A DNA stretch of 63,606 nucleotides, the filler included, from Intoshia linei (lineage: Eukaryota; Animalia; Orthonectida), in assembly GCA_001642005.1 (NCBI GenBank). It is 5 parts of 5 records of this genome, joined end to end, with 100 filler letters (N's around TTAATTAATTAA, not from the genome) between each part and the next. Parts side by side here need not be neighbours in the genome. Positions count along the whole stretch, not along the records: positions 59,557 to 62,378 come from LWCA01002207.1; 4 more parts are not named here. The stretch is one strand, 5' to 3'. The translations under genes were made by a program, and so were the position numbers. Positions within the stretch are counted from its first letter, which is position 1; each line of letters begins with the position of its first letter. The notes under the pieces were generated by a model. The model did no database searches. It saw nothing but the letters and a program-made list of their open reading frames with translations, and was not told where the DNA came from. Below are positions 1 to 63,606 of this stretch, piece after piece.

Positions 1-457
1 ATTTTAATGACAATGCGGAAAACACCCACGTCTAAACATGGGAAATCACCATACAAAATGGTTTATGGCAGACCTATGAAAATACTTTTCAAAAACTATA
101 ATAAATTAAATTTTTACGATATTATTAAACAAGCGAAAGAAAAAAAATTAAAATATAATATAAGAACAAACAAAAAAAACTACGATAAATCGATACCAAA
201 AAAAATATATTACAACTTCCAAAATTATGAAAATAATCAACGAATCTTATCCAAAACCCAACTACCTTATCGAGCACGCAAGACACCCAAATATCTCAAA
301 GACTACAACACCGAAACCTAACGGGGAAGGTGTAATGTAACCACAACATTAATTTTATTTACATTCATTATCGTGTTAAATCACTTAAATTAAAATACAA
401 CTTTCACGTATAAACTCGTTCTACACTACTCAGAGTTATAAATCATATCCGATTACA
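1..457 (+). mobile_element. 3' end of Ty3/Gypsy LTR retrotransposon (integrase C-terminus, PPT, 3' LTR)
   Basis: ORF 7-321 has an integrase-tail motif (TPTSKHGKSPYKMVYGRP...RARKTPKYLKDY). The stop is followed by a purine tract GGGGAAGG (323-330) and then TGTAAT(331)...ATTACA(457) inverted termini. Confidence 0.85.
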
Positions 458-472
458 CAATATATGTCTTAC

Positions 473-528
473 TTGCATTTAACTCTGACTTTTTTGCCCA
501 ATCTGTCGTTTGCCGTAATTTCAATCAT
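473..528 (-). CDS. UBL5: Ubiquitin-like protein 5 (Hub1), first coding exon; the rest lies beyond the window start
   Basis: Minus strand reads ATG ATT GAA ATT ACG GCA AAC GAC AGA TTG GGC AAA AAA GTC AGA GTT AAA TGC AA|gtaag = MIEITANDRLGKKVRVKC(N), the highly conserved UBL5 N-terminus, ending at a canonical donor. Confidence 0.93.
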
Positions 529-586
529 GAATAGTCTGACAAGTTAAAATAAATCTGTAGCAACACGAATAACAAGAATAGTTTAT

Positions 587-1574
587 TTATACAAAATTAC
601 AAATTTTGAAAATAGTATGAAACAGTTTGTTCCCACTTTTACAGTAAAGCCTGTTTATACAACGGGAAAAGTTATTTTTGCGAATCTGCCAATTCTTGTT
701 GACCCTTACATGAACCATGAGTATGAATTGCTTGTGTATATTGTAGGTATTAACTAATCGATGCAACTTTACCAACTTGCTTTTTGATACATTAACTTTA
801 AAGAATGCATCACTCTTTTTTTTATTGTCACAAGCCAAGTCATATTGAATGAAATGAGATAAATCGATATAATAGAAATATGAAGGAAGAAATTGATTTT
901 TTATGAACATTTCTACACCTTTAGGATACTCAAAATAAAAAGTAACTATACCTCGACCGTGAGTAATGTATAAATCTTTGATTTTAGGAGTTAAAAGTGT
1001 CAAAAGTTGTATTTTCTCACTCAATATATTTATGATATTTTGAGCAATGCTACGATTAGGAAATGGTTTTAAAGGTGATTTAAGGTTAATTTTCAAATGT
1101 TGTTTTACAATAATATTGTGAACTTCATGTAATTGAGTCTTTTTTATATTTTTAAATATTGAAAGTTTTGATGTATCATGAATAAACTAAAATACAATAA
1201 ATTTATATTTTTTTAATAGTAACTGTTTCTACTAAATTGTATGGATCTTTGGGTGGTAATTGTGGTGGTGAGTCTGAGTTCATTTCTAATATATATTAAA
1301 ATGTGTTTATACTTTATTTACCTATTTGTATTGGTAAGGTGTGTTCATTAATAAGAAATTTGCATACAGTTTTTATTTCATTGATGTTTTGGTAAAATTC
1401 TTTTTCGTTTAGGTCCAACCGTTGGAACCTTTTGTTAATGATTTGTTTCATTATTTTAATACATGAATCGTTTTTCCAAATATTATTTGATGGATGGACA
1501 CAATCTGAAGCGAGATATACGTTATTTAATAAATATCGCTTTCTAGCATAACGTATTTTTATAATTTCATTCAT
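587..1574 (-). CDS. Hypothetical protein, about 300 aa, 3 exons (1574-1322, 1285-1224, 1186-587)
   Basis: ORFs 1314-1574 and 587-1096 join in frame through GT-AG introns 1286-1321 (36 bp) and 1187-1223 (37 bp). No family recognised, and the start is uncertain. Confidence 0.65.
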
Positions 1575-2069
1575 TTAATTTCAGAACCTAGACGTTGAAT
1601 TCACAAAAAAATTAGCCAAGTTTGTTTTTCGTTGTTTGCTACTGATTTACAACAAATTTTGTACGCTTTAACGGTACTCATCCGAGTAATGATACCAATC
1701 ATAACTTAATATCAGAAATCAGTCAAACCGTAACATAATAATAAAAACCAAATTCCTATTAATTTCACCATGTTTATACAAATCAACGGATTACTTAATT
1801 GCACTCTAATGTGAATACCAAATACTAATAGCTGTTTTGATACTTCCATTATTGATTTCGTTTTATTCTGGTTTCGTTTAATTTATAAAACGTTTAATGA
1901 GAATCAACCTGGGACACTTTTAAATAAATGATTTGCAATAAAAAGTACTAATAGCACATATTTTACTCTATTTATCCATTGAAGCAGTTTAGTAAAAATT
2001 TATTTGTTTGAATAGTTATTTTAATTTTATTACTGTTTACACTAAGTGCTGCATATTACAGATTTCATA

Positions 2070-3104
2070 ATGGTAATTATTATAAAAATTGATTTATGAT
2101 TATGAATAGGACCAGAAAGTAACAAGTAATATTAAAATAGTGTCTTGAATAAAATTTTTAAGCAATCAAAGAAGCTTTTGGGTTATACGATAAAGGTAAT
2201 TACGGAAAGATAAAAACAGAATTACTTGGTCCTTGTTTAAGAACTGCTGGTATAAAATGTTCAACAGGGGAAGTCGTTGACTATATTTCTAGAAACGACA
2301 CAACCAGTAAGGTGTTTGAAACTATATTTTTTTATACCAAATAGAATCAGGCTTCATCACATTCTCACAATTTTCTGAAATAGCAATTCCAATAATATCT
2401 GAGGGTATAACAAACGAATCTGTACTCGAAGCGTTTCAACTTTTCGATGTTAAAAACACTGGAGCAATATCTAAATTTGAATTAAAACATATTATGACAA
2501 ATTTGGGTGATAAATTATCGGAAGATGATGTTCATGAAATGTTGCAGCCCTTTGATACGAATATAAATTATAGAGGTAATAGTTGTGTAACATACAGTGT
2601 TGTTCAATAGATTATAATAATTGCTTTTTACATATTCTGTGGTTACTAATTCACTAATGAGTAGATGAAATTAAATAAAATTTTGAAAATAAGTTATACA
2701 CATATTTAACTTAATTTATCACTCTTAAAGTGTATTTTCATATTAAATACTGATAGACCCTCTTTATATCTTAATCAATATAACATAGTATTCATTTTGA
2801 ACAGAACCACTGTATCTACTTCTGTAAAGATACGCTATCATTAAATTATATTGTTGTCTCGTCGGTGAAATGGTAACTCAATATTTTTTATATATTTTTA
2901 AGTCACAAAATAATGTTGAACTAAAGGAGTGAAATTTTTTACATCGCCCTTATTTATAAGTTCAAATCATTTTACCATCTATGGACTGAATCAAAGATGT
3001 ATCAAATAACACTGTACATGAAAATGTAGGAAGTTATGATATTTCTAATAAATTAATTTAATTATTTAGATCTGATATCCACTCTGTCAAAACAAAGATA
3101 TTAA
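2070..3104 (+). CDS. Calmodulin-like / myosin light chain EF-hand protein
   Basis: ATG|gt at 2070-2072; introns 2073-2109 (37 bp), 2126-2162 (37 bp) and 2307-2344 (38 bp). Spliced product: MDQKVTTIKEAFGLYDKGNYGKIKTELLGPCLRTAG...SGFITFSQF...EAFQLFDVKNTGAISKFELKHIMTNLGDKLSEDDVHEML. The last exon is uncertain (donor 2576; either 3070-3104 or 2611 onward). Confidence 0.85.
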
Positions 3105-3244
3105 AAATTATTTATAAACATTTATCAACAATTGAATTTATTTTCTAATATGGCACTTTCCATGTTGAGGGCTAATTGATTAGAGCTTTTATTTTTATAT
3201 TTTTCTAAATAACGTGCATATTATTTTTATATTACTAAAATATA

Positions 3245-3690
3245 CAAGGACAAGATTTCAAACGTTTTTCGATTCGTTATGTCAAAAATAAGTAATAATC
3301 CTTATCAATACTAAATAAAATAATTTATCATCTTCGTTACCTTAAACCTGTCTATAATAAGATCTAGTAATGTTTCTGAACCTTTTTTGACCTGGTGTAT
3401 CCCATATCTTAAACTGCATTTAAATTATAAAAAAACCTGTAATTTCAATTTGGCATAATCGAGGTTAACGTATCTGTTCTAAAAAATATATAAAAACCCT
3501 CTAATTTAAAATACCGTAAACGAAACACCAACAGAACCTTGAAAATTCTCAATAAACACATTTTTGTCATCTATTGACAATCGATGTTTTACCTACACCG
3601 CTTTCACCAATAATAATTACCTAACAAGTCAAATAATACTGCATAATATAAACGAACCTTAAAAATTTCATCCACTTGAAAATCTTGCAT
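3245..3690 (-). pseudogene. Rab-family small GTPase, disabled (frameshift plus in-frame stop)
   Basis: Spliced translation MQDFQVDEIFK|VIIIGESGVGKTSIVNR/DKNVFIENFQGSVGVSFT|NRYVNLDYAKLKLQ|IWDTPGQKRFRNITRSYYRQV*G|LLLIFDITNRKTFE. Frameshift at about 3569, TAA at 3344-3342. Confidence 0.8.
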
Positions 3691-3821
3691 ATTAAAAAAA
3701 AATTTTGTTGGGGAATCTTAGATATTATCAAAAATTAAATTAATAGATTATAATTTAACTATGCATAGATAAAACAATGATTATATATCACCTTTACATA
3801 AACATTTATTTTATATATAAA

Positions 3822-6800
3822 TTAGTTTAGAACAATTTGTACAACATCTTGGTTGGCCAAAACATGTTTTATTCCAACACGTTGACCCATAAATTTGACG
3901 GAACGACCCCAAACAAGAGCAAATCGGAATCGTTTTGCAAATGTCCTATGAATACAGCCACAAAGAGTTTGTAGTGTTGCTCCGGATCTGGCTATTATTC
4001 CCTCTTCCAAATTTGGCTTCTCACCTTGTTTTCGTGTATAAATGATAATCAACCCTAATTGTCTCCATAAACGATAAAGGAAGTAGTCGATGTTTAACTT
4101 CAAATTACAGCTCAATACAACGTTGTTGCATTGCTTGGCGTAATGATCTAAGTGTTCTATAGAAAGTTGATCGATTTTGTTATAAACATATAAACATGGA
4201 ATATAAACGCAATTATTTTGCAATACATCCACAAATTCTTGAATTCCGTAGTCTTTATTAAAAATAACTTCTGCGTTATATATTTTAGATTCATGTAGAA
4301 TGTTAATAACTTGTGTTTTTGTAATTTTTGTAAGAGGAACCAAAGAACTAACCTTTACGCCGGCAGTAATAGAGGACTTTAAAGGTGTGTATGAAATATT
4401 AGGTTTTTCTTGGTTAAGACGAATACCCATTGTTTCTAATTCATTTTCAATTATATTTTTATGTTTAAGTGCTTTTGTAGCATCCAGCATTATGACTATG
4501 AGATCAGCAGTTCTTGCTACTGATATTACTTGCTTTCCACGACCTTTCCCTGTTGCAGCACCCTCTATGATTCCTGGTAAGTCAAGTAATTGAATGCGTG
4601 CTTGTCGGTATTCTATGATACCCGGTATACAGGTCAAGGTAGTAAATTCATATGATGCTGCTCGTGATTCGGCATTTGTTAATATGTTCATTAAAGTCGA
4701 TTTTCCAACTGAAGGAAACCCTATTAGTGCAACTCGAGCGTCGCCACTTCGTGCAACATCAAATCCATCTCCTTTAGAGCTAGCATTCGCTTCTTTGGTG
4801 TTTATTTCTAACTGGGCTTTATATCTAGATAATTTGGCTCTCAATAAGCCACGATGGTATTCTGTGGCTTTATTTTTTTGCATTCGGCGCATTTCTAAAT
4901 GTTACTTATATTTAGTGTAGACTAGTAAATAAAATTAAAATGTTAGAAATGAATTATACACATCACTCACTTCGAGTAGTTTTATAAAATAAATTAATAA
5001 AAGAACCCTAAATGAGAGATTCGAATGGGGCAGAGGTAAACCAACAACGCTCGATGTACCTAAACAATTTTTAATTAACGATACGTAATGTCACACAACC
5101 ACGCTTACAGTTTAAATTACACCAACAAAATTGTGATGCTATATATTTTGTAATGCTTAATGTGGAAGGGTATGCTCTCTTTTCCAATAATTTCGTCGAG
5201 ACACCGAAGAGGGCATCGGTACGTTAAGTTCATCTCTAGAATGGGGTAATAAAAAATTTGAAGTGCGTTACAAAAAAATCACTGCTCGAATACGCTATCT
5301 AATATTAATTGATACATCTCGACAATATGGAAAAAAAATTCTTATTTGATAACTATACCAGGGCCGGCAAAGTTATCTACACGGACCCCTAGGTGTCCAT
5401 GATAAACATTTGGGGTCTACGCAAAATTTTAAAATAATTAGACATTTTTAGCACATAAAGTCGTTTTTGGTAACTAACATCTGAATCTGGATAATGAAAA
5501 TTTATTTGTTCAATGTTCATCAAAATTAGTCAGGTATTCCAATTTTATAAAAAGACGCGACAATATGAATTTAAAATTATATGCATTAATTTTATTTTAC
5601 AAATTTTTTATAACATTTAACTATGAAAATAAAGTTTAATTTAACTTTTTTGGGAAAAATTTCGATGTTGAGTGGCCGGGTCCAAACTCAACCAATTTGA
5701 ATAATTTTTTCAGGAAAGTGATCACCCTAATATATGATACAGTATAATGCAAAATAAAATTTAGTATAGGTACAATAAAATTTTTTATTTCAATAAGAAA
5801 AATATAATTTAAAATAATCACTAAATTATTTCAAGAAAACTGATTTAATTGCTAATATCAGCATGAAATTTATAGCGATCTGTGATCCCAAAAATGTTCT
5901 ATAAGAATAGACTAATATTATTCTTATTTGTCTGTCGTATAAAATAAGATATTTTTCAATGTTATCTAATAAAAATTTCTTTGCTTTGTCAGAAGTTTAT
6001 TCACTAAACTGAAACTTCTTTCACAGTAATTGAAGTTGACGGAGAATTCCATAGAAAATAATATAATGAGGGAGGTTTTTATTGATCAATATCTAACACA
6101 ATTTTGGTTATGTCGTTGTTATTTAAATCTTTGAAATTTTAAATTTTTAAATAATCTTTTAAATTTAAATCTTAGAGAAATGTATATTATGAATTATGTT
6201 AAACCCCTTTGTGACTGTAAAATTTGACTCTTGCGTCAAATCTATCACATTGATTCAATATTTGTATCAACATAATTGAATTCATTCTTGATGTAAGGCT
6301 GGATTTGACACTGCTTCATTTAATTATTGATTATTAGGTTTGTTCAATGAAATGTCGGCTGATAAAAAGGCCTCCAAGACTGGTACTGCAAAAATCATTA
6401 GACAAATTTACTTAAGTGCAAATATGAACAGTATTCATTTTAGATTTATGCTTAACGAAATTTAAGTTATTGAATTCTTCACGCATTATAAATTCAGCTG
6501 GCTCATAATATGGCTTATAAACTCAGAGATTTTTAGCTGATTATGGAATGCTAATAATAACATAAATTGTATATATTTGAACAATTATTTGTAGAATCGC
6601 ACGTGAATTATAACATCTTTAATACATATATATCTTTAATCATGTATAGCAGGGATGTCCAACATTTTTTTGATGCGATCGACTAATACATTGATTAGAA
6701 AAATGTAGCGGATCGGAACCTATTTCATCAAAATCGCCTTATGGAATCATATAAAAAATGTATAACTAAATATTTTCAGTGTGATCGTAGAAAACATACA

Positions 6801-7485
6801 AATTAAAATTCGGAATAATTTCAAGCACTTTCGCTGTATATTTGAAAATAATTGGCAAAATCTAGTTTAAGAAATATGGACTAATTTATTTATTGGGTAA
6901 CGATTTAAACAAGTTACATCGCATTTATTCAAATGTGTAAAAATTTTAACAATATTAAAATAGAGATCATTTTAATAATCAATATTATTTTCGGCGATCG
7001 ACGAGAAAATTGTCTGAGATCGACAGGTTGGACGACCCTGATGTATATATAGGGTTGGTATATATACATCATTGTATACCGATATTGAAAATTTCAAAAA
7101 ATAATTTAATTAACATTTAAAATCAAATTGTAATGAGCCAATTAATATACATAATGATTGTAATTTCATGCTGATTAATATATCAAAAATTAACCTTTGG
7201 CCGCCCTAGTCATAAATATTTAACATAAATTAACATAAAGGTTATACGATTTTAAAATTATATACAGCGTAAAAATACACCCTGTATCAGACAAGCTGGT
7301 ACCTTGTGACTCAAAAGTCATGTTTCGTATTGATATATTTTAGTATTGGTTATTTTAACATAAATAACATCCTAACACCTTAATAGTCATAAATATCATT
7401 TTAAAAATATATTGTAAACTATTAACAAGTAGAGGTATAATAAATTACCTAATTCGATATCGGAAATTTTATCAGCTATTCCCAT
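3822..7485 (-). CDS. DRG2: Developmentally regulated GTP-binding protein 2 (exon 1 7485-7449, exon 2 4894-3822)
   Basis: GFPSVGKST, YEFTTLTCIPG, DLPGIIEGA, NKID and a C-terminal TGS domain. The missing N-terminus MGIADKISDIEL(E) is found at 7485-7449 and splices in frame over a 2554-bp intron (4895-7448). Confidence 0.93.
6650..7040. mobile_element. hAT MITE in the DRG2 intron
   Basis: TIRs CAGGGATGTCCAAC / GTTGGACGACCCTG; flanking 8-mers ATGTATAG / ATGTATAT (TSD, 7/8 match). Confidence 0.8.
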
Positions 7486-7779
7486 ATTGATGATTTAGAA
7501 TAAATTTTATATAAAATAAACTATTTCTATTAAAAAATCTTTATTGGTACGAATTATCGTTCGTCTTTGAAAATAGATGTATTTGTACTGAATTATATTG
7601 ATTATTAATTATATGCAATGAAATGACCTGCAAATATAGATTAAGTGGAATGAAAATCAAAATATTTTCATTGTTTTAATGCAGTCGTTCCCGGTTCAAA
7701 TAGTGTACGAACCACCATTTCAAAATATTTATTATTTGGACCCCAAGGAAAACATCAAATATAAAACATTGATGAAAAA

Positions 7780-8100
7780 TTAAAGGTTTTCATCGTGGGA
7801 TTTATTAAAATTGTGCTTTTCAAAAAAATATTGGAAAAAGGATTTTTATTGAGGATTGGTAAAATTTTATTTTTTATTTTGGGTTTTGGATTAAAAAATT
7901 GTTGCTCATAAAATTTAGTAGAATCGGATTTTTCCTAATAATATTGGAAAGAGGATATTTCCATTAAACGTTGGTAATATTGGAGTTTTATTTTGTGGCT
8001 TGATTAAGTGGATTTTTTTCATAAGGTTTATAAAATTAGATTTTTTAAAAAAATATCGGTAAAAGACAATTTTTCTTACGACTTGTAATGGTATTTTTTA
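7780..8100. repeat. Degenerate tandem repeat of about 110 bp (2.5-3 copies)
   Basis: Recurring motifs AATATTGGAAAAAGGATTT / AATATTGGAAAGAGGATAT / AATATCGGTAAAAGACAAT and CATAA(A/G)..TT..TA.AAT..GATT at about 110-bp spacing. Confidence 0.5.
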
Positions 8101-8239
8101 TTAACTTTTATTGATGGTGGAATAAATGGTATTTTTGAAATAATAATCTAGCGGTCGTCTAGGTTTTGGAATAATCAACATCTGGAAATTCTGAAAATAA
8201 ATAATAAAAATTGAAAATATTGATTTTACAATTTCAAAA

Positions 8240-10570
8240 AAAATGTAAATTGAACAGCTACACATTTCCAATAAAGAAATATGACTGTCGCGAATCATTG
8301 AATTTATTGATTTAGTCATTAAAATTACTTCTTCCAATTCAACAACATTTTTCCAATTTTTTCTAAAATTTATATAGTGAACATTTTATAAATTTACGTT
8401 AATAATGATACAGCTACAATATTGAATGTTTGGATTGTTAATGAAATACAATCATTGTTTTTGAAGTCTTGTTTTGGCATATTTTTTATAATGTTTTGTA
8501 GAATTGTCCAGATTATATAGTCATTGAGGTCTCTAATTTTAATTATAACTAATCATTTATAACATAAATAAAACTACTTCCTTTTCTCGATTATAAGCAG
8601 ACCACTGAAATACAAATTTTCAGTGAAATTTTTAACTAAATAAAATTTGAATATAAGCAGTTTCTACTTGTACCATAAAAAAAACTTTAAACAAAAGATA
8701 GACAACAACAATTTATTTTTAAAAATTAACTTCCTTCATACAATAGAACGTCTAATTTAGAAGTTTTGCTTTAACCATATACAATATGTTGTTTATGCAA
8801 TTCGTTGAAAGTAATCTGAATTTCAAATTTTTTAGAACCAACAAAAAATTCATTAAGATAAGGTGATACGGACGTGTTTTTAATATTTTCAATGTACTCA
8901 TTATCAATGATGTATTTAAGTATTTAAAAATCTTTATTTAGTATTAGTTATTTCTTTATTAAGAATCAACATAAATAATAATTAAACCAAAAATAATACT
9001 ACATTGTTATTAATTTAAGAGAATATTCTTAAACCCAACCATTTTTACAAACCCCTAAGGAAAAATCCAAATTGAGAACAAATAGAATGTAATTATGGCA
9101 ATAGTAGAGTATTGTAATATATTTTACAAAAACATTTTTTGTCAGTTTCAATTTATACAGAACATTCAATTTAAATATTGACAGTATATTTAAAGTACGG
9201 ACAAAATAATTTTTTTTACTGACCTTCCAATTTAAATTCTGACAATCCATTATATCAACTGAAAATTCGATATTTATATTGACAAACCATCTAAAATACT
9301 GACAATTTACGGATTAAAATACTGACGCGATAAATACAAGCCTTTTTTACATTTTTCAAGGTCTGCTTAAAAGTCTACTTGTTTTTGATTATAAGCATTT
9401 TTCCTTCTACTCTCGAATATAAGAAGACTTCTTATAATCGAGACAAGACAGTAGGTTGATATAAATTTTATATCAACCTATGCGATATGTTTCCTAGTAA
9501 TTCATTGATTTCGATTAAATATTTTTTATTCGTGGAAATTTTGGTATTGTTCATTATATTAATGTATTCTGAATAAATATCTTCAATGTTAAGCTAATAT
9601 TAATGTAAAATAAAAAATGGATAAAAATATAACATTGAATAATATATTGTCAACACTTTTAAAACTCATGATTGTATAGTCTTCCAACATTGTATCATCA
9701 GCAATCTTATTAATTTTTTCAATAATAGAATAAATTGTAGTAAGTCTTTGATTTATTATTGATATATTTTTATAATCGAAAAATTAAATCATTTCAAAAA
9801 AATTTTGTTTGAATTCATTACTTTGATCCACTTTGACGGGGTAAAACTATTAAGTGAATATAATTTAGAATATAATACACATTACATTTAATGCATAATT
9901 ATTTTCGTCAAAGAACAGATCGACGTTAATTATTCCATTTGAACCAATAATTTTATTAGCAATCAGGATAAGTTCATCAACATTTACATTTTTTTGACGA
10001 AATTTAATGTCCAAGGACAAATAATTAGATAATTTTTGAGAAATTTTTGCATATACATTTTGTATATCAAAAAAATTCAGCATCAAAATTAGAACAAGCT
10101 TCATAAAACATTTTTGTTTGTTTTACAGCTTTTGATGTGGTGAAAAGGTTGTTCAAAAGCAACTATAACTTAATTAAAGAGTATCATTTTATTAATTACT
10201 TTTTGAATTTGTAATTTAATTTCCATTTCCAAATTATAATTAAAATTTAAATCATCATTGTAATTTCCGCATGCAAATTGATAGAAATCTATACATGGGT
10301 TTAAGCTTTCATTCATATAACTTTTTATTTGTTTATCTAATTTTATACATTCTTTAGATAAACAAACCTAAATATTTCATTTATTTAACCGAATAATAAA
10401 GAGGTAATACTTACATCAACATTTTCTCTTTTCATAAAAAACACACGTATATATATACTCAATGAAAAAAGTATTATGAATATGATTAAAATCAATGATG
10501 CGGTTATCCTACGTACCCTATATTTTGTAAATACTTTCTTTGTGTAATAGTGATGTTTTCCTATAATCAT
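8240..10570 (-). pseudogene. Neprilysin/ECE-like (peptidase M13) type II membrane protein, N-terminal part only, disrupted
   Basis: N-terminal TM helix, then VCLSKECIKLDKQIKSYMNESLNPCIDFYQFACGNY, KAVKQTKMFYEACSN and RDLNDYIIWTILQ. There is a frameshift in a T7 run near 10070 and stops near 8450, and no HExxH domain is found downstream. Confidence 0.75.
8575..9453. mobile_element. Putative TIR element (Tc1/pogo-like MITE) inside the M13 gene
   Basis: Inverted termini TACTTCCTTTTCTCGATTATAAG ... CTTATAATCGAGACAAGACAGTA. Confidence 0.5.
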
Positions 10571-12051
10571 TTTATAAATTTAAAATATTATGTAAACAGA
10601 AATTAAGTTAGTTATTAATATTTACTATACATATTCTTATATAAAATTTTAAATTAGAAGAATATTTAATTTTTTACTATTATAATGTATTACTATTTTT
10701 AATTTTTTTACAGTGATTAGTCAAATATTGCCGACTGTTACACGCTTCAAAAAATGGTGTTCCTTTTTTTGATATTAAGACCTTAACACTTTTAATACGA
10801 TTGTTTTGCTATTTAGTATCGAAAAAGTTCACCACACTGGGTATCATTATATTCATGTCAAAAATTATACCTCAGTGAATCTTTTAAAAAATACAGAAAT
10901 AACTTTCTAATAATGTCGTTTTATGTTATTATTTCTTGTTTTCAGTATTATGAATTTTGAAAAGAATCTTCCGGTCATTCAGCAGACATTTTTGTATTCT
11001 AAAAGTTTTTTTAACAATTTTAAATACAAGTAATTCTTTTATTTACAATTAATATCTTATATTCAATTATTTTTATTATGAAACACTCGTGATCATCCCA
11101 AACACCATAATTCCTTTTTCCATCAGTTTAATAAATACATTAAAATGTTGAGGAATTTAATAGTCAAAATCTCATTTTATCTATTATCGAATTACTGTAT
11201 AATTTCCCAAATACTGTATTAAATATATCCAGAACCGTTGAGAGCCAGCAGTAGGCCAGGGCCAAATGGAAATTGTAGGCACCCTATAATTTTTTTTTAT
11301 TTAATTGATAATTGGGCGTCAATCAATGGATCTTATAAAAATATTTGTTAGATTTTTTCCACCGAATAATACGGATATTTCCGGTCTATGTACAGAAGCA
11401 TTATACGTTCGTGTAAAACAAAATTTAATGAATACAAACTGTCATTTGTTTTAAATAAAGTAGAAAGTATGTTGATGTTATTTCAAGGTAAAAAGTAATG
11501 GTTTGTGAACTGTAATTTTCATCCTTACAAATCTATCCAAAGTGAAAATGTCTGCGGAACTATTCATTTACACAACTGACTCCTATAAATATAAAAATAC
11601 ATACAGTAAGTCAGTTTTCTTCGGAGCATGAGCACATATTGAATAAATAATATAAATGCCATGTCAGAAAGTTATATTTTCACGGTCAAAAACATAAATG
11701 TTTATTTGAAAAATAAAAAAAAATGAGTCTAAAATTTTATAAACAAACTTTTAATAGCTTATTAATTAAACCTACCTTCCAATGACAAGATACAATTCAT
11801 TTACCCATGTTTTTATCGTGTATATAAAATATATAAAATGCCACTATCTAGTATAGATTCGACGATCATTAACTCGCACTAATACCTATAACTGTATCTA
11901 CAATAGTAAATAAATATTAAAAAAGAAGATAGGTAATACAAAGTCAATGCATTGAATTCTAAAAGTTTATTAACGACGTATGAGTCATGACTACTATTAC
12001 TATTTAATTTAGCAATATTGGCAATGATGAATTTATCAATTAATTAAATCA

Positions 12052-13283
12052 ATGCGTAATTCTGACAAATCTAAAATGGATGTTGATTCTTACATGATGG
12101 ACATTTTGGACGATATGTTAAAAAATAAAAAAACTAAGGGTATATTTTATTAATCATTCTATTTATTTTTTTAGATTTCACATTACCAAACACCCATCTT
12201 AACAAAATTGTAGTTGTTTTTTTGATTTTATAAATGCGTCGTTTATTTAGATTGCAAAATCTACTTCGAATGATTTTAAAAACGATGATTTTGAAGCATT
12301 TATAGCTGATCCTAATGATGGTAATTTTAGATTAATTATTTTTTTACAATATTCATTTTTTAGGTTTTGACGATTTTGTTTCACCAATGTCATTGAATAG
12401 TTCAAAATTAAACAACCATGAAAAGAAAAGTGTTTTGAATATAATGGATTTTCAAAATTTTTTTGTTTCGAAAACTGAAATGAAAGATAAAATAAAACCA
12501 TCAGTTTATAAACCACCTAAGGTTTCAATGAACGTGCTAACTCCTCAAAATTCAAGAATAGATTCATATGAATCTACTCGCCCAGAATCATTTCACCAAA
12601 TTGACGATGAAGAATTAAATATTGATGCTCTAACCATAATTCCAAATAATTTTAAAAAATTGAATAAGACTGACAGTCAGGAAAAAAAGTCAAAAACTCA
12701 TTTTAAATCTAAAAGTATCTATTCTAATGTTAATATTTATTCAATCAACCCACCTGATTTTAAGTCGAATAGATTATCTTCTTCAGGTTCTATAAATAGT
12801 TATAATCTTGATATTGACAATGCTTTTCGAAGTAATAAATTGGATAATAGCAGCTCAGAAGTTGTAAATGAGAAAACGAGTATTATTATAAACGATGCTT
12901 TTTTTAACCCATCAAGTAAACATGAATTAAATGATGGGGGATCACTTGCCAGGCTAGACCACAGATCAATGACAAAATTGGAAATTGTTCTGCCAAAGCT
13001 TTCTCCTACATTTGAAAACAGAAAAAGTGAAATAAATAAAATTAGAGATGCTTCTTTGAACAATTCCAATGATACAGATTTTAATGATTTCAAATCGTCT
13101 TCGAAGAAAAGTAATGGATCAGAATCGCAATTAGAAAATAATAAATTAAACCGTTCCGGTAAAATTGAAATTTCAAAGGAAAACGGAGGAATTAATGAAG
13201 ATTTAAATTCATTCGACGACTACTTTGAAGAAATAAGTGAACATTCGAATACAAACAATTATACTAATATACCAGGAATATAA
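12052..13283 (+). CDS. Hypothetical Ser/Asn-rich, probably disordered protein
   Basis: A 298-codon terminal exon preceded by short exons separated by GT-AG mini-introns (MRNSDKSKMDVDSYMMDILDDMLKNKKTK...). The start is uncertain. Confidence 0.65.
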
Positions 13284-13300
13284 AGTTTTTAATTAAATAT

Positions 13301-13823
13301 TTACGACTCTTCCGGAATAGGCATATTTGTATCTGGATTAATCTTTGGCTTGATTAAAACTTTGTGTATATGAGGTATTACACCTCCACCGGCAATTGTA
13401 GCTTTTATAAGAGTATCTAATTCTTCGTCACCTCTGATAGCTAGTTGTAAATGTCTGGGTGTAATTCTTTTTACTTTTAAATCTTTACTGGCATTTCCTG
13501 CTAATTCAAGAACTTCAGCAGTAAGATATTCCAAAATGGCAGCTAATAATTTATCAATTTACAATATTAGAATTTACCTGCATAAACCGCTGCTGTCGCC
13601 CCAACTCTTCCATTTGAGGTTACTCTGTTTTTGAGCATTCTATGTAATCTTCCAACAGGAAACTAGAAGAATTGTATGGTTTCATATTCTCATTACAAAC
13701 CTGTAGTCCGGCTCTAACTGACCTAGATATTCCTTTAATTTTAACTTTTCCTTTTGCTTCTTTTCCAGCTTTTCCTCCAGCCTATTTTAAATTTTATATT
13801 AAAAATTTGTATAAATTCACCAT
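13301..13823 (-). CDS. H2AZ: Histone variant H2A.Z (H2Av), 4 exons
   Basis: M|[27 protein letters not shown]|[28 protein letters not shown]|[61 protein letters not shown]. Confidence 0.97.
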
Positions 13824-14128
13824 TTTTGATATTGTAAAATAGAATTATAAATATGAATAATTTAAATGTAGTTTATCGCGTTTCCATATCACCGCTACTT
13901 ATTTTTATTTTTACCATGGATTTTATACTTTCTTGACTTGATATCACACATTTCAAAATTACCATAGAATTAACAATCCATTTTTAGTATTAATTAATTA
14001 TAATCTTTAAATGAATTCATTTATTATACAAACGACGGTTTTATAAGATGTGATCACCGTTTCTTTATTTTTATCGTTTTTAAAAATAAACAAAAATAAT
14101 TTAAAATTTGTGCCTTGACTTTGTTGGA

Positions 14129-16708
14129 ATGGTAACTATAGAACGCAATAAAAATAGTTGTTTCAGGCCATGTCCGGCACTAGATATAATATTAAATTGA
14201 AAGAACCTAATGACGATTCATATTCAGAGTTTTCATATTTTTATTTGAGTGATTACAAGGTAATTCCATTTTTACTACATATATTTATTGACTAGAATGA
14301 GGATGAACCTAATGGATGTATTGTGATTGATAATATTGACGTTGATTATGCCACAATTGAAAAATTGGTTTTTTATTTAAATTTGATTTACTAACTTAGA
14401 GTTAGAATCAAAAAAACAAAAAACGCAAACTATACGAAGAAGATTTAGTAGATCTTACTGATGGGTACGATATTGACGACCCCTTTATCGATGATACCGA
14501 AGTCGTAATTGGATTTTTTGCAAAAACTTATTTTAATTAGTTTGATGAACAATTACCATATTGGTTGACCACAGATAGAGGAGGATTTTATATAAATAAA
14601 GGAATTTTAAATTTTAAAAGAGTTAATAGAGACGAATCTACACAAATTAATGTTATGCCAGACCTGCAGCTCATCGACAAAGAAAAAAATAAAGTAATAT
14701 TTATTTGTATGTAATTAAATTGTTGTAGATTAAGCAAAAACCAAAAAAAATATGTATTGATGATACCGAATGTGATGATGCTCTTAAAGGTTTTTGAAAT
14801 TGAAATTAAATTAAATTTTAGCTGCAATAGCGTTTGTGAAACCAGAAGACACTGATGTTGTGGAAGTCATGAAAAAATTGCCCGTACTCGTTGTATTTTA
14901 TTAGTGTATCATAATTTTAGATTAGTTATTCAGCAGTCGATACAAAGGAATTGGAGACAGTGATTTTACAGTAATTATAATTGTTAAAATTTAAAATAAG
15001 TCTATGCAAAAATGTTATTTGGTGATCATTAACCTGAAAATTCATACAATTAATTTTTTAAATTCCGTGATTAACTTTTGAATATGATGGAATCATCTCT
15101 TGTGATTGTTGATATTGGGCAGCTGATTATTACATAATTTTTATAAAAAATTAACGTGGCATTGCGCAATGTGCTATAAAATATAAAAGGTCCACAATTC
15201 GAGTCCTTAAAAAACACATTTTATATAATTAAAAGAACTATGTGAAAGTTTTAACTTATCCTATTATGCTACTTGGTTATTCATATTAATTGAAAATATC
15301 ACACTATCTGTCACGCATCAGTAATTTTTTATTTTAAAAATAAGAGAATTAACTATAATCAATTGGATAACCATTGTCAACTTAGTGGTATGAAATAATA
15401 TGGTTGACGGTTGTAAAGTAATAATTTCTTTCAGTTTTTGGTTATAAAAAACGATGATTGAATTTTGAAAAATTTTGTGGGGTAAAAAAATTAATAAATA
15501 CTATTAACAAAATTTTTCCGTCATTTCATATATAATTATTAATTACCTTGCAATGCCCTTATACCTTCTACGTGCCAAACTTTTTAAATATGTATTGCTT
15601 ATCTGGCGTTCACAGTTTTTTTGCGATAGGACTTACTTTTCGAAAAAAATTTCTGTAATCGCCCACTAGTAAAATTATGAAATGTTTTATTAAATAGCAG
15701 GGTTACTACACTTTAAGTGTAATTTATTAATTTTATATTATTTTTAATAGATTGATCAATTATTCTGAAAACTTTGAAGAAAGTGTAAATACTCTGTTTT
15801 GGGCTTGGATAAGTAAATTTTTGCGATCAAAAAAATATTTAATTAATAAAATGTGTATACAAAATGGAGAATCAAAATTGAAAAAGTTGATAAGTTTATT
15901 ACATTGTCAAATTGACAGTCAAATGCCGCTTTCCATTAAAAATTACCAAGAAAATGTGCAAAATTTCAAATCAATGACAATGAAAAACCTTGAAAATTCT
16001 AATGATAAAATTTGTGGTACTTCAATGGTTAGCATTCCTCTGTATAAGCCTAAAATGATATTTGTGTTTACTCCGGAAATTATACTTTTGATGAGGAGAA
16101 TAGTTTCTGAAAAACTATCTCACGTTAAGTATTACTCAATATGTATCAATAATAAGGATGACGCCATTCAATACATTAAGAACTTTTTTAAAGTTAGCAT
16201 CAAGCATCTATGGTCGAAGGGTTGGATATCCGCCACCATATTTTTGAGAAAAGTATCAGTTGTATTTTCAAAGTATTCTAATAAACCTGAAAATAAAATA
16301 AAATTTCATACTGAATCAAAACCAAATCAACGTATTTTACAAACTGGCGTGTCTGACACACAAAGTATTATGGTTGCAACAAATAATGTCGACATAGACC
16401 ATGGATACTCCAAGGAATATCACGATAAATTAAAAACCAATACATTTATGAATTTAGCAAATACAATTCCTACTCCTATTACCAAAATTCCATCTCTCAT
16501 TCAACTATCTCTGGAATCAAATCCAATCTCATCTATCAAAGAAAATTTAGTCAGTACCGTAAATGATATCAATCTCGATAGTATTACGACAAAAAACATT
16601 CAACCAGGCGTAGAAATGTTCTTTGAAAATACAGATCCTGTTATAATATCAGATAACAGTCAAGATGAGGCTAATAACCTCCAATCACAAAGTTTATTTT
16701 CCGGTTAA
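14129..16708 (+). CDS. UBN: Ubinuclein / yemanuclein (HIRA complex H3.3 chaperone subunit)
   Basis: HUN/HRD motif EDLVDLTDGYDIDDPFIDDTEV|FDEQLPYWLTTDRGGFYINKGILNFKR and N-terminal EPNDDSYSEFSY. Multiple mini-introns; the long terminal exon is 15751-16708. Confidence 0.85.
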
Positions 16709-16826
16709 ATTTTGATATAATGTAAATCCTACAAATCTTGTAATTTTTAAAATAAAATACATTTTGTATAGTCTTATTGAGAATCTGGAAGATGGTACAA
16801 GAGTTCGAAGTATTTATTATTTAAAT

Positions 16827-17954
16827 CAGGCATTCTCAACGGGGTCTATGAAAATTATATACATTTTCAGTAACATAAAGTCGTTTTTTTAAAACAAAAT
16901 TTAATTTTATTTTCTTGGTTGTTGATAAATATTGATATTAAAGCAATTAACATTGGAGATTTCTCGAAAAAATGAAAGTTAAAATGTATTATTCATCAAT
17001 ATAAATTGAACTCAAAGGAACTGATTATCTTGTTTTTTTACAGAATTGAAAACTCATTGTAGTTTTTGAATGTTTTATATGATCAATTGCACCATATCTT
17101 ATTAATAAAGTAAAAATTTCCAATAGGTTGGTTTATTCTTCTCTCCTGATTGATTTGTTTTCAGCTGGCACAAGGATACATTTATTTTATGATAATGCTG
17201 TTTCATCAACATCGTTATAATTCCACGTAGCTGCGAAGATATTTCGAACAAACAATAATCATGAAATCTTTCTTTTTTGGTCAGATTATTCTTTGATATA
17301 AAGTATTTTGAAGGATTACTTTTTATCAGGTTATAACTTGATATTTTAAATCGATGTCGTTTATAAGAATAAAAAAAGCTCACTAATACTAATATAAAAC
17401 GAGCAAATCATGTAAAAGTAAATTCTTTGGTATTAAATTAAATTACTTACAACTGTAAAATCTTATTGGGAAACCTCCATTGTTTTATTTTAGGAGCATC
17501 GGTTTTATTTAATTATTTTATTAAAATTTATGACCGAGCCAAGTTTTTAGTCATAAAAAAAGCTTTAAATTGAAAAGGGGACAAAAAATCATTCAATATT
17601 CATGATTCTATAAAACATGAACCAAAGGATATAAAATATTAATTTTTAACAAAGATGATAAATAATATTGACTTTTTATTGATCTGATAAAATATGTAGT
17701 AAACAATTAATAAGGTACTGTAAACAATACCTGAAAACATGTTCCATTTTGAGAACATTGATGGGTTAAAGGTTAACATTAATAGTTTATCATATCGTAA
17801 AAATAGAGTACTCCATGTCTTTTGACCATCATTCGTTTCACCCAAATGTAATGATTCATTAAAAATTATTATTATTATTAATTTTTTTGGGGTCCACAGG
17901 TTTTTTGTAATATCATCTTAGGGGTCCACAGCGAAAAATGGTTGAGAATGCCTG
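16827..17954. mobile_element. Non-autonomous hAT (Charlie/Buster-like) element
   Basis: Perfect TIRs CAGGCATTCTCAAC / GTTGAGAATGCCTG and a perfect 8-bp TSD ATTTAAAT. Confidence 0.9.
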
Positions 17955-18909
17955 ATTTAAATTATGAACTTATATATAAAGTTCACTTCTCATAGTGATT
18001 ATATCACTACACATATTTATAATTACAGTACAATTGCTTCAATTTTGACGATAATAATTAATGGCCAATCACTTTTATAGTATAAAAACTTTTTAAAACT
18101 ACAAAAAACTGTAAATTTTCTTATTAAATTATATTATATTATGCAAATATGTGTGCCCTGCAGAAAATTGAAAAAGAGCTAAACTACCATTTCACATAGG
18201 GTCAGCTAAATCAGATTTTTAATTCTTTGTATCGAAAAAACTTTTTTTCTTAAATTTGCAGCGTTCCCTTGCAAAATATTATACTATAATAAAGATTTTC
18301 AGCACGCATCCAACAAATATAAAATGCGTCCTATTTTATATGTTTTTCTGACAAAATCTGCTCCAATGGGAAAAAAGTTGGGAAACCTATATTAGAGAAT
18401 AAAAAATGCAAAGTAGATCGTATTGATTTTATCTATTATAATCTTTATCAGATGTTCATCCTAAAAGGTTATTCATTGGGAAAAATATAAAACTATCAAA
18501 CATTTTAACTATTGTACAATATATTCATTGTCAGTTTTTTTCAAACTTTTTGTGCGAATTTGAGTGACCACTCGCGACCCACTGTTTAAAGATTTTATTT
18601 TTTTATATATTTGAATAATTTCATTTTTAGCAACCCATTTAAATATTTATCATGTTGCCCCGTTTGAGATTCTGTCCTGTATTTGGAAATATAGAATACA
18701 TTCTTTCGCTATTATTCGGTAAACTAAAACTTGATTCACATTAATCAACGTTTATTGAATTTAAAAATATTTAAAAATGCCAAATCCTCTTTTAATTTCA
18801 CATTAAATATCTTTCCATTCCATTTAGTTTTCAATGCTCTACTATATTGAAAATGCTAAAGAATACATAAATGTATGCATGTATTTTTTTATTTTTTGAA
18901 AATACCATT

Positions 18910-19240
18910 ATTATGATAGTGCAAAGTATCGGAAAATATAATGATGCTGTTACAATAATGTTTAAGCACAGAGAGTATACTCCAATCACTAAAATATTTT
19001 TATAAAAATATTATTTGAAATTACAGGTTTTCAGCAAGAATTCTTTCAATATTGGAAAAAAATTACGACATATTCCCTAAATATTGGTTTGTAGTGAATA
19101 ATAGCAAAAATTTCCATCAATTTAGATTATAATTAATCCCATTAATAGCTAAATTTAGGTGGATTGTATTAAATATTGTTAAATATATTAGTTGATCAAA
19201 AAAATGACAATACTTTGAGACCTATATTTCTTAAGGTTTC
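18910..19240 (+). pseudogene. Histidine acid phosphatase-like 5' exons, degraded
   Basis: TIMFKHREYTPI (a decayed RHGxRxP-like motif), followed by a GFQQE..FNIGKKLR-like exon with a frameshift. Confidence 0.45.
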
Positions 19241-19697
19241 ATTCCTACTCCTCTTAAAGATACGCAAATATTGTGCACTATTTGTTTAAATGTTTTTTCT
19301 AATGAACCTATGAATTCATCCAGATTACAAGATCATTTGAGTAATGTCTGTTTATTTATTTGTTCCAGTTTATTTAAGAAAGTAAGGGTATTCGAGTTTT
19401 AAAAATTTTATATTCTTATAACAGTTTTTCCAGATTGATGCTTTATCGTAATTTTCAATTTGAAATATTGAGTCCTTCAAGGTTAAAAACCTCAATTGTC
19501 CTTTGTTTTTAAATTCAAACCAGTCCTAGAATTATTCAAAAATACACATTCTAATAAAAAATTTTAAATTCATAAGCATTTGCATCACCAAACGAAGCTA
19601 TATTTAATTTAATCGTGAGGAATTCAACCCTACATTTATAGAAAATAATAATTAATAGTGTTGGTATCGATATCACTAAACAAATTCTCACCACTAA

Positions 19698-20137
19698 CAG
19701 GGGCGGATCCAAGAGGCTAGTTAATGCAAAGTTAATAACAAAGCAAGCAATATATTTAACTTCACCAAAGGCGAAAAAATTTTTTAAGGGCGTCTAGTTT
19801 GATTTTAAAGCGTTTCTTTTAATTTAATTTAAAGGTTGTTATACAATAGTTTCCAAATTTGTATTTTTTTGTAAAAATAAAAAAATGATCTTCACAAAAA
19901 AAGAGAAATTAATTTTGTTTATTAAATAATCCTAAATCAATTAGGTCCAGTCTTCTTGGATGAAGTATTGCAAATTCATTAACTAAACTTTCAATATATA
20001 CTATAACATAATACATTATAGTCATAGTGGCAATTCATGAGGGCCAGTCCACATAGACGATTACCAATCATTGTTGATCTTAAAAAATTTGAAAATAAAA
20101 CGCAATATTTGCATAATCCACCCTTGAATCCGCCCTG
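19698..20137 (-). mobile_element. hAT (ZMYM1/Tip100-like) deletion derivative
   Basis: TIRs CAGGGGCGGATCCAAG / CTTGAATCCGCCCTG; internal remnant LRSTMIGNRLCGLALMNCH...LVNEFAILHPRRL; flanking ACTAA direct repeat. Confidence 0.75.
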
Positions 20138-21604
20138 ACTAAGAATATTTTTTGAAACACTATTTAACATATTACGTTATAACATTTTCCTCTGTAGCAG
20201 TCATATCCATCTTCCATATTTAACAGTTTATGATTTGATGTAGTATAGGTTAAACATTCCGATGTGTGATCAGCTTTACAGCAATGGTAGCATGAATCCA
20301 CAACTAATTTTTATATTTAATATAATTTTTTTAAATGATAAATTTGGAATATAAGGTCATTTTTATATATTGTAAAAAAATCTATTTGAGTTTATCTCGA
20401 GGAGATGTCTCGAGTAGAGTAGGAAGTTCATCTCTGCCTATAACTAATCAACTAAAATTTCTTCTGTGTAGCGTCGTTTCTGTGATAATAAAAAAAAATT
20501 AAAAAGTTAGAAAGAGACTTATAAAATAATAAAGTACATGTAATTAAATTTTAAATAAGTCCATATTTATCTTATCAGCTAAGAATGAGTCTCTTTACAC
20601 GAAACTACTAATCAATACAGGATGATTATAATTATACACAAAATGAGATATACGTTCGAACCTCGATTAGGCATCATTTTTTGAAAAGTGCGCAAAATTA
20701 GAAGATTTAGTTAATTATCTAATTTTTCATTATCAAATTAATTGTTAATAAATTAATAGTGTAAATACCCACATTATTACAATATTTTATATTTGTTAGT
20801 ATTACGGTTCAACCCGACTTAGGTGGTATTTTCAGCTAAATTCAAGTAAAATCAAAATTTAAATAAAAAAAATTATCTGACACATAATGGAATAAGCTCA
20901 GATGTGTTATCGAATTTCACATTTCAAATTTGTTTATAAAGTTAATTAAGCTTAAAATCAAATGCATTATATTTGTATGTACCTAATTTTTTGAAAAATA
21001 ATTGTTGAAAAAGTAAATTCTAATCTAGAAATATATAGCCAAAGTAAATTATATATACATGTATAATTATGTATATCTATTAGGGTGTCACACATGTATA
21101 AGAATCTAGGATGAACCATGATGGTAGGGTGTATTTTATGAAAATGTGACACCCTAATACAGATAGTAGGGTGTTTCACATTTTAAAAATATTGTTGGTA
21201 ACAATAAATGGTAACAACTTTAAGTTAAAATTTTTGATAGTTTTACAAAAACAGATAATACCAAAAAAAATTTTTTTACCACGAATCAAGTCTCGCACGC
21301 AATTTTTATGATTCCATACAAAAATGTATACAAATATGATACAAATAAGTATACTACTAAAAATGTATATATTTATTTTTTACGGGTTTAATTTAAAATT
21401 GAAAGTCTTTTAAAAGTATAAATTACGTTAGCTATAACTAAATTTAAAAAGTTAATATGTATAATGAGAACATGGGATTCAACATAAAAAAACTGTGTAT
21501 CATAGTAACTACCATAATTCATTATTTACTAGAATAAAGTTCAGTTGTAACTTTTCTCTAATACTAATATCTAATAATATTTTAATAATTATTTTTATAA
21601 TGTA

Positions 21605-22152
21605 CTAGGTTGACTGTTATGTACTACGTACAAACAGGACCTAGCTCTGCCGAGGGCATATTTTTATTCTATAATTAAAAATAATATTCACGTTGAAAAT
21701 CTAACTTAAAAATCCTATTATTCACTATTATCAATGCTATAAATGAGTGGTTCCCAAACTTCTTTCAGGTGGAGCCGTCATATCACATTACTTTTACTTT
21801 AAAGTGAATATTCCATCTTAATTTTTTTAACATTTGCGTAAAGAATTTTAAAAACAATTGGCCCTGAAGATATATTTTGTTTAAATTAAAAATTATGATA
21901 ATATTTATGATTTTAAAATCCGTATCAGAATATATATTTTTAAATTCTCCAACTCGTTTGATTTTCAAAAAAGGACAATTGGAATTTTTGACCCGTAATA
22001 TATGAGTTTAGGAAGTTGAAATATATTTTGCTAACCTCTGGAATAAACTGTAATTGAAATTTGGACTTTATAAAATTCTAAGTCTGGTAGTTACAGAAAT
22101 AAACGGAAACACACACAAACAAAAATTGCGTAGTATATTACATAAATAAGGA
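21605..22152 (-). mobile_element. Non-autonomous Helitron, full-length copy
   Basis: On the minus strand A|TCCTTATTT...hairpin CTGTTTGTACGTAGTACATAACAG...CTAG|T, with no TSD. Homologous to the copy at 37231-37693. Confidence 0.8.
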
Positions 22153-22249
22153 TAACTAAATTTAAAAAATTAAAATGTTTAGTGGCATCCAACGTAAAAA
22201 TACTGTTTATCTTAGTAACTATCATAATTCACTATTTCGTCGAATAAAG

Positions 22250-22406
22250 TAAAGTGACCAGAAAAAATACGTATTATCAATTTCAGTTTATTTGGTGTTA
22301 GATGTAAAGCAAAACTACTTATCTATGATGATGACGAATAAAAATTTTCGGCTTAAAATTTATTTCAAATAAACTAAAAGTGATGGTACGTTTTTTCTGG
22401 CCAATT
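22250..22406. mobile_element. Short (about 150 bp) palindromic MITE, copy 1
   Basis: AAAGTGACCAGAAAAAATACGTA...TACGTTTTTTCTGGCCAATTT; second copy at 27047-27197. Confidence 0.65.
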
Positions 22407-23539
22407 TAAATAAAGTAAGTTATAAATTTTATCTAATATTTTTGTATGGAATCATAAAAATTTCGTGCAAGACTTCATTCGTGGTTAAAAATTTTTTTTG
22501 GGTGTGTCGTGAAAAAGTTTATGCCTATCAAAATTTTATACCTACCAATTGAACGATAATTGAGATCAATATAGAAACAGCATTACACTAACAAAAAAAG
22601 TAATTGAGCACTGCTCAATTGCTCAATGAGCAGTGACATAAGCACACATAACAAACAAAACATAAGCCAGATTAATTTTAGGTTAAATAACAGTGTGCAA
22701 AATGAAGGAAATTGTGTATTGTTATAAGCCAAAATTAATTTAGGTTACATTTCCATTTGATTAAAAAATGAATGAATTTTGTTATTATAAGCCAAAATTA
22801 TACTATACTATTTTAGTCACATATATTAACTAAAATTAAATCCGTAGGTATAAAATTTTTCACGACGGGATGATGAAAAATTTTCGACCTACCAAAAAAA
22901 ATTTTTTTACACATAATTCACTCTGAACTGGCCATAAAAAAAAACCCTTAAAAATTTTACGGTGATTTATTTCATAAATTTTATTGAGCTTCAATACAAG
23001 ATTTTTAAATTTTATCAGTTTATGAAGAATAGATATTTAAAAAAATACTATAAAAAAATAATTCCTGAAAATTAAAAATTGATTTTGTTGTATAAAAATG
23101 GTAATTTACAAAAACGGCACACATTTATAATTATGTACTTATGAAATACATATCAACAAAATATCACACTTCAGAGTCTGAAGTTCAGATTTGAGAATGT
23201 TAATGTTTATTTGTCAAATTACAAAATTACAAATTGTCGATTACAAAATTTGATTGATGATTACATTCAAGGTAGAAAAACTATAAGTGAATTTCTAGGC
23301 GGAATTGCTTATAACTATGGCAAGTTTTTTTTGGATCTATAAATTTTGAAATTCGGACCTATAAATCTGAACTTTTTATACCTAATAGTAAAATATTTTA
23401 AATTTTTGGACTTAATAATTTTTTATTCCAATAGCAACAATTGAAAATAATTATACTATCTATTTATGACAAATTAATTAAAATTTAATAAAAAAATAAT
23501 ATTAATTGGTTTAATTTGTTGTTAAATTATAATGACAAA

Positions 23540-23990
23540 CTGTATATTTTTTAATATTATCGGTTTTAAAATTTCTTTCAATCTTTTGCAATCAGTTTTT
23601 TAAGCATTAGAGAAGCTTCGTTCTACGGCAGCTGAAGTTGATTGACAATTTTCAAATAGTTCATATATATACGGAAAAATATTATCATTCTTCAATTAGC
23701 AAATAACTCTAATGTCATTGTTTTCCAGGCGTTTCATAATGTATAATTTGATATTACATGGATTTTCTTCAAAATGGATATATTAGATAGCTTTCCAGGC
23801 TTTAATTATAGAAAAAGAGCAATCTTCACATTTTTTAATTAATTCATATATCATTTTGTAGTTTGATATAATTTTTAATTCTGATAGTAATGTTTCTTTG
23901 GATATTGCACATTTGGCTTGTCTAACTATGAGAGCATCACCTTCGAATTTGTTAACTATACGTTTTACAGTTGGTAAATGTTTTTCATAA
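23540..23990 (-). mobile_element. hAT transposase C-terminal remnant
   Basis: Minus-strand TSAAVERSFS dimerisation-domain motif at about 23610-23640, with stops. Confidence 0.6.
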
Positions 23991-24090
23991 NNNNNNNNNN
24001 NNNNNNNNNNNNNNNNNNNNNNNNNNNNNNNNNNTTAATTAATTAANNNNNNNNNNNNNNNNNNNNNNNNNNNNNNNNNNNNNNNNNNNN

Positions 24091-25072
24091 GCAAGTTTTT
24101 GTTAAGGAAACGAATAGATATGCAAAACAAAAAAATAGACAAAAATTTAAAACTAATTTATCAGAATTACGAGTAAATGTATTACGATAAAATGATAACT
24201 CAGTTGTAACATTTGCTAGCAACGTTTGTGGTGTAGAACCTATTGGAAAGGTCAAAAGATGGAGTAAAAAATATAATCACGGAATGGATGGCGTTGATAT
24301 ATTTGACAGAGCGGCTTCGGATTATCGACCCTTGATTAGAGCTAAGAAGTGGTATTTCCCCTTAATGATCCATGGCATTAATGCTCTAATGGTTTACGCA
24401 TGGCGTATGTACCAAATGATTCATCAATGTAAAATGCCTCAATTACAATTTCGAAGAAGCGTAGTTCTTGGTGCAATTACTACATCATTTCCTCGCCCAA
24501 TTACAGGGCCTCAGTTAACAGTATCGACTCCATCTCGATTTGATGCAGTCGACCATGTACCTATTAGTATTCAACCAAGAAGGTGTATTCTGTGTAAAAA
24601 GAATTGTCGCATAAAATGCAATAAATGCCAAAAAGCCTTACACATTAATACTTGTTTTCAAAATTATTATTCAGAATTTGAATAATAAAGTTTTATTTTA
24701 ATGCTTTTGACTGTAATAATTTAATTTTGTTAATTACAATTCGTAAAAAGTTAAAATAATCAAATTAATTTGGTCGTTACAAATATTGAATATAAACTTT
24801 TTTAAATAGCTGTTGCTATATTGACACTTAGTCCTATTGGTTAAATTTTAATTCTGAGTCATAATGAATATCAAGATATATATAACTAAAGTCATTAATG
24901 TTTTTTTCCGGTTAGCGGCTAATGACTACATATGTAGTCATTCTCAGTTTACCCAGTTTTAGTATCTCAAACCCTTAGTAATTTTACACATATTTAAATA
25001 TGCATATATAAATAACACATTTCGAAAATTATAATGTTTGACCAAGTATAAAGGGTGTCGGTCACTAATGGG
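24091..25072 (+). mobile_element. piggyBac transposase 3' remnant with right terminus
   Basis: YNHGMDGVDIFD...KKWYFPLM, Cys-rich tail RRCILC...KCNKCQKALHINTCF; ends ...ACTAATGGG|TTAA. Confidence 0.9.
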
Positions 25073-25399
25073 TTAAGTTAAACTTTAACTTAAAGTGCTA
25101 TATAATTTTTGTTTTCACGTTTTCAAATCAATTACATCATGTTTAATTTCGCATCAATTTGAATAATATTTTTATATTTTTCGGAAAAATTAGTTTACAT
25201 TTATTTTAATGTTTTTTTCAAAAATTTCAAATTTCTAAATGGATGAATCTTTTCATGGGATACATTATATAGTTTAAAATAAATATTAAGACATGTTAAA
25301 GTTTTACTGATGGTTATGTGGTGATAACTGTTTTTAATGTTTAAATTAACATGTTATTATAGAATTATTAATATTAATTAAGTTATTAAATGTAATTAG

Positions 25400-25633
25400 A
25401 CAAAGACGAATATAATATCTCAACTTTTAATGTTTAAATCTTTTAATAATATGTTTCCTGGACCAATGGCTTCATTAATATATGAGTTGGTTGTTGTAAA
25501 GGGCGATAGCTTAAAAAATGGTGAAAAATTTGTTAGAATGTATTACAGAGATACAAACGGATCGAACAATACACTCATTGAATTGTCTCTTGACATTGAT
25601 GGACAAAGTAATACTTACACTATTAAATTATAA
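25400..25633 (+). pseudogene. Acid phosphatase-like internal exon
   Basis: PGPMASLIYELVV...GEKFVRMYYRD is paralogous to PGFTDALIYELVE...GEKFIRLYYRK at 31303-31518. Confidence 0.65.
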
Positions 25634-26743
25634 TTATAACTTATCCGTTATATGGTAAAATACGACTATCACGCATTTGACACTTATATTAACGCTTATA
25701 TGTTTTTATTATACAGTATTATTTCCACAACTCACCAACTCTATAGCTCGCCAATTGATTATTACTGCAATATGGAAATATTAACGATTTATTCTATAAC
25801 TCTTCAATTCTCTTACTCGTCATTAATTTAAAATATAAAACTAAAAGTTTTAAACCTATTTTTCAAAATTAGTGACAATTTTATGTACTTAAGTTTTAAA
25901 TCAGGTTGAAATTCAAAATTCCTTTAAATCGTAAAAGAGAAGGTTTAATAATGCACATTAATAATACCTTTATTTAAAAAAGGGAATATGTATATTACAC
26001 TATTATAATAATACATAATATATAATATATATTACGCTTACAAAAATTGTATTTATATTCTATTCTATTTAATTATTTACTATTTATTAAACTCATTATT
26101 GAATTCAAATGTAATTTTTAGAAAATATTGAATTTAAAAAATAATTAATTAATTTCAGTTGTAAAAATTAATTTTTTGATAGGATAGATTTTAATTATTT
26201 TGTATTAAATTTTCCAATTTATGTTACAATTCATATTTTATTGCAATTTAACCTTTCATTCTTTAACATCTGTTAGTTCTATAGTATTAAATTCTCTATC
26301 TCGCGCCAAAATTTTCGAAATCCCAAGAATGGCGAGTTATAGAAAGAATACTACATATTCCTCATTATATAGAAAATTTTACATTAATTTTGAACTGGTA
26401 GCTAAGCTACCGTAGCTTCTACGGCGTAATTAAATTAATTATTCATTTAAAACATACTTATGGCAAACTACTAATACCATCTCTCGCTCTAAGAAAAACT
26501 AAAAAACTATTCTTATAGATCGAGTTTACTTAGTTTATTTTACTGTATATGCTTCATTGAGCATTTCTCAACTCAAATTTACAATATAAAAATTTTCATT
26601 GTATATTTATGAAAAAATATCTTTAGGGTTAAAATTGTCACTTTCAAATTTCAAGTACGATATAAATCTCAAAAATGATTTTATAAAATGAATTAATTAT
26701 TTTCAGGTGTACATTGTAGGTTAAATTGAATTAAAGTTATTAA

Positions 26744-27023
26744 CCTTTACGAGACAATTGCATGTACATATGTATATGCACATGTGTATATGCCAAAAAC
26801 TATACTCATAAATTTATATTGGTTGGTATAGATGCCAAAAACTAATCATAAATTTACATTGGTTTGTATACAAACCAAAATAAGGCGGTACCAATATAAA
26901 TTATGAACAAATTACTGCTCATACAATCCTAACTTATATAAAATGCAACGCGATTTTTGTTTGTATATGTGTTTGTCTAAAATTTTGCTATCAATTTTGA
27001 AAATCAGCATCGTCTCGTAAGGG
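26744..27023. mobile_element. piggyBac-type MITE
   Basis: TTAA|CCTTTACGAGAC ... GTCTCGTAAGGG|TTAA. Confidence 0.8.
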
Positions 27024-27046
27024 TTAAGAATGAACTTATTATATCA

Positions 27047-27197
27047 AGTGACCAGAAAAAATACGTACTATCAATTTTAGTTAATTTTGTGTTAAATGTA
27101 AAGCCAAAAATACTTATCTATGATGAATAAAAATTTTCGGCTTAAAATGTATTACAAATAAACTAAAAGTGATAGTACGTATTTTTCTGGCCACTTT
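27047..27197. mobile_element. Short palindromic MITE, copy 2
   Basis: Closely similar to 22250-22406. Confidence 0.65.
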
Positions 27198-27210
27198 ATA
27201 TTATATAGAG

Positions 27211-27799
27211 CAGTGTTTCCCAACCTTTTTTATGCTAGGCCCCACTTTTACTCTTAAAAAAATCGAGCGAATTATAATAAAATAATCATAAAAACAATAA
27301 TGTATTTATTTTTTAGAATTAATGAGACAATTGAGGCTGACGATTCTGACTTTTGATTCTGAGTTTATTAATATTAGGTACATATACTAATGTTGTAAGC
27401 TTTAATCGTAGATCTCCCCTTTTTGAAATTTGTAGTCTATTTATTTTTTTGTCAGTAAGTCTAAAACTGCATTAAACCCGCAATCTGCTAAATAAGAGGA
27501 TGGAAATGACAACAAAGCAATCCTAGCAAAAGTAGTTAAAGTCGGATAATTTTGTAAATTTGGCATTTTGCATATACTCATTAATTTAATTAAAATTGAA
27601 TTAAATAGCCCACGATCATTAAAGATATATTTGTTTTTTGTCATTTTAATAATTTAATAATACAATTAATTGGTTCAAGTATCACATAACCACTTATAAA
27701 CCTGAGGATATTATATAAAATTAACAATAAATTAATCTAAAGTTTTCATAATCCTATAAATTTTTAATATTTCCCAGGCCCCACGGTTGGGAAACACTG
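27211..27799 (-). mobile_element. Non-autonomous hAT (Buster/Charlie-like)
   Basis: TIRs CAGTGTTTCCCAACC / GGTTGGGAAACACTG; perfect TSD ATATAGAG; remnant LLSFPSSYLADCGFNAV. Confidence 0.9.
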
Positions 27800-27802
27800 A
27801 TA

Positions 27803-29700
27803 TAGAGTGTCCAGATTTTATAAGTACTAAATAAGTACTTTTCGAAATGTCTTAGAAACAAAAAGAACAATAAAATTTGAATTGAAAGTTCTAAAAATTT
27901 GATATTTAAAAAGAATTAACAATTTAAAAAGAATTAACAATTTAAAATATGAAATGTAAATGTTAATTTTATTGGTATTTATCATTGCAAATTATTTTTT
28001 TACATAATTATCTATGATTTTTCAAATGTTTGTAAAAATCAGTACTTTTGTTAAAATAATTACTTATGGACACACTATTTGATATTAAATTTAATTAAAG
28101 CGTCAATTTTTCATAAGTAGAAAATAAGTAGATTTTACTAAGAAACAAAAATAAACTAATCTTTCAAATTGAAACAAATTACATAATTATTACGGATGCA
28201 TATTTTAAAGTTTAATTATATTTATCACCAGAATATCTTATGACACAATTCTGTCATTTAATAATGTTTTATAGAATTCTGTGCAAGTTTCTATACTGTT
28301 TTATCTCAGTAAAATTACAGATTTTAATGTTTTCACATTTAAATTTGTTTTTTGATCAGTCCAATAATTATTGGCCATTGTAAAAATTCCTTCTACATAT
28401 GCATTAGATGAATGTAAAGAGTAATAGAATTGAAATAATTTCTTAAATTCAATATTTTCATAGAACTCTTTCCAAAGCATTATAGATTTCAAGTTTTGAA
28501 TTGAAGATTCAACTAAATTATAAATTATTACAATGATTATAATATATTACTAATCACGAATTTATTGAATATGTCATCACGACATATATGATTTAATTTG
28601 TTGATATCATTATAAATATTTACACATTGTTCTACGTTTGTCCATGTAAAATCAGTTCTATCAATTATATATAATAAAGGAGACAAAAGTGTTACAGAAA
28701 GTGTCCATTTTTTTAAATAATTGAGCAATGCCTCATAAAATCCAATTATTTTAGACTTTAAGAATAATTGTTGGTTATTATTGAATGATAATAAAATTGG
28801 AATAAATTTTGACGGTAAAAAATATGCTTTCATTCGACATTCAACGTTGTCTATTAGAAATGAAATTTTTTTTGCAGCAATTCCGAATTCAACCTAGTTA
28901 AGAATATATTTTATATATATATATAAATAAAATACCTGGTTTCCCTCAACTCTTAAAACACATTTGTGTACTAAACTACCAATATTTTCAAGAAATAATA
29001 TCCAGAAAAAAGAATATTGATTTTCAAAGAATGTTTTTAATTTGATTGATGCATCAGTATGTACAAAATAATGTTTCAATGAATACATCATATATTATTC
29101 TATTCAATGATGGAGCTAATGCTAACCACCGTGTAGCACTGTACCACAACAATGGTTTGTATTCTATTTCTAGATCTTGACATATTTTTTTTAAGATTAA
29201 TGTTCGAGATGTGTATGTATGAAAGTGAAAATAAATATTAATGATAATTTTTTTTAAATCAATTTGTAATAAATTTGACGCATTTTTAATAGCATTATTC
29301 AAAATATGCGCGTTGCACCCAGTTGCAATTAATTTAGCATCAAAAAATTGATTGAGTCTAGATAAAACATTGTTTGTTCCAGCTTGATTGATACCTCCAA
29401 AGTTGCCATTGGTATTATCAGCTGAAATGATACATTTGTATTGAACAACCCAATCATTATTGAAAATATTAGAATATTTTGGCATTTTTATATTGACAAT
29501 AAATGAAAATTTAAATTTAATATAAATATAAAATATCAGTAAATATACAGTTTAAATTGAGCCAATATCATTTTATTATGTAATATTTGGTTAAATATAT
29601 CCATAGTATTTATAATCTACTTATTTTCTACTTATTTTACATGTCAAAAAATAAGTAGTTTTTCAAAAATTAGTAGATATAAACGCTTTAATTTAAATTG
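27803..29700 (-). mobile_element. Degenerate hAT transposase (Blackjack-like)
   Basis: Broken ORFs with ISADNTNGNFGG, GCNAHILNN (CxxH), TRWLAL and SSNAYVEGIF. Terminus-like TAGAGTGTCC at 27803. Confidence 0.8.
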
Positions 29701-30089
29701 ATATTTAACTTAAATAAAATTTTGAACTTCATTGTGAAATTCACAATAAACATTTGAACAATACATTGTATTGTAGTATTGTATTGCTGTAACCAAGTAC
29801 ATTGAGTTCGTATTTATTTCTATTAAACTACAGTAGTTACTTATAGTTTCAAAAAATGACGTAATTATGGATTTTTATATTTAGTTTAAATGCAAGTTTA
29901 GTGTATTTGCATTTTCTAATATTTTAATCTTATTTTGGCTTTCAAAACAAGAAAAATATAATAATACCTACGATATGTAAATTTGAAATTTTGTTTTTAC
30001 CGAGTGTATTTTTTATTATTTTTGTAAACAGGAAATTTTATTATACAGTATTTTAATTGTTTAATATAGTTTTTTTTGAATTCGAGTCA

Positions 30090-30668
30090 TTTATAGAATA
30101 AACATGGAAATGGCTTCTGAATTGCTTAGCTATGTTTATGTGTGATAAAAATCTAATCACCCTACATTAGTATAGTTGAAACGACTCAAATATGTTTAAA
30201 CTGTGTTTAAATATTTTATCCATATTTATCGCTTTTACACAATGTATCTCTACAATTTTACTAAATTTACACTTAAATAATGAAATCTCTTTTGTGTACA
30301 ATAAAATATGTATATAAAATATTATGTTTAGAATGTTCTCACATTTGCCCATATAATTCATTTGTTTCCATATTGTCAAAATATAGAAAGAGCATGGAAG
30401 TAATAGAAGATATTTGTGAAATTGAAACATATCCACGTAGAATATATTTATTATATTATTTAACCATCAAAATAATTTAGAATTTTACAAGTATCTTTCT
30501 TTTTTTTTGATATTTTTGATAGTATTGGTATTTACTGGAATTGTTGCTGTCGGAATAAAGTCTTATGCCAACAGAATAGATGAGATTCCAATAGAATATG
30601 AAGAAGTTATAACCAGCACAAATAATGATGAGGTTGACAGTTTAGATATAAAAACAAACATTAATTAA
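30090..30668 (+). pseudogene. Acid phosphatase-like 3' exons with TM segment and acidic tail
   Basis: ECSHICPYNSFVSIL (C..CP..F motif), then LIVLVFTGIVAVGIKSYANRIDEIPIEYEE...NIN*. Mini-intron structure with apparent disruptions. Confidence 0.5.
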
Positions 30669-30702
30669 TTATTATTAAAAATTTAATTAAATTAATAAAT
30701 AT

Positions 30703-33700
30703 TTATTCTTTGATATCGTCATTTTCGTCTTTATTTAATTCATTTTCATTTTCTTCGTTATCATTTGTCATTTCACGTTTTTTTCTCATAAATGTTACGA
30801 CTATTAATCCAAAAAATACTAATATAGACAGCCCGAGAATGCTTGCCAAAATTACCGATAAAATTTGAAAAATGTCTAAATTTTTAATCAGTTAAGTTTA
30901 AATACATTTGAACCAAGCATTAAAAATGGCAATGAAAATGTTTACCGTTTTCGTCGTCTTTTGATTTGCAGTGCAATTGTACATCAGTATCATCCAATTT
31001 AGTATGTTTATTTAATATTTTGTAGAAAGTGTTAAGAGGACACAATTTTTCACATCCTATTATTAAAATATAAAGTTATATTATATTACATCTTATTATT
31101 ATTATTAGGCAAACTTTCACATACGTATATTATCAAAAATATGTATTTATGATCACACTAGTTAAACATGAAGGAAGTAAAAAAGTATTTTGAGGTTAAA
31201 TCAAAACCAAAAAAAGTATGTAGCGTAATCGTCAAATATTTTTTGAGTTTATATGCGTAATCACGACAAAGATAATGTCTATAAATATTAAAAGAAGTTA
31301 CTTTAATCTGAAAATATGTTACCTTCAATTTTTTGCAAAATTAACTGAGAATCTTCATTGACTGTTTTTCTGTAATACAATCTAATAAATTTTTCGCCTT
31401 TTTTGTTGTCCTCTAAGATATTTTCTTCAACTAATTCATAAATTAATGCATCTGTAAAGCCAGGCATTCCATCTGTTCCAACATTTAAAATTTCCATTTG
31501 AACTAATAGACTCACCATTCTCTAAATATTTATTATACATTATTATTATATTTAATAAGTGATATTACAGCGACATTAATTGTCATGACCACATTAGATG
31601 TTCCATTGGTGAAACTTTCAAATTGGTCCTTAATTTTGTGCATTAAATAACCTAAAAAATACATTTTTTATTTAATAATATGAAAAATGCTCATTGAACA
31701 TTGATCATTTACAATATAAACGGCTATGTCTGAAACTAATGGACTAAAAACTTTCTGCTAATTAATATAAATTATAATTGGCAACTCCAATGAAAAAGTT
31801 TTTATCAAATGGATTTAAATTGTTTATTAAAACTGGTCATTAATTTAATAATTCTTTTTACAACATTTTATTCGTTATCAACCAACTATCATATCTTAGC
31901 AATGTTAAATAGTTGTCAACATTCGGCGATGTAAAGATAAATGAATTACCATACTTAAAAATACATTAGCCTATAAATAAAAAATATTTAAATACTAGCT
32001 GAACATACGAAATATTATATATTATCATAATAGCAATGAAATGCCAATACCCCAAAGTGATCCTCGCTCAAGTTTTCTTTGAAAGGGTTATAATTTGATA
32101 TATCTAATTGAAAATAATAATTAAATATACTGCTCATAAAATTAGTGATTTCTTTATCTTTGAATCCAAAAGTCTCCTTAATTTCATGTAAACGGATTAT
32201 CATCTGGCCATATGTACTGTTTTTATATTTCTGATTTGCCCAACTGGGGTATTTAATATCTCCATAATGCTAATTTCAAAAATAAATATAATAATTTATA
32301 TATTCTATATAATTTGTAATTTGTAAATTATAAACTTTTGAACGTAAATTATCTCCTATTATAGCAATAGATTCCATGTCTATAGGTTGTTTCATTTTAT
32401 CACTGACCAGTTTGAATAATTCCTATAAAGTTAATTAAAATTGAAGATAATTAAATTACAGGATATTCATCTTCGTATTTCTTTAATACCGGACTCTGTT
32501 CCAAGTCAGCCATATGTTCTATTAACTTATGACATGCACCAGGGTTTAAATACTAAAAATTATTAATTATATTATATTTTTTAGATGAGTCCAATTTATA
32601 AAATGGTTAACTATAATTAATTATAAATAACTCATTTAGAATTTTAAGTGAAAAATCGGACGGTTAACGATAAACTTATATGCATGAATTATATAAATAA
32701 TATACTCCAAACATAAAGTATATTGTATCTGTACACTAGGGTCACACGTATTTTAGGATCAAGGACGAACGGAACGCATTCTGTGCATTTTCTACCACAA
32801 CGAATTACTAAAAGTAATAAAACTTTTTTTATTATCATTTTTATATTTATTACAATCCTTTTCAATATTATATAATTCACCTTAGATATGTTTATAAAGC
32901 GCTGATTCTGTTAATTATTGATACATAATTGGTATATTTAAGTAAAAAGTAATGTGATATGACGGTTCCACCTAAAACAAGTTTTGGAACCACTCTTTTA
33001 AAGGATTGGTAATAATGAATAGTACGATTTTTAAGTTAGATTTTCAACGTGAATTTATTTTTTTGGTAGAATAAAAGTGTGCCCTCGGCAGAGCTAGGTG
33101 CTGTTTTTACGTAGTACATAACAGTCAACCTAGTATAATATAATATGGAGGCCACATAAATGTTTAATAACCGATAAATATGGATATGACGTTATGAGTC
33201 GAATAAAGCTCAGTTTTAATTTTTCTATAACATTTTTATATAAGAGATTTAAAATGATTAACCCCGACTCAATACTTACTATATAATAATTATTATATAG
33301 TAATATACAGTGGTCGCTCCCTAAATTGAACAGAATTTAAATACACTCAGCGATCACTATACATGGTAAAAACATACATTTCGGCTCTTGAACATGAACA
33401 CAATTTATTGTGATTTTTCTTATAAATTTGTTGAAATTTAATTAATTTTCTATATAATTTAAGAAATTTATAAGAAAATGCGAGTTTTTCAATCTGAAAA
33501 ATTCATTCATTTTAAAATTTTGATTTTTCTCATAAATTTCACAATAAATATAGTATGAAATAATTAACTACAGTGTTCAATCTCTAAAACTTGAACACCA
33601 TCCATTTTTTTGCAGTTAGTGTTCAATTTAGAGAGCGATCACTGTAACTATATATGAATATTCCATAATTGCACAGAATGCAGTTCGTCCTTAAAATTCT

Positions 33701-34792
33701 TAAATTTTTGAAAAAATGTGATACACTATTGTATACAATACTGTTGCACAAATAAAATCAATTCTAAACTGGCATAATTGATACAATTAATTTTACAATG
33801 GCATTTTTAACCATTTCGGTGATGTTACAGTTTTCCCATTCAGATTGATCATGTCTAATATTGCTCCAAGGGTATTTTAAAAAACTGGGATTAACTATTT
33901 AAATTTTAAAATTAAAAATTTAAAATATGACAGTAGACCTGGGGAAATACTGATTTTTCGTTAGAACAAAATTATTAAATAATGATATTAGAGAAAAAAT
34001 TATTTTAAAATTTAGTCATCCAAAACATAGTATTTAATTAAATTAAATTATTTTTATGTTTAATATATGGTAAAGTTTTGATTCGCTACGAATGTCTGTC
34101 AATGAAAACAGCTTATATCACTGTAAATAAATTTATATCAGAAATTAGTTTAAGATGTTACATAATCATAATCATCATTTAAAGTAGTAACAGGTATCGG
34201 TTTCCATAGTTTAGAGTCCCATAAATTGGTTACTGACGACTTGAATAGTGCTACGTTTACTAAAAAAAAATGTTAACATCTTATGTTCAAATAAAGAACT
34301 TAAATTGGCAGTTGCTAAACAGGCATTCATATCAACACTTCGAATCTTCACCTAAATAACCAAAAGTTAATGAATAAATTACATGTTACTCTAATTGGAT
34401 TATAAATTCCAGCAATAAAGTTTTCGTTAACGTATCGATTTCTTACAAATTTTCCAAAAGCATAACTTTGAATCTCTCCTTGCTATAATTAATAAAACAT
34501 TATTTCATACATTTCATTACTTTGGTTAGTTCTTTTAAACCTTGTGGCCAAATCTTTTCATCTCCATCAAGACTAAATTGTGAGGTTCTTTCGGCATTAT
34601 GCACAAACTGAATGAAATACGTAATATATTTGTTTAAATAAATATTACCATTATAACTTTTAAAAACTTGTATTTGTCAAATTTTAAACCAATATTGTCT
34701 TCTTTCGTAACATGATCAGTATTCTTTGCTGATATGACCATTAAAAGTGCATAAATGCACGATACTGGTAAAAAATGAAAAATATTTTTCAT
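30703..34792 (-). CDS. Lysosomal/prostatic-type histidine acid phosphatase homolog, type I membrane, catalytic motif degenerate
   Basis: Signal peptide MKNIFHFLPVSCIYALLMVISA; LKVIM|FVHNAERTS...WPQGLKELTK|QGEIQSYAFGKFVRNRY|VKIRSVDMNACLATA; ALIYELV...FIRLYYR; TM ILSVILASILGLSILVFFGLIVVTFM; acidic tail and stop at 30703. Confidence 0.8.
32930..33133 (+). mobile_element. Helitron 3' fragment
   Basis: Ends GCCCTCGGCAGAGCTAGG...CTGTTTTTACGTAGTACATAACAGTCAACCTAG|T. Confidence 0.75.
33308..33644. mobile_element. Tc1/pogo-type MITE
   Basis: TA|CAGTGGTCGCTCCCTAAATTGAACA ... TGTTCAATTTAGAGAGCGATCACTG|TA. Confidence 0.85.
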
Positions 34793-35799
34793 TAAACTGA
34801 TATCTTTTAAATAAACGTTAAATAAATAGCAATAGTAATAAACTTTTAAAAGTAAACACTGTATACATTTTCGATTTTTGTGATATAATCATTAAACCTC
34901 CCCGTTTTCAGTCGTAGGGTAATTTTTTTAAATGATGGAGAATTCTTAATACTTTCCGATCTCTTTGTATCGAGAATTAAATTTTGACATTTTTGGATTA
35001 TAAGGAAGAAATTTTTCATTATGACTGGAACCGAGCTTCTTAGCTCTCTTATCATGATTACGTTTCGATTGATTCGCGTCAAATATTTAATCACATGTTC
35101 AGCTCGTTTATTCCCGCGATTGTAATGTTAAGTTAGTTTCATCAATTCTACAGGAGCACATTTGTTTCTTTTAGAGAGAGAAAATTGAATATTTTCCATT
35201 ATATTGTCTGTACTTAAATCCCATTCATTTTCATTTTTACATATAATTCTCAGTCTATCGCGAACAATACGATTTGTCTTTTTACTTTGCCATTTTCTTG
35301 ATTGTGATAATCTCTATATAGCCTTAGGGCAGGGGTTGCCAAACTTTTACATACCATGCGCCACATTTTTATCATGCGATCTCAGACGCGCCAAAAATAT
35401 TTGTGAAAGTCCAGCTATTAATATAATTTATACGTATAGAAATATAAACTATTTTAATTTTTTTACAATACAACGATACATGTATACTGTGTAGTCACTA
35501 TAACTCATACTATACTGTAGTGGTCTTTAATAAATGAGACTTTTTGGGTTTTTTTGATCACGCTAGTTTTTCAATATTTGGATTTAAATGAGTTTATGAG
35601 AGCATAATGACGTTCTTCAAAAAATATAATAAATCATTAATAAATTAAGACTTAATTATTAAAGTGCCGGTAAATCAATAATTAAGATTACCTTGCTAAT
35701 TAAAAATTAAGGAATATAAGGTGAACGGATTTTATAGTAGATTCGCAAAGTTTTCAGGTTATTTCTCCACTACCACAGATTACTGAAATAAAATGAATC

Positions 35800-36170
35800 T
35801 TATTACAATTTAAATTATCTAATTATCTTCCTCTATCAAAAATGTAGTACTCGATCGTATTTGCATATTATCAGTGAATAAATTAATTTTGCGTCTGTGA
35901 TTGCATCGATTCAATTTACAGGTAAATATTCTAAATGTCCACTATAATGATTGACTATAATTATAATATATATTTTTTCATGTGCCGAGCGAGGCATATG
36001 TCTCATTATGTCCATTTGCCAAAGATCATTAAATTTATGGACTTGAAGTGTCTTTAGTGGAGAATCTTCTCCACTATTCCTTACTTTTTGTGTATTAAAC
36101 GTCACACATTTATACATGTATGTATAATAAATACAATACAGTATTTCGAGAATGATGCAGTATCGCAACT
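35800..36170 (-). mobile_element. Gypsy integrase remnant
   Basis: YKCVTF...PLKTLQVHKFNDLWQMDIMRHMPRS...YIIIIVNHYSG. Confidence 0.7.
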
Positions 36171-37230
36171 TTCATTATTAATCTTCATAATTTATAGTTT
36201 TGATTAAAATAAATTTTTATATAAATACAATTAAATTTTTTTTATACAAACTAAATTTTATCGCGGGCACGATAACCCTGGTACATATGCATTGCAAATT
36301 AATGAAAAAAATTGTTGAAACTTTTTAAATTCTTAAAATTATCTTTAAATTATCAATGAATATGAGAAACCTTATAAAAAATTAATTATTCACTTGTTCA
36401 ACCAAATTTGTTTAAATTTGAATAAATATATTGTAGTGTGAATATTTTTTTATAAATGCAGTTTAATGAACCAATTATTCTAATTTTATCAAAATTAATT
36501 GTCAATTTATTTAAAACATAATAAACACATTTTTATATCGAAATAAACTGTACACAATTTTTCTAACCAAATTGACCCGACATCAATAATTAAAAATAGA
36601 ATATCGATTTTTACATTAATGATCGTAATATGTTACATCGTTACATTAATGATTAATAATATCGTAATATTATTTTAAGATATTATTAGGGCTATAATTA
36701 TAAAAGGTTTATTTAAGATATATATAAAAATAAAAGCATTATACTTATAGTTAAATTTTAAAATATGTAATCGATTTATTGTACATTGCACTACAAATTT
36801 TAAGTTTAATATTACTTTTATTACATCCATTCCATATGTTTTAATATTTGAAAATATTTTTTTCAATGTTATTATGCAGGACTGTTGTTGGAGCATTGTC
36901 TATTGTACTGACCACAAGTATCATTATAATTGTTATAAGTTAAATTAATTATTCACGTTTTGTATTAATAAAATTAAGAATAATAATAATATATGTATAA
37001 AATGCATTAATATCTTTAATTTGATTGTGAAATATAATATTAATATTCTATAAATTTTAAAAATAATATTTATGGTGTTGAAATTCGTACGTAATCATAC
37101 AGGTTCAAATAGAACAGACAAACTGAGTATTTTTATTTTTTTTATACTAAATATTAAACAAATGATATATTACTGGTTATTAAATTTGAAACTCCAGGAC
37201 CATTTTATTTCAACCAATTTTTTTAAATTA

Positions 37231-37693
37231 TCTTTACTTATATATGCTTTGTCTGTCTGTCTGTGTTATCGTTTATTTCAATAACTACCAGTCTTAGAAT
37301 TTTATAAAGTCTCATTTCTATTAAAGTTTTTTCCGGGTGTTAGTAAGATACATTTCAACCTCCCCAACTTACATCTTACGGGTCAAAAAGTCCAGTTTTT
37401 TTTTTGAAAATCAAAATGAGTTCGAGAATTTAAAAAAAATTACAGGTGGTACAGTTGTATTCTGTTAACACACACAAAAAATTTCAATCTGAATAAGTGA
37501 CGCCTTCACGTCCAAAAAAGCACTTTAGTATCTACCTATAACTAGTTTAGGAACCACTCCTTTAAAATATTGATAATGATGAATAGTAGGATTTTTAAGT
37601 TAGACTTTCAACGTGAATTTATTTTTTTGGTAGAATAAAAATGTACCCTAGGCAGAGCTAGGTGATGTTTTTACGTAGTACATAACAGTCTAG
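37231..37693 (+). mobile_element. Non-autonomous Helitron, full-length copy (about 460 bp)
   Basis: A|TCTTTACTTATATA...(CTGT)n...subterminal hairpin...CTAG|T. Confidence 0.8.
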
Positions 37694-40307
37694 TAAACGT
37701 ATAAAATGCAAAAAATGATTTTTTAAACATTAAAATAATATATAGTTGACACCAGATTAAGAAACATTCATTTACAACGTACTATATAATAATATATTAA
37801 TGTTAATGTTATGTATATATAAATATATACTGTATATATGCAATGTAATTATTTATGACAAAAATCCAATTATAATAAAAATTTTCAGGCACAATTAATT
37901 ACATACAGTTGCTTTTTACCAAATTATTTAAAAAATTACAATAAAAATGTTCACCCTATATTCAATATGACGAATTCGATTGAAATTGGATTATCTTTCT
38001 TCATTACACACTTACTACGTTTAATATAATTTAAAAATAAACTGGTTTATATTGTATGTTTATGTACATTGGGGTGTTCCATTTGAATTTTTTCAACTTT
38101 TTTATACTGAAAATATTATATATCTATTAGGAATATATAGTCTTAACAATTTTAGTGGTCTGTTAACATCGATAAATTATTTATAATTTACAAATGCATG
38201 TCGATGAAATATTTATATTTTTTAATTTTAATAAATTTAAAAATTTGCAAAATAAATCTCAATACGATAATAACAAATTATACTGCATTTAATCATAATC
38301 TTGAAAGTTTTTAAAATGAGAAATTGGATAGCAATGATAAAAAAAACAGAAGAATTTATATATGAGACTAAATTTTATATTTTTATGTTTAAAATGTGTA
38401 TAAGTCAATTAATATAATTTTAAAATCACAATTTTAATCTTATTAAATTAATCAATTAAAAAATTTGAAAAATATTTATTGTACAATGTACATTATTGAT
38501 ATCCAATACTTATATAAAAATGAATTTCTGTGTGTGTGTTTGCGTGTGTATAACCATTTATTGAACAAATTGATAGTCGCAAAATTTTAAAAAAACCCAA
38601 CTTCTCATACCATCATATTTTTAAAATAAGTCAAAATTTTACAATTATGACAGAGTTTGTTATCTAAGTAACATAAAATACGTATTATCTAAGTATAAAA
38701 TATGGCCACACTAACTATAATAATGTGGCCCGCTTAATCTGTCACTATTAAGTATGTATTTTTCTATAATTATTAAAATAATAAATTAGGAATTTATATC
38801 TATTATATATATATATTTATTATATTTATATATTTTATTATATTATTATATTATATATATTTATATCCCAGTTGTCATAATACTTATATCATTATCTATA
38901 ATTGTGACTGTTATAATATTAAATTGCCATCATAAAAACACCAAAGTTCCAGTTTAAATAAATGTTCTGTTACAAATATTTGATACATATATGCTTTCAA
39001 CCACATTTTTTATTTAAAAATCACTGTCATGCCGTCGATTATTTCAATGCACCATGTATAAAGTTTTCTTTAAATAGGTATGTATATTTTTACTATATAT
39101 AAACCGCCTAAACAACAATGCCGAACCTACTGTATCTGAGGTCCCTCTTCGATTAGGCTAAATAATTGTAATATGATGGCATCGTTTTTGCAAATTGAGA
39201 ATTAAGAAAATTATATTGTTGAGTATCATATTAATACATTCATCTATTTTTTCGGTAAAATTTTGTTTAATTTTAAATTCTGTTTTGATTTATTTTCAAA
39301 TATACGTATTTATGGTCACACTAGCTAAGATCTAAAAGTTGTTTATAATAATTTTGCTGTGTAAGTCGTTGAGCTGTCACTAAAAGAAACGCTATCGATT
39401 GCTATAACAATTCTAAAAATAGAAATTTGTATCTCAAAGACACACCTTGTTATGGAAGTTAATTGAGCGGTTTAATAAAATTTTTTATGAAATTTACATT
39501 AAACCACAAGGAAGATGCAGAAAAAATAGAAGCTCCCACAATTATTTAGAGACAGGCTGTCTGAATTGAAACCGGTACACATTTTGAGTATGGGTTTCGC
39601 ATAGTTTACGTGACAACAACTAAAATTAATGTTCTTCAATCTCCATTGGTTTGCTTGCTCTTCGCCGCTCAATTCATGAAAACAATGAAGAATTTTTTAC
39701 CTAATTTTATAGGCTACGAAAAATGGCACATTTTTATCAAAATAAAGTAGCGCTAGGAATGACTTAACCCTGGTAAAAATGATGCACCGCAAGAAAGCGG
39801 TGTCATATTATAAATTTACATGTTTTAATTATTGTTTAATGCAATTCAATTAAAGTAAGTATTAATTAATCGTATTGGATTATACAGTGTAAATCACCAT
39901 TGAAGATATGTAAAATTTTAATAAAGATCTAAATTATTAATATTATATTTATGATTCTAAATGTTAATAACTCTAAAATAGCCTAATATTGTAATTTTAC
40001 TACCAAATTTTCTCATATTTATATTTCTTTGACACGCGGATATTGAATTTTTTAAAAAATAAAGGAAAACAAGGGTGCGTATTTAATGGTTCAAACCCAC
40101 GATAAATATTAATTTTGATTACGTTATGTTAGGATATTAGACAATAATAGATAACAAATATTTTTGACTAAGTATATTAAATAGAGCGCAATATCTAGTG
40201 TAAAACAAAATTATAAACTAAAAATAAAATGTCTTCATTTTCCAATCAATCCATCCTGGCATGTGACAAATATTTTTACAGAATTATTTATTTTAAATTA
40301 ATGTAAA

Positions 40308-40866
40308 TTATTTCTCTATATCAATATTTTCATTAGACTTTTGAATCAAACATTCCATTATTTTTTTCATTTTTGTAACATTTGTTTTGCCATCTAACAG
40401 TTCAAATCTGCGAGAATATCTCTTTTTGTGTAGAGGTTTTTTACTGATTTTAAAATGTACAATTATTAGTAAAATTGCTCCAAATATAATAAAAGAAAAT
40501 AGTACTACAAGGACACAAAAGAATATAGTTTTGTAACTATCCGACTTTACTACATTGTAGATTATCGGAGTGTGATTATAGAAATTATTATTCTTCAATT
40601 GGATATTTTCATCGTCTTCTTGAGTTGTATTGACATTACTTTCATCTATATTTCCATTTATAATTACATTTTCATCATTTTTGTCCACTTGATTATTTTT
40701 AATTCCATTATTGATATTATTATTGCTTTTTGTTTCACTACTACCATTATCTTTATTTATTTCAGTTACATTATTCATATTGCCAACATCGGAGCTTGTA
40801 CAATCGATATTAAACTTTTTAGATACATCATCATAACATTGATTCATATATAATTTGTACATATCC
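40308..40866 (-). CDS. Terminal exon of an unknown single-pass membrane protein
   Basis: 184-codon ORF following a TAG acceptor: Asn-rich stalk, TM IFFCVLVVLFSFIIFGAILLIIV, basic stop-transfer. Upstream exons are not resolved. Confidence 0.6.
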
Positions 40867-41069
40867 TAAAATGTAATTCAAATTTTTAAATAATAAGGTG
40901 ATGAATAGTTACATTTTAAAATTTAAAACCACCATGTTTTGGTCACATTTTCTTCTGATTACTTTTAATTGCTCATTTAGATAGCCCTACGCTATAAACC
41001 AGACATTCCCAATTGTTTTATTTTTTATACCTTTAAAAGTTTAAAATCTGGATTTAAAAAGAATTTTAA

Positions 41070-41266
41070 CCCTTTCACTGTCCACTGACTTTTATGTACA
41101 ATCACCACACGTCTGGAATTTATGTTTTAATTTAAACTTGTATTATTTTAAATTACCAATGTGAAAATATATATAAAATAATATAAAAGAATAAAGTTTA
41201 TATTATATAAAGTTATATAAAGAAATTGCTGTGTATATAATATAGTTTACACAAACAGTGAAAAGG
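41070..41266. mobile_element. piggyBac-type MITE, decayed
   Basis: TTAA|CCCTTTCACTGT ... ACAGTGAAAAGG|TGAA. Confidence 0.55.
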
Positions 41267-43949
41267 TGAAAAAAATCGTAAATCATTTGCTTATTCACGA
41301 GAATGGGTCCTTGTTTAAAATTTAAATTTAATATTTTACGATTGCAATATGTTACTCAATAGGTAAAGTAAACTAGTGTAGTACTAAATTTAAACAAATA
41401 AAATATAATATTATTATGGCCTTACTTGGAAAAGTTTTGATATATTACTGCATAATTTCAACACTAATATCACATTATGTTTATCTAAAATTTACAATAA
41501 AACAGATCAGTTTTTTGTCAGTACTTTTAGATATACTTGATATCTATTAATAAGTCATAAAAATTTTAAATATTTAGTTCCCATTACAATTTTCTAAAAC
41601 TAAATTAGTTAATTAAATCTATGCATTTCTCGGATATAAATTGTGATGCGAAAATAATTAATAAATTAACTAACTAATAAATAAATAAAAAATAATTAAT
41701 TAATTAATTAAAGTTAAAATTATTAACAAATAATGAAAAATAGACCTATTTACTGTACACTGGGTTATTGTAATTTATGCTAATTAGTTTAATAATTATT
41801 GAAGATTCCTAGGAAAAAATATATACAGGGACAGTCAAATACTGTTTGAACATATTTAAAATTAATAATATATATCAATAAATATATTTAAACTTAGAAT
41901 GAATTATACAATAATAATATTATCAGAAGTATATGAATGTATAATGTCACTTAAAAAGTAGATTTAATTATTGGTAAATTAATACAACAATATAAATAAC
42001 AATATTCGCATGAATAAACATGCTTCACCACTTTAATTTATTAATGTGATACTAAATTTCTGCTTCCCGAAATCATGTGTTTTTTTGATAGGAATAATTT
42101 CATTTTGTGCTATGTTCGTTTTATTAGTTGATACAATATACAAGAAAAATGTTATAAATATATTCAAATTTAAAAGAAACATAATATAAAATATATATTC
42201 AAATATTTATACAAATTAAATTGTCATAGTTGGTCCAATTCTTTAACTTCATGATAGAAATCCTTAAAAAATAAACATTAAATATTAAGTAAATATGTTT
42301 TAATAAATAAAGTTTCATTTATGAACATAATTTTTGACATTTTATATTACACTAGCTTGATGTTATATACTTCTTACATACACTAGCTAGATCTGCAAAA
42401 AATAACTGTATAAGAAATGGGAATATAAATCTATTATTTTACCTATAATAAATTCACAATATTCAATTCTTTAATCTACTTTCAGTGTTATTGAAATATC
42501 CAATAAAAAGTGTTCCAAATTTTGAAGTGATTTGAAGTGGTTTATTTTTTTAATTGGTCATGCTAAACACCTTTCCCGCAAATTAATTTGGCAAGGATTC
42601 AAATCAAAACTGGTCAAATTATTTTTGATTAGAATATTTTTTGAAGAATAACATGTTTTTTTATACAAAGTGGAAAAAAATTAATTTACAAATTATTAAT
42701 TGTTAATATAATTAGCCCAGTGTTCAGTATATTTTGTAAATAGATATTATGTTAAAATAGAAAAATTTAAATCACACAATCTCAAAATAAAAACTTTTAT
42801 ATTTATCCATTGGTTAGTTTTATTAGTTTGATAATTAATCACGTTAATATATATATAATTAATTACAAATAGTAAAATTAAATAATTACTAATCCCAGCA
42901 TGGACATTTCCAAAATGTAAGGCACAAGTGTCAATGAGAAATAGTTTAATGTGTCGGCTATATTTTAAAATTAGATAAAATGTAATACAATGTGCTGTAC
43001 GGTGTCAATCATATCAAAGAATCAAGGACGGTTGAAAATGGTGTATTTTAGTTAAAAATCAAATTCAAAAAAATATTTAACAAAGATCTCTAGTCGATTT
43101 GCAATGAACAAAAAACTAATTAAAAATTAATATTAAAACACAATAAATTATTAATTATTAGAAACTACTAGCTGCCCTGTTATGTACATTGTACAAAAAG
43201 CATCCCAGCTCTGCCGAGAATGCAGTATGCAAAAATATTTATTTTGAGGTTTCAAAGTTTAATTTGAAACCTTTAATTTATGATAATGCTTATGATTTTA
43301 TAAACTGACCCCGAATTTGTGTTTTTTAAATTTTACGATTCGTCGTTTTAAAATTTTTTTTACGGTTTTTTTTGTCAAGAGGATAATTTCCTATGTTGAA
43401 ATTTGACTTACTTTCTACACCGGCAAAAACTTGTATATATAAAAAGTATAATTTATACTTTTAACAATTCTGGGACTGTCAGTTTTATGAATAAATACTT
43501 AAAAAATTACTAATAAATTTTTGTTTTTTCCCACTGGTTACTGCATTAGCATATCTTTCAAATATACTGATATCATCAAGAGCATCATTCACTCTGAATA
43601 AATACAGAAGTAACACCATGAAAACTAAATTGTATTATAATAATTACAGTTTTAAAGTTAACCCTAAAACAACCGAACCAAAAATATAACGATAACTACT
43701 AGCGGTGTTTATTTTAACTATATTTTTCGTTTTAAGACTAATTTTGAGTTATAAATATTATACTATACAATGCTATACTACAATTTATGTATAATGATGT
43801 ATAACATACGTTTTTGTACGTCTATCGAATTTCGGATATTCACAATCGAATCCATTCATTGAATTCCAAAAAATATCATTTTTATCAAAGCATTAAAGAT
43901 TTGTATCGATTCCAGTGGATATATTGAATACTGTTGATAATATAATAAA

Positions 43950-44210
43950 CTAGGTTGACTGTTATGTACTACGTACAAACAGCACCTAGCTCTGCCGAAA
44001 GCACATTTTTCTTCTACCAAAAAAATAAATTCACGTTGAAAATCTAACTTAAAAATCCTACTAGTCACTATTATCAATCCTTTAAAAAAGTGGTTCCCAA
44101 ACTTGTTTTAGGTAGAATTTGCATATCACATTACTATTTACTTTAAAGTGAATTATTCCATTTTAATTTTGTTTTGTTAACATTTGTGTAAAGAATTTTA
44201 AAAATAATTT
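43950..44210 (-). mobile_element. Helitron 3' fragment
   Basis: CTAGGTTGACTGTTATGTACTACGTACAAACAG..., same family as 21605. Confidence 0.8.
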
Positions 44211-47200
44211 TTATCTTATTTTTTTAATTTATTAGACAGAATGTGTGTATAATCTTTACTTATATACAAAGTAAAAAATAAATAAATACAAACAAACTAA
44301 ATAATAAAGTAAAATGGTTAAAAATGTCTGTTTATTTGTTCCAGCTTATTTAAGAAAGTAATGGGATTCGAGTTTTACTAATTCCATATTCTTACAACCG
44401 TTTTTCCAGTGTGTTGTTTTATTGCAAATTTTAATTTCAGAAATTGTGTTCTTCAAGATTAAAAATCCCAATTGTGCTTTGTTTTTAAATTCAAACCCGT
44501 CCTAGAGTTATAAAAATACACATTCTAATGAAGTTTTAAATTCATCAATATTATGATAATTTTCAACTTTAACATTTAGAAATTTAATTTTGACGTTTAT
44601 TTATGTCAAAGCATCAGTTATAAATATTTATATATTCACTAATATAATATATATTTTTATATCATTTTTACATATAGACGTATTTATAATAAAATTTACA
44701 AGCCAAATTTTTTATTATTATTGTATGGAGTTTAATAGTTAACAATTACTAAAGTTTTTTTTTTGTTAATGAAAATATGATTTACTAAAAAAACATAATA
44801 CATTTGAAAATGTTTAGCATTTCTATATTTTCCAACTACTGCAAATGAATTTACGTGATTTATGACAAATTTATTTAAATTACGAGAGAAAGTGAAAAAT
44901 ACAACTTTCCATTATTAAATATATGAGGATCCATCGCATCCATCCATCCATGGATAATATCAATAAATTATGATACATATTATGTATATACGTTTTCAAT
45001 CGTTAAGACTATGTTTTCAGCAATAAGATTATGTTTGCAATCAATAAAATTTTATTATGGAAATGTACATATACAACCTAACTCAATTTTTTGGATTTTT
45101 GCTAAATTATATAGAATGCATATTATGCATTGAATACAATTTAAATAATGTAAATTGTCAGAATTCGAGAAATTAAATCGTTAATAAAATCCAAAAAAAT
45201 TGAGCTAGAAACAAATTTAAAAAAATAAACTGTATAACTAAACATGGAGAACAATATTATAAAGTCGGTACTACATTTAAAAGCTCACACACCAATTTCC
45301 GTTAAAATAAAGTTCAGTTTTAATTTCATCCATAATATTTTTAAAGTGATGTTAAAAATGACAAACGCAACTCTATTAGATAGCGTTAAATGTTTTTGAT
45401 TGCGAATTAGTTTATTTATTTTAAAAACACACACTTTTAGTGCTAATTTTCCATCAAATTCTAAAATTTTTGAAAAAATGTGACACCCTAATATACATAT
45501 ATAATATACATGTAGTGATGAGAATTTATATTTTAATAAAATTTTAAATTAAAAATTGCCATAGTAATGACTGTATAAGAAATTTACTATACAATTTTGA
45601 ATATAAATCGTTCATTGTCATCGAAATTAATTATTGACTGAATTCATTATAGACGGATAGACTTATATTATTTGGTGGTTAACAGGGTTGATATATTGTA
45701 TGGTATAGTTAATATATACTTATGTGCTAATTCAAAATTTATACCTATAAAAATCTTTGTGTGTCTTGTTTGCATATATAACTTTATAGCTGGAATGTAT
45801 TGTTTACACTAATAATCAGTCTGAAATAAATAGTTAAACCTATAATTACCAAAAAAAAATACGAGAAATATTTTATGAAGCTCATCAAGTGAAACTTTAT
45901 GTACTATACCCGTATATACCACTTAATCAATTAAATTAAACAAAATTAAAACATTTTACAAAGATTTGTATGAAATGCTTATCATTAAATAGCTGACATT
46001 TTTGTAGTCGATATAATGACCGTTATTGGTCTGAAATTTCGATGTTCGATAACAGTGGAACCACCACTATTGACTGCTTCCGTTAGTTTCTCCAAAAAAA
46101 TTAATTTTTAGCATTTTTCATATAAAGATTCCGTTATTGGCCTGTTTCTATTATTGGCTGTCATTTTTGAAATAAACATTGGTGCCCTGGTACAAAATAA
46201 TGTTGAAGATTGTGAAAATTTATATAAATTGAGGGAGTTATTTAAGTTGTATCTAACGTGATCACCATGATCACTTTATGATTTTTTACGATAATAATGT
46301 TTAATTTGTAAAAATCTTTAAATAACATTACACCAGTATCATATATAAATATAATTATCACGTTTGCATCAAATACAAACCTGTTTTTCACTGTCGCATA
46401 TGTAAAAAATTCGTCTCTTTACAACGGGTGAATTTGAAAATTAATTTAATTTCAGTAATATTATCTGATAAAGGAATCTAAAAGATACTTCTATAGAAAT
46501 ACACAACGGATCAAAATTTTTATCTCCATCAAAAATTTTCATTATTCATTAATGATATTACATTGTTCTTAATTTTGTCTAAAATGATACCATTTACTAG
46601 TAAAATCTCTTCCAGTGAATGTATACTTTTGATTTGAGATAAATTCGGCAAATTTAGTGATATGGTCATAATATGGTCATAATATGGTTAAAAATGTTTG
46701 AATATGACACGTTCTGAAAACATTGGTTTAATGTAGTGACAACAATTATTCTACGAAAGTTTCTATTCCTAATTAACCCAATTAACTGACTTTAAATTCT
46801 ACAATGTAAAACTATCATATTTTGTATAACCAAGGGTATAGTGTTAAAAGACAATTTAACATTTATGACATCATTCTTAATTAATATTTATTTTTTCACG
46901 TTCATCATTTTTTCTTGATTCCAGTTGTTGTTTTAATTCTTTTATAATATATTTATTACGTTGGTTTTCTGTTTTCAGTTTCAAACTTGAGACAGATTTC
47001 TAATATAGAGAATTAATATTTATGTAACTAGTAAAATCATTAAATTCGTATTTATAGTAAATAATAAACCTTTTGAGTATCGTAGCAATTGACGAAACAT
47101 GAATGTTTGGACCATCCTTTCGATAAATCAAGCGATTGAACCATCATCTAATATATAATTTTTTAATTGGATTTTGAGATTAATTTATATGAAATCATGG

Positions 47201-47427
47201 TAGCACTTTTTTTTCAATAAGTTAAGTTTTTGCTAGCTTTAGAGTCAATAATTACTATTTTCACGATCTCACACTAATACCTAGAGTATTTATCTAATTT
47301 AATTTAGTATACAAAATATCAATCTGATCTAGAAAGGCTAGTTAAATTTTTACCCTCTAAGGCAGTGATTCTCACTTTTTTACCATAGCGCATACTTAGC
47401 ATAAACCACCTAATTTGTAATTTTATA

Positions 47428-48007
47428 GATTATTTTTTCGAATGAATCAATGATTTGTGTGATGGGCAACCAATGTAAAAATGTGCGCAGAAGATCATGC
47501 GAATCGTCAAGGCCAGAATGCATCATACAAACAGTAAAATTTTCTAACAAAAGTAATGGTTTTGGGGATATATCTTCTGTGGGAATGGGTGAATTACAGA
47601 TTTGTGAAGGTATAATGAACCAGCATACCTATAAAAATGTATTAAAAAATTTTTTTGATGAAGTGACACAACGGCACATTGATCAGAAGTATATATTCCA
47701 ACATGATTCCGCTCCATGTCACAAAGCCGAATCTGTAACTTCATATTTCCAAAATGAAGGTATTGCCATTCTTGAATGGCCCGGAAATTCCCCAGATATG
47801 AACCCAATCGAAAATTTGTGGGCAAAATTGAAAGAGGAAGTTCATACAATTCCAATAAGATCAAAATCGGAACTGATTATTCGCCTACATACAGTATGGA
47901 ACAATTCTTCTAATTTGAAAAAACTGGCAAAAGACGTATTAATAGTATGCCGCGGAGAGTTATGGCTCTCATACATGCTGAAGGAGGTGTTACAAAATAT
48001 TAATTAA
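47428..48007 (+). mobile_element. Tc1-like DDE transposase remnant
   Basis: IFSNES, FQHDSAPCHKA, WPGNSPDMNPIENLW. Confidence 0.9.
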
Positions 48008-48671
48008 TTTTAATTAATCATAAATATATATGTAACTTATATTCAAAATTTTATTTAATTTCATCAACTCATTAGTGAATTAATAACAAAAGAATATATA
48101 AAAAATAATTATTATAATCTTATGATCAACACTATTATGCATCGTGGAGAAATGGATTAAAACATTTCATAACATCTTTGCATATAAAATTATTACTTGA
48201 CCCTTCTTTGCAGCACAATTTCTAGATTTTTCCAATAATAATTTTTCTTGAGTTTCTGTCAATATTTTTAAAGTATATTGATAATTTGTTCGACTGTCGC
48301 TCAATTCATTCTAAACATAAAAATCCATATTATTTTAAATTTTACAGGAATATCGAGTTTATTAAGCGTAATTTACAACATTCATCACAGTTGTGATTAC
48401 ATCCTTTACTTATATAAAATTAAATATCTGCGTGTGTGTTACCGTTTATTTAAAAAAATAATAATGTTAGAATTAAAAAACCCAAATATTAATTAATTTA
48501 CTTTAGGCTTTACTTTATGAATGCCAAAATTAAACTTTTCTATGATTCAACATAACTTAGTGCGCTAAGTTAACTAACGCTACGACCATATATACGAAAT
48601 GTACGAATTGAAAATCTTACGAGTTCGAACTCCAATTCTTATTAAATAAAACGTGACAAATACCAAAATAG

Positions 48672-49277
48672 TATATTGCAGTGTTAGAGTTATAATGTTC
48701 TATCTGCATTTTTGTAAAAAATGAGGTTTTTGATGAAAAATGTTTTAAATCATATTTTACATTTTTACCAAAAAAATTAAGCTTGAAACCGTATTATTTT
48801 ATGATATAACGAACATTTACTGGTTCAATTACTAAATCTCAACTTGATAATTCCTTAAAAAATTATCAAATTCCTATTAAAAATAACCTCGCAGATTCTA
48901 AAAAATAAGATATAAGTATGTTAATCAAAATAGACAATGAGTAAATAATTTTATAATTTAAACATATAAGTTAATAAAAATGTTAAATGTTAACAGTTTC
49001 TATAGAATAATGTTCTATTTGAATTTTTTTCAAATCAAATAGTTAGATAGATTGTTCTATTAGTGAAATTCAAGTTCTGAAAAACCCTTATGTTTTTATT
49101 TTTATCGTACGAAACTTTTCAATATACTTTAACAAATATTAAAAAACTAAATTGTATAATTAAATTTCAACATAAAAATTATATTTTAGGCAATATAGTA
49201 CTTTTAAACTTTAAAGTCGATTTATAAAAAACTATGTTTTTGCAGATAGAACATTATAACTCTAACACTGCGATATA
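48672..49277. mobile_element. MITE with TIRs of about 37 bp
   Basis: TATATTGCAGTGTTAGAGTTATAATGTTCTATCTGCA / TGCAGATAGAACATTATAACTCTAACACTGCGATATA. Confidence 0.75.
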
Positions 49278-50103
49278 GCACTGGTCGAAGGTCAAAATTA
49301 TCGATAATTTTAATTATTACTAAACGATAGAGCATATCATTTTACATAGAAAAATGAAATATTATAAAAATTAATCGCGTAGATTTCATACAGTTCACCT
49401 TTGAAAATGCCATTTATCCATTTTTTTAATATTAATAACTATGGTTAAAGTAATATATAAGAATATATTTTATATTATATGTCATTAAATATTGTAAACT
49501 AAACTAAATTATAATTGTAGTGGATTCTTCACACATTAATTATAAAATAAATAAAAATTAAATAATTAGTGTCTACAGCATATTCGAGATTAAATAAACT
49601 TAATTTATATATTATAATATCGTTAAAATTAAGGAATCATCTTTTTATAATTTTTTTTTTAATCTGCTGTTTTTAAATAAACTTGTATCCAATGTTATTT
49701 TACTATAAATATGCTCTATTTTGGCTTCTAACAAAATCTTCTAATGGATATAACTTTTATTCTAGTGAATGAAAAGTTTTAATATTTTGGCATATCATTT
49801 TATTCATATATTAATATGTAGATACATTACATTACTTACATTTTGTTATTCAAATACAATATAATTCAAATATAATATATTATAGTTTTTGAGAAGTGTC
49901 AAATAATGTATTAGGTCGTTTCATAAGTAATGTCGTTTTTATTGTAACTTTATTATANNNNNNNNNNNNNNNNNNNNNNNNNNNNNNNNNNNNNNNNNNN
50001 NTTAATTAATTAANNNNNNNNNNNNNNNNNNNNNNNNNNNNNNNNNNNNNNNNNNNNCGTTGACTGTAATCAGATTTTTCTAGCAATGAGATTATATGAT
50101 TTT

Positions 50104-50250
50104 TTGTTTGGAAATAAATATCTTTACTTTTGCCTATTTTAAATTATCAAATTTTGAATTTTAAAATTAAATTTCTGAAAGAGAATGATGTTAGGAATTA
50201 TAATTTAACAAATATATGTAACTAGCAGGTCGATAAATCGTATTATTATA
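50104..50250. repeat. Dispersed repeat, inverted copy at about 59310-59456
   Basis: About 145 bp, nearly identical in reverse complement. Both copies lie next to assembly gaps. Confidence 0.75.
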
Positions 50251-51341
50251 AGATTTCTTCACTTAATAACTTGGGTTGGTAAATTTTGTAATTTTTAGTA
50301 AAAATTTTTGGATTTAAGTAAAAATTGTTGGGTTTAAGAATTGTTTGGTTCTCATTTTACATCATCAATAACAGTAGTGATAGACTCAATTTGCTTGGCG
50401 GGCCAAATGTGACCAAAAAAATTTTTACGCGGACCGTACCAAAAAAATATCTTAACTCAATACATTATTAAACTAACAGTTTTAATTAATTAATAAAATG
50501 AAATAAGATAAAATATGGAATAAATATGAAATATAATAAAATAAGGGCATTACTAATGCTAGAATTGTAATCAGGAATAAATAAATAATGTAAAATATTT
50601 TAAAAAAAAAATTAAAAATTTTGTTATAACGCGGCAGCACATTCCATAATTGGGGGCCGCATAATTAACACCCATAATCAATAAGCAATGCGTATTAAGT
50701 ATGTAAAAAAATTTTAAATTTATTTTATTTTATTTATTTTAGATATTTTAACTTAAAATAAAAAATTAAATACACAAGAATAATCTTTATATCAGATGTA
50801 TATTAAATTTTTAACGTCTAAAAATAATTTGATCATAAAATTTTAATCATATTCACCGTAAACTATTTTCTTAATTTTATGTGTGTACTTTAAATATATG
50901 AAAATAAGTTCAGTGTATATTTATTTTACATATATTCGATTTTAAAAAATGACAATTATTTTTAAAGTTTTATGCTTTATAATGTTTTGTATGTGTCATG
51001 CACCGCAACCAAAAGAGAATTATAGTATATTAATCTTATATAGTTTTATATTTCATTATTAGTTGCAAGTAATAACAATTATACACCGTTTAAATTTTTA
51101 TATATTCCAAAAGCTTCCATTATGACATTTCTTGCCAACATTGACTCAATATCTAAGTAATATGGATTAAATTTGTATTTTTAGGATGTAATTTCTTCAA
51201 TATTGTATATTGTATATATAACGTTTCTGTTTTGTACTGGGTACAAACAATAAATCTTTTCCACTAGCGAAAATTTCGATATATATTTTTTAATATACTT
51301 TAAAATCAAAAAGAAATAGTGTGTTAAGAAAATATAAATAA

Positions 51342-51590
51342 CTAGGTTGACTGTTATGTATTACGTACTAACAGGATCTAGTTCAGCAGAGGGCACATTT
51401 TTATTATACTTAAAAAAATTTACGTTGAAAATCTAATTTAAAAATCTTACTATTCACTATTATCAATCATTTAAAGGAGTGGTTTCCAAATTTGTTTCAT
51501 GTGGAACCATCATATCACATTACTTTTTACTTTAACGTGAATTATTCCATCTTAATTGTTTGTTTGTTAACATTAGCATACAGAATTTTA
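51342..51590 (-). mobile_element. Helitron 3' fragment
   Basis: CTAGGTTGACTGTTATGTATTACGTAC..., same family. Confidence 0.75.
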
Positions 51591-52636
51591 ATTGTTGTGA
51601 TTGATGTGATTTATAGAATATTACTCATACTACACGGTCATGTATTTAATTAATTTCTAAAATTCGACTAAAAAGTTAACGCTCTAATGTATATATGTAT
51701 ATTTAAATACAGAATTTCGTGGTGACAAGCTCCAATCCACTTAAACATTGATGTCCTTTTTCTATAATTCTAAATGGTACCTCAGTGAAATTCCAAACAC
51801 TGTGGACACAAGGTTTGCGAACATCATTGACGCATATGGAAAGCACCTTATACATTTTTTTACAATAAATCAATTTATTTAAAAATTTTAACAAAAATTA
51901 ATAAATTTGATTTAAGATTAACAATAAAATGTTCAATACTTTAATGGCTTTGTCCCGGAGTGTTTTAAAAACTGCAACCTAGGTTGGGTACAAATTAAAA
52001 TTATTCCAATTTCTCGTTGATATTATGGTGTACTTTTTATATAAAAGTTTGCCGACCCTAACAGTCTACATATTTGACGATGAAAAACGAATCATAAAGA
52101 TTAATGTATTATAGACAGTAAAAATAGATATATAATAAATATCATTTGATGTATTAAATAGTAATTAAATATAGATTTATAAATAGAGAGTAATTAATTA
52201 AATAATATGAATTTCAAATGATATCAATATTTTTATGATTTTATCATCATATCAAACAAATTGAAATATTTTAGAGGCATCGAATTTATCAACGGTCAAA
52301 ATTGGATAATTAATACAAATTATTAAATTTGATTAATATCCTAAATGGATAATAACACACCTAATTTTGTTAATACTGCATTGTATTCGTATTTAAATAA
52401 TATTTTGATATTCTTTAGTGGTGTAGGACCTATAGTTGGTACAGTGGGTTTAGGTTTAGGTACAAAAACTCTATAAAATAAGTTATAATGAATATAAGTA
52501 AGTTTTTAATAAAATATTATTATTTACTACAATGTAATATGTTGTAAAATTCGATCAGAGTGTTAAGTATTTTATTACGTTTTTTAAATACTAAAATGTT
52601 GATATTTAGTTTGTAAATTATTTATAAATCATTTTA

Positions 52637-53105
52637 ACACTTTCAATGCCGAAATAATTACATTCTAAAATGTAATTTATGATAAATTATCATAATCTTT
52701 GATTAATCTTTGAACCAACAATTAATTGATTTTTTTCAATAATTTTTACCAATTTTTAATTGCAATTAAATTGGTTGCAATCTATTAATTCCAATCCCTG
52801 ATGACAGATATCTAGTCTCATACATGATACTTCTAATTTTTAGATTTTTCAAGTACGTTAAATAACTCAAATAAAAATTAAATTGAGTGGTCGATAAAAT
52901 ATTTATATGAACAATAGTAAATCTAAAAATTGTCACTTTTAACTATTTCTGAAAGGTAGGTACATGATTCTATATGAACTTCAAATTGTATATAATATAA
53001 AGCATATCCTTGATTAAACGACATAAAATATTTATAGTGTTAGTACAGTTGTAGTTAAGAGCCTTTTTAATTGATGTACATATGTGCTACATCGGCTTTT
53101 AAAGG
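52637..53105. mobile_element. piggyBac-type MITE, decayed
   Basis: TTAA|CACTTTCAATGCCGA ... TCGGCTTTTAAAGGG|TTAA. Confidence 0.55.
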
Positions 53106-53493
53106 GTTAAATGTTATTCTTTAAATAATTTAATGTAATGCACTAATAATATTATTTACAATGAAAATTTTTCTATTCTAGATAGTAAATATAAATAAAT
53201 TTTTTTATTATTTTTTATTTAATTTTATATTGATAAATTAGAATTGATTAGTTTTATCATTAAACTAATTTAAAAATATAAATTTAAATAAATTATTTTT
53301 TCACGATTGATTTTCTTATATCAACTTAAATAGTGTCTACACTAAAGTCTCGACATGTTACATTTCTCAGTTGGAACCACTGATGTATAATAATCATGAT
53401 ATGTTTTGTTTAGTACGTAATACTTTTTTCATTCATATATAAAAACTTTAGAATCTAAATAATTCAATAAACTGTACAGTGTACACTGTAAAG

Positions 53494-53785
53494 CAGGGAT
53501 CACCACACACCAGTCGCCCACAAAATATTTTTGGTGGCCCTTGAAGTAAATATGTAAATTATTTATTTTTAAATTTTTCAACTTTTAAACACATATTTAT
53601 ACCATAATTGGCTCATTATAATCATTTTAATTCTGAATGTTCAGATCGCCCTCGATATTATTTTGTTGAATATACTAGAACCGTTTCTCTTCAGTTAAAA
53701 TTGAAATGTATTATGTGTAAATTTTCAAAAACGGGTCGCGTATAATTTTTTGATATAAAAAAGTGGCCGACGTTGCCGACTCCGG
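53494..53785. mobile_element. hAT MITE
   Basis: CAGGGATCACCAC ... GTTGCCGACTCCGG with flanks CTGTAAAG / CTGTACAG (7/8 TSD). Confidence 0.6.
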
Positions 53786-54197
53786 CTGTACAGTGCAAAC
53801 ATTATTAATAATTATATTTTAGAGAGTAAAATATGACAATTACATTAATAATTAAAGTATTATGCGAAATATATGAAGTGTATCTGTATATGCAAATAAT
53901 AATAGTTTGTTATATTTAGACGGTAAATTAATGAATAAATGCGTCATTTTTTACTGAATAACTTGAATTATTTTTACGTGCGTTAAAGTTAACCTATATA
54001 ACGATAAATATATGTTATTGGAAAAATTCGCCCTTCAAAAATATTCGAAAACTAATTTTAGTGTCATTTAATCCTAGATACCTCTTTACGGCTCTTATGT
54101 TGACTTTTTAATTTATCACACAAATTAGTCATGCTATTTGTAAAGTCTTGAAAAATATTATAAATCTTTAATTAACAATTAAATATTTCTAAGTCTT

Positions 54198-56540
54198 TGT
54201 AATCTTTCAAGGACGTTTAGAATAGTAAATAAAGAAATATGTAAAACATAACTTTGTTATACAGATGTTAGTATACAACGTTACACCTCCATTCCAGTAT
54301 ATGTGATGTGTGAGAAAAGAGAAAAAAATTAGAGTGAGATATATGTTTTAAGAATGGAAATAATTAATATCATAATAATGGAATAATTGAAGATTAATCA
54401 GTTGATGAATCATATTTATCATATATATAGTTTTTTTTAGATATGAGGGTGTTATAATTTTACGAGGTGGCCGTCCTGAATTAGTAGGAGTTTGATTAGT
54501 AATATCAGAATTCATAGTTAGTGGTGTATAATAAGATCCATTATTCATATACCAATGTAATGGGTGACCCATTTGATGCGCTCTACGACGTTCACATTCT
54601 TCACGTTTGGTTAAAATTTAACCGTTAAATACTCCATCTATTCTCTATGGGTGGCTGATGATATATCGACTACTGCCAAACCATCTTAAATTCTATCATA
54701 ATTGAGGATGTCTTTAGTTGGCAATTGTACGTTATCCTCAATTAATGAATTATCATAATTGGTTAAATCAACATTTAGAGGTAACTCTAGTGAACAGTTA
54801 TCATGAGGGATATATTGCTGTTTTAATTTTGACGTAACCGGATCATTTCGTTTAAAAAATCGAGAATGAAAGTTAGGTTGTTTTGGTACATGTTTATCAA
54901 AATTTCTTTTAACCCTATTTTGGTATTTAGGTTGGTTTGATTTTGCTGATTGTATAAATCCTTTTCTGGAATTATTTGTTAATATTGAACGAGGGATGAA
55001 TGGCAAGGACAAGGAGCGTCCAAATAATAGTTCTGCAGGTGATTGTTGATTCTTGACAGTAGGTATATTAGGAATATCAGTAAGAATTTTTAATATTTTC
55101 AAATACCAATTATTTTTGTTTTGATTTGTAAGACAGCGAATTTTATCATTTATTGTTCGATTCATTCGCTCTACTTGACCAACACCTTCATGTTGATATG
55201 ATGATGTAAAAGTTTTCTTGATCCCTATAACTCAGCATAGATTTTTTACAATAGCTAAATCAAATTGGGTACCTTGATCGGTGTGAATTTGATTTGGAAC
55301 ACCATACCTTGCGACAATATTATTTAATATGTTATACGCAACATAATCTGCAGTCATTTCTTCAATAGGAAAGATTTCCGGCCAACCAGTAAAATGATCG
55401 ACCATGACCAGGTCTGTATTGTATTTCATAATTATAATTTCCCAAATTTTGAAACCATCTAAATTTCTTGCCAATTAATTTAGAAGAATTTGCTATTGAG
55501 GTAAGAGGATTGTAATCAGTAAGAATGATAAAACGTTTTCCCAGTAAATAATGTTTGAATTTATTAACGGCGTATACGACAGCTAAAGCTTCTCTGTCGA
55601 CTGTGCTCTAGTTGCTTTCTACAGGTATCAATGATCTGCTGGCATATTATACAGGTCTGTTATCTTGCGAAAGAATAGCTCCTATGCCTAACTCGGAAGC
55701 ATCAGTTTCCAACACAAATTGTTAAATATCATCTGCTAAAGCCATGACTGGAGCGGAACAAAGGGCTTCTTTGATAATTTTATAAAAAGTTTCGCATTCA
55801 GAATTCCATTCAAATTTATCTCCTTTTCTCAATAGTTTATATAACGGTTCACCGATTTCCGAAAAATTTTTTATGAAACGTCTATGATAGTTAGTACAAC
55901 CGAGAGATCGTTGTAATTCCTTGACGCTGTTTGGAGTTTTCATTTTCATTATAGCATTAATTTTATCTGGATCAACCCGTATTCCGTTAGTATCAATAAT
56001 GTGTCCTAGGAAATGTATTTGATTTAGGCCAATATGGCATTTACTTGATTTTAATTTTAAACCTTCCTTAGCTTAGCTATCCTTAGCTATCCTTTTAAGA
56101 AGTAATATGAGATGTTTTTTATACTGATTGAGACCTTTTAAAGCAATAATATTATCATCCATATATCCGTGTTCAAATGGTAAACCTTTCAATACACCAT
56201 CCAGCATTCTTTGACAGGTTGCTAGCCCGTTCACTAAACCATATGGCATTACTTTAAATTGAGAAAGTGTTCTACTAGGACCAACAGAAAAAGAAGTTTT
56301 TGTTTTATAATCATTTGAAAAAGGAATTTGCCAGAAACCGGAGCATAAGTCAAAGGTAGAAAAATATTTATGTCCTTTCAAGCTATCAAAGATATGAGTT
56401 GATTTTGAAACAGGATACATGTCTCGTTTAGTGATACCGTTTAATTTATGATAATCAATTCAGAATCTATCTGTACCATCTTTCTTTTTAACTAGAAGAC
56501 ATATATTGGCTACCTCCTTGACTATCTTGTGCTTGTCTTT
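54198..56540 (-). mobile_element. Degenerate Ty3/Gypsy retrotransposon (RT-RNaseH-IN, PPT, short 3' LTR)
   Basis: RT motifs FSTFDLCSGFWQI, MPYGLVN and YMDD; RNase H ETDASE..REALAVV; IN RYGVPNQIHTDQGTQF and SPAELLFGR. Domain order is RT-RH-IN. PPT GGAATGGAGG is followed by TGTAAC(54285)...ATTACA(54198). Confidence 0.92.
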
Positions 56541-57402
56541 GTGCTATCTAAAAAAATGTATGATTCTGTTGGGGGGTCCAAAACTTTTTACCAGCACTGT
56601 ATTACTACAAAATAAAATCCCATAAAATCTAATATTGATATTTAAATGTAATATAAAAAATGGTAATGCCCGTAAAATTCCCCATGCTCTTGTATTCTTC
56701 TTTAGTCCTGTACGGGCCATACACCAGCTGATATACACAATTTATAAAATAATGTAAATCTATATAGTTCGTAAATAATTTAAATACACATACAAATAAT
56801 TTATTGATACAAAATGTATCAAGTTGGTACAAGTTAAGTACTAGGTAAGTTAAATTAAAAAAAAATTCCAGTGATTAATAGGGCAAGTGTAAGTCCAAAA
56901 AGTAAAAATTTTACAGATTAATTAGAAAATTACTACGAGTATCATAATATGAATATTACGCTTATTAAAAATTTAATTAGTATCTTATAATTTGATAAAA
57001 ATCCAAAAAGTTAGAAATATTTTCATAAAGTCCAAAATGTAATAATATTAAATTAGTAAAATGATATAAAGTTCAAAAAGGCAGATAATAACTGATTTAA
57101 TGAGTATTATCAACAATTTTCATTAAATTAAGCTGTCATTTGTTCTTTTTAAATTAAAATTTACCGGTTTAATTAACTTTTTTTTTCAAGTCAAATATTT
57201 AAAATATTTATCTAATAATGAAAAAATTCAGATTTATTGGTCAAAAAAACTATTAATTTCAAATTTTATATACATTTATGTCGAATTTTTAGAAAGTAAT
57301 ATTATTGTAAATTATATAATAGCACAGTATAACCCTGATGGCTCAATTTTAAAAAGTTCATTAAATTTCGAGTGATTTGATGAGAGATAATTTTGATTAA
57401 AA

Positions 57403-58870
57403 CTAGCTTGGCTGTTATGTACTTCGTACAAACAGCATCCTAGCTCTGCCGAGAGCGAAATTAGTTAATTCTACCAAAAAAATAAATGCAATAATAAAAT
57501 TTTACTTAAAAATGCTAAATTCGTTATTATCAATCCTTTAAAACAGTGGTTCTCAAGGGGGTCCATGTGGACCCATTAGTGGTCCACAGGAAATGTTTAG
57601 GGGTCAACAAGAAAAATTTGGGGTCCACAGATAAATTTTGGGGCAACGAAAAAAATCCATCACTAGAGTATTTTACAAAACTACGTGACAATTTGAAATT
57701 AATTAAAATAAACAATATCTTCAATAATGAAGTTATCAAGAAAGATGAAGGTTTAAAAGCTTCCTATGAAGTTTCTATAGCAAAAGCTTGTAAACCTCAC
57801 ACATTGGAAAAAACTGTAATTTTACCAGCTATTTCTGTAGCTATTTCGACTTTAATGAATAAAAATCCAACTGAATTTACTGGTCAAATCCCTCTGAGTA
57901 ACTTATCAGTATCAAGACCAGGGGTGTCAATTATGCGGCCCGCATTATAAATTTTTATTTTTTATAACAATTTTTTACACATATTTCTTATTTTACACTT
58001 TTTTTATATATTTTTTATGATTTATTTATTCATTATTACAATTTTAACATTATTTTTACACTTATTTTCCATTTTTATTGTTTCATATTTCATTTTATAA
58101 ATTAAACTTATTATAAATTAATTATTATAAATCTGTGTATTACATATATGTAATTTATAAGAAAAATAATATCGTGAATTAATTTGAGAAAATAGTCATT
58201 TGTTGTATAATCCTTATGATTATTTGATTAACGTTTTCGTTTTCTTACATCAGTGATCGTAATGTGCATTTATATTTTATTTTAACATGCAATCATCAAT
58301 TGAAACGTTAATGATGCCGATGAATTTTCAACCGAGGGTCGCGAAATTTATCAAGGGGTCGTGAGAATTTAAACACCGTATAAAATATAAATAAAACTGA
58401 ATATGCTTTTTTAATATTTTTATTTATGTGAATTGATAAGATGTTTGGAGTATATAGAAAATTTTTGGGTCGCGAAAATTTATTATGTTTATAAGAGGTC
58501 GCGAACACAAAAAGGTTGAAAACTACTGGTCTACACCTTTTTCGATTCAAATTTGCACTCGTTTTATTATATTGTCAAAATTTTAGTTGAAGGGTTAACA
58601 AGAAGTGTACTTTAAAATAGTTGTATAACAACTATTTTCAATCGAAAAAACTATGGTGCAAAATTTTATAAAACAATACAAGCATCGATATATAAGGTAG
58701 CGTACGACTAAGATTTTTTTATAATTAAGGGTCCACGAATAATATAAAATAGCTAAAGGGTCCATGTACTTAAAAAAATTGAGAACCACTGCTTTAAAGG
58801 AATGGTTCATAAACTTATTTCACGTTATCTTTTAATTTAAAGGTAATTATTCTCACTTAATTTTATTTTC
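57403..58870 (-). mobile_element. Helitron fragment interrupted by a nested hAT element
   Basis: Helitron 3' end at 57403-57543 resumes at 58792 (CTTTAAAGGAATGGTTC). Confidence 0.65.
57544..58791 (+). mobile_element. hAT (Buster/SCAND3-like) deletion derivative with nested MITEs
   Basis: TIRs CAGTGGTTCTCAA / TTGAGAACCACTG; TSD CTTTAAAA / CTTTAAAG; remnant ASYEVSIAKACKPHT...QIPLSNLSVSR. Confidence 0.85.
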
Positions 58871-60630
58871 TAATATTGGTGTAAATAATTAATAATAAAC
58901 AATTCCCGATCATACCAATCATTTATATACACTTATATATAATAGCCCGATAAATTATCTACACTATCATACAAGTTTAAATTTAAATAATTGAGTTTAA
59001 TTTTAAATTGTGTAATCTATAAATAAAATTTTTTTCTCGATTTTGTAATTGTATTATTTTAAAAAATATATACGTACAGTGTTGTTCAATAGATTATAAT
59101 AATTGTAAAAATTTTGTATTTATCTTCATATATTTTGTATATTAAAACCTAAATAAAATGTTTGATCTAAATAAGTACTACCGATAAGTATACATCGATT
59201 AAAAATATTGTTGTTTTCAAAATTAATGTACACGTAGTAAGGATGAATTTAAGTGTCTACGCGAAAAATTGCGTATTTAAGAAATATGTATCATAATGAA
59301 GAAATTTTGTAATAATACGATTTATCGACCTGCTAGTTACATATATTTGTTAAATTATAATTCCTAACATCGCTCTCTTTCAGAAATTTAATTTTAAAAT
59401 TTAAAATTTGATAATTTAAAATGGGCAAAAGTAAAGATATTTATTCCCAAACAAAANNNNNNNNNNNNNNNNNNNNNNNNNNNNNNNNNNNNNNNNNNNN
59501 TTAATTAATTAANNNNNNNNNNNNNNNNNNNNNNNNNNNNNNNNNNNNNNNNNNNNAGTTTAAATGTAAATATGAATAAATTATATCTTTTTTATTCTTA
59601 TTGTATAAATGATAATAATTATTATTCCGTTATCGATTACTGTATATCAGTGATTCTCAAATATGGCCGTTTTTATATTTTTCGTGGTCCACCGAATAGT
59701 TTTAATAATTTGAATTTACCGATATTTCAATTAACCTCCAAACTAATTCTCATTAATTGTCAACTACTCTTTTATTAAAATTTTCTATAAATAAAATAAA
59801 AATTGTGGTCCGCAATGGTCCTAAATTATTTTATATTGATAAATCTGGCCCTTCTGAAAAAAGGTTGACAACCCTGCTGTATACATACAAACATATATTG
59901 TTTGGTACATAGCACAACACACTCGGATCAGGGAATATTAATATTTAGACTCAATTAGGTTTTAACATAAAATTTCATCATTATTTAGTATAAAATAATT
60001 CAGGGTAGAATAAAAAATTTCAATGTGGTCGAAATACCGCGATTTTTTTAAAGTACCAGCAAGTGTAGGGAACGAGGTTAATGCTATGCCAAAAAACATA
60101 CAATAACCGATGCAACAATCTATAAAATAATTAATTCTAATTATAGTACATGTAACATTTTTTCGAAGTTAATTAATAAAATCATATTACAAAACAAAAC
60201 AGCATTCAATATTTATGGAAAAGAAGTAAGAGACCAACTAATTACCCTTAAATTATTTCATTGGATAAATCAGAACAATTTCACACCCAGAATGTCATTT
60301 GCGTTAAAGAAAATAATAATTTAAAAATACAAATTCTTATTTCACAAAATTATCTAAATTTAAAATGTAATATGAAGTTTTGATTATCTACAAAATTATG
60401 TATATGTACTTGTAGTAACATGGTTACTCATCAAACTTGTTTGATTGATCAAATTGATTGAAGATTACAAAATACTTATTGTAGATATTTTGTAAATACA
60501 TAGTTAAACATATATCTCATTACATATTATTATAATACAACAATTATAATAATTAAAATTAAAGAGAGAAATAAAAATTTGTAAGATTATATTTGAATTA
60601 ACGACATTTAATATTTGATACATCTACAGA

Positions 60631-62216
60631 ATGAACATTGCAAAAGATGAGAACAAAGCAACAAAAGAAAGAAAAAACTCATGGAAAGGGATAGGAGTAT
60701 CCCAAGAGAATTCCAGCAGGCCGCAGACGCCAGAATGTAGGCACACCTAGATAGATGGATAGTTCCTGCTTACAAGGACCTGAACAAAGAGAGAGTTTTA
60801 GATGAAAGTAGAAGTGTAAATTATATAACTCCATCTCAGGATTCACGAGCAGTGCCCTTCAGTGAGAACTTATATACATAGAAGATTTTACTGGATCTTC
60901 AGTATGTTAATAACGACATTGAAACCCTCAGGAATTTCTTGTACAGCAAGATTGGAACTGGTGAACAAGTTGATCCACTAATCGTGGCAAGTTACATGTA
61001 TGTTTTGGCCAGAATAGACTTTGGAACCTTTCTAGAAGATATCAATTATGTACCATCTGTGTATGCAAAGCTGGAGAATCATCGAGGTTAGAAGACTTCG
61101 TTGAGGTCAAAGATTCTGAACACACTCTAGAGATCCAGTAGACAGCCCTGACGTATCAAAGTTCACCTATTGGATTCTTTTGTATTATCTATCACACCTC
61201 CGAATAAAAAAGGACTCGAATGCTGATCTTGCTATTTACAAAACTCGTACAATGAAAAGGGTAAAAGATATTCTGAGAGTAAGTAACGTCATGTTACCCT
61301 TTGATCAAGTTGACACTCTAAATTCAGGAGACATATCATTGTCAATAATCGCTTCCAATCAGGAAGTGATAACATTGACAGCGATATATGACCTTTTTCT
61401 AGGTCATGCAAACATTGTTTTGCCTATTAAGTCTCTAAGATGGGCGACAGTATGTAAGAGAGGAAAGGACATCATCACGCTAAACCTGTTGACGGACTAC
61501 ATTTCTATGTATGAAAAGAGTATACATTCAAGAGTCATTTCGATGATGTTTACAAACTCCATGATCCAGAATTACAAAAAATGTTCAAATTGAACCCGAA
61601 ACACTACGTATCGATAGGACTAGTGTGGTATCATCGTGCTTTAAACCTGGTCCCGAAATCTGCCTACTCAGCCATTGCTTGCCCAAACTGCTACATGTAT
61701 TTAGCCACTAGATTGTATTTTAAAGGGATCCAGACTTTCGGTGGTACCAGGCTAGATGGAACCTCGTATTATCAAATGATCTTATTAGCCGTGCGAACTT
61801 CCATTTTGGAAACCGCCAACCCAGACAATGATACCCTCAATCTCAATAAAGAAAGCATGGATAAATTCAAAAAGCTTGCGGACTGCATGAACATTCACAA
61901 TGAAGAAATGTTTACCCTAATCTCATTGCGAGTATCACTATATGCTGGTGATCTCTTGTTTGAAGCAAAGGACTTGGCATTCTTAAGGTTACATGTAAGA
62001 AGGAGCCTCAAAGAGAGGGTACTCTTAGAGAATTCCTTCACAGGATAGCCTTTGACACAGAGAATAAAAAATCGGCCAGTTCCTTGGAGATATTTGAAGG
62101 AGGTGACTAAAGACGTTATGAAGAAAATGCAGGACTGTATAAAAGTAAAAGATGAAGCAAGACTAAAAAAAGAAAAGGAGAATCCTATACGACAAAAACC
62201 CATTGAAACAAAATGA
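60631..62216 (+). pseudogene. Endogenous viral element: rhabdovirus-like nucleoprotein (N), near full length, with stops and frameshifts
   Basis: Intronless island visibly richer in GC than its flanks. Ordered motifs AIYDLFL, LRWATVCKRGKD, WYHRALNLVPKSAYSAIACP and IRQKPIE parallel rhabdovirus N motifs (VSV AAVDMFF, FRYGTIVSRFKD, YLIDFGLSSKSPYSSVKNP, LREKTIG; recalled from knowledge, not searched). Confidence 0.78.
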
Positions 62217-62378
62217 GACCACTACTCAGGTTGGGTCAAATGAGAACCTTTACCTAATATTGATGCTATGTCGGTTTCTAATAGTATTATAAAAAACATA
62301 ATATCTAGATATGGAAGTCCATCACAAATTCAAATGGATTGTGGTAAACAATTCCAAAATAGTGTTATAAAAAACCTA
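62217..62378 (+). mobile_element. Gypsy integrase core fragment abutting the viral N sequence
   Basis: DHYSGWVK*EPLPNIDAMSVSNSIIKNIISRYGSPSQIQMDCGKQFQNSVIKNL, clearly homologous to DHFTGWPEIFPI...IVARYGVPNQIHTDQGTQF at 55232-55474. Confidence 0.85.
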
Positions 62379-62809
62379 NNNNNNNNNNNNNNNNNNNNNN
62401 NNNNNNNNNNNNNNNNNNNNNNTTAATTAATTAANNNNNNNNNNNNNNNNNNNNNNNNNNNNNNNNNNNNNNNNNNNNTAATTGAAATGAACTAATTTCG
62501 ATTTTTTTATTAATTTTTAAATAAAATTATTTTTTATATTTGTATCTTTATCATTTGGATTCCTTTTCATTCCATGCATTCATACATAACCAATGACCAT
62601 ATGAGCTTTTATTCAAAATATTGGTCAAAGTGGACGTTTTTTATGTGCGATTCGACATACAATTTTAAACTTAGTTTGTGTATAACAAAATATTTTTTTA
62701 TAAATTGGTACCACCAAACTACTTTACAAAGGTTTTATCAAAATGGTTCTATCCTTTAGATTTTATGATAAATTTAAACGGTTGACACAGCATTTAGTGG
62801 TCTCAATGA

Positions 62810-62965
62810 ATGTGTAATGATAATTAATGATAATTATGTTAATTATTTAATTATGATTAAATATTGATAAATATTGATAGAATTAGAATTATAAATATTG
62901 ATAGTATAATTATGATTAATGATAATTATGATAATGATAATAATTAATGATAATTAGTAGTTAGA
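62810..62965. repeat. Low-complexity (ATGATAATT)n-like repeat
   Basis: Repeated ATGATAATTA / TTGATA units. Confidence 0.6.
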
Positions 62966-62991
62966 TAATCAGTTTTCGAAGCGGTTCTATT

Positions 62992-63247
62992 TTTATTATA
63001 ATATAAAATAATGAATAGTTTATTTAAATAAGATATATTACGAAAAAAATATTATAATAACGAAACACTTGGAATATGTAAATTAAAATTATATTAACAA
63101 CCCTCACAATAATTTGGTNTTTATTATAATATAAAATAGAGAATAGTTCATTTAAATAAGATATAATTACGAAAAAAATATTATAATAACGAAACACTTG
63201 GAATATGTAAATTAAAATTATATTGGCAACCCTCACAATAATTTGGT
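62992..63247. repeat. Tandem duplication of about 127 bp separated by a single N (likely assembly overlap)
   Basis: Two near-identical copies either side of N at 63119. Confidence 0.7.
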
Positions 63248-63606
63248 AACAAATATAATATTCAAATTTCCTTTTAAAATCTGTCATAAAATTACTCTTA
63301 TAAATGGTCATATCTGCTTAATTATATGCAATTTATATATGCATTGAATAAAATTTAAATATAATTATTGAAAAATGTGCAATTAAGAATTTTATCATGA
63401 AAAAAAATTTCCCGAATATATTGTGAAACATTAATTTAACTATTGCTTCTAAAAAATGACTTAAAAATTATTTTAACAAAAAATATCTAATAAATTTTAT
63501 TATATTATGGAATCTTTGTATTGACTATATTCATTGCAAACATGACTTTATAATTGCAAACATGATTAACAAGATCGTGAATGTCTTGTATTTGAATAAA
63601 TTTATT

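Follow-up and report, generated by a model that had tools for sequence, protein, structure and literature searches.

The locus at positions 60631-62216 raises two questions: whether this stretch of the Intoshia linei genome is the remnant of a gene from a negative-strand RNA virus, as an initial annotation had proposed, and, if so, by what route a viral gene came to be copied into the DNA of an orthonectid. It was studied within a window of 63,606 nucleotides, filler included, in which five parts of the assembly are joined end to end. The N gaps with a central TTAATTAATTAA linker at 23991-24090, 49958-50057, 59457-59556 and 62379-62478 are artificial contig joins, so that order and adjacency across them are uncertain. 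The assembly contig that carries the locus (59557-62378; 2,822 bp) has such N runs and linkers at both ends, and its neighbours in the window may therefore not be its true neighbours. Public sources list the gene model of the locus, P0001, as A3Q56_08266 of Intoshia linei (phylum Orthonectida), which bears out the orthonectid host that the initial annotation had raised as a possibility, and the UniRef entry for the same model, A0A177AQE6, already carries the automatic name 'Nucleocapsid protein'. P0001 matches seven stretches of the locus without a single difference.

Composition and reading frames of the island

The locus forms an island of 1,586 bp with a GC content of 0.385, against 0.239 in its left flank and 0.256 in the window as a whole. 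It has the highest GC content among all stretches of that length in the window; the runner-up (0.350) covers a host gene for a GTPase. In the frames homologous to the other copies described below, GC at third codon positions is 0.41, compared with 0.20-0.26 in all five other frames tested, three of them host-like and two from retroelements. Stop-free frames extend over 61120-61593, 61515-62048 and, past a TAG at 62046, 62049-62216, with shorter pieces on either side. The initial description of a GC-rich island with broken open reading frames is accurate, and the regions 61180-61593 and 61581-62048 are open as claimed; there are, however, further breaks beyond those that it listed. The read-through that it proposed to 62216 does not follow the homologous frame, which in alignments with the sister copies departs from the 61515-62048 frame near 61995 and continues in another frame to about 62107.

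From tblastn alignments of nine sister gene models, together with Pfam PF00945 and nucleoprotein (N) matches in PDB, the broken gene is placed at 60631-62107 (+). It amounts to about 490 codons, and its N-terminus is about 50 residues longer than that of VSV N; this extension is common to several copies, P0008 among them. The first codons (60631-60710, +) start from an ATG at 60631 that agrees with the P0008 alignment (9 of 22 residues identical, E 0.005), and this frame breaks near 60700. The N-terminal arm and the start of the N-lobe follow at 60708-61049 (+), a segment drawn from sister alignments that contains in-frame stops at 60738 and 60879 and is interrupted near 61050; the region of P0003 matching it aligns to VSV N residues 14-128. 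A short N-lobe piece with a frame break on each side (61052-61132, +), to which four copies align at 48-70%, leads into the helical N-lobe and core (61132-61554, +), in which arginines at 61201 and 61258, DLF at 61381 and RWAT at 61438 are found before the frame breaks again near 61555. The C-lobe (61560-61994, +) carries the motif LNLVPKSAYS with its lysine at 61656 and is broken near 61995, and the C-terminal piece (61997-62107, +), with REGTLxEFL at 62012, is closed by a stop at 62108. Beyond it an A-rich tail holding IRQKPIE occupies 62108-62216 (+), the GC change point coming later, near 62274; this tail may be a further part of N, viral untranslated sequence or sequence of the next gene.

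Similarity to rhabdovirus nucleoproteins

The profile check proposed with the initial annotation, made against Pfam PF00945 (Rhabdo_ncap; curated cut-off 26 bits), gave a match above the cut-off for one copy and none for the pieces of the locus itself. No single ORF piece matches at E up to 10 (0 of 9, then 0 of 4 in a second scan), and P0001 stays under the cut-off at 18.5 bits (E 0.001), whereas the sister copy P0003, which shares 65% identity with the window across 347 columns, passes it at 35.9 bits (E 5.2e-9) and is the one gene model of the ten in the family to do so. Matches of ORF pieces to the HMG-box, Pfg27 and lipocalin families of Pfam were short and far under cut-off, and were rejected.

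Searches of PDB with P0001, P0002 or either long ORF alone gave no N match. At E up to 10, the matches were VSV N for P0003 (5 of 5), VSV or rabies N for copy profile A1 (6 of 6), lyssavirus-type N in both lobes for A2 (4 of 4) and VSV or rabies-type N for A4 (7 of 7); the remaining two of the five copy profiles, A3 and A5, found no N. The E-values of these N matches are weak (0.008-1.7), and unrelated matches of like size occur, namely a designed protein at 0.03 with A3 and insulin-degrading enzyme at 0.013 with A5, the latter via the non-viral tail of P0002. The N assignment therefore rests on the Pfam score of P0003 together with colinearity in both lobes: the N-lobe and C-lobe matches are individually weak and run colinear with both VSV and rabies N.

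A decayed cellular or transposon gene family with a chance likeness to N would also explain why the pieces are without a direct significant match. It would be consistent with the ESM Atlas, which returned TPR-like, helical-repeat and nameless clusters with no N among them (its model was poor, pLDDT 0.35, and this result was taken as uninformative), and with a fold search that gave no match: AlphaFold2 on copy alignments of seven and five rows gave poor models (pLDDT 36 and 40), and Foldseek with the first of these, itself of low pLDDT, returned nothing at E up to 0.001. We nevertheless regard a non-viral origin as exceedingly improbable, since P0003 scores above the PF00945 cut-off, the colinear matches involve two different rhabdovirus N proteins, cover both lobes and have RNA-binding residues in place, and the check for a better cellular or transposon match came back empty in Pfam, PDB and 1.84 billion proteins. 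We are highly confident that the island is a real endogenous rhabdovirus-like N element, as the initial annotation had claimed.

That claim had been built on four ordered N motifs, AIYDLFL at 61381, LRWATVCKRGKD at 61435-61470, RALNLVPKSAYSA at 61635-61673 and IRQKPIE at 62187-62207. All four are present at these places and in this order, and three of them are kept in two or three other copies each. LNLVPKSAYS is kept in three other copies, and in the profile A2 alignment no gap separates its region from the rabies KSPYSS region. IRQKPIE, in contrast, was rejected as the C-terminal motif: its distance from the KSAYS lysine is 178 codons, where VSV has 122, and blastp with P0002 gives it no support. 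REGTL at 62012 fits better, standing 119 codons past the same lysine against the 122 from VSV K286 to R408; REGTLxEFL is kept in P0002 and P0010 and partly in P0005, and on this conservation and spacing it probably corresponds to the site of the arginine conserved at the C-terminus (VSV R408).

RNA-binding residues are given in the accessible part of PMC7552012 as R143, R146, K155, K286, R317 and R408 of VSV N and R149, R168, R225, R323 and R434 of rabies N, and the conservation of Arg143 is confirmed in the accessible part of PMC3260278. Basic counterparts are found in the PDB alignments for several of these: the arginine at 61201 corresponds to VSV R143 and rabies R149, a lysine stands at R146, the arginine at 61258 corresponds to rabies R168, and the lysine at 61656 takes the K286 position by way of the rabies motif. 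The counterparts of R225 and R408 are placed by motif and spacing only, the RWAT arginine being separated from the KSAYS lysine by 218 nt, against 72 residues between rabies R225 and the aligned lysine. A glutamine is aligned to rabies R323, which is not kept, and VSV K155 and R317 lie outside the alignments.

Set beside rhabdovirus N (PF00945; VSV N, PDB 2gic; rabies N, 2gtt and 8b8v), the Intoshia gene is alike in its colinear N-lobe and C-lobe, its KSxYS motif, its core length and its basic residues at R143/R149, R146, R168 and K286, with R225 and R408 added by spacing. It differs in being very distant (PDB E 0.008 at best), in its roughly 50 extra N-terminal residues, in the glutamine at rabies R323 and in being broken, and no P, M, G, L or other viral gene stands beside N on the 2,822-bp contig. 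The source virus appears to have been rhabdovirus-like and is known here from its N gene alone. The edges of the island were scanned with the gene-start and gene-end patterns of the vesiculovirus type; neither was found at the edges, these patterns being those of one genus while the signals vary by genus. The start and stop signals of the virus may have been lost at capture.

Copies elsewhere in the genome and decay of the locus

A profile search of 1.84 billion protein cluster representatives returned nine proteins at the threshold of E 0.001, all of them I. linei gene models, and none outside Intoshia. Known rhabdovirus N proteins likewise missed this threshold, so the empty result outside Intoshia speaks for a lack of close relatives, not for a lack of relatives. 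Word-index protein searches found Intoshia proteins only; a viral contig scan with P0003 confirmed none of six candidates and a metagenome contig scan with the C-lobe none of 128, both scans being able to detect close relatives only. Counted by contig and locus tag, the N family comprises ten gene models on eight contigs, P0001 included, and the locus is one of at least eight N-fossil loci in this genome. All nine sister gene models align back to the contig of the locus, with best E-values from 4e-12 to 3e-75, which, together with the motifs kept among the copies, goes beyond a chance resemblance.

Identities range from 44 to 71% to the window and from 36 to 85% among the other copies, most of them falling at 55-71%, and the lowest values probably include mis-spliced residues. 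Over 504 differences in 1,340 aligned pairs, the mean BLOSUM62 score is +0.22, against -0.26 to -0.38 expected of unselected single-base changes, and of the 314 columns with multiple coverage 138 show no variation, where 67 would be expected to show none, both tests being biased upward by local alignments, shared ancestry and non-independent pairs. That the copies are mostly 55-70% identical and the changes conservative argues for several captures of already diverged viruses. The pattern of substitutions suggests that most of the divergence arose under selection in living viruses, with separate captures afterwards, and repeated infection by an RNA virus lineage without a living member in the databases searched is likely.

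Several of the sister models are composite. In P0003, on a 49,425-bp contig, the C-lobe half precedes the N-lobe half, as if a tandem or rearranged insertion had been annotated as a single gene. N pieces are fused to a weak tyrosine recombinase in P0002, to a gag-like Cys-rich stretch (recognised by eye) in P0005 and to a DDE transposase in P0009.

At the locus itself, the five frame breaks and two in-frame stops located above are present in both assembled versions of the sequence, the assembly and a contig from a public sequencing run. The P0001 model bridges them with seven exons and six gaps of 41-66 nt to give a 429-residue protein. If a viral N had been domesticated as a spliced host gene, as this public model would have it, the gaps would be short introns that hop over the breaks; three of the six do start with GT and finish with AG exactly at the mapped boundaries, and tiny introns had been ascribed to this organism by the initial annotation. 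Yet every one of the six sits on a stop or frame break and skips sequence that the sister copies retain and that matches VSV or rabies N in the alignments, and the predicted introns are therefore best read as prediction artefacts. Moreover, of the six codons at which the two versions disagree, five encode different residues, which, small as the sample is, fits the expectation without selection. A domesticated gene is in our judgement hardly credible; the locus very likely makes no protein, and the N gene is dead. The UniRef entry A0A177AQE6 describes the same locus, and its label agrees with the N assignment, but takes it for an intact host gene of seven exons where we find artefactual introns spanning breaks. 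Several 'genes' in the public proteome are viral fossils joined by false introns.

The linkage of the island to its flanks in DNA, which the initial annotation had named as a check, is borne out by one contig of 2,274 bp from a public run presumed to be DNA (depth 24), which spans 60411-62378 and covers both edges, bridging the left by 220 nt and the right to the end of the assembly contig; the three DNA runs come from one sample, which may be the source of the assembly itself. Compared with the window it carries nine substitutions and a single 3-nt gap, and none of the breaks coincides with an indel. The contig and the window part ways upstream of 60411, in a stretch with short repeated sequences, and 60032-60316 is nearly without coverage in the DNA run contigs. 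The last 30 loose letters of the 2,274-bp contig resemble window positions 60580-60605 by eye, which may reflect a repeat or an alternative arrangement of the left flank.

A real element might still belong to the DNA of the nemertean, which we take to be the host of this parasite, or to that of another organism in the sample. The assembly contig is short, at 2,822 bp, and without a host gene, the GC content of the island is far above that of the window, and all the DNA evidence comes from one sample. Such a foreign origin is very unlikely, however, given that the flanks on the same contig have the GC content of the window (0.24), that parts of the AT-rich left flank (60411-60630), which shares one DNA contig with the island, recur in other contigs of the run, and that sister copies lie on contigs of 24,950, 49,425 and 56,312 bp of the same assembly.

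The integrase junction and a proposed route of capture

Directly after a TGA at 62214-62216, the island gives way to a remnant, absent from the initial annotation, of an LTR-retrotransposon integrase core (62217-62378, +; Pfam rve E 0.0025, profile positions 31-82), which has one internal stop and is cut by the contig end. Its rve score is below the Pfam cut-off on its own; the fragment shares 43% identity (E 1e-13) with a pol remnant's integrase, located at 55238-55399. The integrase begins abruptly at its first catalytic Asp codon, the residues that precede this Asp in the pol remnant being missing at the junction, and the join is base-to-base, with N and integrase in the same sense. The pol remnant itself (54689-56459, -) is decayed and contains reverse transcriptase (RT; E 4e-17), weak RNase H-like and integrase (E 1e-4) matches; we take this order to be of the Ty3/gypsy type, Bel/Pao being also compatible. 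As a viral gene present as DNA joined to its flank, intronless, decayed and adjoined by an LTR-retrotransposon remnant, the locus is a non-retroviral endogenous viral element.

We propose that the element would have arisen by template switching. Its source would be plus-sense N RNA of a rhabdovirus-like virus; the reverse transcriptase of an LTR retrotransposon would have switched from its own RNA to the N RNA as template, and the DNA copy of the N gene would have become fixed in the orthonectid germ line. The N-to-integrase layout is what such a switch would leave, the capture mechanism being read from one junction at which 110 nt of uncertain origin (62108-62216) separate N from the integrase. 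Taken jointly, the propositions that the element is dead, that it is one of at least eight loci and that it was captured via an LTR retrotransposon form a reading that we favour with moderate confidence.

With a single junction behind the proposed switch, its main rival is an adjacency that arose later by chance. The same N fossil would then have entered by another route, such as LINE-type retrotransposition or DNA-break repair, and the integrase would have come to lie beside it later, through insertion and deletion in a region full of repeats. The window abounds in transposon remnants (RT, integrase, DDE), so that a chance neighbour is conceivable; sister models extend into elements of several kinds (DDE in P0009, a weak tyrosine recombinase in P0002), and neither LTR nor other retroelement sequence could be recognised to the left of the island. 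A repeat search of the contig found no terminal repeat and no clear target-site duplication around the island. We judge this alternative unlikely, though of some weight, because the join is base-to-base, in the same sense and within the integrase core at the first catalytic Asp, and because the 3' edge of the island has no poly(A) tail, the sole A7 run, at 62165, lying inside the A-rich tail.

Template switching by an LTR retrotransposon has a counterpart in mosquitoes. According to the accessible part of PMC5497376, insertions of rhabdovirus origin in Aedes are situated mainly next to Ty3/gypsy elements, and template switching has been put forward to explain them; half of these insertions map to N according to the accessible part of PMC6455143. 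The N-to-integrase join would be a direct trace of this proposed route. Like mosquito (Aedes) NIRVS, the Intoshia elements are intronless N copies in an animal genome, present at several loci and adjoined by LTR-retrotransposon sequence, and by analogy the locus may work in the same way; unlike them, they reside in an orthonectid (Spiralia) instead of an arthropod, and no close living virus was found. Aedes NIRVS are a source of antisense piRNAs, and any present role of the Intoshia element would be as a source of small RNAs.

Among the papers listed in the literature searched, which took in little of the subscription journals, no report of an endogenous virus or a rhabdovirus in Intoshia or Orthonectida was found, and the locus extends rhabdovirus-like viruses and their germ-line capture to this phylum; the kind of element and the UniRef N label were already known, which limits the surprise. 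Schistocephalus solidus rhabdovirus 1, a rhabdovirus of a parasitic spiralian, is vertically transmitted and passes to the hosts of the tapeworm according to the accessible part of PMC7305300. It is living and non-endogenous, unlike the Intoshia fossil, and the likeness between the two is ecological. A viral-family RdRP is reported from the I. linei proteome in Fig 1A of PMC6396948, its family being given there by colour only, and the seven supplementary files of that paper contain no Intoshia match; this RdRP could represent the L gene of the virus lineage behind the N copies. The sampling of a virome survey, as described in the accessible part of PMC11097642, includes Orthonectida, and its supplements might list viruses of this phylum.

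A wider picture can be sketched tentatively, and we hold it to be possible rather than probable. The Intoshia copies would be the sole record so far of a deep, unnamed rhabdovirus-like branch, of the rank of a new genus or higher and with a longer N, by which orthonectids were repeatedly infected; LTR retrotransposons would have captured several of its diverged members into a mosquito-style archive within an animal that ranks among the most reduced, perhaps as part of a small-RNA defence, with possible passage of the virus between parasite and host. The ten gene models can serve as probes for a living virus in orthonectids or their hosts, and the N copies add to N phylogeny a point remote from every virus sampled.

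Elsewhere the window holds ordinary eukaryotic genes and transposon remnants. Host genes at 3825-4901 (-), 13304-13558 (-), 2320-2607 (+) and 15731-16705 (+) encode, in this order, a DRG-type GTPase, histone H2A, an EF-hand protein and a ubinuclein domain. A second integrase fragment (rve E 7e-4) lies at 35914-36171 (-) and a Tc1-type DDE transposase frame (E 1e-13) at 47429-48004 (+). Three further stretches, at 24191-24682 (+), 29057-29551 (-) and 57519-57947 (+), have no supporting Pfam match and by eye resemble remnants of piggyBac-type and hAT-type transposases. A sequence of about 125 bp occurs twice, nearly unchanged, at about 62995-63250, with a single N between the copies, possibly an assembly overlap.

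Follow-up and report, generated by a model that had tools for sequence, protein, structure and literature searches.

A decayed rhabdovirus nucleoprotein gene in order between Gypsy sequences in the orthonectid Intoshia linei

How does the gene of an RNA virus come to lie, in order and on one strand, between parts of an LTR retrotransposon? The question is raised by an Intoshia linei contig (positions 59557-62378, 2,822 bases) of the window, by which we mean the whole stretch of 63,606 nucleotides that was analysed, where a nucleoprotein (N) gene of rhabdovirus type runs into a fragment of Gypsy integrase. A preliminary description had seen a virus-retrotransposon chimera here and placed it among the endogenised viruses of arthropods; that framing falls away, the host being an orthonectid. 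Capture of RNA-virus genes by LTR retrotransposons has mostly been inferred from neighbourhood statistics in mosquitoes, and a viral gene lying in order between LTR and integrase core in a genome nearly free of LINEs makes a cleaner test case. The contig is flanked by two of the window's four identical spacers, each of which consists of 44 N letters, a 12-base linker with stops in all frames and another 44 N letters, and is not biological. The order of contigs across spacers is a scaffold inference only. Features and their coordinates are collected in the table.

Its homologies identify the viral part as a rhabdovirus N gene, decayed but nearly full-length, that extends from 60631 to about 62216. 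A database gene model, P0001, maps to 60631-62213 by splicing around the breaks, and sibling copies from elsewhere in the genome tile 60687 to about 62107 at 37-72% identity in successive frames. Along this copy the reading frame changes at least five times, and there are two internal stops. P0001 itself matched the Pfam family Rhabdo_ncap (PF00945) at 18.5 bits (E 0.001), under the cut-off of 26, while its sibling P0003, to which it is related at E 1.4e-91, matched at 35.9 bits (E 5.2e-9), over that cut-off; the family assignment is thus reached through the sibling and not through the window's own P0001. Against the PDB, P0003 gave 5 matches only, all of them nucleocapsid chains (E 0.008-0.04), which from entry codes and sequence we take to be vesicular stomatitis virus N. 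Single-frame pieces of the window gave no N match in Pfam or PDB, and profiles of the alignments A1 and A2 returned nothing useful from the PDB. The AlphaFold model of P0001 (pLDDT 42, pTM 0.28) was too poor for fold comparison; Atlas matches to TPR/HEAT-like proteins were set aside as noise from a poor model (pTM 0.20). Position 60631 is likely the native N start, judging by a sibling that opens with similar residues when compared by eye. No other viral gene, L included, adjoins N at the locus, and a motif scan with the consensus given in the available part of PMC4334499 found no rhabdovirus start or end signals at the N ends. The marks of an endogenous viral element (EVE) are present: N is contiguous with host repeats and an LTR in DNA-type runs, it carries stops and frame changes, and its siblings lie on contigs of up to 49 kb.

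At the joint a single frame on the + strand reads ...IRQKPIETK, the stop TGA at 62214-62216, DHYSGWVK and, past another stop (62241-62243), EPLPN...VIKNL, after which the gap opens at 62379. Re-reading bore out the earlier statement that N sequence meets Gypsy integrase directly at this TGA, on the same strand and with zero spacer, and also that the integrase piece is without its N-terminus, its match being confined to positions 31-82 of the 102 of rve. The accompanying statement that the two run in frame is literally correct as to shared frame and strand, but it carries no meaning, since a stop stands at the joint and N has already changed frame at least five times. A shared frame is expected by chance in 1 of 3 cases given the same strand, and the alignment of sibling copies has N in another frame at about 62000-62107. 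The last ~35 codons before the TGA show only a weak link to N (local score p 0.20, anchored score p 0.043), and the true breakpoint could therefore lie some way upstream of 62216. The TGA overlaps the Met position of the integrase M-x-D-H motif, and instead of being the native stop of N it may be a by-product of the joint or a later small loss. With an AG at the boundary, the joint might have arisen by splicing, but this idea is unsupported.

To look at the joint in a second assembly, we compared the window with Logan contigs from three public runs, X1, X2 and X3, all of one sample. An X1 contig of 2,274 bases spans 60411-62378 and an X2 contig of 379 bases spans 62010-62378, both crossing the joint unbroken with neither joint mark nor loose end at 62216 and with the same TGA; they extend past 62378 by 2 and 13 letters. 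The joint is thus bridged in 2 of 3 runs from one sample. X3 contigs reach neither N nor the joint, and a 39-base X3 match with 7 differences at 62141-62179 was taken as chance. Over 60411-62378 the Logan contigs differ from the window at 9 sites and by one 3-base gap in 1,968 bases (0.5%), and X1 and X2 are identical to each other wherever both cover the locus. These differences, together with a differing flank at the LTR start, point to either a second allele or a second, near-identical copy. It may be that the assembly was built from these very runs, and the contigs count as a second assembly, not as a second sample. That the joint is an artefact at a contig end is a reading that might be drawn from its distance of 162 bases from the gap, from the 9 sites, the 3-base gap and the flanks that differ at 60411, and from the possible common origin of the reads. 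Contigs of two runs made by another assembler nevertheless cross it with those 162 bases on the short side; a misassembly near 62216, the check proposed earlier, is unlikely, and we give an artefact very little credence.

A frame with few stops across the joint invites a reading as a functional N-integrase fusion or a domesticated N gene, as 61515-62378 holds one frame with 3 stops in 288 codons where the other two have 20 and 24. The frame changes and two internal stops of N, the stop at the joint, the missing N-terminal part of the integrase and a database gene model that exists only by splicing round the breaks make this reading scarcely credible. We regard the locus as a pseudogene from which no fusion protein is expected.

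The integrase part is a 54-codon piece that matches Pfam rve at 18.5 bits (E 0.0025), a partial match below the cut-off of 32.6, and matches the other Gypsy integrase of the window at 43% over 54 residues (E 2e-13, within the window). It is a Gypsy-type integrase core despite the sub-threshold score. None of the three frames upstream of its D resembles the residues that precede the same motif in the window's other integrase. The interval 62070-62213 was tried as a remnant of the integrase zinc finger and rejected; Pfam gave it no support, and the neighbouring Gypsy is itself without that part. No intact or donor copy of the piece at 80% or more was present in the Logan contigs of these runs, where X1 and X2 each gave 1 contig and both were this locus, and a protein search for a donor yielded 0 of 12 candidates. 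The other Gypsy, on the opposite strand, belongs to a different family (43% at the amino-acid level). Its RNase H end runs straight into the integrase core at rve position 27, with the N-terminus lost, which places its break within ~4 codons of the N-integrase joint (rve 27 vs 31) in an element without virus. This near-coincidence would reflect either a hot spot for RT jumps or ordinary deletion or chance.

Upstream of N, contigs from X1 and X2 part from the window sequence precisely at 60411, the first base of a TG in the window. The letters preceding this point in the contigs translate by eye as K-D-Y-I-x-N-stop and continue into a 9-base purine-rich tract. The Gypsy at the window start ends alike, with K-D-Y-N-T-E-T-stop, a purine tract and TG, and the window's second LTR has a near-identical purine tract ahead of its TG. 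We place a Gypsy LTR start at 60411 because this boundary of pol end and purine tract resembles those of the window's two other LTRs: the LTR starts with TG, and a polypurine tract stands before it in family copies. The likeness of the LTR sequence to the two others is not above shuffles (p 0.24-0.96), and the LTR call therefore rests on the boundary evidence only. The LTR start lies 220 bases upstream of the N start codon in the same sense. The best terminal inverted match (8/10) would set the LTR end at 60500, about 130 bases before the start codon. The intervening AT-rich stretch may be the 3' part of the LTR, the leader of the element or a viral 5' UTR. After the 5 candidate LTR ends no clear PBS was seen, perhaps because it decayed or disappeared at the joint, and no TSD follows any of them. 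The host repeat that breaks off at the LTR start shows many short contigs and loose ends at 59905, 59999, 60344 and 60390, with a contig depth of 378 on 60344-60390, and its continuation is absent from the window downstream of the LTR. A solo LTR was rejected, a TSD missing at 5 of 5 ends and the host repeat not resuming in the window. In the 22 bases at 60583-60604, ahead of N, we noted by eye a resemblance to the pol-end letters that precede the LTR in contigs of X1 and X2; they are possibly a remnant of the end of a related element. Two further Gypsy 3' ends, each with a very short LTR, lie at 1-457 (127 bases) and at 54285-54198 (~88 bases), and both LTRs end in a 7-base motif that is also present at 60463-60469.

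Table. Position of the viral gene, the Gypsy sequences and other features along the window.
Feature	Position	Strand	Remark
Spacers (4, identical)	23991, 49958, 59457, 62379 (last 62379-62478)		100 bases each
EF-hand protein, host gene	2320-2610		same scaffold as the next two
DRG-type GTPase, host gene	3822-4901		same scaffold
Ubinuclein-like host gene	15731-16708		same scaffold
DNA-transposon remnants	47429-48007, 24191-24685, 28537-29551, 57519-57950		plus repeats at ~21.6k, 33.0k, 37.5k, 44.0k, 51.4k, 57.4k
Second decayed Gypsy (RT-RNase H-integrase)	56459-54686	-	break near 55406-55411
Copy of host high-copy interspersed repeat	59905-60410	.	cut at LTR start; limits approximate
Gypsy LTR	60411-60500	+	5' end exact (TG); 3' end candidates 60469, 60500, 60524, 60606, 60628
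AT-rich spacer, LTR to N start codon	60501-60630	+	GC 0.12-0.22 vs N 0.385
Decayed rhabdovirus N gene, homology-anchored part	60631-62107	+	anchored by P0001, siblings, Pfam
C-terminal tail of N (probable)	62108-62216	+	ends TGA 62214-62216; weak likeness to P0002 tail
Gypsy integrase core fragment, rve 31-82	62217-62378	+	one internal stop; runs into gap

Elsewhere in the window, TE remnants on both strands lie amid ordinary host genes, among them the DRG-type GTPase, which with its TGS domain forms a single 359-codon frame. The DNA-transposon remnants include Tc1-type DDE_3; other pieces, to which Pfam gave no match, we take by motif to be piggyBac-like or hAT-like. A MITE-like family is dispersed in both orientations. 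At the start of the contig that follows the N contig, two 96-base direct copies (63037-63261) are 93% alike and 129 apart. Repeats detected within the window cover 6.4%, a lower bound.

We found relatives of P0001 only in I. linei itself, as six database proteins from five additional contigs of 6,765 (two proteins), 49,425, 6,462, 1,633 and 24,950 bases, and the N-bearing contigs of I. linei number six with this locus included. Searches gave no relative outside the species: hits were 2 of 771 candidates, 6 among 1.84 billion representatives and, with a profile, 6 of 7,997, all from I. linei. Apart from P0003, the other five sibling proteins had no Rhabdo_ncap match. In their core pieces the siblings are ~55-70% identical and still readable, which suggests, as far as such comparison goes, that a diverse virus lineage was captured several times and that the copies did not come from a single insertion by neutral decay. 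Their gene models vary in build. That of P0003, on the 49,425-base contig, holds the C-terminal half of N and then the N-terminal half, which indicates tandem copies or a permuted insertion. P0006, on the 24,950-base contig, has N-terminal and C-terminal N pieces around ~300 unrelated residues, a middle part that may be gag-like and for which a whole-protein Pfam scan gave no such match. P0002 is interleaved with a part that is tyrosine-recombinase-like by its database name. Several annotated I. linei "genes" are viral pseudogenes.

Read along one strand, the locus consists of an LTR, ~130 bases, N and the integrase core fragment, so that N occupies the place of gag, protease, RT, RNase H and the integrase N-terminus. 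The best reading, and in our judgement a moderately probable one, is that N was captured from mRNA by a Gypsy reverse transcriptase. During minus-strand synthesis, RT would copy the 3' LTR and polypurine tract of the element, enter the integrase core, switch onto the 3' end of an N mRNA near its stop, copy this to its 5' end and return to the leader of the element; N would in this way replace everything from gag to the integrase N-terminus. An intact helper element would supply the enzymes, and the product, LTR - N - integrase half, would be integrated without coding for any enzyme of its own and would now be a pseudogene. Template switching with helper-supplied enzymes is established for retroelements in general. 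Of the chimera proposed earlier, the joined state of the parts holds, with the joint bridged and an LTR of the same sense 220 bases upstream; template switching at the joint, its proposed cause, is plausible. That N extends from its likely start codon into its C-terminal region, with no second viral gene beside it, is what an mRNA template would lead one to expect. Since 1.31% of the I. linei genome consists of LTR elements and 0.02% of LINEs (PMC7943196 supplement 1), an LTR element would be nearly the only local source of RT. That same share of 1.31% makes Gypsy at both N ends unlikely by chance; the naive probability of such flanks, 0.013 x 0.013 x 1/4, is an underestimate, as TEs occur in clusters and unclassified repeats account for 30% of the genome.

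The main weakness of the capture reading lies in the order of the one X1 contig, which runs pol end, purine tract, LTR, N, integrase. This order fits two near-identical LTRs round N that collapsed in assembly, or tandem units, and the 0.5% differences and two flanks would fit two copies; it fits equally an upstream element whose 3' LTR abuts N. Coming after a pol end, the LTR is formally a 3' LTR in this contig, and PBS and TSD were not found. Also against capture, the second Gypsy, which is free of virus, lacks its integrase N-terminus from almost the same point, and plain deletion can therefore make such joints. That the LTR and the integrase piece belong to one family is putative, and the 3' end of the element falls in the gap. 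These same facts lend themselves to an account in which an N cDNA, probably still made by the RT of an LTR element, was inserted by repair or ectopic recombination at a place rich in TEs, Gypsies inserted beside it independently, and a later deletion fused N to integrase, so that the joint would record decay and not capture. We hold this to be possible though on the whole unlikely. The virus-free deletion ending at almost the same integrase position and the LTR that has a pol end upstream and lacks a PBS suit it, as do sibling models interleaved with unrelated sequence (the tyrosine-recombinase-like part of P0002, the long insert of P0006), and ectopic recombination is discussed for Aedes EVEs in the available part of PMC5497376. 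It sits poorly with Gypsy at both ends on one strand in a genome of 1.3% LTR content and with an N near complete from its start codon; the absence of a TSD after the candidate LTR ends and of a resuming host repeat argues against a solo LTR or an independent insertion.

A further reading is a non-autonomous Gypsy in which a whole N gene replaces gag-pol (LTR - N - integrase half - purine tract - LTR), recopied after the capture as tandem or dispersed units, its joint marking a hot spot for RT jumps that would also lie behind the deletion in the neighbour. Such an element, which we consider rather improbable, would preserve both template switches in full as a fossil, and would give the first evidence that Orthonectida have been infected repeatedly by a deep lineage of rhabdoviruses not otherwise known. 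For the preferred reading, capture from mRNA, the layout would become a clean record of the event if the gap closes on a matching LTR.

It had further been proposed that the locus serves as a small-RNA memory of the virus, with antisense transcription in a piRNA cluster guiding PIWI against live virus, an idea that is compatible with either origin. I. linei has 3 PAZ-PIWI proteins, of a subfamily that is not given, 1 Dicer and no RdRP (PMC7943196 supplement 15). In the dog whelk a probable rhabdovirus N EVE yields antisense 5'U 28-nt RNAs, according to the available part of PMC6085071, and six N-bearing contigs in I. linei suggest repeated exposure. Against this, the TE remnants of the window lie on both strands among host genes, unlike a one-strand cluster; the N contig is 2.8 kb long, and its neighbours are separate contigs joined by spacers; a repeat content of 42% is the genome-wide background (41.8%, PMC7943196 supplement 1); Tudor genes are strongly reduced in Orthonectida, as the available part of PMC12147562 has it; and protein searches found no living relative of the virus. 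The window holds nothing that marks the locus as a piRNA cluster. The memory idea is unsupported here, and we consider it doubtful.

In the literature we searched, mostly non-subscription, no report of endogenous viral, nucleoprotein or rhabdovirus sequence in Intoshia was found, and the available parts of PMC11097642 and PMC13524379 hold nothing on the N locus. The mechanism itself is not new, being known from mosquitoes; as far as we found, it is the host group, Orthonectida, that is newly added, and rhabdovirus-like viruses and their fossils are extended to it. An earlier hint of RNA-virus sequence in this genome comes from the proteome of I. linei, in which a viral RdRP gene was recorded (PMC6396948, available in part); as described there the gene is of an unnamed family and comes without N and without a junction, unlike the present locus, and 7 supplements of published work gave no accession for it.

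From a comparative point of view the closest systems are those of mosquitoes, taken here from the available parts of the papers. In Aedes cells, rhabdovirus EVEs derive mostly from N and G and adjoin Ty3/gypsy elements, with 543 of 614 nearest LTR elements on the strand of the EVE (bioRxiv 10.1101/127498). The I. linei locus shares with these EVEs of Aag2 (Aedes aegypti) the origin from N, the Ty3/gypsy neighbour, the common strand and the proposed copy-choice with viral mRNA (10.1101/127498), and differs from them in its orthonectid host, in an N that abuts Gypsy parts at both ends in gene order, and in a window where a one-strand cluster is not seen. The NIRVS of Aedes aegypti and Ae. albopictus are likewise LTR-associated integrations for which template switching has been proposed; they map to piRNA clusters and make piRNAs (PMC5497376). 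One Aedes bunyavirus EVE is embedded in a full-length Pao-Bel element, where in I. linei the element is Gypsy and the cargo a rhabdovirus N (PMC5497376). The dog whelk, a mollusc, offers an N-only, rhabdovirus-like EVE in a spiralian host, with 5'U small RNAs and, in the part of PMC6085071 available, no description of a retrotransposon junction. This EVE is absent from the relatives of the I. linei N found in protein searches. Env genes, too, have been captured by LTR elements, in further cases beyond the one compared here. Like the capture of env by Ty3/gypsy and BEL/Pao, as presented in the available part of PMC13524379, the I. linei locus joins an LTR element to a gene from an unrelated virus; env captures carry an intact fusion protein beside gag-pol, while the cargo in I. 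linei is a broken N that takes the place of gag-pol.
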